Assembly (NCBI GenBank): GCA_002762705.1
Contig: PCVE01000124.1
Location: 1-38,443, forward strand
Origin: Candidatus Woesearchaeota archaeon CG11_big_fil_rev_8_21_14_0_20_43_8
GTDB lineage: Archaea > Nanobdellota > Nanobdellia > Woesearchaeales > CG08-08-20-14
Length of the DNA stretch: 38,443 bases
Direction of reading: 5' to 3'
Shown here: positions 1 through 38,443 of the stretch, one piece after another
How positions within the stretch are numbered: position 1 is the stretch's first letter
How the letters are laid out: each line of letters starts with the position of its first letter
Translations under genes and position numbers: made by a program
The notes under the pieces: generated by a model
Database searches by the model: none
Told to the model about the DNA's origin: nothing
What the model saw: only the letters and a program-made list of their open reading frames with translations

Positions 1-120
1 GAGTCTTGCGCCGCCATATAGTTATATTTGAGATTATTTGATTTATAAAGGCTTCGATTTAACTGGATGATTGTGCTTGGAAATATCAAAAAGAGCGCTT
101 GCATCTCTCTTGATCGAGCT

Positions 121-134
121 AAAATTTATATATC
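121..134 (+). promoter_or_regulatory. TATA-box-like element upstream of the adenosine deaminase gene
   Basis: aaaatttatatatc lies ~40 nt upstream of the ATG at 174. A GAGG sits ~7 nt before that ATG. Confidence 0.4.
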
Positions 135-173
135 TTCCCGATATCCAAGCAAGTATCTTCTTGAGGAAAAATC

Positions 174-1205
174 ATGCCAAAAAAACAAGTATCATTAAAA
201 CCATTCAGAAACATCAGAAAATGTGAACTCCATGCGCATATAGATGGTTCCATACGACCGCAGACAATGGTGGATATCGCAAAGAAAGAAGATATCAGAT
301 TGCCGACAGATGATTCGTTGGAATTAGATCCAGACACCTTGCATGGGCTTATAAAATTCAGGATCGGGATGGATCTTAAGACGTGTCTAGAATCTTTCAA
401 AGTCACACTGAAAGTCATGCAATCATATGAATCTATCAGGCGAATAACTATGGAACTCTGTGAAGACCTGGCAAAAGACAATGTCACAGATGCAGAGCTC
501 CGCTATTGTCCGACATTGCATATACAGAATGGACTCAAACTTGATGATGTCGTGAAAGCGACTCTTGAAGGGATCGAAGAAGGAAAGAAGTTCGGCATCG
601 ATGCAAGACTTATATTCTGCGCTATACGTGATTTCCCTGTAGCTGAGAACATGAAGCTAGTCAGGCTCGCGGGAAAATATCAGGGCCGTGTCGTCGGCAT
701 CGATCTTGCAGGCAATGAATATGATCATCCGCCAGAAGAACATAAAAAGGTCTTTGATCTTGCGAATGATATGAAACTTTATATCACTGCGCATGGTGGC
801 GAGATGAAGAAACTGTTCAATAAAACAAAACAGAAAGCCATTATCGAGCAAGGGATCAAGAATATGTACACGCTCATGAGAGAATGCCATGTCGACAGGG
901 TAGGTCATGGTGTCTCTATGATGTATGATAAAAATTGCATGAGAGAGTTCAAGGACCGCGGTCTCACTCTCGAAGTCTCATTCACAAGCAACAGACAGAC
1001 CGGCGCCATCACAAGATACGAACAACATCCGGTCGAGAGATTCTTCAGATTTGGTATAAAGACAGTCATGTGCTCTGATGATCTTATGCTCTGCGACACT
1101 GATCTATCCAAGGAGATGAGAAAAGCATGCGAGCATTCAGATCTTTCTATAAATGACATGGAGAAGATGACTAAGTATGCGCATGACGCCAGGTTCATCT
1201 ATTGA
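174..1205 (+). CDS. add: adenosine deaminase (adenosine/AMP deaminase superfamily)
   Basis: 343-aa ORF. CELHAHIDGSIRP (HxHxDG metal site), ITAHGGE, DRVGHG and CSDD motifs occur in the order typical of adenosine deaminases. Confidence 0.9.
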   Translation: MPKKQVSLKPFRNIRKCELHAHIDGSIRPQTMVDIAKKEDIRLPTDDSLELDPDTLHGLIKFRIGMDLKTCLESFKVTLKVMQSYESIRRITMELCEDLAKDNVTDAELRYCPTLHIQNGLKLDDVVKATLEGIEEGKKFGIDARLIFCAIRDFPVAENMKLVRLAGKYQGRVVGIDLAGNEYDHPPEEHKKVFDLANDMKLYITAHGGEMKKLFNKTKQKAIIEQGIKNMYTLMRECHVDRVGHGVSMMYDKNCMREFKDRGLTLEVSFTSNRQTGAITRYEQHPVERFFRFGIKTVMCSDDLMLCDTDLSKEMRKACEHSDLSINDMEKMTKYAHDARFIY

Positions 1206-1218
1206 TCTATTTGTGGAT

Positions 1219-2220
1219 TCAGAACAACATAGTCAGAAGATATCCAACAATACATCCAGCAGTGAGAAATGGCATCGCTGGATAGAACCTATCCTGCTTT
1301 CCGAATGTCAGCAACAGGAAAAGTGCTGCCGCGACACACAGAGGGATCAGCATGACGACAAAGAAATGTGGGAACGGAGCGCTGTTGAGCACGACACCTG
1401 CAAAGAACATCGGAAACCCGATGTCGCCACCGCCAAGTATGGCTGTACGCTCTGTCCTTGTCTCGACTATCTCACGCTTTGGTGCCGGAACTTTCTTTTT
1501 GCCTTTCTTGACAGCCCTGATCTTCATTGTTGCGGCTGGTTTTGTCACAGATACTTTGCTATATGGTATGGTCAGGCCCGCGAATACCTTTGAATCACGC
1601 TGGAACGTCGCAAGCTTCACCATATGCTTGCTCCACCAGACTGCGACCATGTCATATGCAGATATCACCACAAGAAGTATGAATGCAGACTTGAGGTCGA
1701 TTATCGGGACGAATATCGCGGATAGTCCGCCGTATATGAAAATCTCAGTTATATTGCTCATATAGACGCTTGGCCGGAATATCTTGAATGCAGCCAATAT
1801 GCCGGCGATGAGCAACACAAAAAGATCTGTCCCCCTGAATCCCAGGACCAATTTAAGCGACATGACTGGAAGGAGCCATGTGACAAATCTTCCGATAAAT
1901 GGCTTCAATGCTATAGTGAGACATAATAATACACTTAGGAAGAACCATGTCTTCCAGACCCTTATGCTACGAAAACGTATCAACACAAGAGCCAGGACTG
2001 TGCCTACGATGACTGCGCCGATGATATAGATATATGATTTGCTCGCGTCTATCTGCGGCCGTTCGATGTTCATAGGAAGCTCTTTGTAAAGTGTCTTCTC
2101 GACGCCGTCATCACCGACGACTCTTTTGTCGACGTATTGACTTATTATGGCAAGACCCATGATCTGGGATATCAGAAATACGACGACCAGTATCAATGTC
2201 ACTTTCAGATTATGCTTCAT
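1219..2220 (-). CDS. presenilin / signal-peptide-peptidase-like GxGD intramembrane aspartyl protease
   Basis: Multi-pass membrane ORF with SAYDMVAV (YD), LGGGDIGFP (GxGD) and YPAMPFL (PAL-like) motifs in the canonical order. The track start at 2271 is TTG. The first ATG (MKHNLKV...) is at 2220, with TATA-like catataaaaa ~25-30 nt upstream. Confidence 0.75.
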   Translation of the reverse strand: MKHNLKVTLILVVVFLISQIMGLAIISQYVDKRVVGDDGVEKTLYKELPMNIERPQIDASKSYIYIIGAVIVGTVLALVLIRFRSIRVWKTWFFLSVLLCLTIALKPFIGRFVTWLLPVMSLKLVLGFRGTDLFVLLIAGILAAFKIFRPSVYMSNITEIFIYGGLSAIFVPIIDLKSAFILLVVISAYDMVAVWWSKHMVKLATFQRDSKVFAGLTIPYSKVSVTKPAATMKIRAVKKGKKKVPAPKREIVETRTERTAILGGGDIGFPMFFAGVVLNSAPFPHFFVVMLIPLCVAAALFLLLTFGKQDRFYPAMPFLTAGCIVGYLLTMLF

Positions 2221-2263
2221 TGATAGACTTCGGTGCTTGTGGTTTTTATATGTTTGCACAAAT

Positions 2264-5200
2264 CTAGCCAAGTCTCAGCTTCGCTGTCAGGTCGTTGAAG
2301 ACCCTGAAGATGCCATCAGGTGTCGCGAGATTGTTGTCATCTCTTGAGATGATCATATATTCATTCGCACTGACAAGCGATGTCCTTTTCGTGTTGTAGC
2401 AGCACCCATATTCTGGGAAATTCATGCCACATTCTTCAGCAGGCACAGTCTCTTTGACATTCTTTATGTAAGAACATAGATTTGAAGCGAAACCGCTATA
2501 TCTGATGCCGGCGAAATACCGCACATGTTTTGTGGAAGATGGCGTAGCCAATGGATCTGGTATCGTTGTAGTTCCCGTTGGGGTATCTTCGACGGCGTAT
2601 CCATCAATGATGCCAAACACGCTTTTTGTTCCCCAGACTGAATAATACAAGTTGTCATAATGCTTCAGGTCAGTTGTGAACTTATAATATTTGCTTCCAT
2701 CATAGCCTTTTGATGTGTCTTTGTATGTGTTCGCAAGAGATTTCAAGCTGTCGAATCTGTCCGTCAATCCTTTTCCAAGAATTCCATCGTTGATCCCTTT
2801 GCCAGGACTGGAAGATGAAAAAGCAGTAAGCGTGTTGATGCTCGTACCAAGTGAATAACCCGTCTCATCAGGCATGATGATAGTCGTGTTCGTGCTATCA
2901 TCGAAATAGATCTTGAGTTCACCATTCGAACAGAGATCATAATCATGATCATTGTTCATCTGATTGTTGCAGATAGTCATTTTCTCGCCGAGTGTCGCGA
3001 GAAGACCGCCGTTCAATACATTGTCATCAATCTTAGCATTGAGCGATGTGCCAAGAACAGTCTTGAACTGGTTGTTCTCATAGTATTCAAGCACGCAGAC
3101 ATTGTTTATCTCTTTGCATGTGTCTTCCTGACTTGAACAATCCAATGCTTCTGCGACAGTCTTCATGGAATTGTATGATTTATATTCGAGGAAGTTCAGC
3201 GCATCCCTTGGCTCTGCGCAGAAAACTGAATAATAGTTGCTTGTGCCTTTTATCTTCATGAGTTGAGCGAGAACCACAGCTGTCCTTGTCGTCCAGGCGC
3301 CATTGACGCAGTATGCGTCGTCTTCATAGTCACCATCATGGACGCATTCTTTCGATACGCTTGAATAACAATCAGTGTCTTTCTCGCAGTAGTTGGTATC
3401 GATGCCGTCAAAACTCGATTTAAGTTTCTTCTCGACCCACTGGCCGTTCGAGCATGCCATCTTCTCTGACACATCTGAATAATCCTTGCTGCTGACGCAT
3501 GTCGCACCGTCCCAGCATTCGTCGGATGGACAGCAGCCGATCGGGGCGGTCGTATCGCCAAAGAATGTGCTAGTTGTCACTTTAGAGATATCGGTGACAA
3601 GATCCACGTTATAGAGCGCGACATCATCGATCTCGCAACCGCCGATACCATTCGAGATGGCTTTGCTTGAAGAGATGATTATCCGCACTTGTTTATTTTG
3701 ATTGATTGTTCCTGATGTCTTGAAGACCTGCCTGCCGTTTGTGCTATCATAAGATTGCGTGCCTGGGATGTTTGCGCCGGCCATGTCGATCAGGCTTATG
3801 CTTACTGAGTTCTGCTGGCAGCCAGTCTTGACGCTGGCTTCATAGTTTGCGCTAACAGGTATCGCGACTGGATCTCCGACAATGGCTGCATTGTCTGAGA
3901 GTGTGATTGAATTCGATAACTGATCATTCACTTTTATCCCGCCGACAATGGTCTTATAAGATGTTCCCGGGATAGTCCTTGAGTTTGCAACACGCCATCC
4001 GGGAAGCACACGATCGGTGACATAGATACGATATTTGCAAGATTCACCGAATGGATAACTATTTGTATAATACATCTGCCAGTTGAATTCAGATATGATT
4101 GGAGTAATCGGTGCAGTCACTGTGAATGAAGGTTTGAGATCTGAACCCGCACCGACACTCTTGTCTTTCGCAAGGATAGCATCTGGACCTGTTGGAGAGA
4201 CGACAAGATCAGCGTCGCTCTGTGGCGTGATCTTCCAACCATCTGTTTTATGTTTCGCTGCGCTAAGCAAATAAAGACCCAGTTTATCATCGCCGACCCA
4301 ATCCTGGGCTGTTGAAGGATTCTTGATGGTGAGATCTACACTACCAACTTCGCCGACGAACATCTCGACAGGAGCGTCCCAGTTGCTGCAGACAGCGTCA
4401 TAATTAAGAGAACGCACATCGAATTTATTCAGAGTAGATGACAGCCATAACACACCATTGTTTGACAACGGGATCTTTGAGATCGGAAGATTTGAATTTA
4501 TTCCAGCAAGAACAAGAACTGGGCTGCCTGTTGCGAAAAAATCGATAACATCAAAGTTGAGATCAGTATATCCGCCGAGATATACTTCCAGCTGGTCATT
4601 CTTGTTGCCATCAGTCATCAATGCATTCATCGAAACAGAATATATATGCCAGGAATAATCACTTTTTATCTCGTCTTCTCCTTCAACACAGAATTCTTGA
4701 TAAGAATCACATATATCTTTGACGACATCGCCAGAATTCTCACCACCAAGCTCTTTGTCTGATGAATCGCTCGGTGCATTGAATTTGCTGATGCTGTTCA
4801 AAGTGACTTTGGTATCATCTGTGAGAACTGCGATATTGAGCTTGACAAGATCACTTTCAAGTATTCTATCTGCTGTCGGCTGCATGTCAGATTTGTATTC
4901 GACAGCCCTGATAGATAAAGGCACATTGAACGAATCTTTGTTGAATGTATCGATTGTGCCAACACCACTTGGTATCTTGGTCTCGATGCGGTTCACAGTG
5001 ATGTATGTATCGGTTGATGCATACCATTTAGGCTGCTTCCATCCTTTTGCTGGGACAGGAACAAGCTTGCTCACATCAATATAATTCTTCAGCTGCAGAT
5101 TCAAGTGAGTCTCTGACTTGTATTTATCATCTGAACTGAATTCAAGCGGTCTTGCAATGAAAGGTACAGCAAGACCTGTAGAATCGCACATGAGGTTCAT

Positions 5201-5632
5201 GTAAACTATTGAATCGAGTGGAGTGCTGCTAGAGATGCCTTCAACTTCTTCAGCGATCTCAGCGATAGTAAATGTCCTATAGCACCGATATAATTCTTTT
5301 CCATTGGATGTATATGGCTCGCAGGTCGCGCCATTAGTTCCGCTGATCCCTGCCCATCCTAATTCAGAACCATCAAAACCGATGGTGATATCTGATTTGA
5401 CAAAAGATGAATCCCAATAACCGCATGCATCACCTGTCATCTTTACATAGAACTCAAATTCGACTGGCTGCCCTTCTATGACTTTATCGAGGGGCTTTGC
5501 CCAGGCATCACCGCTAAAATCAATATTTGATGGTCCATCCACAAATTCGTCACCGCAATTAGACAATGTAAATATCGCAACAAGCATCAGGCATAGCAAC
5601 AAGATTTTTTTTTGAAATATATTCGTTTTCAT
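2264..5632 (-). CDS. large (1122 aa) secreted, lipoprotein-like Cys-rich surface protein of unknown function
   Basis: Long uninterrupted ORF. The track N-terminus (to 5812) overlaps the upstream gene. The internal ATG at 5632 gives MKTNIFQKKILLLCLMLVAIFTLSNC, a signal peptide ending in a lipobox-like Cys. The C-terminal third is Cys-rich (GCCPSDECWDGATC, EYGCCYN). A mid-region stretch (NWDAPVEMFVGEVGSVDLTIKNPS...) looks like an Ig/CARDB/NBR1-type beta-sandwich. Confidence 0.7.
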   Translation of the reverse strand: MKTNIFQKKILLLCLMLVAIFTLSNCGDEFVDGPSNIDFSGDAWAKPLDKVIEGQPVEFEFYVKMTGDACGYWDSSFVKSDITIGFDGSELGWAGISGTNGATCEPYTSNGKELYRCYRTFTIAEIAEEVEGISSSTPLDSIVYMNLMCDSTGLAVPFIARPLEFSSDDKYKSETHLNLQLKNYIDVSKLVPVPAKGWKQPKWYASTDTYITVNRIETKIPSGVGTIDTFNKDSFNVPLSIRAVEYKSDMQPTADRILESDLVKLNIAVLTDDTKVTLNSISKFNAPSDSSDKELGGENSGDVVKDICDSYQEFCVEGEDEIKSDYSWHIYSVSMNALMTDGNKNDQLEVYLGGYTDLNFDVIDFFATGSPVLVLAGINSNLPISKIPLSNNGVLWLSSTLNKFDVRSLNYDAVCSNWDAPVEMFVGEVGSVDLTIKNPSTAQDWVGDDKLGLYLLSAAKHKTDGWKITPQSDADLVVSPTGPDAILAKDKSVGAGSDLKPSFTVTAPITPIISEFNWQMYYTNSYPFGESCKYRIYVTDRVLPGWRVANSRTIPGTSYKTIVGGIKVNDQLSNSITLSDNAAIVGDPVAIPVSANYEASVKTGCQQNSVSISLIDMAGANIPGTQSYDSTNGRQVFKTSGTINQNKQVRIIISSSKAISNGIGGCEIDDVALYNVDLVTDISKVTTSTFFGDTTAPIGCCPSDECWDGATCVSSKDYSDVSEKMACSNGQWVEKKLKSSFDGIDTNYCEKDTDCYSSVSKECVHDGDYEDDAYCVNGAWTTRTAVVLAQLMKIKGTSNYYSVFCAEPRDALNFLEYKSYNSMKTVAEALDCSSQEDTCKEINNVCVLEYYENNQFKTVLGTSLNAKIDDNVLNGGLLATLGEKMTICNNQMNNDHDYDLCSNGELKIYFDDSTNTTIIMPDETGYSLGTSINTLTAFSSSSPGKGINDGILGKGLTDRFDSLKSLANTYKDTSKGYDGSKYYKFTTDLKHYDNLYYSVWGTKSVFGIIDGYAVEDTPTGTTTIPDPLATPSSTKHVRYFAGIRYSGFASNLCSYIKNVKETVPAEECGMNFPEYGCCYNTKRTSLVSANEYMIISRDDNNLATPDGIFRVFNDLTAKLRLG

Positions 5633-5642
5633 CGTGATCATC

Positions 5643-7415
5643 TCATTTAAGTTCGAATGTCGGGTTCGGCGCAAGGTTTGCAGATGATGGCGCATATGAC
5701 TTGGACAAAGAATAATCATCATTATATTCCAACCATCTTCCATCGAATGAGCAGTAATATTGATTGTCCAGATCAGACGATGCAGGCGCATCATATACGC
5801 TTTCTGTGACAACAGTGCACATGGAATTAGGTGTCACAAGATCAGCCCCATAATCATCACGGATACCAGTGCCAGAAATTATCGGGATCCCAAAAGAATA
5901 TGATTTCTTAGGTGGAGCGTTTTTGATGACTGTTGATGTGAGTCCAAGATTGACGCTTGTGTCCTTCAGATACCCTGCACCAGAACATCCTTGCACTTGT
6001 CCGCGTACAACAAGCCAATCAGATACTTGCATATCAAAGACAGCATTCTTGTCTACAGGATATGCGATTCCATCAAAACATGCTCCGCCGTCCGCATAAT
6101 GTTCTTTGTTGCTATTGATCGGCACACTATATTTATCATTATATGTCATGTCACCAAAGCAGCAATTGCTCCCCGTCCATTTGAACGTGCTTCCGCCTGA
6201 TCCGCTAGCACCAGAAAGCTTATTCACACCTAATTGGTTGCAAGTAGTATAATATTTACTATTTGTCCTAAGTGTGTTCTCACTGATCCATTCATATTCA
6301 TCCTTACCTTCCACTTTAGCGCAGAAATACATATCACCATCACAATTTGTGAATTCGCCATCATCATAATTCAAACCACCGAGGCTTCCATCATTGTTTG
6401 GTCCTGGACCGCACTCTGCCCAGCGATTCATAGATGAGAATCTATCAGCGCCGTCTCCAAAGTAAAGATAAGAATAAGATTTAGTGCTTGACGAATATTT
6501 TTTTACTGTGCATTTGTTCGGCCTCACATACCAATTGCTGCCATCAGACAACATTTCAACTCCAAGGATATTGATAATCTCACCACCATAATCCTTTGCG
6601 TCCAGCCAACCGGTTCCTGCATCGTTTTCTTCATCCAGATTGCATATTGATTGGAATGCAAGCGGAGATGTAGAGATGAGATTGTTTGTCCTTGCCATCT
6701 GGCCTGATGCTTGATATGAAAACGGAGTATAATATCCGCTTTGATCATTTGAATTCATTGCCCATGATCCATGATCCGCAAGATCATCACCACAGCATTT
6801 CATAGTCGGATCCCAATCCCATGGAGATTTGCAATCTGCTTGACTCTTATCTCCATCAACCTGATTTTCATAGATGTCGTATGTGGCTTCTTTATTAGAA
6901 TTCTGGAATGGATTCGAACTTCCAGAAGAAGATTCATCCAACCATATCATCCCTGCTGCAGGGGTTTTTGATAAATAGCTTGCGACAGTACCACCATTGC
7001 CTGATACTATCGTCTTGAATGTGCTCTCTTCGATATAAAAAAGCCATTGCGGTGTTCCGCTTGAAGGGGGGATGTTCGGCAGTGCATTAGTAAAAGACAT
7101 AGTAGCTTTAGATAATGAAGGAACAGATAGTTTCATAGTCGCGACATAGCCGCTGATGACATTCATGCTGCTTGCACTATCTACCACAACAAGGTAAGTC
7201 TCATAGTTTTTATCGACTGCTGTTTTCATTGCATCTCTCATATCATATTCTAAGGAACCTGATGCAGCGTTGGAATCCTGGTTTGCATTGAACCATAAAG
7301 CGAAATTTACTCTTTCTGTCGAAGACATCATCGCAGCGCTCGCAAACGGGATAAGAAACATAAGAAGTATCATTGTGATTGGGATCATTCGTGATAAGAG
7401 TCCTGTTCTCTCCAT
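5643..7415 (-). CDS. secreted Cys-rich protein (590 aa) of unknown function
   Basis: ATG at 7415 is preceded by AAGAGGT. The N-terminal signal peptide is MERTGLLSRMIPITMILLMFLIPFASA. It carries vicinal-Cys motifs KCCGDDLADHG and NCCFGDM. The stop (5643-5645) lies 2-11 nt from the start of the next gene, so the two are probably co-transcribed. Confidence 0.7.
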   Translation of the reverse strand: MERTGLLSRMIPITMILLMFLIPFASAAMMSSTERVNFALWFNANQDSNAASGSLEYDMRDAMKTAVDKNYETYLVVVDSASSMNVISGYVATMKLSVPSLSKATMSFTNALPNIPPSSGTPQWLFYIEESTFKTIVSGNGGTVASYLSKTPAAGMIWLDESSSGSSNPFQNSNKEATYDIYENQVDGDKSQADCKSPWDWDPTMKCCGDDLADHGSWAMNSNDQSGYYTPFSYQASGQMARTNNLISTSPLAFQSICNLDEENDAGTGWLDAKDYGGEIINILGVEMLSDGSNWYVRPNKCTVKKYSSSTKSYSYLYFGDGADRFSSMNRWAECGPGPNNDGSLGGLNYDDGEFTNCDGDMYFCAKVEGKDEYEWISENTLRTNSKYYTTCNQLGVNKLSGASGSGGSTFKWTGSNCCFGDMTYNDKYSVPINSNKEHYADGGACFDGIAYPVDKNAVFDMQVSDWLVVRGQVQGCSGAGYLKDTSVNLGLTSTVIKNAPPKKSYSFGIPIISGTGIRDDYGADLVTPNSMCTVVTESVYDAPASSDLDNQYYCSFDGRWLEYNDDYSLSKSYAPSSANLAPNPTFELK

Positions 7416-7528
7416 TTTGTACCTCTTTTATTATATTAGTATAGGAATTCATTCTCATTACGTATATAAAAAGTTATCGGACCAAAAAGGTTAAATACGG
7501 ATTATGCAAATAATATTCATTGGATAAC

Positions 7529-8326
7529 ATGGGAGACCCAAAAACAGCATTACTTGCTTATATCAAGAAAGAGGAAAACAAAGGATTTGACGAGGCGAAG
7601 ATAAGAAAGACACTTGTCAACGCTGGCTATCCAGATAGTCTTGTCAATGAAGTCTATGACGATTACAATCATTCTAAGACTGCTCAGGTTGAAGTCAAGC
7701 AGCCTAAACCTGAGATCAAAGCTCCTGAGAACCACGCCCATATGGCAAAATGGTTCTGGGCGCTGATCGTGATTATCCTTATATTTGCCTGCGCTGCTGG
7801 CTTCTTATATTATCAATACTATTATAATGCGACTCCAACACAAGAGACTACGACAGATATCTCTGTCCAGGCCGCTGTCGTGCAGGAGACACTCAGCCTC
7901 GAAGACAAGAAGAATTTCTGCAGGGGCGTCAGTGCGACAAGCATCGAGACATGTGAGAAAGTCACAGATGAAGATGCTATGGCTGAATGCCTGTATTATG
8001 TGACGCTTTTCAAGATATTCGACGGAAGCCCCAGCATAACCTGTTATTCGAACGCATATCCAGCGTACAAATCCATATGCTTGTTGACAAAAAGAGGCGA
8101 GACAGAATACTGTGGAAGGCACTGTGAGACTGTCGCCGCGAATATCAACAAGGATTCTTCGCGATGCCCGATAGATGCAGAGAACTGCGATGGTGCGCTT
8201 GTTATCTGGAACTCGAAAGCAGGCACGATACAGAACGGCTGCAGTGCTCTGGAAGGCGAACACAGGATCGCGGCGTGCAAAGCGCTATCTACACAGAACA
8301 GAAATGTATGTGAAGAATTGGAATGA
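7529..8326 (+). CDS. single-pass membrane protein with a Cys-rich extracytoplasmic domain
   Basis: The track start at 7520 is TTG; the first ATG is at 7529. The layout is a soluble N-terminal ~85 aa, then a TM helix WFWALIVIILIFACAAGFLYY, then a ~150-aa domain with about 14 Cys. No family was recognised. Confidence 0.6.
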   Translation: MGDPKTALLAYIKKEENKGFDEAKIRKTLVNAGYPDSLVNEVYDDYNHSKTAQVEVKQPKPEIKAPENHAHMAKWFWALIVIILIFACAAGFLYYQYYYNATPTQETTTDISVQAAVVQETLSLEDKKNFCRGVSATSIETCEKVTDEDAMAECLYYVTLFKIFDGSPSITCYSNAYPAYKSICLLTKRGETEYCGRHCETVAANINKDSSRCPIDAENCDGALVIWNSKAGTIQNGCSALEGEHRIAACKALSTQNRNVCEELE

Positions 8327-8340
8327 ATTCTTTATGAAGG

Positions 8341-10725
8341 TCAAGGCAATGCTGCTGTCGCTTTGATTAAAGACCAAAGATCGGTGATGTCTTTCTTCCC
8401 AGCCAGACAGAAGTCATCATTGTTGTCAGTGCGCACAACAAAAGTCTTCGCGCCGAAATTCTGGTCGCAATTACAGAAAGATGCATAATCATTTTTCTTG
8501 TTACTATCGATCACAACAACACCATAATAATCCGGGCCGCCATTTACTTTAGATGCGACGAATTGATTGAGCTTTGAAGCGACCCAGCTGAATGCGAGAG
8601 ACCCATTATAGCATGCAGTCTGTATACCCATCGTTAATTTTCTTCGTTCGATGTCATATACCGCATTATACGATTCATCTATCAAGGCATACAGGCTATC
8701 AGCGAGCCGGTTGAACTCAGAATTTGGATTCGAGAGTACTGTCGATTCAGGATAATTCAAAGCGACGAAGACCACATTGAGTTTTTTCTTTGAAGAACCT
8801 GATGGCGAAATCACCATCTGTAACGGACCCTGTTCAGTCATATCATCGCACTGCACTGCGCTTGGGTATCCGCAGACTGTCCCTGAACCAGTTTTCTGCT
8901 GGTCGATCGCAAATTTGATGTCCTGATAATCTTCTAAAGAGCCATCAGACGCAGTCACCCTCATCACCGGACCTCCTTTGCAGCAATCTTTCTGCTCGAG
9001 CTCATAACCGCGGGCTTCATCGAACTTGGTGTTCACATTCCGTCCATCGATGCTGAATTCGACTTCGTCTTCATCCGGATCTATCGCCTGCAGGACATAA
9101 CGATAGATATAATCAGTTGACGGTGATTCCTTGAACACATCCTTAATCCACATGCTCCTTGTCTCGTGATATAGATCGCAACCATTCATAGTGGTGCCTG
9201 CTGCACCCGGGGTAGTGCCAGTTCCAGTGCCAGCCACGCCAGGACCGACACTTGGAGATGTAACTGCCATAGGAACATAACCAGTCGGCCAAGTGATCGG
9301 CGGACAAGGGTTCTTTGTGGCTTTAATAATGTCAGCATTGATATGCGTGCTTGTGTCTTTTGGCATGAAGATCACTGCGCGCTGCCTGCCGTCTTTATCT
9401 TCTCTGTGGAATTCGATTATGTTTCCATTCGTCGTTGTCCCAGAGATATGGAACTGAAGACCTGTGAAACTACTTCCACCTACAGGATCAAGCCATATCT
9501 GCTCGAACGCATCATCAGTCGTCGTCGATGCGACAATGCTTCCGTCTATCCCTTTTCCCCATTGCTTGCCATTCATTTCATCCAACTCAGAGACATAATA
9601 CAATGCAGGCGCTCGGTTCTGTCTCACGAAACGCCAGACATACGGCTTGTTTCCGACTGTGGATTTCTTGTCGACAACCTCGATGATATCATCGAAATAA
9701 TATCCAGCAATCTCGCCATCAGCATAAGGCTCTTCTCCTTCCAAATAGCGATCCTCGCCATCAGCGACGCTCACAGTGGCGCTATCCTTTCCGAGCAGAT
9801 AGCGTCCTGACGAATCGTCGTCATCCTGATTGAGATAAAGAGGCCCATCGATCGTGATATTGAAAGCAGGATCCATAGTCTCACGTTTTATCATCTCGAT
9901 GATTGCATCATATAATCTTTTTAGACGGACATTCACTTTGTATGTGAACTTATCGAAACGGACTTTATCATTCCCATCTGAAAATTCGACAGGATAATCC
10001 AAATACACACGGAAATCGTTCTTTGTCAGAAGCACAGAGACATTCATCGCAAGATCAGAGGTCACACCCATCTCTTTGATATCATATGTATGCGACAATT
10101 GCTTGTAATCGCCAAGACAGGCACCCATGTTGTTCATGATATATGCTTTCAGTTTCCCTTCGATCGAACCAGCGCCGTCTTTCTCATATAGATGAGGGAC
10201 GATGACACGGCCAAACACAGGAGAATCGAATGATAGTTCACCAAGAGTCAGTCCGCCACTGTTGTCAAGATCCTTGTATGGGAACTTCTTCCACGGATAG
10301 TCTGGCACATTTGGACATGACGAGAAATCATCTGTGCAGCCACCCATCATGCTTCTTGTGATCCAGTATGGAACCATGCATTCACTTTTTCCGCAGGAAT
10401 CATAATACACAAAATAGACCCCTTCATAATTATCAGTGAGATCATCATCTATCCCACCTTGTTCCTTATAGATATAACCGCCTTGTTTCCCGAACAGTTC
10501 AAGGGCCTTATCAGTCATGTCTTCGAAACATGATTGTATGAAAGACTGGATCATTGTCTTATCGATCGCGCTTTTCGCGGTCTCGACAGGTGTCACCGCA
10601 TCCTTCCCTTCAGTCTTGCCATGTGTAGAGACATAGATGAAGAAACCTATACCGAGCAGAAAAAAGACTCCGACTATGATGAAAAAAGTCATCTGGGCTT
10701 TTTTTCCTTGATGTTTCATATACAT
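8341..10725 (-). CDS. large (794 aa) N-terminally anchored extracellular protein, possibly with a pilin-like signal and a cadherin/He_PIG-like Ig domain
   Basis: The track start at 10743 is TTG; ATGs occur at 10725 and 10719. The N-terminus MYMKHQGKKAQMTFFIIVGVFFLLGIGFFIYV is a basic stretch followed by a hydrophobic helix. The stretch YRYVLQAIDPDEDEVEFSIDG...MRVTASDGSLEDYQDIKFAI resembles cadherin-like Ig repeats. A CC pair occurs in QKDCCKGG. Confidence 0.7.
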   Translation of the reverse strand: MYMKHQGKKAQMTFFIIVGVFFLLGIGFFIYVSTHGKTEGKDAVTPVETAKSAIDKTMIQSFIQSCFEDMTDKALELFGKQGGYIYKEQGGIDDDLTDNYEGVYFVYYDSCGKSECMVPYWITRSMMGGCTDDFSSCPNVPDYPWKKFPYKDLDNSGGLTLGELSFDSPVFGRVIVPHLYEKDGAGSIEGKLKAYIMNNMGACLGDYKQLSHTYDIKEMGVTSDLAMNVSVLLTKNDFRVYLDYPVEFSDGNDKVRFDKFTYKVNVRLKRLYDAIIEMIKRETMDPAFNITIDGPLYLNQDDDDSSGRYLLGKDSATVSVADGEDRYLEGEEPYADGEIAGYYFDDIIEVVDKKSTVGNKPYVWRFVRQNRAPALYYVSELDEMNGKQWGKGIDGSIVASTTTDDAFEQIWLDPVGGSSFTGLQFHISGTTTNGNIIEFHREDKDGRQRAVIFMPKDTSTHINADIIKATKNPCPPITWPTGYVPMAVTSPSVGPGVAGTGTGTTPGAAGTTMNGCDLYHETRSMWIKDVFKESPSTDYIYRYVLQAIDPDEDEVEFSIDGRNVNTKFDEARGYELEQKDCCKGGPVMRVTASDGSLEDYQDIKFAIDQQKTGSGTVCGYPSAVQCDDMTEQGPLQMVISPSGSSKKKLNVVFVALNYPESTVLSNPNSEFNRLADSLYALIDESYNAVYDIERRKLTMGIQTACYNGSLAFSWVASKLNQFVASKVNGGPDYYGVVVIDSNKKNDYASFCNCDQNFGAKTFVVRTDNNDDFCLAGKKDITDLWSLIKATAALP

Positions 10726-10741
10726 ATCTTCTTTTGAAAGC

Positions 10742-10755
10742 AATATTTAAATATT
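10742..10755. promoter_or_regulatory. perfectly palindromic TATA element in a divergent promoter
   Basis: AATATTTAAATATT equals its own reverse complement. It lies 17-30 nt from the ATG at 10725 (minus strand) and 22-35 nt from the ATG at 10777 (plus strand), which is consistent with two near-leaderless divergent transcripts. Confidence 0.45.
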
Positions 10756-10776
10756 TACCTAGATACACTTATAAGC

Positions 10777-11175
10777 ATGAACCAAAAGATCACGATAATC
10801 AAGATAAGGAAACCGATCCACAAAGACATCAATGAGAAACTGCAATGGTTCGGAAATTCTGTAGGTCTCTTCAATCTCCGGGACAAGGATAAATCGTGCT
10901 TCAGGATATTCATTGTCCTCATCAAAGCAGGCAGAGGCAAGCGAGGCGTATCAAGCGATGATATCGCGATCGATCTAAACCTGTCAAGGGGCACTGTCAT
11001 ACATCACATCAATAAACTGATGGATGCAGGTATCGTTGTATATGAAGACGGCAAATATTTTCTTAGAGTCAACAATCTGGAGAATCTTATAGAAGAGATA
11101 GAGAAGGATCTTAGAAGAACACTTGATGATCTTAAGAGCATCGCAAAAGATATAGATGATAACTTGGGCATATAG
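10777..11175 (+). CDS. winged helix-turn-helix transcriptional regulator (ArsR/TrmB-like)
   Basis: 132-aa ORF. VSSDDIAIDLNLSRGTVIHHINKLMDAGIVVYEDGKYFL matches an HTH plus wing pattern and is followed by a C-terminal coiled-coil-like tail. Confidence 0.65.
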   Translation: MNQKITIIKIRKPIHKDINEKLQWFGNSVGLFNLRDKDKSCFRIFIVLIKAGRGKRGVSSDDIAIDLNLSRGTVIHHINKLMDAGIVVYEDGKYFLRVNNLENLIEEIEKDLRRTLDDLKSIAKDIDDNLGI

Positions 11176-11180
11176 AAAGT

Positions 11181-11455
11181 GGACAGACACGCCTGCAGAT
11201 GGACAGCAGTCCTGAATGATGGCTACCTTGAACTCTTCTCAATCCCGCTACCCCGAAGACACCAACATCATATGTTATAGCTGCTTTCTTCCGAACCTGA
11301 CTAATTCCATAAAACATCGGCCCAATGGGACAGGATATCATCGGCCAGACCAAGACCAGTCACGCAAGGCGACTGCCTCTCCACAGACTTCGACTCCGCC
11401 GTATAGTCCGGTTGCGGTTACAAGAGGGGACTAGCCACCCAGTCTAAGTCTGTCC
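11181..11455 (-). ncRNA. signal recognition particle RNA (archaeal 7S / SRP RNA)
   Basis: The minus-strand RNA begins GGACAGAC and ends GUCUGUCC, so the termini can pair. It contains the Alu-domain-like stretch CCCCUCUUGUAACCGCAACCGGACUAUACGGCGGAGUCGAAG. It also has the helix-8 signature AGUCAGGUUCGGAAGAAAGCAGC (compare the universal GUCAGGUCCGGAAGGAAGCAGC). A TATA box lies ~29 nt upstream. Confidence 0.85.
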
Positions 11456-11478
11456 AAGAGGGTAGAAATCAATGTAGG

Positions 11479-11488
11479 CTTTTAAAAC
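11479..11488 (-). promoter_or_regulatory. TATA box for the SRP RNA
   Basis: Minus-strand GTTTTAAAAG is centred ~29 nt upstream of the proposed SRP RNA 5' end at 11455. Confidence 0.5.
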
Positions 11489-11571
11489 TTATGGTTAAAA
11501 CAGGCTTTCTTGGCACATACTAGATAAAAAATATAAATCCGATAGGACATCTAGCATTGCAGGTGATACTC

Positions 11572-11754
11572 ATGGCATTGAAAGAATGCAATTTCTGTGA
11601 TAATGAAGTTCCAGTAAATGGACAATGCAACAACTGCGGATTTGTGGATGGGATGAATAGGGAACCCGTCGATGATGAGTTAAAGAGAGCAAGAGAAGTG
11701 AATTCTGAGCATGATTATGAGCAGTTCCGAAATATCGACAGTTTGTTGCTCTGA
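11572..11754 (+). CDS. small zinc-ribbon protein (60 aa), function unknown
   Basis: The track start at 11557 is TTG. The ATG at 11572 is preceded by AGGTGA with 5-nt spacing and by aaaaaatataaat TATA-like sequence ~35 nt upstream. CNFC-x10-CNNC forms a four-Cys ribbon. Confidence 0.45.
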   Translation: MALKECNFCDNEVPVNGQCNNCGFVDGMNREPVDDELKRAREVNSEHDYEQFRNIDSLLL

Positions 11755-11952
11755 ATGATTCTCACTAAGAAGTAATCACGTAATATTTTATACTCCCAAG
11801 AACATAATCCTTTCTGTTGGGGGGTGTAAGTTAATGTACCTGAATGGTGCGACTGATCTGAGACAGTTAGGCACTTTGCTTGACGCACATGTAGAAAGCA
11901 TCAAGAGAAAGACTGATTGTTTCATGAAAGACCTAAAGAAACGAAGATAATT

Positions 11953-13719
11953 TTATATTATCTCGAAATCGACGCATATCCGATATACATGTGGAGCATG
12001 CTGTCCGCATTTGACTGTATTTAGGATTCTGTATTCCATCTTGTTATTTTCACAAGCCTTCCTGATTTTTTCATGCGCATCTGAGAAATTGTCTTCTGCC
12101 AAGAAATCATAGAAATGTATGATTGTCCCTTTCTTTGCAGCAAGCAGCGCAGAATCAAGGAAATCTTCAGCTGACTTTGGGAGTGGCATCAAAATACGAT
12201 CGAACTTCCTGACTGTGCGCCCTAAAGCCTCATAACTCCTAAGCATCTCTATCAGATGCATCTCATCTTTATCAGTCACTTCAGTGACACCAAGGTTGAC
12301 ATATGGCAAGACACGGGAAAAATCGACAAATCCTTTTCCAATCTCACATGAATGCGCCTTATAATCATGATCATTCAGATGAAAATAAGTATTGAAATGC
12401 AGGCGTACCTCTTTTATGTGCTTCTCCACCTTGGCATTGTCCTGATATGTGATGAACAGATGACATATATCTATACACATATTTTTGATGCCTGCTTTCT
12501 TTCCGATCCGTATGATCTCATCCGCCTTTCCAAATATCCCTTTTGTCGTGTTCTCAAAATAAAAATAATCGAAATACTCTGAGATTTTCTTCAGGTTCTT
12601 GACAAGGACTTCTTCTTCTTCTGCGATGCCGATATACTGCGATGGATGAACGACAGCTTTTATATGATACTTCTTGCATAATCTTCCAAGCGTCCTTAGC
12701 ATGGCAAGCTCTGGACCGACATCTCTTTGTGCAAGGGTATACCTGACACCGCCATGTGAGAAAGGCATATGGAGCACCACATCGATGCCTTTTGATTGCA
12801 ATCCCACAATTGTCGCTTCAAGTCGCTCTGATCCCAAAGAAAGATCATCCTCATGCAGATGAAGTTCCATTATGACCAGATGCTCTTTTAGTCTTTCATC
12901 AAGCTGTTTCTCATCATCAGATGATTTCAATCCGACGATATGATGGAAGATATTAGGCACAATCTCTTTCACATCTCCATTGATGAGGATGACATTATGG
13001 AGCCTGTTCAATCTCACATTCTCCATGCCATACATATGCCCGGCTGGATTGAGCTCTATCCCAAAGACAGACCTTGCCTTTGTGTTCTTTGAGATCACAC
13101 ATGGATAAGGAGCGCATCCAGAGAACATGACAAGGACGTCTTCCATCGGAGCTATCTCCATCATGATCCTTTTCCTCTCAGTGCTGAGCCTTGGAGAAAA
13201 ATATACATCTTCGACATTAAGCTTCAGTGTCACGCCATTCTCTTTATGGAAAGTCTCTTTCCGATCTTCACCTGCTAGATGCACCATATTCTGCGTCCGG
13301 AATGTACCACCATGTATGCCGCCTTTCTTCAGCACCACTTTCAGGTTCTTATGAAGATCAAGAAGCGTCTCTGCTATCAGCGTCTCTTTTTCTTTCAGCT
13401 CATCATCAATCTCGATGATCGCTATATCGCCCACCTGATCGAACGCAGTCTTCAATTGCGCCATCTCTTCTTCTGTCAATATGCAGCTCAATCGCTCCTG
13501 TAGGCCGGCAGGTGGATCACGGCATGGAAGATCCCGATCCACAAATTCGACAAAATTGAACTCCTCTTTGATCCTGTCCTTGACATCAGGAGATATGATT
13601 GCCATATAGATATAAGACCCATCTTTATCAGCGAAGAATCTATTGTCATGGAATGAATTCTTGATGATGAATTGCTTCACTTCGTTCGCTGATTTCAATG
13701 GTATCTTCGCCGCTTGCAT
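11953..13719 (-). CDS. Trm5/Taw2 (Met-10+) family tRNA methyltransferase carrying a nested TIM-barrel domain
   Basis: The N-terminal and core regions match archaeal Trm5: VGDIAIIEI, GGTFRTQNMVHLAGE, HKENGVTLKLNVEDVYFSPRLSTERKRI, and SAM motifs VLVMFSGCAPYP and GIELNP. The C-terminal region also matches: FDRILMPLPKSAEDFLDSAL...GTIIHFYDF. About 245 aa are inserted between the two halves. The GTG at 13728 is the track start; the ATG at 13719 is preceded by GGTGA with 5-nt spacing. Confidence 0.8.
   Translation of the reverse strand: MQAAKIPLKSANEVKQFIIKNSFHDNRFFADKDGSYIYMAIISPDVKDRIKEEFNFVEFVDRDLPCRDPPAGLQERLSCILTEEEMAQLKTAFDQVGDIAIIEIDDELKEKETLIAETLLDLHKNLKVVLKKGGIHGGTFRTQNMVHLAGEDRKETFHKENGVTLKLNVEDVYFSPRLSTERKRIMMEIAPMEDVLVMFSGCAPYPCVISKNTKARSVFGIELNPAGHMYGMENVRLNRLHNVILINGDVKEIVPNIFHHIVGLKSSDDEKQLDERLKEHLVIMELHLHEDDLSLGSERLEATIVGLQSKGIDVVLHMPFSHGGVRYTLAQRDVGPELAMLRTLGRLCKKYHIKAVVHPSQYIGIAEEEEVLVKNLKKISEYFDYFYFENTTKGIFGKADEIIRIGKKAGIKNMCIDICHLFITYQDNAKVEKHIKEVRLHFNTYFHLNDHDYKAHSCEIGKGFVDFSRVLPYVNLGVTEVTDKDEMHLIEMLRSYEALGRTVRKFDRILMPLPKSAEDFLDSALLAAKKGTIIHFYDFLAEDNFSDAHEKIRKACENNKMEYRILNTVKCGQHAPHVYRICVDFEII
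12211..12948 (-). other. inserted xylose-isomerase-like / AP-endonuclease-2-like TIM-barrel domain within the methyltransferase ORF
   Basis: Approximately residues 261-506 of the track ORF. The motifs are MELHLHEDD, VVLHMPFSHGG, KAVVHPSQ, FYFENT, CIDICHLF and FHLNDHDYKAHSCEIGKGFVDFSRVL. The last resembles the EndoIV/xylose-isomerase-fold pattern hLnD...H..iG.G.idf. Boundaries are approximate. Confidence 0.6.
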
Positions 13720-13728
13720 AATATTCAC

Positions 13729-14760
13729 CTAAAAATCAAAAAGTGATTTCTGTTTTTGGTTATTCTTGTATTCATCAAGACTCTTCAGTGTGGTCTCTAC
13801 CCTATCCACGGAGAAATCATGATTCTCGCAAAGTATCTCTTTTATCTTATCAAGATCCGGATTTTTCCATGAAAGTGCATAATCATCTGAGACTTTCATC
13901 TTCAGAAACACATCCATGACATCAGTATAAGGATAGTCAAAATGCTCTTCCCATTTCTGATCTGAAAAAAGTGTATCAAAATCATGTCCATGCTGTTTCA
14001 CTAGCTTGATAGCGTTCTTTGGTCCGATTCCGGGTATCCCGCCGATATCAAAATCAGTCCCGACAAGCACGCCGACCGCGACAAGCTGTTCTCTTGTGAT
14101 CATATTCTTGGTCAATACTTCGTCAAGTTCGATCATCTGGGGATGAAATGATTCATATGAAAGACTGCTCTTGACTTTACGTCTCTCGCTGATTGTCAGA
14201 TTCTGCACCATGCGCGGGACACCAAACAAAAGATTATCATAATCCTGCGAGATGCACCCATACACTTCACCTTTTCTTACTATATGCGCAGCCTGGGCCT
14301 CTCCTTCAGAAGGTGCTTCGATACATGGAAGTCCAAGTGCCTTGACGAGCGCTTTCGCTTCATCTATCATATCCTTTGTCAGCTTGGAAGTCCTGGCAGC
14401 GTATTTACGCATGCCATCGATATCTTCACTCTTCTCCGCTGCCTTGAATCTTGAATGCGCATCATCCTTAAGTCTCGCTCTCCTTTCTCTTTCCTTTTTC
14501 TTCAAAACAGGTGGTTCTCCATCAAAGACAAATGCTAGTCTTATCCCATTCTGCATCAATCTGGTAGTTCGTGCGAAAAGACCGGTCAGATGAGATGTCA
14601 CATTGCCTTTTGAATCAGTGAGAAGCGATCCATCCCTTTGCCTTATCGTCGAAAGGAACTGATAAAGTATATTGAATGCATCGACAGTGAAGGCTTTCCC
14701 AGACAGATCACCAAGCATGATCTCGTTCTTGACGACAATGTCTTTTATGTTCACTCCCAT
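13729..14760 (-). CDS. fen: flap endonuclease 1
   Basis: MGVNIKDIV...AFTVDAFNILYQFL...GNVTSHL...AFVFDGEPP are XPG-N/XPG-I motifs. An H3TH region is present (GTDFDIGGIPGIGPKNA). The C-terminus carries a PIP box, QKSLFDF. The track N-terminus (14871) was trimmed to the ATG at 14760, which gives the canonical MG start. Confidence 0.95.
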   Translation of the reverse strand: MGVNIKDIVVKNEIMLGDLSGKAFTVDAFNILYQFLSTIRQRDGSLLTDSKGNVTSHLTGLFARTTRLMQNGIRLAFVFDGEPPVLKKKERERRARLKDDAHSRFKAAEKSEDIDGMRKYAARTSKLTKDMIDEAKALVKALGLPCIEAPSEGEAQAAHIVRKGEVYGCISQDYDNLLFGVPRMVQNLTISERRKVKSSLSYESFHPQMIELDEVLTKNMITREQLVAVGVLVGTDFDIGGIPGIGPKNAIKLVKQHGHDFDTLFSDQKWEEHFDYPYTDVMDVFLKMKVSDDYALSWKNPDLDKIKEILCENHDFSVDRVETTLKSLDEYKNNQKQKSLFDF

Positions 14761-14841
14761 TTTTATACACCATAGAGCATCTTGGATGCAATATAAATTT
14801 TTGGATAAATATTTATATAGTCTCTTATCACGACAAGCAAT
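14761..14841. promoter_or_regulatory. divergent promoter region between FEN1 and TatD
   Basis: 81-bp AT-rich gap. One TATA-like element, aatataaattt (14790-14800), faces FEN1. Another, aaatatttatatag (14807-14820), sits ~25 nt before the TatD ATG. Confidence 0.45.
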
Positions 14842-15630
14842 ATGACTATCATGGTTGATGTGCACGCACATCTGGACTATCCTTTATTTGAAGAGGATCT
14901 GGATGAAGTGATAAAAAGAGCAAAAGAAGCTGGAGTAAAAGCAATCATCCAGAATGGGATAAATCCAAAGACAAACAGGAAGACGCTAGAGCTTGCAGAA
15001 CGATATGACATCATCAAACCAGCGCTTGGACTTTATCCGATAGATGCGCTCCAAGCAGAAGTCGCCGATGCGACATATGATATCGACTGCACTCCGTTCG
15101 ATGTCGACGAAGAGATCAGATTCATCGAAAAGCAAAAAGACCAGATAATCGCTATCGGAGAAGTCGGCCTTGATTACAATTGGATCAAAGACAGATGTGA
15201 TGAACAGAAAGACACTTTCTCAAAGATAATCAGGCTTGCAGAGAAGATAAAAAAACCGATCATTGTCCATTCACGAAAAGCAGAGATAGATATCTTAGAC
15301 ATGCTTGAGTCTTCAAGACTGAAAAAAGTCGTCTTGCATTGTTTCTGCGGCAGATCAAGCCTGGTGAAGCGAGCAGTTGATGATGGATATAGCTTTTCGA
15401 TACCAGCAAATATAGTAAGAGATATGCATTTCCAGAAGATCGCTGCCGAGATACCTACCAATCAGATATTGACTGAGACCGACGCGCCATTCCTGAGCCC
15501 TTTTCGCGGAAAACGAAATGAACCGGCATTCATAAGTGAATCATTGAAGAAGATATCTGAACTCCGCGGCCTCACAGTAGAAGAGACGAGCAATCTGATA
15601 TATCTCAATTATCAAAGAATGTTTCTATGA
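14842..15630 (+). CDS. tatD: TatD-family metal-dependent hydrolase (DNase)
   Basis: The VDVHAHLDYP HxH motif, IGEVGLDY, PIIVHSR, VLHCF and ILTETDAPFL are typical TatD/amidohydrolase signatures. An alternative ATG lies at 14851. Confidence 0.9.
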   Translation: MTIMVDVHAHLDYPLFEEDLDEVIKRAKEAGVKAIIQNGINPKTNRKTLELAERYDIIKPALGLYPIDALQAEVADATYDIDCTPFDVDEEIRFIEKQKDQIIAIGEVGLDYNWIKDRCDEQKDTFSKIIRLAEKIKKPIIVHSRKAEIDILDMLESSRLKKVVLHCFCGRSSLVKRAVDDGYSFSIPANIVRDMHFQKIAAEIPTNQILTETDAPFLSPFRGKRNEPAFISESLKKISELRGLTVEETSNLIYLNYQRMFL

Positions 15631-15692
15631 ATGTCCCTAAAGACGATAATCCAATAAAGAATTAGAAAAAAATAAAGAAAGAAAATCAGGAA

Positions 15693-15854
15693 TTACTTCC
15701 TTTTTTTCTTGACAGCTTTCTTCTTGGTTGCTTTTTTCTTAACTACTTTCTTTTTGGCAACCTTTTTCTTGACAGCTTTCTTTTTGACAGCCTTTTTCTT
15801 GACAGCCTTTTTCTTAACAACTTTTTTCTTAACAGCTTTTTTCTTTGCAGCCAT
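15693..15854 (-). CDS. 53-aa lysine-rich repeat protein, candidate histone-H1/HC2-like nucleic-acid-binding protein
   Basis: MAAKKKAVKKKVVKKKAVKKKAVKKKAVKKKVAKKKVVKKKATKKKAVKKKRK. The ATG at 15854 is preceded by a strong GAGGTGA with 6-nt spacing. The longer track N-terminus has no such signal. Confidence 0.55.
   Translation of the reverse strand: MAAKKKAVKKKVVKKKAVKKKAVKKKAVKKKVAKKKVVKKKATKKKAVKKKRK
15696..15851. repeat. about 10 tandem 15-nt coding repeats (unit encodes A/V-V-K-K-K)
   Basis: On the plus strand, ctttttcttgacagc-type units recur with 15-nt periodicity and small variations. Confidence 0.8.
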
Positions 15855-15974
15855 AAATTTCACCTCTTTTGTCCGTTTTGGCGTAGTGTGAAACACTACT
15901 TAATCCTATCAATATACTTCATGATATTTAAACGTTTCTAAAAAAATAAATGTTTATTGTATTTTTAACTCTTG

Positions 15975-17063
15975 ATGAAAAAAATAAAGATTTCAAAAAC
16001 AAAACACAGTTCATGGAAATGCGGGAAGCTTGCAAAAGGTTGCCGACTATGCGTGAAGGGACAAAAACTTGTGCTTTATGTCACAGGCATATGTGGGAAG
16101 AATTGTTATTTCTGCCCTCTTAGCGAGAAAAGAAAAAACAAAGATCTCACGTGGGCAAATGAGATGCTTGTGAAGAAAAAATCCGACGCCATCACAGAAG
16201 CGAGACTATGCGATGCCAAAGGCGCAGGTATAACCGGAGGAGATCCATTGCTTCGCCTGAAGAGGACTGTCAGCTACATAAAGACATTGAAAAAAACATT
16301 TGGAGATGATTTTCATATACATCTATACACACCATTAGAAAATGTCACTGAAAAAAATCTGAAGATACTTCATAAAGCTGGATTAGACGAGATAAGATTC
16401 CATCCTGAATTAAGAGACCAAAGGCTCTGGGACAAGATAAAGATCGCAGGAAAATTATCCTGGGATGTCGGTGTCGAGATCCCAGTTATCCCTGGTGATG
16501 AGAAAGAGATCAAGAATCTGATAAAGACTATATCGACTGAGATAGATTTCATAAATCTAAATGAGCTCGAGATCTCTGATACTAATCGGGATGCGTTCAG
16601 GAAAAAAGGATTCATCCAGAAAAACAAAGTATCATATGGTGTGAAAGGGAGCGAACAGCTCGCGAAGAGAATCCTGCGCTATTGTTCACAGATAGGTCTT
16701 TCTGCGCATTATTGCACAACGACATTGAAAGATAAGGAACAGCTTGGAAGCAGGCTGAAACGACGTGCCAAATCAATCGCATGTGGATATGATATCATCA
16801 CTGATGAAGGCCTTTTGTATCGAGGCGCGATCGAATCATCATCTGATGATCTTATTTCGCTGAGAAAAAGGCTCATGAGAAGATATGACATCCCAAAATA
16901 TCTTATCGGGACAGACAGAGAACAACGACGTCTGCTGATCGCTTCATGGATACTGATCGAGATCGCAGACGATGTACATTCTAAATACCATGAATTGATC
17001 TTATCACTTGTTGAAGAATACCCGACATGCGACCTTCTGAAGACTGATGTGCGATACATCTGA
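15975..17063 (+). CDS. radical SAM protein (COG2108-like, related to pyruvate formate-lyase activating enzymes)
   Basis: CGKNCYFC is a CxxxCxxC cluster motif near the N-terminus, and GITGGDPLL is a glycine-rich SAM motif. The track start at 15972 is TTG; the ATG is at 15975. Confidence 0.8.
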   Translation: MKKIKISKTKHSSWKCGKLAKGCRLCVKGQKLVLYVTGICGKNCYFCPLSEKRKNKDLTWANEMLVKKKSDAITEARLCDAKGAGITGGDPLLRLKRTVSYIKTLKKTFGDDFHIHLYTPLENVTEKNLKILHKAGLDEIRFHPELRDQRLWDKIKIAGKLSWDVGVEIPVIPGDEKEIKNLIKTISTEIDFINLNELEISDTNRDAFRKKGFIQKNKVSYGVKGSEQLAKRILRYCSQIGLSAHYCTTTLKDKEQLGSRLKRRAKSIACGYDIITDEGLLYRGAIESSSDDLISLRKRLMRRYDIPKYLIGTDREQRRLLIASWILIEIADDVHSKYHELILSLVEEYPTCDLLKTDVRYI

Positions 17064-17072
17064 TGTATCAAT

Positions 17073-17186
17073 GGAGGTAGAAAGAAGAAGGCGTGTTAGA
17101 ACTAAAATTGTTGGGGGATTTTAGATCTGACTGATCAACATACGTGGTATGAAACCACCTATTGCCTTCTTCTTCCCGACCCCTCC
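17073..17186. other. 114-nt compound inverted-repeat (stem-loop) element between convergent gene ends
   Basis: GGAGG (17073-77) pairs with CCTCC (17182-86). AAGAAGAAGGC (17082-92) pairs perfectly with GCCTTCTTCTT (17164-74), giving 11 bp. An inner hairpin is formed by CTAAAAT (17102-08) and ATTTTAG (17118-24). Confidence 0.55.
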
Positions 17187-17210
17187 TGAAAGATTTATTT
17201 TTTATGAACA

Positions 17211-17357
17211 TCATTTCTTCCTTGGTAGAATAACTATCACATTTTGTCCAAGCCATCTTCTTGGTACCCATACAGCACCGCCATTTCCAGAAGCTTTCAC
17301 ATCTTTTCTGATTATCTCTTTTACTTCAAGTTCTTTCAATATTGTCTTGGAGCCCAT
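17211..17357 (-). CDS. small (48 aa) AbrB/SpoVT-like or DUF2080-like beta-barrel protein
   Basis: MGSKTILKELEVKEIIRKDVKASGNGGAVWVPRRWLGQNVIVILPRKK. The G-x-G-x-V-x-VP-x-x-W-x-G-x-x-V pattern resembles swapped-hairpin AbrB-type and DUF2080 proteins. A TATA-like gttttaaatac lies ~65 nt upstream. Confidence 0.4.
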   Translation of the reverse strand: MGSKTILKELEVKEIIRKDVKASGNGGAVWVPRRWLGQNVIVILPRKK

Positions 17358-17387
17358 TTTTATAAGTGATATTCTTTCCGACGAGTT

Positions 17388-17406
17388 GTCTATACATTGT
17401 ATAGAC
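17388..17406. promoter_or_regulatory. 19-bp perfect palindrome, candidate operator
   Basis: GTCTATACA-T-TGTATAGAC has 9-bp arms. It sits in the divergent region between the small AbrB-like ORF and glyA. Confidence 0.45.
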
Positions 17407-17488
17407 ATAACTTGTATTTAAAACTTTCCTATTCTACCAGCACAATATTTATAAGCCAGAGAATCCAATGAAAATCAAAGAGGTGCAA

Positions 17489-18736
17489 ATGATGTCCCTT
17501 GGAAAAACAGATGAAGAGATCGCATGTGCAATCAATGATGAAATCGCACGCCAGAATAATCAGATAGAACTAATTGCATCTGAGAACTTTGTCTCAAAGG
17601 CAGTGCTTGAGGCCCAAGGATCTGTGATGACGAACAAATATGCAGAAGGATATCCCAATAAGAGATATTATGGTGGCTGCAAGTATGTTGATATCGCAGA
17701 GAATCTTGCACGTGACAGGGCAAAGAAACTTTTCTCATGCGATCATGTCAATGTCCAGCCACATTCAGGAAGCCAAGCGAATATGGGGGTATATTTCTCT
17801 ACTTTGAAACCGGGTGACACAATCCTCGGTCTGAGCCTCACCTGCGGCGGACATCTCACACACGGACATCCTGTCAATTTCTCCGGGAGATTCTTCAATG
17901 TCGTACAATACGGAGTCAACAAAGAGACAGAGATGATAGACTTCGATGAGGTCAGGAAACTTGCCCTTGAACACAAACCAAAGCTGATCATAACGGGAGC
18001 TTCTGCTTATCCAAGGACGATCGACTTCAAGCAGTTCAGAGAGATCTGTGATGAAATCGGCGCAAAATTGATGGTAGATATCGCACATATCGCGGGACTT
18101 GTTGCGACTGGATTACATCCAAGCCCCATCCCATTCTCTGAATATGTGACGACTACGACACATAAGACATTGCGTGGTCCAAGAGGCGGGATGATATTAT
18201 GCAAAGAAGAATTCGCAAAGGACATAGATAAGACGATCTTTCCCGGTATCCAGGGTGGGCCACTCATGCATGTGATCGCCGCGAAAGCTGTCGCTTTTGG
18301 CGAAGCGTTGAGACCGAAGTTCAAAGAATATCAAAGACAGATAATCAAAAATGCCGCAGCACTTGCTGATGGTCTCATGGATCAAGGATTCAGACTGGTA
18401 AGCGGAGGTACGGACAACCATCTGATGCTCGTGGATCTTAGGAACAAGAACATCACTGGAAAAGAAGCAGAGGCCTCGCTTGAAGAAGTCAATATAACCG
18501 TTAACAAAAACACCATCCCATTCGATCCAGCGAGCCCGTTTATCACAAGCGGCATCAGGATCGGAACCCCTGCCATGACCACAAGAGGCTTTTTGGAAGA
18601 TGAGATGAGACAGATCGCTATCTGGATATCAAAGGTTATCGAAAGACCAAAAGATGATGCCTTGAAACAGAAAGTGAAAGAAGAGATCATGGATCTCTGC
18701 CAGAGATTCCCATTGTATCAGGATATCAGGCATTAA
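17489..18736 (+). CDS. glyA: serine hydroxymethyltransferase
   Basis: LIASENF, YAEGYP..RYYGG, the PLP-lysine context [14 protein letters not shown] and GIQGGPL are present. The ATG at 17489 is preceded by GAGGTG; the track start at 17468 is 7 codons upstream. Confidence 0.95.
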
Positions 18737-18746
18737 GGTGAGATCT

Positions 18747-19487
18747 ATGTTAAGAAATATGTCAAAAAAGATTCCTGGAAGGATCAGAAAAGAAGACATC
18801 GCTGGCATGATAGACCATACTATTCTTGGACCGACTGCCACAAAGGCAAACATAAAGAAGATCTGTGAAGAAGCTAAAAGATTCAATTTCTGTTCAGTCT
18901 GCGTGAACCCAGCCCATGTAAAATTTGTCAAGAATGAACTTGCAGGCACGAATATAAAAGTGTGCACTGTTATCGGCTTCCCCCTTGGCGCAACCACTCC
19001 TAAAGAAAAAGCAGAAGATACAAAACTAGCCATACAAGATGGCGCTGATGAAATAGACATGGTCATGAATATAGGAGCTATGATAGAAGGAGACTATGAT
19101 ACAATCAGAAAAGAGGTCTCAGCAGTGGTCAAAGCGGGGCACGGAAGGATCGTGAAAGTCATACTTGAGACCGCGTACTTGAATGATGGACAGAAAAGGG
19201 TCGCGTGCAGGATCGCAAAAGAATGCAAAGCATCATTTGTCAAGACATCTACTGGATTTGGTCCGCATGGGGCGACTGTCCATGACATAAAGCTTATGCG
19301 GGACATTGTCGGAATGAAATTAGGAGTCAAGGCATCTGGAGGGATACACACCTTAAAAAATGCGCGGAAGATGATACGAGCTGGCGCAGACAGGATCGGT
19401 GCGAGCTCTCTTGTCAAAGAGTTCTATGGTATTTCTATACAAGATCAGACCTTACAGAAAAATATACTCAAACGTAAAGTATATTAA
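18747..19487 (+). CDS. deoC: deoxyribose-phosphate aldolase
   Basis: IDHTILGPTAT, CVNP, VIGFPLG, VKVILET and the Schiff-base lysine context FVKTSTGF are present. The ATG at 18747 is preceded by AAGGTGA, which overlaps the glyA stop, so an operon is likely. Confidence 0.9.
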   Translation: MLRNMSKKIPGRIRKEDIAGMIDHTILGPTATKANIKKICEEAKRFNFCSVCVNPAHVKFVKNELAGTNIKVCTVIGFPLGATTPKEKAEDTKLAIQDGADEIDMVMNIGAMIEGDYDTIRKEVSAVVKAGHGRIVKVILETAYLNDGQKRVACRIAKECKASFVKTSTGFGPHGATVHDIKLMRDIVGMKLGVKASGGIHTLKNARKMIRAGADRIGASSLVKEFYGISIQDQTLQKNILKRKVY

Positions 19488-19528
19488 TCCTGCACAACAG
19501 CCATATATCCACAGAGAGAGGTTGTGCT

Positions 19529-20185
19529 ATGCCAAAAAAAGATGAGAATATTTTAGTGATATGTGCGCATTCTGATGATCAGATATTCGGAGTAGGCGGA
19601 ACAATCGCAAGATATTCTGATGAGGGCAAAAATGTGAACACAGTCATCTTTTCATATGGAGAGAGCACACACCCTTGGCTGAAACGAAAAGTGAGTGTCG
19701 AGATGAGAGTGAAAGAATCCATCGAAGCCGACAAAGTCGTCGGAGGACATGGAGTGATATTCTTCGGATTGAAAGAAGGAAGATTCAAAGAAGAAGGAAA
19801 GAAAAAAAGGATCAAAGAGAAGCTCATCCGATTGATAGATGAAAAAAAGCCGACAAAGATATTCACTCATAGTGAGACCGACCCGCACCCAGATCACAAA
19901 GCGGTCTATGCGACCGTCCTATCAGCTGTGAAAAAAACAAATAAGGTCCCGGACATATATACATTCGAGGTATGGACTCCTGTCAAGATCAAAAACAGAA
20001 AAAGGCCGAAATTAGTGGTCGATATCACAAAGACATTCAGGATAAAGCTTGCCGCATTGAGATGTTTCAGAAGCCAGTGGCTGACTATGTTCACATTGCT
20101 CTGGTCTGTATATGTTAGAGCATTGAAAGAAGGCATAATGAATGGACATCTGCTCGCAGAGACATTCCATAAGGTGAAGACTTGA
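19529..20185 (+). CDS. PIG-L / LmbE-family N-acetylglucosaminyl deacetylase
   Basis: ILVICAHSDDQIFGVGGTIARY (AHxDD motif) and HSETDPHPDHKAV (HPDH zinc motif) are present. Confidence 0.85.
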   Translation: MPKKDENILVICAHSDDQIFGVGGTIARYSDEGKNVNTVIFSYGESTHPWLKRKVSVEMRVKESIEADKVVGGHGVIFFGLKEGRFKEEGKKKRIKEKLIRLIDEKKPTKIFTHSETDPHPDHKAVYATVLSAVKKTNKVPDIYTFEVWTPVKIKNRKRPKLVVDITKTFRIKLAALRCFRSQWLTMFTLLWSVYVRALKEGIMNGHLLAETFHKVKT

Positions 20186-21351
20186 TGGCGACCGAAGAGA
20201 GATTGAAATTGCTGATAGCGACTGATTGCTTTCCACCAAGGAAAGATGGCATCGCAAGGTTCCTTGAAGAAATACTTCCATTTATGAAGAAAGATTTCGA
20301 TATCACTGTGATCGCGCCGGAATACGTAGGGACTATGAAAAGAGATTTTTCAAAAGAACTTGATCTCATAAGATTTCCACTGAGTGATAAAAAATATGGA
20401 GACTATCAGCCGGCAAAGACAGATTATTCAAGGATCAAGGATGCAGTCTCGAAGACAGACATAATATGGTCCCAGACACTTGGCCCAATCGGAGCACGTA
20501 CTATCTGGGCCGCTGGCCATTACAGAAAACCAGTCGTCGCTTACATACATTCTATGGAGAATGAGCTTGTGACACGAAGCGTCGCTTTGCGTGGCATTGT
20601 CAGTAATATGATCGATAGGATCGCAAAAAGCTTCATGCGTTTCTTTTATAATCGATGTTATCTTCTCATGGTGCCGTTCAAAGACGCATCAGACAAACTT
20701 GATGGTTTAGGTATCAAGACCGACAAAGCGATTGTCCATATGGCTGTGAATGAGGATCAATTCAAGCCAAGCGATGACAAAGACACATCAAAAGCAAAGA
20801 TAGGCATACCAAAGAACAGATTTGTCATCGGTTATGTCGGCAGGATCGCGAAAGAGAAGGATCTTGAGACCCTTTACCGAGCTTTCACACATATCAAAGA
20901 GAGACGAAAAGATCTTTTCCTGCTCATCGTAGGTGATGGACCTGCTGAGCAGAAGATGATGTTCAAAGGAGATGATGTCAGGATAACAGGATCTATCGAT
21001 AATGTCATACCCTGCTTGCAGGCGATGGATGTATTTGTGCTGCCATCCCTGACTGAGACTAGTTCGTTGTCTACCATGGAAGCCATGTCAACAAGCATCC
21101 CGGTGATTGTCACACCTGTCGGATTCATGAAGACGTATGTCGAGAATGGATATAATGGATTTATCATACCAAAGAGAGGGATTGAAGATCTTGCGAACAA
21201 GATAGAAGAGCTCATGGACGACAGCGTACTTAGGACGCGCATAGGGAAGAACGCAAGGAAGACAATCAACAAGACATATGTTTGGAATAAGACTTCAAAA
21301 GAGATAATCCGACTGCTAAAAAAGATACGACGGGAGACTTCCGAGAATTAG
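20185..21351 (+). CDS. GT4-family (GT-B) glycosyltransferase
   Basis: KLLIATDCFPPRKDGIARF at the N-terminus and GRIAKEKDL...IVGDGP...LPSLTETSSLSTMEAMSTSIPVIVT (EX7E region) are present. The ATG overlaps the PIG-L stop as TGATG. Confidence 0.85.
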   Translation: MATEERLKLLIATDCFPPRKDGIARFLEEILPFMKKDFDITVIAPEYVGTMKRDFSKELDLIRFPLSDKKYGDYQPAKTDYSRIKDAVSKTDIIWSQTLGPIGARTIWAAGHYRKPVVAYIHSMENELVTRSVALRGIVSNMIDRIAKSFMRFFYNRCYLLMVPFKDASDKLDGLGIKTDKAIVHMAVNEDQFKPSDDKDTSKAKIGIPKNRFVIGYVGRIAKEKDLETLYRAFTHIKERRKDLFLLIVGDGPAEQKMMFKGDDVRITGSIDNVIPCLQAMDVFVLPSLTETSSLSTMEAMSTSIPVIVTPVGFMKTYVENGYNGFIIPKRGIEDLANKIEELMDDSVLRTRIGKNARKTINKTYVWNKTSKEIIRLLKKIRRETSEN

Positions 21352-24300
21352 ATCTTAAGGCTGACCATATTAGTCATACCATGCTCATTCATGCTTGCAC
21401 CATATAAGGTATCAGCTTCAGATATAAGAGCATCATTGTGGGATATGACAATATATTGAGCCTGGTCACAGTATTTGGCAATCAATTTGGCGAGATGTTC
21501 TGAATTGTGTTTGTCAAGCGCAGCATCCACTTCATCCAGGATATAGAAGGATGCTGGTTCATGTTCTTGGATAGCGAATATCAACGCAAGAGCAGTAAGC
21601 GTCTTCTCGCCGCCAGAGAGACTGCGTATATCAAGGAACCTGGTACCTGTCAATCGCACTTTTATCATGACTCCACCATCAAGAGGCTCCTCTGGATTCT
21701 CAAGAACGAGCTGGACATCACCTTTCTTGTTCAGCTGACCGAATATCGCCTTGAAATTTTCATGGAGCACTTCAAAAGTCTTCATGAACAATTCTTTCTT
21801 CTTGGAATCGATCTCGTTCATCAATGCGATCACGTCTCCACGTTCGACGCTAAGCTTCTCTTTTTTCTCTATAAGTTCATTATATTCTTTCTCGACCGCA
21901 TCATATATCTCTATCGCCTTTAGATTTATGCTTCCAAGATCAGCGATCATCCGATCGAATTGGTTGATCTCTCGCTTAAGGCGCTCTTCTCCTTTCTCAA
22001 GATCAAGCTCGACACCTTCATATTCAGCAAATTCCCGGCTTAATGCAGTGAGTTCTGTCTCAAGCACGACTTTCTCAGAATTTATCTTACCGCTCTTGTG
22101 TTCAAGCGATCTCAGTTTCTCATATAATGAATCGATATTGTTCTGCAGATCATTTATCTCAGAATTTAGCTTATCCCTTCGCTTGTAATGTTCGCCGAAT
22201 TCTTTATAGAACTTCTTCTGTTTCTCAGTGGATTCTTCAAGCTCTGCCCCGAGCTCTTTCAATCTCGCGAGAAGCTGGTTTTTCTGGTTCTCGAATGTCT
22301 CTTTGTCTTTCTTGAGCTGCGAGACTATCTTTTCTACTTTCTCTTTCTCTGGCAGGAAGATGGTCTTCAATTCTGTTTCTATACGCTTGAAATCAGAATC
22401 AAGGATGACTATGCCCTCTTTTAGCTGTTGGCGCTTGTCTTCAAATGCGGTCAATTCAGCTAGTGTCTCTGGCTTCTTGAGTTTAGTTATCTTGAAACGG
22501 ATCTCTTCTCTCTTGCCTTTATTGGATGCCAAGAAACGGTTGCATTCTATTATATCATCATTCATCGCATCTATCTTCTTGTCAAGCTCTTTGGTCTTCT
22601 CAGAAAGATCCTTCTTCAACTTCTTTGACACATCAAGGTCATCAGAATCCAGATGCATGCTCTTCTCAAGCTTTATTATGTCTCCTTCCAGATTCGCTTT
22701 GAATTCTCTCAATCTTATGATCTCTTCTTCAGATTCCTGTTTTTGGTTCTCGAGTTTCGACAGCAACGCCGCCGAATCAGAAGCGATCAATTCATAGTGA
22801 TCGATCTCTTTCGCCACTTCTTTCTCGACAAAACTAAATGACCTAGTCTTGTTTCTGAAGCCACCTTTCATGGCTCCTGATTCCTCAGCGAGATCGCCAT
22901 CGAGAGTCACCATCTTAGCTTTTCCAATCCCAATCCTTCGTGCAGTGTCCATGCTGTCCACGACGACAGCCCCGCCAAAGACATATGAGAAAACCTTCTT
23001 GAATCTTGAATCATAGCTGACAAGATCGACAGCAAGACCATGAGCTCCTGAAGATTTCGCGGCAGAGAACACAGAAGTATTGACTATTCTCTCTTTGATC
23101 TTGTTCAGTGGAAGGAATGTCGCGACACCACATCTCTTCTGCTTAAGAAAAGTGATGCACTTCGCTGCGACAGAATCATCTTCGACCACAATCGAGCTTA
23201 TCCTGTTCCCGGCGGCGATCTCGAGCGCTAGGGAATATTTCGAAGAGACTTTCCCAAGCTCAGCGATAGTGCCATATATGCCTTTGATCGTGCCTTTCTG
23301 TTCGATGATGGCTTTGATAGCTTCACCGCCGGCCATCTTCTCGACAATGCTGCTGCTTTTCGCCCTAAGTTTAGATAGCTCTTCATTCGCATGAAGAACC
23401 TTCTCACGGGCATTCTTTATCTGTGCTGCGTTCGATGAATCATCATTGAGCAATTTGCTAAGCTCAAGGGTGGCTTTCTTGAATTCGACCTTCTTCTGCT
23501 TCAATGACTCGATCTGGCCTTTGTTCTCTTTCTCTAGCTCAAGGACTTTCGCAATCTTCTCATCGATGACTTCCAGCTGGACATCTATCTTGTCTTTCTC
23601 ACGCATCCATTCCTGCTGGCTCTCTCTTAGAACTTGTATCTCTTTCTGTTTCTCTTCAGCCTCTTTCTCAAGCTCAGAGATCTCCAGTGAGAGCCCGGAT
23701 TCCTGATCGAACCCATATTTCTGCTTGAATTTTTCAAGCCTAGATTCAAGCTCTCCGAATAATTTTCTTTTCTCATCGATGCTCTTCTGTATATTCTTCT
23801 TATCATTCTCTGCTGAGTCTGTCTTTTCATTCAGGCTTATCATATCTTCAGAAAGCTGTTTATCCCTTTCATCTATCCTTTTGATTTCAGAATCAGAATT
23901 CTCCACCTTCTGCTTTGAAGTGGCGATCTCGATATCGAGCTCACGGATACGATTCTGAAGCTCATTCTGCTCGTGCGTGCCTTTCTCTTCAAGCTCTTTG
24001 TTTATAGCATCTATCTGCGATTTTTTCTCATTGACAGATTTCTTGTTATCGCTTATCTTAGATTCAACCTCATCGAAACCCTTCTGTTCGATAGCCAGTT
24101 TCTCATTTATCTCATTTAATGAAGCCTGTTTTCGATCAGTCTGTATCTTCAGGTATGATGCCTTGTTGATCTTGATCTGGCTCTCGAGTTTCTTGTATCT
24201 CAATGCTTGATTCCTATCTTTCTTTAGCTCTTTTAGAGAAGTGTCACGTTCGACAAGTATTATATCTGCTTCAGAAAGTTTCTTTTCCACCTTATCAAGC

Positions 24301-24851
24301 TCAGATATGGCTTTCTGTTTCTTTTCTTCATAGACAGAGATTCCAGCGACCTCTTCGATTATCTTCCTTCTTTCATCAGCAGACATCTCTACGAACCGTA
24401 TGATATCCCCTTGCAGAATTATGTTATAACCGTCAGGATTGATATTCACTAAATTCAGCATCTCGACAATCTCCTGCCTGGTCTTCTTCTCATCGTTTAT
24501 CCGATAGATGCTCTGGCCATTCTGTCTCACAGTCCTTGTGATCTTGACCTCAGGAATATCAAAAGGGAATATCTTATCTGAATTATCGAAGAATACAGAG
24601 ACTTCCGCGAGTTTTGCAGGGGTCTTTGTCTTGCCGCCATTATAGATCAGATTCGCGCTTTTTTCAGCCCTTAGAGATTTGCTTGAACTTTTACCAAGGA
24701 CAAAACAGATTGCGTCACCGACATTTGATTTCCCTGACCCATTTGGACCCAGGATACAGTTGAATCTATTGCCAAATAACATATCTGTCTTCTTTGCAAA
24801 CGACTTGAAGCCTTGCAGCGTCAATCTGCTTATTCTTGTCAATTCGATCAA
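21348..24851 (-). CDS. smc: SMC chromosome segregation ATPase
   Basis: 1167 aa. Walker A is LGPNGSGKSN after LQGFKSF. Long E/K-rich coiled coils flank a hinge (GIYGTIAELG...). The C-terminus has LSGGEKTLTALALIFA and Walker B FYILDEVDAALD. The apparent start is TTG at 24851, with no nearby in-frame ATG. Confidence 0.95.
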   Translation of the reverse strand: MIELTRISRLTLQGFKSFAKKTDMLFGNRFNCILGPNGSGKSNVGDAICFVLGKSSSKSLRAEKSANLIYNGGKTKTPAKLAEVSVFFDNSDKIFPFDIPEVKITRTVRQNGQSIYRINDEKKTRQEIVEMLNLVNINPDGYNIILQGDIIRFVEMSADERRKIIEEVAGISVYEEKKQKAISELDKVEKKLSEADIILVERDTSLKELKKDRNQALRYKKLESQIKINKASYLKIQTDRKQASLNEINEKLAIEQKGFDEVESKISDNKKSVNEKKSQIDAINKELEEKGTHEQNELQNRIRELDIEIATSKQKVENSDSEIKRIDERDKQLSEDMISLNEKTDSAENDKKNIQKSIDEKRKLFGELESRLEKFKQKYGFDQESGLSLEISELEKEAEEKQKEIQVLRESQQEWMREKDKIDVQLEVIDEKIAKVLELEKENKGQIESLKQKKVEFKKATLELSKLLNDDSSNAAQIKNAREKVLHANEELSKLRAKSSSIVEKMAGGEAIKAIIEQKGTIKGIYGTIAELGKVSSKYSLALEIAAGNRISSIVVEDDSVAAKCITFLKQKRCGVATFLPLNKIKERIVNTSVFSAAKSSGAHGLAVDLVSYDSRFKKVFSYVFGGAVVVDSMDTARRIGIGKAKMVTLDGDLAEESGAMKGGFRNKTRSFSFVEKEVAKEIDHYELIASDSAALLSKLENQKQESEEEIIRLREFKANLEGDIIKLEKSMHLDSDDLDVSKKLKKDLSEKTKELDKKIDAMNDDIIECNRFLASNKGKREEIRFKITKLKKPETLAELTAFEDKRQQLKEGIVILDSDFKRIETELKTIFLPEKEKVEKIVSQLKKDKETFENQKNQLLARLKELGAELEESTEKQKKFYKEFGEHYKRRDKLNSEINDLQNNIDSLYEKLRSLEHKSGKINSEKVVLETELTALSREFAEYEGVELDLEKGEERLKREINQFDRMIADLGSINLKAIEIYDAVEKEYNELIEKKEKLSVERGDVIALMNEIDSKKKELFMKTFEVLHENFKAIFGQLNKKGDVQLVLENPEEPLDGGVMIKVRLTGTRFLDIRSLSGGEKTLTALALIFAIQEHEPASFYILDEVDAALDKHNSEHLAKLIAKYCDQAQYIVISHNDALISEADTLYGASMNEHGMTNMVSLKI

Positions 24852-24937
24852 GCCCTCATCCTATCCAAAACGAACAAAAACCACTATTTCTATATCTCCT
24901 GTATTTATTATATAAAGTTTACGGGGAAGAAAGACAA

Positions 24938-26356
24938 TCAAGAGGTTTTGGAGATTATATTTCGGGCAGCCCAGATACCTGTTGCGCTTGCGTTGACAAT
25001 GCCCCGTGTCAGACCTGCGCCATCTCCGACAAAAAATAGATTCTTTATCTGGGCAGATGCCATGCCTTCGCCAAGAGCAGCCCTCATAGAATAATACTTT
25101 ATCTCTGGAGCATATAATAATGTCGAATCTGAATTTATCCCTGCGACAAGCTTATCGAGTTTTGCAAGCCCTTCGACGATATTCGCGACAACACGACCAG
25201 GAAGCGCCATGCTGATATCGCCCGGAGTCACATCTTTCATGGTCGGATTCACAAATCCTCTTTCGATACGTGCCCAGGTCGATCTTCGTCCTTTCTTCAG
25301 GTCTCCAAGCCTCTGGAGGATTGGTTTTCCACCGCCGATCGTGGTCGCTAGATGCGCAATCGATTTGCCATATTGATGAGTATCTTCGACAGGTTCTGTG
25401 AGATTCATACGTACAAGAAGAGCGAAATTCGTGTTCTCTGATTTCTTCTCGGCCATGGCATGGCCATTCACACCGATATAACCATTGTATACCTCTTTTG
25501 CTATATATCCCATCGGATTTGTGCAGAATGTCCTGACAAAATCATCATGCCTGTCTGTGAAGATATGGATCTTTGGATCCCAATTTACGTCTGTGAGCTC
25601 TTTCATGACATGGTAATTGGTCTCGACCCTCACGCCTATGTCTATCCCGAGGTTAGTCAGATGCACACCATATCGCTTTGCCATATTGATGAACCAGGAC
25701 TCCCCTTCTCTTCCAGGAGCCAAGATAACCTTGTCTGCTTTTATGGATCTATCTTTGAGTTTTATGCCGACTATGGTCTTTGTCTTGCCATCTTCAGTGA
25801 TATCAAGATCAACAACTTCTGTATTAAGCATGAAATCGACTTTCTTCTCTTCAAGGTACTTCTTGAATTTCGAGATGACTCCTGGAAGATTATCTGATCC
25901 TACATGACGTTGTTTCACTGGCAGATAACGCACCCCTGCTTTCGCTGCCCGTTCAAGAAGCTTCTTCGCCTTCTCTTTATCGAAGAGGATCTCTGTTGGA
26001 GCACCGAACTTTGTGAAGACTTCGCTCACCTGTTCGATCAGCTGCATCGTTACATCTCTTGATCCAGTATATCTGGTGACATCTCCGCCTATGCAAGGGT
26101 CCAAGTTGAGCTTTCCATCGCTCATGCCGCCAGCGCCACCTATGCCAGAAAGTATGCTGCAGACATCGCATTCAGCGCATGGCATCCCTTTATTCATAGG
26201 ACAGACCCTTCTGCTCACATCTGAGCCTTTTTCTATGAGAAGCACTGATAATTTAGAATTATTACAGAGTTCATATGCGGCGAATAGTCCACCAGGCCCG
26301 GCTCCGACTATTATCACATCATATTTTTTATCTGCCATGTGAACCATGAAAGACAT
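24938..26356 (-). CDS. FAD-dependent oxidoreductase (COG2509-type)
   Basis: YDVIIVGAGPGGLFAA is a dinucleotide-binding motif. A Cys cluster RRVCPMNKGMPCAECDVC and a C-terminal GDGAG motif are present. Three candidate ATGs occur at 26356, 26347 and 26338. Confidence 0.8.
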   Translation of the reverse strand: MSFMVHMADKKYDVIIVGAGPGGLFAAYELCNNSKLSVLLIEKGSDVSRRVCPMNKGMPCAECDVCSILSGIGGAGGMSDGKLNLDPCIGGDVTRYTGSRDVTMQLIEQVSEVFTKFGAPTEILFDKEKAKKLLERAAKAGVRYLPVKQRHVGSDNLPGVISKFKKYLEEKKVDFMLNTEVVDLDITEDGKTKTIVGIKLKDRSIKADKVILAPGREGESWFINMAKRYGVHLTNLGIDIGVRVETNYHVMKELTDVNWDPKIHIFTDRHDDFVRTFCTNPMGYIAKEVYNGYIGVNGHAMAEKKSENTNFALLVRMNLTEPVEDTHQYGKSIAHLATTIGGGKPILQRLGDLKKGRRSTWARIERGFVNPTMKDVTPGDISMALPGRVVANIVEGLAKLDKLVAGINSDSTLLYAPEIKYYSMRAALGEGMASAQIKNLFFVGDGAGLTRGIVNASATGIWAARNIISKTS

Positions 26357-26436
26357 GGATTTGGCATTTATATAAATCTTTGTACCAAAAAATTAAAAAC
26401 TGTCACGATCAAGTAATATGCATAAGGTGAAATAAT

Positions 26437-27105
26437 ATGGCACTTGGCATAATAGGAATACTTGGAAAATCAAAAGAGAAAGATACTTTGGATCTCATGA
26501 AAAAACACATCGAAAAAATCGTCGAGACAAAGGACGCATATAAAGAAGCATACACTTTGTTCAAGGCAAACAAGAAGAAGAAAGCTGAGATGATGGCCAA
26601 TACAGTCTCTGAGAAAGAACATGATGCTGATCTCATATGCAAGAGAATAGTCGTGAATCTATATGAAGGCGCGTTCATGCCTAATATGAGATCCAATATA
26701 TACAGGACTGTAGAAGAGATAGACACTGTGGCTGATAAGATCAAGAATGCCGCGAACATGATACCCTTTCTGAAAGTCGTCAAGCTGAATAACGTGTTGA
26801 AAGATATACTTGATGAATTGGCTGAACACATATATACCTGCGTCGACCATCTTCAGGACACTTTCTCAGCATTCTTGCAAGATGATGATACTGGCTTCAA
26901 AAAACATGTCGAGACCATGAAGATCATCGAAGAGAAAGCAGACAGGGCGCAGAAACTGATGTATCAAGAGCTGTTATTCAAAAAACATGATGCCAAAACA
27001 TTGCATATAGTCAGCGCATTTGGACATTTCATGGCCGCTGTGACAGATGCTGCTGACAATTCCTGTGATATCATGGAACTATTGCGTATCACGACCCAGA
27101 ACTGA
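26437..27105 (+). CDS. DUF47 / PhoU-like helical protein
   Basis: 222 aa with two repeated helical halves carrying E-x-x-(A/H)D motifs (SEKEHDADLI and IIEEKADRAQ) and acidic D-x-x-D motifs, as in DUF47/PhoU-related proteins. AAGGTGA precedes the ATG. Confidence 0.65.
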   Translation: MALGIIGILGKSKEKDTLDLMKKHIEKIVETKDAYKEAYTLFKANKKKKAEMMANTVSEKEHDADLICKRIVVNLYEGAFMPNMRSNIYRTVEEIDTVADKIKNAANMIPFLKVVKLNNVLKDILDELAEHIYTCVDHLQDTFSAFLQDDDTGFKKHVETMKIIEEKADRAQKLMYQELLFKKHDAKTLHIVSAFGHFMAAVTDAADNSCDIMELLRITTQN

Positions 27106-27151
27106 CGCTAAAGACTTTTATGCGTTTTTAGGATGTCTGAGACAGATTCAA

Positions 27152-27802
27152 TCAGAAATCAACCAGGTTCTTCTGTCCTTTTTTCTCTTTCACTTTCTTC
27201 CAGCTTGACCATGACTTCCTGAAGAAATCGAACTTATCCCAGTTTTTTTCCAGAAATTGCTTGGTCCTTGGGTCAGCCGGATATCCTGAACCGAATGATT
27301 CGCCAATCTGCTCTTCAAGTTTCTTCACTTCTCTATCTCGCACCACTTTCGCAAGGACCGATGCTGCGCTGACGACTGGATATGTCATATCCGCTTTATG
27401 CTCACAGACAAGATCGATCTTGCGTGAGATCAATCGTCTCACATATTCTGTGTAGGCTGGCACATTTGTGCTAGGACAGTCCAATATGGCTTTGTCGCCT
27501 GAAAGCTCATTTATTATCTGCGCGCTATGTGTGGCTTCAAGCCAATTGAGGTTGAAATTGGTTGCCTCGACCGCCCTGTCAACCTCTTCTGGACCGACCA
27601 CATGTATCTTATAATCTTTGACGATCTTTTTTATCTTCTCGAACATGCTTTCTCTTACATTTGGAGACAGGAGTTTTGAATCCTTGACACCAAGAGATAC
27701 CAATTTATGAATATCTTTCTCATCGATAGACACGCCGCACAAGACGATCGGACCTATGACTGGCCCTCGTCCTGCCTCATCAATACCGATTGTGACTGTC
27801 AT
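27152..27802 (-). CDS. rnhB: ribonuclease HII
   Basis: IGIDEAGRGPVIGPIVLCGV is the active-site motif. DSKLL and ASVLAKV are present, and the C-terminus has a PIP box, QKNLVDF. A TATA-like atatttatatatc lies 20-32 nt upstream. Confidence 0.95.
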   Translation of the reverse strand: MTVTIGIDEAGRGPVIGPIVLCGVSIDEKDIHKLVSLGVKDSKLLSPNVRESMFEKIKKIVKDYKIHVVGPEEVDRAVEATNFNLNWLEATHSAQIINELSGDKAILDCPSTNVPAYTEYVRRLISRKIDLVCEHKADMTYPVVSAASVLAKVVRDREVKKLEEQIGESFGSGYPADPRTKQFLEKNWDKFDFFRKSWSSWKKVKEKKGQKNLVDF

Positions 27803-28055
27803 GGCGTAGAACAGACAACGACGATATATAAATATTAGGGCGTTTTGGGCACAGTAGCATCTGTCAGTGATTGAACAATATAATGCAAACTCATGTCACG
27901 GCACTTTTGGGTGGGCGGGTGGTCTGGGAGGCATATTTTCGCTTGAATCAGGGGGGAAAGTGCCGGATCAAAAAAAAGTGAAAACAAGAAATCACTGGAG
28001 ATTGATACAGTGCCGGCGTTTGGTCTTTTGGGTCTTGGACAGATAATATCTATAG

Positions 28056-28110
28056 CCCACACCCAAACCTCACACCCCAAACCTCACACCCCATAGCTCA
28101 CACCCAAATA
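28056..28110 (+). repeat. four tandem 13-15-nt direct repeats (CTCACACCCCAAA-type)
   Basis: cccacacccaaa / cctcacaccccaaa / cctcacaccccata / gctcacacccaaata lie head to tail inside the 450-bp rnhB-leuS intergenic gap. Confidence 0.85.
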
Positions 28111-28251
28111 GACAACGCCCATATCATAGGTAACATATGACAATCAGTACGCAATGCCCACCCTAGGCCAAAACCCATAAATAGCTTTAAATATAATCCT
28201 TTATAACCGACTGACTGGAATTAATCAGGAATTAGCTTTGAGGGATTCAAT

Positions 28252-31095
28252 ATGGCTGACGATATCACAGATATATATAAGAAATGGCAGGAAAAGTGGA
28301 CTAAAGACAAGATCTTCGAACCAGCTCCGGACAACAGAAAGAAATTCTTCTGCAATTTTCCATATCCATACATCAATGCATATCAGCATATCGGACATCT
28401 GTTCACTTTGATGCGTGTCGAAGCCTTCGCAAGGTACAAGCGTCTCAAGGGATTCAATGTGCTTTTCCCTCAGGGCTGGCATGCAACTGGTTCGCCTATT
28501 GTCCAGGCAGCGAAACGTGTAAAAGACAGAGAACCAAAACAGATGAAGATCATGACAGACATGGGCTTCACAGATAAAGATATATCAAAGTTTGAAGATC
28601 CATTGTACTGGATCGAGTTCTTCGCGCCGGAATTCCGTAGTGATTATCAGTCTATTGGCATGAGCGTAGACTGGCGGCGTGAGTTCCACACAACAAGCAT
28701 AAATCCTCATTATGATAAGTTCATCCGATGGCAATTCGGCAAATTACACGAGAAGGGATATGTCATCAAAGGAAAGCTTCCAGTCGTATGGGACCCAAAA
28801 GAGAACATGCCTGTCGGAGACCATGATAGGATCAAAGGAGAGGGCGAGACACCGCAGGAAATGATGCTTGTCAAGCACAAGCTTAACGATGGAAAGTACC
28901 TTGTGAGTGCTACTCTTCGTCCAGACACAATCCTTGGTATCACGAATCTCTATGTCCATCCGAAGTTCGATTACCAGGAGATAGAGATAGATAAAGAGAG
29001 ATGGATCATCGGAGAATACGGTGTAAAGAGATTGGTCGAGCAGGATAGGGAACTGAAAGTTATAAGCACTGTGAATGGCGCAGACCTTATCGGACAGAAG
29101 ACTGAAGAATATGATGGCCATTCAGTGCTTGTGCTACCTGCGACATTCCTTGATCCAAAAGTCGGGACCGGTCTTGTCCATTCAGTGCCATCGGATTCCG
29201 CTGATGATCTTATCGCTCTATGGGATCTGCAGAAAGATGAAGCACACATGAAGAAGTATGGGCTGGACATCGAAGAAGTGCGTGCGATAAAACCTATCGC
29301 GATATTGGATACGCCTGGTTTCGGCCAAATCGCTGCAGAGACCATACTCAAGAAATACAATGTCAAGACACAGAACGAAAGAGGCAAACTTGACCAGATA
29401 AGAAAAGAATTATACAAGGCAAGCCATTATACCGCGACATTTAATGAGAAATATAAAGATCGGTTCGGGATTGATCTTCATGGAAAGAAAGTAGAAGACG
29501 GAAAAGATATAATCAAACGCGAACTTGTCAAGTCGGGCTGGGCAGACTCATTCTTCCAGCTGACTGGTGAGATCGTATCTCGGTCACTTACCGAATGCAT
29601 CGTGAAGATTGTATCAGACCAATGGTTCATCGATTACGGCAACCCGGAATGGAAGAGAGATGCCCACAAGTGCCTTGATAAGATGAAGATGTTTCCTGAA
29701 AAAGCCAGACAACAATTCGATTATGTCATTGACTGGCTGCATGAATGGGCTTGCACGCGTGAAGCTGGTCTTGGGACTCTGCTTCCATGGGATGAGAAAT
29801 GGTTGATAGAGAGTCTATCAGATTCTACCATCTATATGGCATATTATACAATCAGCCACATCATAAAAGAGATACCAATCGGACAGGTCGATGATGCACT
29901 GTTCGATTATATATTCATGAAGAAAGATGTCGAAGTGAAGTGTGATAAAACACTTGCTGACCAGATGCGAAAAGAATTTGGATATTGGTACCCAGTCGAT
30001 TTTCGTAATTCAGGAAAGGATCTCATACAGAACCATCTGTCATTCTTCATCTTCAACCACACAGCGATATTCCCTGAAGACAAATGGCCTGTTGGGATAG
30101 GTGTCAATGGCTGGGTGATGGTCGATGGACAGAAGATGTCAAAGTCGCTTGGTAATATGATTCCTGTAAGGAAAGTTGTCAAGGAGTTCGGCCCGGATGC
30201 TTGCCGACTTACGATACTCAACGGCGGAGAAGGCATGGATGATCCTAATTGGGAGACAAGCATGGTCTCAAGTCTCCCGCAGAAGTTCTCTCAATTGCTG
30301 TCTTTTGTCAAAGAGCAATATGGAAAAGGCAGAGATGAGGAGAGTTCTATCGATGGCTGGTTCGAATCTGTGTTGAACAGATGCATACGAGACGCGACAA
30401 AGTGCATGGAAGATACCATGTTCCGAAGCGCCATAAAATTGATCTTCTTCGATCTTGGACGGATGACTAAACAATACATCAACCGTTCTGACGGGATGCC
30501 GAACAAAGATATCATGGAAAAAGCCATAGAAGCGCAGCTTGTGATGCTCTCGCCGTTCGCGCCGCACATCTGCGAAGAGGCATGGGAATCGATCGGGAAG
30601 AAAAGTTATATCTCGCTAGCGAAATGGCCAGAATATGATGAGCAGAAGATAGATGATTCTGCAGAAGCAGTCCAGGACCTTGTGCAGACAGTAAGGAGCG
30701 ATATCCGTGCTGTCCTAAGCCTTGCGAAGATAGAGAGACCTGATAAGATCACCCTTTTTATCCCTTCGTCATGGAAATATGGATTTGTCGAATTGATAAA
30801 AGAGAAGATGAAAGAGACGAGAAATCCTGGCGATATCATAAAAACAGTCATGGCGACTGACATGAAGAAGCAGGGACAGACAGTCATGAAAACAATACCT
30901 AAGCTTGTGAATGACCCTTCGAAGATACCTGCTGTGGTGCTGGATCAGGAGAGAGAAATTTGTGCCCTCATGGACGCAAAGCAATCTCTTGAGAAGGAGT
31001 TTTTGTCCATACTCAACATTATTAAAGAAGAAGAGTCTAATGAACAGAAGGCAAAGCAGGCGATGCCAGGAAAACCCGCCATACTGCTATCATAG
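28252..31095 (+). CDS. leuS: leucyl-tRNA synthetase (archaeal type)
   Basis: 947 aa. PYINAYQHIGHLF is a HIGH-like motif and GQKMSKSLGN is the KMSKS motif. An editing-domain insertion lies between them. Confidence 0.95.
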   Translation: MADDITDIYKKWQEKWTKDKIFEPAPDNRKKFFCNFPYPYINAYQHIGHLFTLMRVEAFARYKRLKGFNVLFPQGWHATGSPIVQAAKRVKDREPKQMKIMTDMGFTDKDISKFEDPLYWIEFFAPEFRSDYQSIGMSVDWRREFHTTSINPHYDKFIRWQFGKLHEKGYVIKGKLPVVWDPKENMPVGDHDRIKGEGETPQEMMLVKHKLNDGKYLVSATLRPDTILGITNLYVHPKFDYQEIEIDKERWIIGEYGVKRLVEQDRELKVISTVNGADLIGQKTEEYDGHSVLVLPATFLDPKVGTGLVHSVPSDSADDLIALWDLQKDEAHMKKYGLDIEEVRAIKPIAILDTPGFGQIAAETILKKYNVKTQNERGKLDQIRKELYKASHYTATFNEKYKDRFGIDLHGKKVEDGKDIIKRELVKSGWADSFFQLTGEIVSRSLTECIVKIVSDQWFIDYGNPEWKRDAHKCLDKMKMFPEKARQQFDYVIDWLHEWACTREAGLGTLLPWDEKWLIESLSDSTIYMAYYTISHIIKEIPIGQVDDALFDYIFMKKDVEVKCDKTLADQMRKEFGYWYPVDFRNSGKDLIQNHLSFFIFNHTAIFPEDKWPVGIGVNGWVMVDGQKMSKSLGNMIPVRKVVKEFGPDACRLTILNGGEGMDDPNWETSMVSSLPQKFSQLLSFVKEQYGKGRDEESSIDGWFESVLNRCIRDATKCMEDTMFRSAIKLIFFDLGRMTKQYINRSDGMPNKDIMEKAIEAQLVMLSPFAPHICEEAWESIGKKSYISLAKWPEYDEQKIDDSAEAVQDLVQTVRSDIRAVLSLAKIERPDKITLFIPSSWKYGFVELIKEKMKETRNPGDIIKTVMATDMKKQGQTVMKTIPKLVNDPSKIPAVVLDQEREICALMDAKQSLEKEFLSILNIIKEEESNEQKAKQAMPGKPAILLS

Positions 31096-31103
31096 GTATC
31101 AAG

Positions 31104-31775
31104 ATGAAAAAACATATGCTGACTGTAAGCGATATCAGAAAGGATGACACTGTGAGACAGCTCATCAAGCATGCAGATAGTTATCTGGAAAGCATAAAGT
31201 TCACAAAACATGGTGAAGTGCATGCCTCGAATGTCAGCTGGCACGCAAAAGATATACTTCTGAAACTTGGATTTGACAACAGAGAGGCAGAGCTTGCCGC
31301 GATCAGCGGATACATCCATGATGTCGGAAATTTCATCAACAGGCAGAACCATGAGATCACGGGTGCCACACTTGCCATGAAACTCCTCGACAAGTTAGGG
31401 ATGGATCTGAAAGAGACGCTTGATATAGCGCAGGCGATAGGGAACCACGATGAGAAATCAGGCATCCCAGTGAGCAACATCACAGCAGCAGTCATAATCG
31501 CAGACAAATGTGATGTCCATAGATCAAGAGTCAGAAGCAAAGGGACAATACATGATGACATCCATGATAGGGTCAATTATGCAGTGAAGAAAGCGTCGCT
31601 CAAGATATTCAAGAAGAAGAAGATAATCCAGCTGGCGCTTGAGATCGATACAGCGATAGCTGCGGTCATCGATTATTTCGAGATATTCCTATCACGTATG
31701 GTCATCTGCAAGAAGGCCGCGGATTTCTTAGGATGCAAATTCGAGCTTGTGATCAATGGGAATAAGCTGGTTTGA
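31104..31775 (+). CDS. HD-domain metal-dependent phosphohydrolase
   Basis: HASNV...GYIHDVGN (HD dyad), GNHDE and IIADKCD are present. The gene starts 8 nt after the leuS stop, so co-transcription is likely. Confidence 0.75.
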   Translation: MKKHMLTVSDIRKDDTVRQLIKHADSYLESIKFTKHGEVHASNVSWHAKDILLKLGFDNREAELAAISGYIHDVGNFINRQNHEITGATLAMKLLDKLGMDLKETLDIAQAIGNHDEKSGIPVSNITAAVIIADKCDVHRSRVRSKGTIHDDIHDRVNYAVKKASLKIFKKKKIIQLALEIDTAIAAVIDYFEIFLSRMVICKKAADFLGCKFELVINGNKLV

Positions 31776-31909
31776 TAACCTTTTTCCAATAAAATATTTG
31801 ATATCATAAAAGTGCGCTTGAGTCCAAAGGACGAACGCACATCCGTGGCTACGGCGGAAAACGTAGTTTTCTTAATATTTTTATATTAATTCAATATCCA
31901 ATCACTAAA

Positions 31910-32323
31910 ATGGTATATGACATATTCGCAGGCGGACCATCACAGCACAGAGCAAGAGAACCATACATCGATATGCTAAGAGATGCATTCCCAGACAAAG
32001 AGATATTCTCGCCATTCGATCGACCTACACAGGAAGATGGCGCATGGAAATATGATAATCTGCAGGGAATCATGGGTTCAAGAGCGATGTTGAACTGCGT
32101 CCCGTCATTCCCGTTCCCAGGCGTCATGTTCGAAGCAGGATTCTTCTATAACGCGAATTGTGAGAGACCTGGCGAGAATCTGGTCCAGCTTGTTTCTGTC
32201 ATCGATCCAAAAGATCTTGAAGGTCCATCAGGAAAGAGCGTCCTCTCTGCTTACGGACAGATGGTCACCGATATGGATTCTGCGATAGAAAGATTGAATG
32301 CTTACTTCGATTCTTTGCGATGA
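31910..32323 (+). CDS. nucleoside 2-deoxyribosyltransferase-like (NDT/flavodoxin-like fold) protein, tentative
   Basis: 137 aa. MVYDIFAGGP resembles the N-terminal iYfAGP motif, and GVMFEAGFFY resembles the catalytic G-x-x-x-E-x-G region of the NDT family. This is a weak motif-level call. Confidence 0.4.
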   Translation: MVYDIFAGGPSQHRAREPYIDMLRDAFPDKEIFSPFDRPTQEDGAWKYDNLQGIMGSRAMLNCVPSFPFPGVMFEAGFFYNANCERPGENLVQLVSVIDPKDLEGPSGKSVLSAYGQMVTDMDSAIERLNAYFDSLR

Positions 32324-33609
32324 CCGGTCGCTTTCGCGACTTCTGTGTTTATCCGCAATATCTCTAGCTCGTCATTCGGGTCGATTAATTCATCATGGAC
32401 TTTCTTTGCGACCGCTGTCATGACGGCCCTAAGAGAACAAGGATGATGAAAACGGTCACCAAACACTGACGGTCTTATGTATCTTGCGTATTCTTTGAAT
32501 CTGTTATCAGCATGCAACTTGTAGATGAAGCTGTCTTGCATAGAATTCAAGATCGAGATGAAATCTTGATTGTGGATGTTGCCATAGCCCTCACCGACAT
32601 TCGCAAGACGGCATGTCGCGATCTCGCCGTTGGCTTTTATCGTGAGATTATCCGGACGGAAGAAACCAGGGCATCGCATAAGGCTAAGACCCTTATCAAT
32701 ATCGAGTATCCCTTCTTTTCTATTCGCATCGTTTCCGATGTCAATACGATTAGTGATGATGTTATCATCATCAGAAAGCAGATGACCTACCATATTCTTA
32801 TGTGTCGTGTGCTTTGGAAAGTCATATATCTTCTGCGCAAGACCCACAAGATGAGAATCATCAACATGGTCAGATGTAAGGAACGACAATCTGACAGTCA
32901 GACCGGATTCCTTGGCTTCATCAATACCGCCCATGATCGCATCATAAAGGCCATCTCTGCCCCTTGATCTGTCGTGGGAATCTCTATCACCATCGATGCT
33001 GAAGAGCAGATGCGTGAGACCTCGCTCTTTTAGTTCTGAAAAATATTCTTTTCTGTCTTTATACTTTTTACCGGCGGCATTGAACCCACCTTCTTCCATG
33101 CAGAACCATCCGTTTGACAGAAGCACGACATCCAGATCTCCTTGTGAAGATATATGCTCTGACAGATCAAGCCAGTTGCGACCATACTTCGATACCTCGC
33201 CGCCGATGAACAGGAATCTTTTCACTCCCATGACAACAGAGGCATCAGCCGCTTTTTTCAGCACATAGATGTCTTTCTCTGTTGTGTGTCTGACTGTCGC
33301 ATTATAACACATCTCGCAGTCAAAATTACATAATGAAGTATATTCAAATATTATCCACCTGACATGCTCCAATGGATTCTGCTTGTATCTGCGTTTTATT
33401 AGGTTTTTAGTATCATACGTGCTCCTTAGAAATCCTTTTTTTATCAAGAGGGGATCGATACTTGTCTCTTCTGCGGGAAGTATTGTGTGGTTATAGACAT
33501 CGATGACTCTTGATCTCTCATCTACAGGAAGGAATCTTTTAAGATCAGTGTCATGCGTGAGTTCATGCACCCATTTATGTCCATAATTCGAAAGGGAGAC
33601 ATTTTTCAT
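32302..33609 (-). CDS. radical SAM protein with an N-terminal extension and a twitch-like C-terminal region
   Basis: 435 aa. CNFDCEMC (CxxxCxxC) falls at residues 94-101, after an ~85-aa extension. FIGGEV and SIDG motifs are present. The C-terminal MRCPGFF...NGEIATCRLA region has only about three Cys. The 3' end overlaps the convergent 31910-32323 ORF by 22 nt. Confidence 0.8.
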   Translation of the reverse strand: MKNVSLSNYGHKWVHELTHDTDLKRFLPVDERSRVIDVYNHTILPAEETSIDPLLIKKGFLRSTYDTKNLIKRRYKQNPLEHVRWIIFEYTSLCNFDCEMCYNATVRHTTEKDIYVLKKAADASVVMGVKRFLFIGGEVSKYGRNWLDLSEHISSQGDLDVVLLSNGWFCMEEGGFNAAGKKYKDRKEYFSELKERGLTHLLFSIDGDRDSHDRSRGRDGLYDAIMGGIDEAKESGLTVRLSFLTSDHVDDSHLVGLAQKIYDFPKHTTHKNMVGHLLSDDDNIITNRIDIGNDANRKEGILDIDKGLSLMRCPGFFRPDNLTIKANGEIATCRLANVGEGYGNIHNQDFISILNSMQDSFIYKLHADNRFKEYARYIRPSVFGDRFHHPCSLRAVMTAVAKKVHDELIDPNDELEILRINTEVAKATGHRKESK

Positions 33610-33648
33610 AAAAGAGTGGAGAACAGATCAGCTTATTAGCATTTCTAT

Positions 33649-34206
33649 TCAGATCTTATATTCATTGAACCGGCCAGGAGCATTCGCGTCATAATATCCC
33701 AGAGCTGGAATCTGCTTATTGATCTTTTTCAATCTTTTCTTCGCAGCTTTTAGTGATTTCTTATCAAGCCCTTGTGGGATATAAAGCCTGCTTGGGAAAC
33801 TTCCGATATGCGGGATTATATTCTCCCAATCGATCCATAATGCATCGAATGGAAGGATACTCTTATCTGCAAATTCTTCAGGACTGTTTATATTTCGATA
33901 GATCTGTTTTATCATATTCTTGCTTTTGTCCCAGAACCCTTCTGTGGTCTCTGGCTTGCAGACTGGACATGGAATGAAACCATATAAAATCAATCTATCA
34001 AGCCCATTGTTGCCAGCAGCGAGCAACACTTCATCTATCTTTTTTGGACCACGATTACCAGCAGGACAGAAAGTATGGCCAAAAAGACCAGTCGACAGAC
34101 GTGCAGACCAGAGCTTATCTTCTGGATTTTCTTTTTTATACACTGCGATCTCTCGTAGATCCATCTTCTGAAAATTATCATTATTTATCATAAAATATTC
34201 ATTCAT
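33649..34206 (-). CDS. hypothetical protein with an Ada-like H/C...CxxC zinc-binding motif
   Basis: GHTFC-x31-CPVCKP is reminiscent of the Ada N-terminal metal-binding domain (YH..C ... PC..C.P). A basic C-terminal half follows. The track start at 34221 is TTG; ATGs occur at 34206, 34191 and 34164. Confidence 0.5.
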   Translation of the reverse strand: MNEYFMINNDNFQKMDLREIAVYKKENPEDKLWSARLSTGLFGHTFCPAGNRGPKKIDEVLLAAGNNGLDRLILYGFIPCPVCKPETTEGFWDKSKNMIKQIYRNINSPEEFADKSILPFDALWIDWENIIPHIGSFPSRLYIPQGLDKKSLKAAKKRLKKINKQIPALGYYDANAPGRFNEYKI

Positions 34207-34258
34207 CAGTATCAGCCCCAAAAAAAATCATGTTGATATCAATTATAAATGTTATGGA

Positions 34259-34537
34259 TCAGAGACGCAATAGTAAGAATACAACACCAAAAAGAAATAA
34301 TGTTAAAGCAAGCCACAGGAGCGCAGATCTGATTTTTGGATTATTCTGCAGATATCTTTGGCTGCAATAACCAAGCAATAGCAATCCAAGACAGAACATG
34401 ACCACCTGATGCCAATAATCACCTAACGGCGGAATGAAAGATGTGATAATCGCGACAGTCATCATCGCAAATGCAATTATAGTCACATTGGATCTGAGTT
34501 CTTTGAATAGCTGGTCATCTGTTTTCTTTTTCATCAT
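34259..34537 (-). CDS. small membrane protein (92 aa, ~3 TM helices)
   Basis: An MMKKKTDD basic N-terminus is followed by three hydrophobic segments. No family was recognised. Confidence 0.5.
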   Translation of the reverse strand: MMKKKTDDQLFKELRSNVTIIAFAMMTVAIITSFIPPLGDYWHQVVMFCLGLLLLGYCSQRYLQNNPKIRSALLWLALTLFLFGVVFLLLRL

Positions 34538-34707
34538 TATAGAAATAGGTCAATGAATATTTAATTGTTATTATGATAAGCTAATCATTTGATATACACA
34601 AAAAATCATATTCAAACCATAAAAAGAAGATAAAACTTGATGATAAAAGAATCAAATAAAAAAATAAGAGAATAAACAAAGCCTTCTTTAGCTTCTCCAG
34701 ATAATGA

Positions 34708-34947
34708 TCAACGCCTGTGCTTCTGGAAACAGTCTCTGCAGTACACTGGCTTGCCTTCTGTTGGCTTGAAAGGGACTTCGCATTCTTTATTGCATTCTGC
34801 GCAGATAGCTTTATGCATTTCCCTTGGGCCACTGTTGAAACCGCCGCCACGACCGCCACCGAAACCGCCACTATGGCCGCCATCACGACCGCCACTTCTA
34901 TTGTTGAAACCGCCACGGTTTCCACGCCTGTCATTATCTTCTCTCAT
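34708..34947 (-). CDS. RGG-rich protein with a C-terminal CxxC-x17-CxxC zinc ribbon
   Basis: The ATG is preceded by GAGGAG. The N-terminal half is Arg/Gly-rich (GNRGGFNNRSGGRDGGHSGGFGGGRGGGF). The C-terminus is CAEC-x17-CRDC with the conserved EVPFKP...KPVYC core. Confidence 0.65.
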   Translation of the reverse strand: MREDNDRRGNRGGFNNRSGGRDGGHSGGFGGGRGGGFNSGPREMHKAICAECNKECEVPFKPTEGKPVYCRDCFQKHRR

Positions 34948-34986
34948 TTTCGCTCCTCGTTAATTTCTATTAACAATGTGCCAATC

Positions 34987-35014
34987 TAAAAAACACATGC
35001 AACCGAATCGTTGC
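34987..35014 (-). terminator. hairpin plus U6 tract (terminator or attenuator)
   Basis: The minus strand reads GCAAC-GAUUCG-GUUGC, then AUGUG, then UUUUUU. It lies downstream of the tRNA and ~40 nt upstream of the RGG-protein ATG. A second hairpin, CGUGacGGUC-UUUU-GGACCACG (35014-35035), is adjacent. Confidence 0.35.
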
Positions 35015-35141
35015 GTGGTCCAAAAGACCGTCACGCCATTAAGTATTAATCGTTACTACTTAAAACTTTTGCTGCGCCGACTGTGATACAGCCACTTTGA
35101 ACGCTCTTTATCCCGTCTGGCACAACATGAACTGGTTTTTA

Positions 35142-35233
35142 TGCGCCGGCCGGGATTCGAACCCGAATCAAAGGCTCACTTCACCATGCATAGGTTTGGA
35201 AGGCCTCTATCCTAGCCATTAGACTACCGGCGC
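35142..35233 (-). tRNA. tRNA-Gly(UCC) with a ~20-nt intron at the anticodon loop
   Basis: Minus strand: acceptor GCGCCGG/CCGGCGC with A73. The D arm is GUCU-AAUGGCUA-GGAU. The anticodon stem is GAGGC/GCCUU with loop CUUCCAA. About 20 extra nt (AACCUAUGCAUGGUGAAGUG) sit between the loop and the 3' half of the stem. The T arm is UCGGG-UUCGAAU-CCCGG. No CCA is encoded. Confidence 0.85.
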
Positions 35234-35257
35234 GTTCATCTGAGGATAATTCTGTCC

Positions 35258-35267
35258 CTTTAAATAG
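35258..35267 (-). promoter_or_regulatory. TATA box for tRNA-Gly
   Basis: Minus-strand CTATTTAAAG is centred ~28-30 nt upstream of the tRNA 5' end. Confidence 0.5.
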
Positions 35268-35295
35268 ATTGCGATTGAGCATACTAGAAAACCCA

Positions 35296-35697
35296 TCAAA
35301 TCCCGGCTATGACGTCCATCTCTACCCTGGCATCCATAGGCAACCGGGCGACCTGGACCGTCGATCTTGCGGGTCTTTCTGTGAAATAATCACCAAATAT
35401 CTCATTGACCCTTGGAAAATCAGCCATATCGACAAGATATACAGTCACTTTGATGACTTTTTCCAATGAAGTGCCGGCGGCTTCGAGCACTGCCTTGAGA
35501 TTCTCAAGCACCTGTACGGTCTGAGTCTCGATATCATCTCCGACAAGCTTTCCTGTCTTTGGATCAAGGGATATCTGGCCGGACGTGAACACAAAAGCAC
35601 CAGTCTTCTTCGCTTGAGAATAAGGGCCGATCGCCTGCGGTGCATCTAATGTATCGATTGTTTCCAGATCAATCACCTTTGATATAGTTCTTGACAT
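35296..35697 (-). CDS. ridA: RidA / YjgF / L-PSP family reactive-intermediate deaminase
   Basis: APQAIGPYSQA, FTSGQI, LENLKAVLEAAG, KVTVYL and PARSTVQVARLP are present. The ATG at 35697 overlaps the upstream gene's 3' end by 29 nt. Confidence 0.9.
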   Translation of the reverse strand: MSRTISKVIDLETIDTLDAPQAIGPYSQAKKTGAFVFTSGQISLDPKTGKLVGDDIETQTVQVLENLKAVLEAAGTSLEKVIKVTVYLVDMADFPRVNEIFGDYFTERPARSTVQVARLPMDARVEMDVIAGI

Positions 35698-37234
35698 ATC
35701 CAATCACTTCATCCCTTGCAGCTGCGATGAAACTCATCGTTCCGGCAAGCGCATGGCCGCCGCCGCCACACATCGCATGCGGAAGATCTTTCTTCACAGA
35801 CCTTATTATATCATTCACATCAAAGCCTTTGCTTCCGATCTTGAAATCTACGCTCCCTCGGAATGTCATCATTGTGTCAGCGACACCCAATACGACAATC
35901 TCTTTGCCTTTGAATCTCTTTTCCAAGAGATCGAATGATAATCTAGCCATCTTCGAAGAGCTGAAATAGTCACCACGCATGGTCGTGTCTGACACATTGA
36001 TCGTCCCAATGACAGAATTATCTGATTCATCTATAGAAAGATATTTCTCAGCGACAGGTATATTCATGTCCCATGTCTCTTCTACTCTTTCAAGCATCAC
36101 ATTGACAAATTCCTTCTGACGCTTCTTATCTGTGCAAAGGATCATATCGATGAATTCGCGCGCTTCAAAGAAACTGACATAATATGCATCATAATCAAAA
36201 CAGCGAACAAGTTTCACCAAAAAATCAAGGTCATAACCATCCTTCACTGCAATGGCGATATATTCGTCTTTCAATGATTTATCAGCATGATCCGCGATTC
36301 CAGCCAAAGCGCCTAGATGGTCGATGAAATCTACTTCCGGATTCAGCATCTTTCCTAGCTCAAGACCTAACATGCCAGCACAGGGAGTCGATCCATACCC
36401 GATCAATTGCGGGTTTATGTGCGCATCAAGAAAGTAATCGACTTTAGCCCCACCATCGACAATCGGACCAGGATTATGATGATCGACCACGACAACTTTG
36501 GCTCCGAACAGCTTGGCCTTCTTGATCGAAAGGAGATTCTCTTCTGAACTACCAAGATCCATCAATATAATCAATGGTGCGGGTCTTGAGAATCTTCCAG
36601 AATCAGTCAGAAAAAAAGCCACATCTTTTGTTGCATCGGAATAATCATAGAACGGTGTCCGCGACGGAGATCTTTTGAAATACTGCCATGCAGCCTTGTC
36701 AGATCCACGCCTGTTCGCGATGAGGGGCAATATGGCACGTTCGATTGAGAGCGCTGCACAGTAGCCATCGCAATCTGCATGATGCCTGATCAGGATAGGC
36801 CTCCCATCTATGATCGCTTTGTTTATTGTCTTTGCGACAGACACAAATCTTGAGCGCAAGCCTTCATATATCTCTGATTTGACCAAAAAAGAATCCCCTT
36901 GAGGCTGAGATTGCTGGTCTTGGTTCTTTTCTATCAGCTTCGATGCTGCTGATTTGTTCTTATCATCAAGCTTTGAATACGAATCCAAGATACATTCCAA
37001 ATCTCCATCTCTTACAGTCACCCTTATCTCTGCAGATATCAGATCACCTTCGAGGATCTCAGGATAAGCCCTTTTGCCGCGTTCTTTTGAGAATTTCACT
37101 GATTTTATTCCGGCAGTGCCATCATTCAATGTGAAGATAGTGGGGCCAGTGGATTGAAAGATAGAATCCACTTTACATAATATCTCAAAACGTTTTCCAA
37201 CATCCTCTCGTTTCAAATCTGCGAGCTTTTTCAT
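35669..37234 (-). CDS. archaeal RecJ-like DHH/DHHA1 nuclease with an N-terminal OB fold
   Basis: The DHH motifs are IRHHADCDGYCAAL (DxD), ILMDLGS and VVVVDHHNP (DHH). The DHHA1 motif GGGGHALAG is present. The N-terminal ~100 aa (FEILCKVDSIFQSTGPTIFTLNDGTA...) look OB-like. The track start at 37297 was trimmed to the ATG at 37234 (MKKLADL...), with TATA-like atttaaat upstream. Confidence 0.85.
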   Translation of the reverse strand: MKKLADLKREDVGKRFEILCKVDSIFQSTGPTIFTLNDGTAGIKSVKFSKERGKRAYPEILEGDLISAEIRVTVRDGDLECILDSYSKLDDKNKSAASKLIEKNQDQQSQPQGDSFLVKSEIYEGLRSRFVSVAKTINKAIIDGRPILIRHHADCDGYCAALSIERAILPLIANRRGSDKAAWQYFKRSPSRTPFYDYSDATKDVAFFLTDSGRFSRPAPLIILMDLGSSEENLLSIKKAKLFGAKVVVVDHHNPGPIVDGGAKVDYFLDAHINPQLIGYGSTPCAGMLGLELGKMLNPEVDFIDHLGALAGIADHADKSLKDEYIAIAVKDGYDLDFLVKLVRCFDYDAYYVSFFEAREFIDMILCTDKKRQKEFVNVMLERVEETWDMNIPVAEKYLSIDESDNSVIGTINVSDTTMRGDYFSSSKMARLSFDLLEKRFKGKEIVVLGVADTMMTFRGSVDFKIGSKGFDVNDIIRSVKKDLPHAMCGGGGHALAGTMSFIAAARDEVIGYVKNYIKGD

Positions 37235-37277
37235 AGTATGATATGATTGGATGTGATTATTTAAATCTATTGAACAA

Positions 37278-38443
37278 TCAATGAAAAAGAAATTCATTCA
37301 CAAAAGAAAAAAATCGTTTGATTAATGGGACATACAGCACCACTTTATCCTGGCACATGCGATCCACACATGCACTGCTCAGGCATTCAAAACCATCTTG
37401 GCATGATTCACCATTGTTTTTTTGATTGATGATATCTTTGATATTGCTGCAATATGATTTCACACCGATCTGATCTATCCTCTGACCGATAGAATAACAA
37501 TGCCCATCTATGTCTTCGCATCCGCTGCATTTTGTCTCAACAACCTGTTCTGGTTGCGCTGCCGGTTGTTCGATAGACACAGACGTTGTCTCCTTTATTT
37601 CTTGCTTGACTGGTTCTGTCGTCTTTGTCTCAGGAACTTTTACAATGGGATCACTTTTATCGACTACCGGGGCTTTGGTCTCTTCTTCAATGATCGTCGG
37701 GGATGACCTGCACCCAGAAGAAGAAGAGTCACAGCCATATTCACATTTCTCATATATCCATTTATTATTCACGCATTTTGTGGTATAATCACCATAACAT
37801 AAAGTTTTATCTGAACTGCACATCACAGCAGTCTCTACTTCTTCGCATGCCCCATTCTTGCATTCTCCGTTGCATTGAAATATCTTGTATATCGCTTTTC
37901 CATTCTCACAGATTGCTTCTGAGACTTTATTATGACTTTCACATACATCTTTTAGGGTACGTCCATCCTCATCCACAACAGTGGTCTGTATAGACAGGTT
38001 CTTTGAATCGGGATCCACACAAGTCGGCTCTTCGGCTATGATGCATCTTCCATCGATACATTTGTAATCACATCGCTTGTATTTCTCAGAGCCGATATTT
38101 TTTCTGCATACTCTCTCAAGCAACATCTCTCTTGGCTGGCATTCATCATAGAACTGTTTTCCCCATTCGTCTATTATATATGATTTTGTGAAGAAATCCT
38201 CACCATCCATATCGACGCAAGCGATCGGTTCGACAACTGGGGCATCTACACATTTCCCTTCTATGCATTTATAATCGCAATAGAATCTTTTCTCAGATAC
38301 ATACGCGCCTTCGCATCCCATTTCTACAAGCGTATGGTAATCAGCGCAATAATCATTATGCGTCGTGCCATTGACATCAGTGACATAAGAAGCAAGACCA
38401 TAATTGGATCCATCATTATCTGTGCATGTCGCACTTACAGAAA
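37278..38443 (-). CDS. modular Cys-rich extracellular protein, 5'-truncated by the window edge
   Basis: I translated codons upstream of the track Met (38321) by hand. The frame stays open to position 38443 (...SVSATCTDNDGSNYGLASYVTDVNGTTHNDYCADYHTLVE-MGCEG...). The protein has repeated ~60-aa modules ending C-x-Y/G-x-C-x2-G-x-C, then a P/E/T/K/V-rich linker and a final Cys-rich module. Confidence 0.65.
   Translation of the reverse strand, partial: SVSATCTDNDGSNYGLASYVTDVNGTTHNDYCADYHTLVEMGCEGAYVSEKRFYCDYKCIEGKCVDAPVVEPIACVDMDGEDFFTKSYIIDEWGKQFYDECQPREMLLERVCRKNIGSEKYKRCDYKCIDGRCIIAEEPTCVDPDSKNLSIQTTVVDEDGRTLKDVCESHNKVSEAICENGKAIYKIFQCNGECKNGACEEVETAVMCSSDKTLCYGDYTTKCVNNKWIYEKCEYGCDSSSSGCRSSPTIIEEETKAPVVDKSDPIVKVPETKTTEPVKQEIKETTSVSIEQPAAQPEQVVETKCSGCEDIDGHCYSIGQRIDQIGVKSYCSNIKDIINQKNNGESCQDGFECLSSACVDRMCQDKVVLYVPLIKRFFSFVNEFLFH

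Follow-up and report, generated by a model that had tools for sequence, protein, structure and literature searches.

DPANN archaea rely on contacts with other cells, and to our knowledge very few of their surface proteins have been assigned a role. Among archaeal surface systems, type IV pilus-like systems include accessory or minor subunits; Methanococcus maripaludis, with its Epd pili, is an example. For DPANN archaea, Hamm et al. reportedly described giant and SPEARE-type surface proteins in 2019. A further point of comparison is a canonical operon of Woesearchaeota-type DPANN archaea, unnamed and with no family in Pfam, that follows an RNase P p30 gene and is headed by a Cys-rich protein, with a pilin-like protein of about 390 amino acids (aa) and a giant protein of about 1,700 aa behind it; this order is complete in L006 and L008, and its beginning is seen in L009 and L010.

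The locus analyzed here lies in a window of 38,443 nucleotides (nt), the whole stretch of DNA under study. It comprises two adjacent genes, A and B, and their neighbors, with the following features, all on the minus strand.

1219..2220, minus strand: 333-aa intramembrane aspartyl protease of the presenilin/SPP type (motifs YD, GGGD, and PAMP), with its own TATAAAAA
2264..5632, minus strand: gene B, 1,122 aa (MKTN...), with its predicted ATG at 5632 (ORF, sequence reading, and homology)
2267..3550, minus strand: C-terminal Cys-rich module of B (aa 695-1122), starting CCxxxxCWxG, with about 15 conserved Cys, and ending W/F-x-D-L-T-x-K-L-R-L
B aa 27-694, minus strand: B-type-specific N-region, about 670 aa, lineage specific, 10 Cys
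5636..5645, minus strand: A-B junction, read directly from the sequence: A stop TGA at 5645-5643, SD-like GAGATGATC at 5644-5636 overlapping that stop, then B ATG at 5632-5630
5643..7415, minus strand: gene A, 590 aa, ATG start, 15 Cys, no N-X-S/T sequon (ORF list and homology)
A aa 1-27, minus strand: predicted Sec-type signal peptide, ASA/A site
A aa 28-167, minus strand: A-type-specific N-region
A aa 168-354, minus strand: CCGDD region (match to the CCGDD-region profile, 33.1 bits, E = 8.5e-10)
5688..6431, minus strand: pre-module "X" region (A aa 329-576), WTGxxCC...YYCxxxxW, homologous to the segment immediately ahead of the C-terminal module in canonical single-chain members
7421..7470, minus strand: putative promoter and ribosome binding site of the pair, from motif inspection only: TATA-like TTTATATA at 7470-7463, about 50 nt upstream of the A ATG, and SD-like AGAGGT at 7426-7421
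8341..10725, minus strand: neighbor C, pilin-like, 794 aa, class III prepilin-like N terminus KKA/QMTFFIIVG

Like the pilus-like systems, this locus clusters a gene for a prepilin-like protein with genes for secreted proteins, and C and its homologs carry the [KR]-[AGS]-Q-hydrophobic N terminus of prepilin peptidase substrates. However, the signals of A and B are of the Sec type rather than class III, C is far larger than a pilin, and the avoidance of sequons in A and B contrasts with the usual N-glycosylation of archaeal pilins; no gene for a pilus ATPase, a platform protein, or a prepilin peptidase was found in the window. With the giant and SPEARE-type proteins, A and B share a large size, lineage specificity, export, and, presumably, an origin in small symbiotic archaea and a role in cell-cell contact. 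They differ in lacking a transmembrane tail or ATPase, in being much smaller, Cys-rich, and sequon-free rather than sequon-saturated, and in having no sequence relation to them. The reading that we favor, and consider rather likely, is that A and B are the separated halves of one protein from a widespread archaeal family, so far undescribed, of secreted surface proteins rich in disulfides, and that they act together as a complex that works with the pilin-like C.

Architecture and predicted export of the gene pair

The long open reading frame that contains gene B spans 2264-5812, with a far-upstream TTG as its listed start. We place the true start at ATG 5632, from which the homolog in a related genome, L005, is alignable, or at ATG 5641 (1,125 aa). 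Depending on this choice, A and B are separated by 10 or 1 nt. An earlier note on this DNA had proposed a two-gene operon with a spacing of 2 to 11 nt; the close, operon-like arrangement of two exported Cys-rich proteins holds, and the spacing was off by one. The junction is too short to hold a promoter, and since the frame of B differs from that of A, read-through would not fuse the two proteins. Both open reading frames are intact and show 28 to 32% identity to their L005 counterparts, from which we take A and B to be real genes. Both proteins are acidic, with 69 Asp and Glu versus 41 Lys and Arg residues in A and 146 versus 95 in B. As a side observation, the window is archaeal, as judged from its SRP RNA, and the DNA comes from groundwater.

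Each protein has a single hydrophobic segment, at its N terminus, in agreement with the export signals that had been proposed for both (predicted, by manual inspection). In A, a basic n-region (MERTGLLSR) is followed by a 15-residue hydrophobic core, MIPITMILLMFLIPF, which is the only segment with a hydrophobicity above 1.6, and by ASA/A; the AxA site and the lack of any further membrane segment conform to a substrate of Sec and signal peptidase I. In B, MKTNIFQKK precedes the hydrophobic core and a lipobox-like LSN-C26. The Cys at the end of this signal peptide is invariant between B and its L005 homolog (L-S-N-C26 versus L-G-G-C23), and both proteins resemble bacterial-type lipoproteins: the n-region is basic, a hydrophobic core comes next, and the terminal Cys is followed by acidic residues. 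B differs from them at position -1, where its Asn departs from the canonical [LVI][ASTVI][GAS]C.

A module family divided between two genes

A phmmer search with B against 1.84 billion representative sequences yielded 351 matches at E ≤ 1e-3, of which 111 reached E ≤ 1e-10, and all but one of the 351 cover only residues from about 695-925 of B onward. The C-terminal 430 aa of B thus constitute a module found in at least 351 clusters at 50% identity. Residues conserved in 80 to 100% of 66 sequences are C700, C701, C706, W707, G709, C712, C727, G730, W732, C749, C755, C763, C775, G778, W780, R783, and T784, which include the family start CCxxxxCWxGxxC; C-x2-G-x-W and WTSRT motifs are conserved as well. 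The module is always C-terminal. A W-x-D-L-T-x-K-L-R-L-type end falls within the last 25 aa of 78 of 149 matches, and B itself ends in FNDLTAKLRLG, with K1118 kept in 98% and R1120 in 100%. Other domains carried by family members are LamG, He_PIG, PKD, CBM (CBM_4_9), and SdrD_B.

Canonical members are single chains in which a signal peptide, the CCGDD region, variable lectin- or Ig-type inserts, and the WTGxxCC...YYCxxxxW region precede a C-terminal module of about 400 aa. The regions upstream of the module are found here in A: residues 168-576 of A are homologs of the two regions found ahead of the module on one polypeptide in about 110 relatives. A hidden Markov model (HMM), built from the 220 aa that lie before the module in 110 members with A, B, and P0005 left out, matched A 329-576 with 50.4 bits (E = 3.9e-15; hhalign probability, 97.4%), while 200 shuffled versions of A scored at most about 6 bits. 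A was also collinear with residues 656-774 of P0006 by BLASTP. The same pre-module profile did not match B-type N-regions (hhalign, 0.2%), and no domain was detectable in B 27-694. Since B carries the module and A the regions preceding it, A and B together are a split form of one family; with the X and CCGDD regions in A and an N-region of B that matches neither, the pair is a split variant rather than a further instance of the canonical architecture. The two proteins had previously been regarded as orphans, a label that does not apply, given that the module of B recurs in 351 representative clusters and A matches the N-terminal parts of the same proteins.

With the canonical operon, the locus shares the module (B 700-1121 versus L008_1097 746-1096, E = 2e-30), the CCGDD and pre-module regions, here in A, and the pilin-like partner family, here C. 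In contrast to that operon, the protein is split between two genes, the 670-aa N-region of B is new, the signal of B is lipobox-like, and C lies upstream rather than downstream and, at 794 aa, is twice as long. Moreover, the adjacent giant of about 1,700 aa and the RNase P p30 gene are missing, neither gene having been found in the window, and a presenilin-type protease gene follows instead.

The split is conserved in L005, where genes resembling C (531 aa), A (636 aa), and B (1,091 aa) and an SPP gene follow each other in this order. The A-like protein is 28% identical to A (E = 6e-36), the B-like protein matches B with an E value of 6e-67, and their genes overlap by 8 nt. Outside this block, the two loci have different surroundings. 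Across metagenome scans, a genome scan, and a profile search, the split type was seen in two populations only. The synteny of the pair in a related genome, raised earlier as a check, thus extends to the flanking pilin-like and SPP genes.

The adjacent-Cys motifs were all present where the earlier note had placed them: KCCGDD at A 207/208, NCCFGD at A 418/419, GCCPSDECWDG at B 700/701, and GCCYN at B 1077/1078. Three of the four are conserved hallmarks of the family, although the number of CC pairs is only weakly above chance (two in A versus 0.35 expected, P = 0.04; two in B versus 0.83, P = 0.2). These motifs had been described as shared by A and B. They sit, however, in different, consecutive regions of one ancestral architecture and are therefore no evidence of likeness between the two proteins.

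Sequons, cysteine parity, and alternative readings

Sequons of the N-X-S/T type are nearly absent from the pair: A has none versus 7.6 expected, and B has one versus 12.6 (P < 0.0005 each). The same holds in L005 (none versus 6.1 and one versus 7.4). Control motifs ([ST]xN, NxxS/T, and DxS/T) occur at expectation, as do sequons in the 24 other proteins of the window, including those of neighboring genes. DPANN surface proteins are typically sequon-rich, and A and B differ in this respect from archaeal N-glycoproteins, among them S-layer proteins, pilins, and most DPANN surface proteins, in that their sequons fall far below the expected frequency. Such a purge would imply exposure to an oligosaccharyltransferase; an AglB gene was not found in the window. 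Within the family, the purge has arisen repeatedly and independently in scattered members; on the module tree, the 12 depleted members account for about 10 changes.

A second signature lies in the cysteines. Their number in the module is odd in 65 of 65 members, and it is odd in A as well (15 here and 21 in L005 A), whereas the N-region of B has an even number (10 here and 8 in L005 B). L005 retains every one of the 15 Cys of A. In canonical members, the part upstream of the module shows mixed parity (33 odd and 19 even, with crude signal peptide trimming). Because the counts are odd in both the module and A, they suggest a disulfide between A and B.

Could A and B instead be independent remnants of paralogs, A truncated without a module and B a module-bearing lipoprotein, each acting alone and adjacent through tandem duplication? 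The family shows many architectures, and some short members, e.g., P0014 and P0016, are little more than the module, so the module can work without the X region in cis. Furthermore, apart from one weakly similar segment (E = 0.002), no significant similarity connects A with B. Nevertheless, the two halves complement each other exactly and keep the canonical order, with A ending about 30 aa past the YYCxxxxW motif and B lacking an X region. Tight coupling and pairing have also been kept at about 30% identity, and both the sequon purge and odd Cys parity are common to the two partners. We therefore regard independent remnants as unlikely.

It is improbable that the pair forms the main cell wall, as S-layer or sheath proteins, rather than an adhesion or recognition device. 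Both proteins are large, acidic, and exported, one is possibly membrane-tethered, and the S-layer proteins of these lineages are poorly known. Archaeal S-layer proteins are, however, typically Cys-poor and N-glycosylated, whereas A and B contain 2.5 to 2.8% Cys and essentially no sequons. No S-layer domain from Pfam or NCBIfam was found in them, and canonical relatives, whose operons also encode pilin-like and giant adhesin-like proteins, have lectin and Ig domains.

Quite improbable, too, is a role in nutrient acquisition, with the module as an extracellular enzyme or substrate-binding domain of new fold, for example, in polymer scavenging. CBM_4_9, LamG, or beta-helix/NosD domains on some relatives would fit such a role. 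The module model (AF2; pLDDT, 71.5; pTM, 0.77) has an alpha/beta core without a structural relative: Foldseek found none (PDB, best E = 0.07, TM of 0.2 to 0.38; BFVD, best E = 0.03), and the module profile had no match among PDB sequences (best E = 0.9). Structure therefore offers no functional analogy, and the AF2 model of A, built from the single sequence, was uninformative (pLDDT, 33.6). Against a catalytic or binding role, the residues in the conserved columns are Cys, Gly, Trp, Asn, Arg, Lys, and Thr; His is not among them, and a Ser/Asp/His-like or metal-site pattern is likewise absent. HExxH is absent from A and B, the sole G-x-S-x-G match is GYSLG at B 925, and His is rare. Searches of Pfam, NCBIfam, PHROGs, and PDB with both proteins, whole or in seven pieces, gave no match, catalytic families included. 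The absence of a catalytic signature reported earlier was thus borne out, and the searches proposed at the time, Pfam with both proteins and Foldseek with the module, returned no characterized enzyme or S-layer family.

Finally, although fused forms are far commoner than split ones, decay of a canonical gene broken by a stop codon or frameshift and on its way to loss is extremely unlikely, as about 670 aa of extra sequence and a separate signal peptide lie between the homologous parts, both open reading frames are intact, every Cys of A is kept in a relative at only about 30% identity, and the locus is identical across several groundwater samples.

A model for the split pair and its neighbors

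Returning to a split family member, we propose the following model. Gene A codes for all that comes before the module; gene B codes for the module, preceded by a separate signal peptide and some 670 aa of lineage-specific sequence. The two genes would be cotranscribed from a promoter upstream of A, with coupled translation, and both products would cross the membrane by the Sec route. B would stay tethered via its N-terminal Cys or a signal anchor, and A would rejoin the module of B, possibly by way of a single disulfide between the chains, to restore the canonical unit. This glycan-free complex would then work with the pilin-like C in an apparatus for surface attachment or recognition. We infer the association of A and B from gene fusion logic and Cys parity alone; the function of the pair, as a glycan-free, disulfide-rich surface complex with a pilin-like partner, would probably lie in attachment.

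A bolder version of this model, which we hold to be doubtful, is that the module always keeps one unpaired Cys, which in the split form links A and B into a covalent heterodimer. This heterodimer would be the recognition head, free of glycans and thus "naked," of an attachment apparatus of DPANN archaea that is built with pilin-like proteins and is so far undescribed. In this scenario, sequons would have been purged as an N-glycan would block ligand or host binding or the folding of the disulfide knot.

The two former orphans now belong to a family of at least 351 clusters, whose module has no relative among PDB or predicted viral (BFVD) structures and whose operon partnership with pilin-like proteins recurs. 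The natural split indicates which parts of the canonical protein must interact and thereby provides a direct handle for structure prediction and pull-downs. Sequon avoidance and the odd Cys count of the module may report on how these proteins work; the two signatures suggest a binding surface that is exposed and unglycosylated, as well as a thiol that is reactive or forms a bridge.

The pair had also been assigned to a surface protein island, and it does adjoin the pilin-like C, whose homolog lies directly upstream of the A homolog in L005. C is related to L005_C531 (E = 2.6e-54), L008_392 (E = 1.5e-35), and L006_387 (E = 4.6e-15). On the other side, a link between the SPP-type protease and the pair is conjectural; its gene directly follows the B homolog in L005 too (57% identity).

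The A and B genes and their limits

The minus-strand genes A and B, which an earlier note had described as a two-gene operon of Cys-rich secreted proteins, form a real pair, and the ORFs, the N-terminal export signals and the placing of the vicinal-cysteine motifs were correctly described there.

Features of the A-B pair
5643-7415, minus strand: A, 590 aa, an ORF call with stop TGA at 5645-5643
2264-5812, minus strand: long ORF holding B, with a TTG start
2264-5632, minus strand: B, 1122 aa from ATG 5632 (MKTNIFQKK...), placed by a Shine-Dalgarno-like motif and the alignment to P0005
5644-5636, minus strand: Shine-Dalgarno-like motif of B, GAGATGATC
7470-7463, minus strand: box TTTATATA upstream of A, read from the sequence
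7426-7421, minus strand: AGAGGT upstream of A, read from the sequence

The TTG start of the long ORF overlaps A and is not credible as the start of B. We prefer the 1122-aa protein, since the distant homologue P0005 aligns exactly from the N terminus given by ATG 5632 and since this start has a Shine-Dalgarno-like motif. The usual Shine-Dalgarno consensus is GAGGTGATC, from which GAGATGATC departs by one base. ATG 5641 is a less likely alternative. The public gene calls (L001 to L004; protein P0003) begin B at Met16, giving 1107 aa; this is 15 residues too late and cuts off the basic n-region of the B signal peptide.

The gap between the genes measures 1 or 10 nt, the frame of B differs from that of A, the space ahead of B is insufficient for a promoter, and the protease gene downstream of B has its own TATAAAAA. 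A single transcript would run from a putative promoter upstream of A, with translation of A and B coupled; the locus was absent from the RNA runs searched. The window is archaeal (an archaeal SRP RNA is present), and its source population, which is nearly clonal, recurs in many metagenomes from groundwater and aquifers. Contig pieces totalling 14 kb showed 1 SNP, too little variation for a selection signal to be read.

Homology of A and B to single-chain proteins

Neither A nor B, as whole proteins or as seven sub-fragments, matched Pfam, NCBIfam or PHROGs. Searching PDB sequences with each protein by itself, or with a profile of the B C-terminal module (aa 695-1122), gave noise only, and word-indexed homologue searches with B, A and an A-type alignment returned self or nothing, their sensitivity probably being limited by low-complexity words. 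When 1.84 billion representatives were searched exhaustively with B by phmmer, 351 matched with E<=1e-3, and 111 of these reached E<=1e-10. Only P0005 (1091 aa; 32% identity, E 6e-67) matched along most of B; all others were limited to B ~695-925 and beyond, a region found at varying positions in proteins of 200-1900 aa and always reaching the C terminus. The label "orphan" in the earlier note was therefore wrong, as the B module is matched by these 351 representatives and A by profiles of the region ahead of the module.

Alignment of 66 full modules revealed conserved CCxxxxCWxG, C-x2-G-x-W and WTSRT motifs, about 15 cysteines and a terminal W-D-L-T-K-L-R-L; the alignment is too divergent to serve in pattern scans. 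An AF2 model built from a 20-sequence alignment was usable (pLDDT 71.5, pTM 0.77). In it, small disulfide-rich hairpins take up about 90 residues, and an alpha/beta domain comes after them. Foldseek found no relative of this model in the PDB (best E 0.07, TM 0.2-0.38) and no match in BFVD. Of the checks that had been suggested, the profile searches with A and B and the structure search with the module model found no homology to a characterized enzyme or S-layer family. The family is widespread, is found in neither Pfam, the PDB nor the searched literature, and has a fold without detectable relative.

A and B show no mutual resemblance, and we rejected the idea that they are paralogues of each other. 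What A does resemble is the part lying upstream of the module in B homologues: plain phmmer of A against the B matches lost every hit to the bias filter, phmmer --max gave weak, collinear matches, and reversed-sequence controls scored lower. A pre-module profile, made by taking from 110 members the 220 aa that immediately precede the module, with A, B and P0005 left out, matched A 329-576 (the X region) with 50.4 bits, E 3.9e-15 and an hhalign probability of 97.4%, compared with at most about 6 bits for shuffled A (n=200). The A homologue of L005, a distant relative with the same split, scored 52.5 bits, and B-type N-regions gave no match to this profile (hhalign 0.2%). A second profile, for the CCGDD region, built from the 77 of 148 members with the motif, matched A 168-354 (33 bits, E 8.5e-10). 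The AF2 single-sequence model of A was uninformative (pLDDT 33.6).

The consensus order of canonical members, which carry all these parts in one polypeptide (48 proteins), is a signal peptide, ...CCGDDxxDCG..., a variable middle, WTGxxCC...YYCxxxxW, about 25 aa and the CCxxxxCWxG module; the middle differs among members and contains LamG/pentaxin, He_PIG, PKD, SdrD_B, CBM_4_9, Hint and similar domains. Since A ends about 30 residues past YYCSFDGRW and the B module starts at CC700/701, A plus B(695-1122) corresponds to one canonical protein, and on this homology the pair is a rare split variant of the widespread family. In between come a stop codon, a signal peptide that is new, and a stretch of about 670 residues with no detectable domain, which B and P0005 alone share. 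Fusion of A and B by read-through or frameshift was rejected, since the genes are in different frames and the two parts have a signal peptide and 670 aa between them.

Sequon depletion, cysteine parity and probable export

A and B are depleted of N-X-S/T sequons. Against expectations from shuffles, A has 0 (7.6 expected) and B has 1 (12.6 expected), while 24 other proteins of the window are at expectation, including the pilin-like neighbour C (3 versus 4.7) and the protein D (2 versus 2.0). None of the control patterns [ST]-X-N, N-X-X-[ST], N-[ST], D-X-[ST] and Q-X-[ST] falls below expectation. The same purge is seen in L005 at about 30% identity to the window pair (A homologue 0 versus 6.1 expected, B homologue 1 versus 7.4), where the pilin-like neighbour shows, if anything, an excess (6 versus 3.2). 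The best explanation is that selection acts against N-glycosylation on these A/B-type proteins in particular. Such selection would imply exposure to oligosaccharyltransferase and so lend independent support to export.

Across 149 members (P0005-P0153), the observed/expected ratio ranges from 0 to 2.7, lying below 0.3 in 29 (for example, P0145, 1 sequon versus 25 expected, and P0040, 2 versus 19) and above 1.5 in 13. On the module tree (66 members), the 12 depleted members are scattered, with 10 changes for 12 members and clustering no greater than for shuffled labels; within the family, glycosylation status therefore seems to have switched many times over. Sequon avoidance in archaeal surface proteins was not described in the searched literature.

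The number of cysteines in the module is odd (13, 15, 17 or 19) in all 65 members counted, so that one module cysteine must be free or bonded outside the module. A has 15 cysteines, all kept among the 21 of its L005 homologue, both counts being odd; the N-regions of B and its L005 homologue have 10 and 8, both even, and both modules have 19. An interchain disulfide between A and B would be the natural reading for the split form. This disulfide stays hypothetical because the upstream parts of canonical members are mixed in parity, 33 odd and 19 even under crude trimming. Of the new points, the sequon purge and the odd-cysteine rule lend themselves best to testing; surface proteins of DPANN archaea that are exported and lineage-specific are already known as a wider kind.

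Each protein has one hydrophobic stretch only, at its N terminus. The A signal is of the classical n/h/c type, ending ASA|A, and that of B ends in L-S-N-C26 followed by acidic residues. All four vicinal-cysteine motifs claimed earlier were found in their places, and the claimed lack of HExxH in both proteins held as well; apart from GYSLG at B 925, neither contains G-x-S-x-G.

The conserved neighborhood and the canonical operon

Genes surrounding the pair in the window and in L005
Window 1219-2220, minus strand: presenilin/SPP-type intramembrane aspartyl protease, with YD, GGGD and PAMP intact
Window 7520-8326, plus strand: D, 268 aa, its one transmembrane helix (aa ~72-94) joining a cytoplasmic head to an ectodomain with 13 Cys
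L005 gene 1: 531 aa, homologue of window C (E 2.6e-54)
L005 gene 2: 636 aa, homologue of A (28% identity, E 6e-36), overlapping the P0005 gene by 8 nt
L005 gene 3: P0005, the B homologue
L005 gene 4, 13281-14264: presenilin/SPP-type protease, 57% identical to that of the window

The synteny check suggested in the earlier note thus found the pair in L005, with a C-like gene before it and the protease after it; outside this block the loci differ. D, which lies between C and A on the opposite strand, has no counterpart at that place in L005. In both genomes the protease gene directly follows the B-type gene, and we conjecture that its product may process signal or anchor segments of the cluster proteins.

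C (8341-10725, 794 aa) was rejected as a homologue of the A/B family. It and its homologues begin with [KR]-[AGS]-Q and a hydrophobic helix, resembling prepilin-peptidase substrates, and share homology with the second gene (~390 aa) of the canonical operon. We propose that A and B would both be exported by Sec, B being tethered through its N-terminal cysteine or an uncleaved anchor, with its N-region serving as a stalk. The X region of A would then re-associate with the B module, possibly locked by a disulfide, and the glycan-free complex may work with C in attachment or recognition.

The order of the canonical operon is the fused Cys-rich gene, the pilin-like gene and a giant gene of ~1700 aa. 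It was confirmed in L006 and L008, while L009 and L010 show its beginning. The RNase P p30 gene immediately precedes the Cys-rich gene in the four independent contigs L007-L010, a strikingly constant address for a fast-evolving surface-protein operon.

Places where a fused family member immediately follows the RNase P p30 (PF01876) gene
L007, 1144-1671
L008, 6339-6950
L009, 171-782
L010, 255-863

Neither of two metagenome scans, which used B-type and A-type alignments, gave a match, and a genome-contig scan with the alignment of B and P0005 found one locus only, the canonical L006; split-type loci other than those of the window and L005 appeared in none of the metagenome, genome-contig and word-indexed searches. 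The MAG to which L006 (CAYUUH010000014.1) is assigned bears the name "uncultured Methanosarcinales archaeon", so that the family extends past DPANN or else the contig was mis-binned.

A further Cys-rich protein (8.6% Cys) is encoded at the edge of the window.

37278-38441, minus strand: Cys-rich protein running past the window end, no Pfam match

It showed no relation to A or B at BLAST-level inspection. Built from repeats of about 50 aa (CxDxDG...C...C.Y.C..G.C), after which come a linker rich in Pro, Glu and Thr and a C-terminal tail that is hydrophobic, it is probably another surface protein.

Follow-up and report, generated by a model that had tools for sequence, protein, structure and literature searches.

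Why would Trm5, a near-universal archaeal and eukaryotic enzyme that guards the reading frame, hold a second complete enzyme fold within its own catalytic domain? The question is raised by a single ORF (11953..13728, minus strand, as are all parts of the gene given below) in a 38,443-nucleotide stretch of DNA from a Candidatus Woesearchaeota archaeon, hereafter the window; DPANN genomes are minimal, and each domain that they retain is informative. The ORF runs for 591 aa from a GTG start to a TAA stop at 11953-11955, or for 588 aa from an alternative ATG at 13717-13719, which agrees with the boundary of 13719 given in the initial annotation of this locus. It is one polypeptide comprising a Trm5-family methyltransferase and a complete AP_endonuc_2 TIM barrel nested in the methyltransferase's catalytic domain.

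This topology is apparent from several kinds of comparison. Judged against Pfam gathering scores, TYW2_N_2 (PF25133) is found at residues 76-155 (72.5 bits, cut-off 27.7), AP_endonuc_2 (PF01261) at 297-473 (42.5 bits, cut-off 31.1), and the match to TRM5-TYW2_MTfase (PF02475; 135.8 bits, cut-off 28) is broken into two stretches, the same split that the initial annotation, reading by eye a Trm5/TYW2-type ORF interrupted by a nested TIM barrel, had proposed to look for with Met_10 and AP_endonuc_2. A phmmer search of the PDB splits likewise, with residues 5-256 and 508-590 aligning to 19-258 and 261-344 of PaTrm5b, so that about 247 residues (261-507) are inserted at what is a short loop in the solved Trm5s; where the archaeal structures have some 6-13 residues between motifs III and IV, the window's Trm5 has a 247-aa barrel. 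Once the insert is removed in silico, each of the solved Trm5s can be aligned to the remainder over its full length (E = 5e-56 to 3e-41).

The methyltransferase keeps the D1-D2-D3 layout of PaTrm5b (5yac), PaTrm5a/Taw22 (5wt1, 5hji) and MjTrm5b (2yx1, 2zzn), the solved archaeal enzymes superposing on its model with Foldseek target-normalised TM scores of 0.71-0.75. D1 (13513..13728, residues ~1-72) aligns to D1 of PaTrm5b, PaTrm5a and MjTrm5, and D2 (13264..13503, residues 76-155) is the Pfam TYW2_N_2 region. The N-terminal part of the Rossmann-fold D3 (12958..13254, residues 159-257) contains Y176, E184, VLVMFSGCAPYP (198-209), GIELNP (223-228, with E225) and INGDVKEI (249-256, with D252), and its C-terminal part (11956..12207, residues 508-591) contains the strand FDRILM, MPLPK (514-518) with the PLPK catalytic loop (12175-12186, residues 515-518), F542 and R583. 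Between them lies the insert (12208..12948, residues 261-507), in the beta3-beta4 surface loop of the Rossmann fold, between SAM motif III (D252) and PLPK, and in it stand LHMP, VVHPS, YFEN, IDICH, FHLNDHD and AHSCEIGKGFVDF; each motif quoted in the initial annotation is where it was said to be. AlphaFold2 models the whole chain with a pLDDT of 92.9 and a pTM of 0.82, the barrel packed against D3, and the methyltransferase halves form one domain, since Foldseek matches the whole-chain model to Trm5b, Trm5a and TYW2 structures across the gap (target-normalised TM 0.74-0.86).

What, then, has become of the methyltransferase? In the alignment to 2yx1, R145, Y177, E185, D223, D251 and P267 of MjTrm5, whose catalytic and SAM-binding roles come from the literature, correspond to R144 (in D2), Y176, E184, E225, D252 and P517, all invariant or nearly so in 33 nested proteins. 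With every mapped catalytic residue intact, the window's Trm5 should still form m1G37. The catalytic loop is less conventional, reading PLPK (P515) where Trm5b has NLPK, the Asn of which is called "absolutely conserved" in that family, and Trm5a has PTPK, the motif of the bifunctional PaTrm5a, in which F284 and K324 contact imG-14 (PMC5714064). The change from Asn to Pro resembles the Trm5a motif, and P515, F542 and R583 are all Trm5a-like, although the ORF scores well under the NCBIfam cut-off for Taw22 (192.6 bits against 550) as well as that for Trm5b (237.9 against 600). By analogy with Trm5a the enzyme may take imG-14 as well; no Taw1 was found within the 38-kb window, where the radical-SAM ORF at 15972-17063 is not Taw1. 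The initial annotation read M-P-L-P correctly and saw in it a possible change of the methyltransferase chemistry as well. The motif is a lineage-wide trait, present in insert-free genes too and unrelated to the insert: at least 591 of the lineage's Trm5 genes carry the pattern FD[RH][IV][LIV]MPLP, most of the 80 kept being of ordinary length. By family the methyltransferase module is a SAM-dependent Trm5 for tRNA position 37, of the DPANN "PLPK" type.

The barrel is the more puzzling partner. Its model consists of eight beta/alpha units (pLDDT 93.6), and 51 of 60 family members match AP_endonuc_2. The superfamily is shared with endonuclease IV (Nfo/End/APN1; 1qtw, 2x7v, 5zhz, 10nh) and MJ1311 (3wqo), and the family profile finds MJ1311 first in the PDB (6e-16), then endonuclease IV entries (6e-12 to 7e-5, the M. 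tuberculosis End being the match at 6e-12), and sugar isomerases only at E > 0.1. MJ1311, the nearest solved relative, was deposited as an uncharacterized protein and is listed as a predicted EndoIV homologue of M. jannaschii (PMC2770678). Among NCBIfam models at E <= 0.01, the 33 nested proteins match CbiR phosphodiesterase in 12 cases, deoxyribonuclease IV in six and an epimerase in one, while in the barrel alignment of 60 CbiR is matched by 19 and epimerase models by three; the CbiR and deoxyribonuclease IV matches all lie far under cut-off (22-29 bits against 105, and 15 against 244). CbiR of Akkermansia (NF041277), the model that barrel-family members match most, is a compact metal-dependent phosphodiesterase of about 250 aa in the same superfamily (PMC7733943), and its hosts are cobamide-salvaging bacteria, whereas those of the nested barrel are DPANN archaea.

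The curated models of these named families do not claim the barrel: the window's insert has no NF041277 match at E <= 0.01 and the window no cobamide genes, the best score with the endonuclease IV (Nfo) models is 14.8 bits where PRK01060.1-3 demands 244, and for the ketose 3-epimerases and sugar-phosphate isomerases the fold matches and the sequence models do not (E > 0.01-0.1). By fold alone, the modelled barrel resembles ketose epimerases equally well; the best Foldseek superpositions are with UlaE (3cqj), D-tagatose/D-psicose 3-epimerases and the TM0416 protein (2zvr), at TM 0.70-0.76, rmsd 3.6-4 A and an identity of only 12-15%, and EndoIV/APN1 first appears at rank 19.

It is the ligand pattern that helps to place the barrel. 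Its putative metal and catalytic residues span 12280..12927 and are invariant or nearly so in 59 nested and 46 standalone homologues. The trinuclear site of endonuclease IV has nine ligands, H69, H109, E145, D179, H182, H216, D229, H231 and E261; in the alignment with M. tuberculosis End, the barrel's H-x-P, V-H-P, E-N, D-x-x-H, H-x-N-D, G-x-G and terminal E align with H69, H109, E145, D179/H182, H216 and E261. Seven ligands thereby align to the invariant H320 (12769-12771), H361 (12646-12648), E392 (in E392-N393, 12550-12555), D420 and H423 (12460-12471), H450 (in H450/D453, 12370-12381) and E483 (12280-12282), and the D229/H231 pair is reduced to one residue, H459 in the window (12352-12354), a position that 52 of the 59 nested members fill with H, D or E. 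By alignment, then, the His/Glu/Asp set would correspond to eight of the nine ligands, and the barrel adds the invariant K268 (12925-12927) and E288 (12865-12867), both putative functional residues, relative to endonuclease IV. The E-H-H-E-D-H-H-E pattern is intact in 57/59 nested and 43/46 standalone members. An E-D-H-E metal core is common to the barrel and the ketose and sugar-phosphate epimerases, which are not known to have the two N-terminal ligand histidines that the barrel family conserves; these two extra histidines, H320 and H361 on beta3 and beta4, are presumably a hallmark of trinuclear-site nucleases and not of epimerases. A further probable difference from endonuclease IV concerns YLINL, its motif for intercalation into the DNA minor groove, which follows the first ligand histidine; in this region the window reads LHMPFSHGGVRYTLAQ and the consensus 'HqPvrykgkrlnLas' aligns with 'HAPYL-----INLAS' of End only across a five-residue gap. 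Profiles and ligand pattern together place the barrel with the MJ1311/endonuclease IV/CbiR phosphodiesterases and not with sugar isomerases, and the likeliest reading of its function is that of a catalytically active phosphodiesterase or phosphatase that depends on metal; of the initial "sugar-isomerase/AP-endonuclease-like" label the first half is the less likely one on the evidence of the profiles, the NCBIfam matches and the two extra histidines.

How widespread is the arrangement, and does either partner need the other? The initial annotation had urged a survey of DPANN and other archaeal genomes. Some 40 protein clusters, drawn at 50% identity, have the insert at the same residue-level site, as do at least 27 GTDB species genomes of Woesearchaeota/Nanoarchaeota, the N-part, insert and C-part forming a single ORF in all 27 GTDB loci and in the window, with junctions that read ...VPNIFHHIVGLKS... 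and ...GRTVRKFDRILM... in 28/28 alleles. Close relatives manage without it: a nested and a plain locus (L005 and L047) are 81% identical in the methyltransferase part and equally so in FEN1, and another such pair (L010 and L050) has 85% identity in FEN1. Standalone barrels of about 250 aa, from which the nested one would derive, occur in DPANN archaea and some bacteria. Given these insert-free relatives and standalone homologues, neither partner needs the other. Where present, the barrel is kept under purifying selection (between L002 and L003, both of the window's clade, dN/dS is 0.10 for the insert and 0.15 for the methyltransferase part), and it is an accessory, facultative domain with a history of repeated loss, or else of gain or exchange, at exactly the same site. 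In one nested protein (L037) it has decayed, with five ligand positions replaced and the domain still present. The gene itself lies directly downstream of the flap endonuclease FEN1 (13729..14760, minus strand, zero spacer; FEN1 homology starts at M38 of the listed ORF 13729..14871), and because this pair is conserved in nested and plain loci alike, the synteny is a lineage trait and no clue to the insert.

Two further observations bear on what the barrel does for Trm5. In solved Trm5-tRNA complexes D1 touches the outer corner of the tRNA (PMC5714064), and D1 is absent in 11/28 nested alleles and in 2/53 plain ones (Fisher p = 8e-5, a statistic that ignores phylogeny). Nested inserts are also more basic than their standalone relatives, with a median pI of 8.8 against 5.75, the window's own insert not being basic (pI 6.5). 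Both are hints of an interplay between the barrel and tRNA binding; if the barrel adds to that binding, its share would explain how D1 became expendable. My tentative preference, held at somewhat less than even confidence, is for an m1G37-type Trm5 joined to an accessory, facultative metallo-phosphodiesterase barrel that works on nucleic acid, possibly on the bound tRNA. The phosphoester would likeliest be in the tRNA held by the Trm5 scaffold, and the role might for example be to heal ends, or to cut where a nucleotide of the anticodon loop or its surroundings is damaged or abasic. A narrower version, which I find rather doubtful, would make the barrel a tRNA-directed metallo-phosphodiesterase acting with Trm5 on the anticodon loop and partly replacing D1 in tRNA docking; it could incise or heal a damaged or abasic nucleotide at or beside position 37, or process a 2',3'-cyclic-phosphate or 3'-phosphate end from the 37/38 intron site. 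The initial annotation took nesting to suggest that both active sites face the same substrate, which nesting does not establish, the insert being dispensable in close relatives.

The barrel may also have nothing to do with tRNA. It could be the lineage's endonuclease IV-type DNA-repair enzyme (an AP endonuclease/3'-diesterase) that became embedded in a tolerant Trm5 loop during genome streamlining, so that two unrelated activities would merely be housed in one polypeptide and lie in one operon with FEN1, and I consider this possible, if on the doubtful side. Its nearest solved or named relatives (endonuclease IV, MJ1311, deoxyribonuclease IV), a ligand set of the trinuclear nuclease type, standalone homologues in archaeal genomes and close relatives that do without the insert would all fit such a passenger, as would the position directly downstream of FEN1, its partner in long-patch base-excision repair, were it not that insert-free loci have the same synteny. 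By general TIM-barrel topology, the chain would enter and leave at the end far from the catalytic face, which would then point away from the junction. Against independence, the barrel is some 40-50 aa shorter than endonuclease IV, apparently keeps neither the YLINL motif nor the D229/H231 pair, and falls far under the deoxyribonuclease IV cut-offs, and neither the D1-loss association nor the basic shift of nested copies would be expected of a passenger. An enzyme of small molecules, closer to the initial annotation, is in my judgement unlikely: the barrel would isomerise, epimerise or dehydrate a sugar or nucleoside-sugar, or hydrolyse a small phosphodiester as CbiR does, possibly on the modified nucleoside 37. 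The Foldseek ranking and the shared E-D-H-E core lend themselves to this, CbiR as the nearest NCBIfam model has a small-molecule substrate (PMC7733943), and one standalone homologue (P0012) adjoins a Gfo/Idh/MocA oxidoreductase and a TrmB-family regulator. The profiles point the other way, with isomerases and epimerases at E > 0.1 against 1e-16 to 1e-5 for MJ1311 and endonuclease IV, as do the single epimerase match in 33 nested proteins and the conserved H320 and H361, and neither cobamide nor sugar-catabolic genes lie near the gene within the 38-kb window.

Does the barrel need to be an enzyme at all? A mainly structural or tRNA-binding module with structural metals, stabilising Trm5 or replacing D1, is improbable, for all that it would accommodate the enrichment of D1 loss among nested alleles, the basic pI of nested copies, the decayed barrel that was nonetheless retained, and an insert whose rate of change in most clades is at least double that of the methyltransferase part; a structural role alone would not require every ligand, and the eight-residue set is as intact in the standalone proteins, which have no Trm5 partner, as in the nested ones, with an insert dN/dS as low as that given above. 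Inteins and homing endonucleases invite comparison, being nuclease-like domains that sit in frame at a single exact position within conserved housekeeping enzymes and, like the barrel, patchy among close relatives. The barrel differs from them in having no Hint domain or splice residues, in a model that shows it as a stable piece of the finished protein, in belonging to a nuclease family that is structure-specific and not sequence-specific, and in the purifying selection on it, which is no weaker than on its host. That an in-frame selfish element of this nuclease-like kind spread from one Trm5 allele to the next, entering a single tolerant site of a probably essential gene by recombination or homing and without protein splicing, seems very improbable to me. 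Besides the patchy presence at an identical site, it can draw on the window's own clade (the window with L002, L003, L004 and L008), in which insert identity (61-75%) equals or exceeds that of the methyltransferase part (60-66%) and FEN1 (51-56%) when elsewhere the insert evolves at least twice as fast; rate heterogeneity and repeated loss account for the same data, the junctions show neither terminal repeats nor a compositional break, and the backbone of the insert tree is too poorly resolved to demonstrate horizontal spread.

Explanations by artefact are effectively refuted, whether they invoke chimeric assembly, two genes with a frameshift between them, or an intron or intein that is excised and so missing from the mature protein. 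In one related contig (L001) a frameshift within the barrel does interrupt the gene, yet independently sampled material shows the same junctions in 27 GTDB genomes and some 40 protein clusters, which disposes of the chimera that the initial annotation had wished to see checked, the three parts always share one frame, and the model packs the barrel on D3. Intein or homing insertion was itself rejected, the window's ORF having no Hint, LAGLIDADG or HNH match in Pfam and the junctions of the 28 alleles no Cys/Ser/Thr or His-Asn splice residue, in keeping with the absence of intein hallmarks noted at the outset.

To return to the metallo-phosphodiesterase barrel that I favour, it differs from endonuclease IV in its setting too, being embedded in another enzyme. 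No account of this architecture turned up in the searchable literature, and a second metallo-enzyme-like domain, apparently active, grafted into the catalytic domain of Trm5 appears to be undescribed; the initial annotation, which was aware of no such architecture either, met here a single instance of what proves to be a family of about 40 clusters in at least 27 species. If the barrel acts on tRNA, DPANN archaea would be shown to repair or process tRNA in a new way, and this would be the first functional handle on the endonuclease IV/CbiR-like clade that includes the solved orphan MJ1311, and if the tRNA-directed reading in particular were true, a previously unknown bifunctional enzyme of tRNA modification and repair or quality control would have been found, along with a first function for the MJ1311-like relatives of endonuclease IV. 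Should it be a passenger only, it would still show how a domain was set by nature into a loop of a Rossmann fold, with some close relatives having it and others not, a case useful for protein engineering and for understanding the origin of multidomain enzymes. As a practical warning for annotators, the only source-assigned name that I found for a nested protein (P0003), given by JGI, is simply "tRNA (guanine37-N1)-methyltransferase".

On its minus strand at 11953..13728, the window carries one long open reading frame (ORF) with a GTG start (591 aa) or, if translation begins at the ATG at 13717-13719, of 588 aa; this ATG corresponds to the start given in the initial annotation (13719), and all of the motifs quoted there are present in the protein. 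Pfam recognizes TYW2_N_2 at residues 76-155 and TRM5-TYW2_MTfase as two separated stretches, with AP_endonuc_2 between them at residues 297-473 exceeding its gathering score, which is the split topology that had been expected from these models. In a phmmer comparison with the PDB, residues 5-256 and 508-590 matched consecutive parts of PaTrm5b, PaTrm5a and MjTrm5, so approximately 247 residues (261-507; DNA 12208-12948) replace a short loop, and once this insert is removed in silico the rest can be aligned over its full length with every solved Trm5 and TYW2 structure (E = 5e-56 to 4e-23). The AlphaFold2 model of the full chain, computed from 33 aligned full-length homologues (pLDDT 92.9, pTM 0.82), positions a regular eight-unit beta/alpha barrel between strand 246-250/helix 253-263 and strand 509-514 of the Rossmann fold, in keeping with the AP-endonuclease-2-like TIM barrel proposed earlier. 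Foldseek aligned the full model with Trm5b, Trm5a, MjTrm5 and TYW2 across the gap (target-normalised TM-score 0.71-0.86), such that the methyltransferase halves are predicted to form one domain. The window gene thus encodes a single polypeptide, Trm5 with a barrel in a surface loop.

This architecture is recurrent, although a k-mer-seeded search for homologues of the insert retrieved one relative and the family became visible only by exhaustive HMMER searching, which returned 110 cluster representatives when queried with the insert alone, about 40 with a complete N-terminal part, insert and C-terminal part in that order and about 50 being standalone barrels of approximately 250-290 aa. A scan of GTDB species genomes added 27 nested genes from genomes labelled Woesearchaeota, Nanoarchaeota or Nanoarchaeia, so the survey suggested in the initial annotation did find the same insertion elsewhere, and the assembly chimera that it had named as a refutation is ruled out by identical junctions in these 27 genomes and the approximately 40 protein clusters. 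The junction position is the same in every nested allele (...GDVKxxVP-x-I / IGLKS...barrel... / xKFDRILMPLP), where plain, insert-free alleles have the loop VPKLKKKFDR, and the three parts share a single frame in 28 of 29 alleles. Given this frame, and with neither a Hint domain (Pfam) nor splice-junction residues at the junctions of nested alleles, the sequences argue against an ORF-bearing intron and against an intein, the latter as the first reading had already held; flanking repeats, target-site duplications and a compositional break were likewise not detected there. The searchable literature yielded no description of a Trm5 with a nested barrel, leaving the earlier claim of novelty standing, and the sole source-assigned name found for a nested protein is tRNA (guanine37-N1)-methyltransferase (JGI, for the cluster representative P0003). 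Both domains belong to known superfamilies and their combination is not a new kind of system; rather, nested Trm5 is a genuine and recurring peculiarity of an important enzyme, and one that lends itself to testing. Two longer nested representatives, P0074 (636 aa) and P0108 (610 aa), have a wider gap between the methyltransferase halves, in which comparison with the window's insert recognizes the C-terminal half of the barrel only, and their N-terminal half may therefore be divergent or expanded. Many contigs in the set (L005, L006, L012, L016-L019 and others) are titled 'uncultured Methanosarcinales archaeon' (TPA 'binchicken') and bear typical Woesearchaeota/Nanoarchaeota-type Trm5-FEN1 loci; this title is likely to be a placeholder or an incorrect taxonomic assignment.

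Turning to the methyltransferase part, nothing suggests that it is disabled, and the Trm5 active site is intact in sequence: in the alignment with MjTrm5 (2yx1), residues R145, Y177, E185, D223, D251 and P267 correspond to R144, Y176, E184, E225, D252 and P517 of the window protein, and nested homologues show little or no variation at the equivalents of the latter. Absolute conservation in Trm5b and a clash with imG-14 are described for the Asn of the NLPK motif, and PaTrm5a has Pro instead (PTPK), permitting a second methylation (PMC5714064). The window motif is PLPK, with Pro in place of this Asn, and F542 and R583 occupy the positions of PaTrm5a F284 and K324, so the window protein may be Trm5a-like; it does not reach the NCBIfam equivalog cut-offs. 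The MPLP loop had been taken as a sign that the methyltransferase chemistry may be altered as well. A link of this motif to the insert is contradicted by the wider lineage, where at least 591 Trm5 genes contain FD[RH][IV][LIV]MPLP and, of the 80 retained, the majority have the usual length (~335 aa); the motif thus characterizes the lineage whether or not the insert is present. Taw1 is absent from the 38-kb window; a radical-SAM protein of 363 aa is encoded on the plus strand approximately 2 kb from Trm5 (15972-17063), where it matches no Taw1/TYW1 model and is weakly similar to HxsC, CofH and MoaA-type models.

As for the barrel, its clade adjoins the phosphodiesterase families of the superfamily, and the most likely activity is that of a metallo-phosphoesterase. 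When a profile built from nested inserts and standalone relatives was searched against the PDB, the best match was MJ1311 (3wqo, 6e-16), followed by endonuclease IV entries (5zhz, 6e-12; 2x7v, 4e-7; 4hno, 3aam, 1xp3, 3aal and APN1) and then MbnB (4e-4), with sugar isomerases only at E > 0.1. In PMC2770678, MJ1311 is given as M. jannaschii's predicted homologue of EndoIV. Seven residues (K268, E288, H320, E392, D420, H450 and E483) are invariant in 59 nested and 46 standalone members, a further four (H361, N393, H423 and D453) are nearly so, and the eight-residue pattern E-H-H-E-D-H-H-E is complete in 57 of the 59 and 43 of the 46, respectively. The ligand motifs of M. tuberculosis End (HAPYL, VHGG, LEN, DTCH, HCND and CET) align with these conserved residues. 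Such matches are what would be expected of the main rival explanation, an unrelated endonuclease IV-like DNA-repair passenger, which I nevertheless regard as rather unlikely: in place of the endonuclease IV D229/H231 pair the barrel offers one H/D/E position (H459). The MJ1311 structure reportedly conserves the endonuclease IV ligands while lacking the DNA-binding groove. The adjacent FEN1 gene (13729-14871, minus strand), directly upstream of Trm5 with zero spacer in the window, might look like a base-excision-repair clue; however, FEN1 occupies this position in most Woesearchaeota/Nanoarchaeota loci (L002-L081) with or without the insert, and synteny common to insert-free loci says nothing about the insert. 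The FEN1 ORF as listed includes a 37-codon N-terminal extension, with homology starting from the ATG at 14758-14760.

A small-molecule or sugar enzyme is a less probable alternative still. Support comes from the barrel model (pLDDT 93.6), which Foldseek superposed best on ketose 3-epimerases (TM 0.70-0.76), yet UVDE and APN1 followed at similar scores, so the fold search cannot arbitrate between nuclease and epimerase and the predicted fold alone does not settle the chemistry. Among the 33 nested proteins, the NCBIfam epimerase model matched one, deoxyribonuclease IV six and CbiR 12 (19 of 60 across the family), all far below the curated cut-offs; CbiR, an unexpected neighbour, is a characterized metal-dependent phosphodiesterase of the same superfamily (PMC7733943) that required DTT and the exclusion of oxygen. 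The reading that I tentatively favour, while granting that it could well be wrong, is that the barrel would be a metal-dependent phosphodiesterase or phosphatase directed at nucleic acid, in connection with the tRNA that Trm5 binds. The initial annotation had reasoned that nesting makes both active sites face one substrate, an argument not supported as such, since the termini of a TIM barrel lie on the face opposite its catalytic face. D1 contacts the tRNA outer corner in solved Trm5 complexes (PMC5714064), and this domain is missing in 11 of 28 nested versus 2 of 53 plain alleles (loci L002-L081; Fisher p = 8e-5, with no phylogenetic correction). In addition, the median pI is 8.8 for nested inserts versus 5.75 for standalone relatives, with the window's own insert at 6.5; D1 loss and basic inserts are suggestive, not proof, of a link to tRNA binding. 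Five neighbourhoods of standalone barrels revealed no consistent functional context, the neighbours being TrmB regulators, a Gfo/Idh/MocA oxidoreductase, an RsmB-type methyltransferase and, on a single contig of bacterial origin, a penicillin-binding protein. Another standalone barrel, more distant and 252 aa long (L057:7595-8353; motifs HTAW, IHTN, LES, DIGH, HLHDNDG and LEI), lies approximately 1.3 kb downstream of an insert-free Trm5, with a methyltransferase-like gene between them.

The history of the insert bears on the two remaining explanations, a non-catalytic module, which seems improbable, and a selfish in-frame element, which seems very improbable indeed. The insert is under purifying selection, with a dN/dS of 0.10 (238 codons) versus 0.15 for the methyltransferase part in the window's closest relatives (L002/L003), and the barrel is intact, carries a putative metal site and occupies a surface loop. 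It is also facultative and accessory: using the adjacent FEN1 gene as an independent marker of locus relatedness, nested L005 and plain L047 show 81% identity for FEN1 and likewise for the methyltransferase part, and nested L010 and plain L050 share 85% and 73%, respectively. At L037:5734-7491 a same-site, in-frame insert of approximately 217 aa carries H320K, H361P, H423I, H450G and E483S; most putative metal ligands are lost, and the barrel seems to have decayed or been repurposed. A metagenomic allele of 55% identity (L001:8942-10470), also without D1, has a frameshift inside the barrel near 9830-9860 and is called as genes of 322 and 178 aa; either a sequencing error or pseudogenisation of the insert could explain this. 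Among vertically related pairs, divergence of the insert is at least twice that of the methyltransferase part (63% versus 82% and 44% versus 78% identity). Within the window clade (WIN, L002, L003, L004 and L008), by contrast, the insert is at least as similar as its surroundings, with identities of 61-75% for the insert, 60-66% for the methyltransferase part and 51-56% for FEN1, which fits either stronger constraint in this clade or horizontal exchange of the insert, and the trees are too star-like to decide between the two. When the barrels (59 nested, 46 standalone) were placed in a neighbour-joining tree, support was confined to shallow clades and two clades of standalone members, the star-like backbone being compatible with a single or multiple origin of the insert.

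Elsewhere, the window is archaeal, with an archaeal SRP RNA (11181-11455, minus strand; Rfam RF01857, 114.8 bits) approximately 500 nt downstream of Trm5 and a tRNA-Gly(TCC) (35142-35233, minus strand) whose length of 92 nt means that it probably contains an intron. Four consecutive large ORFs (2264-5812, 5643-7415, 7520-8326 and 8341-10743; 1182, 590, 268 and 800 aa) have no Pfam match at E <= 0.001 and may encode lineage-specific surface proteins. The 800-aa protein has a hydrophobic start and Gly/Thr-rich stretches.
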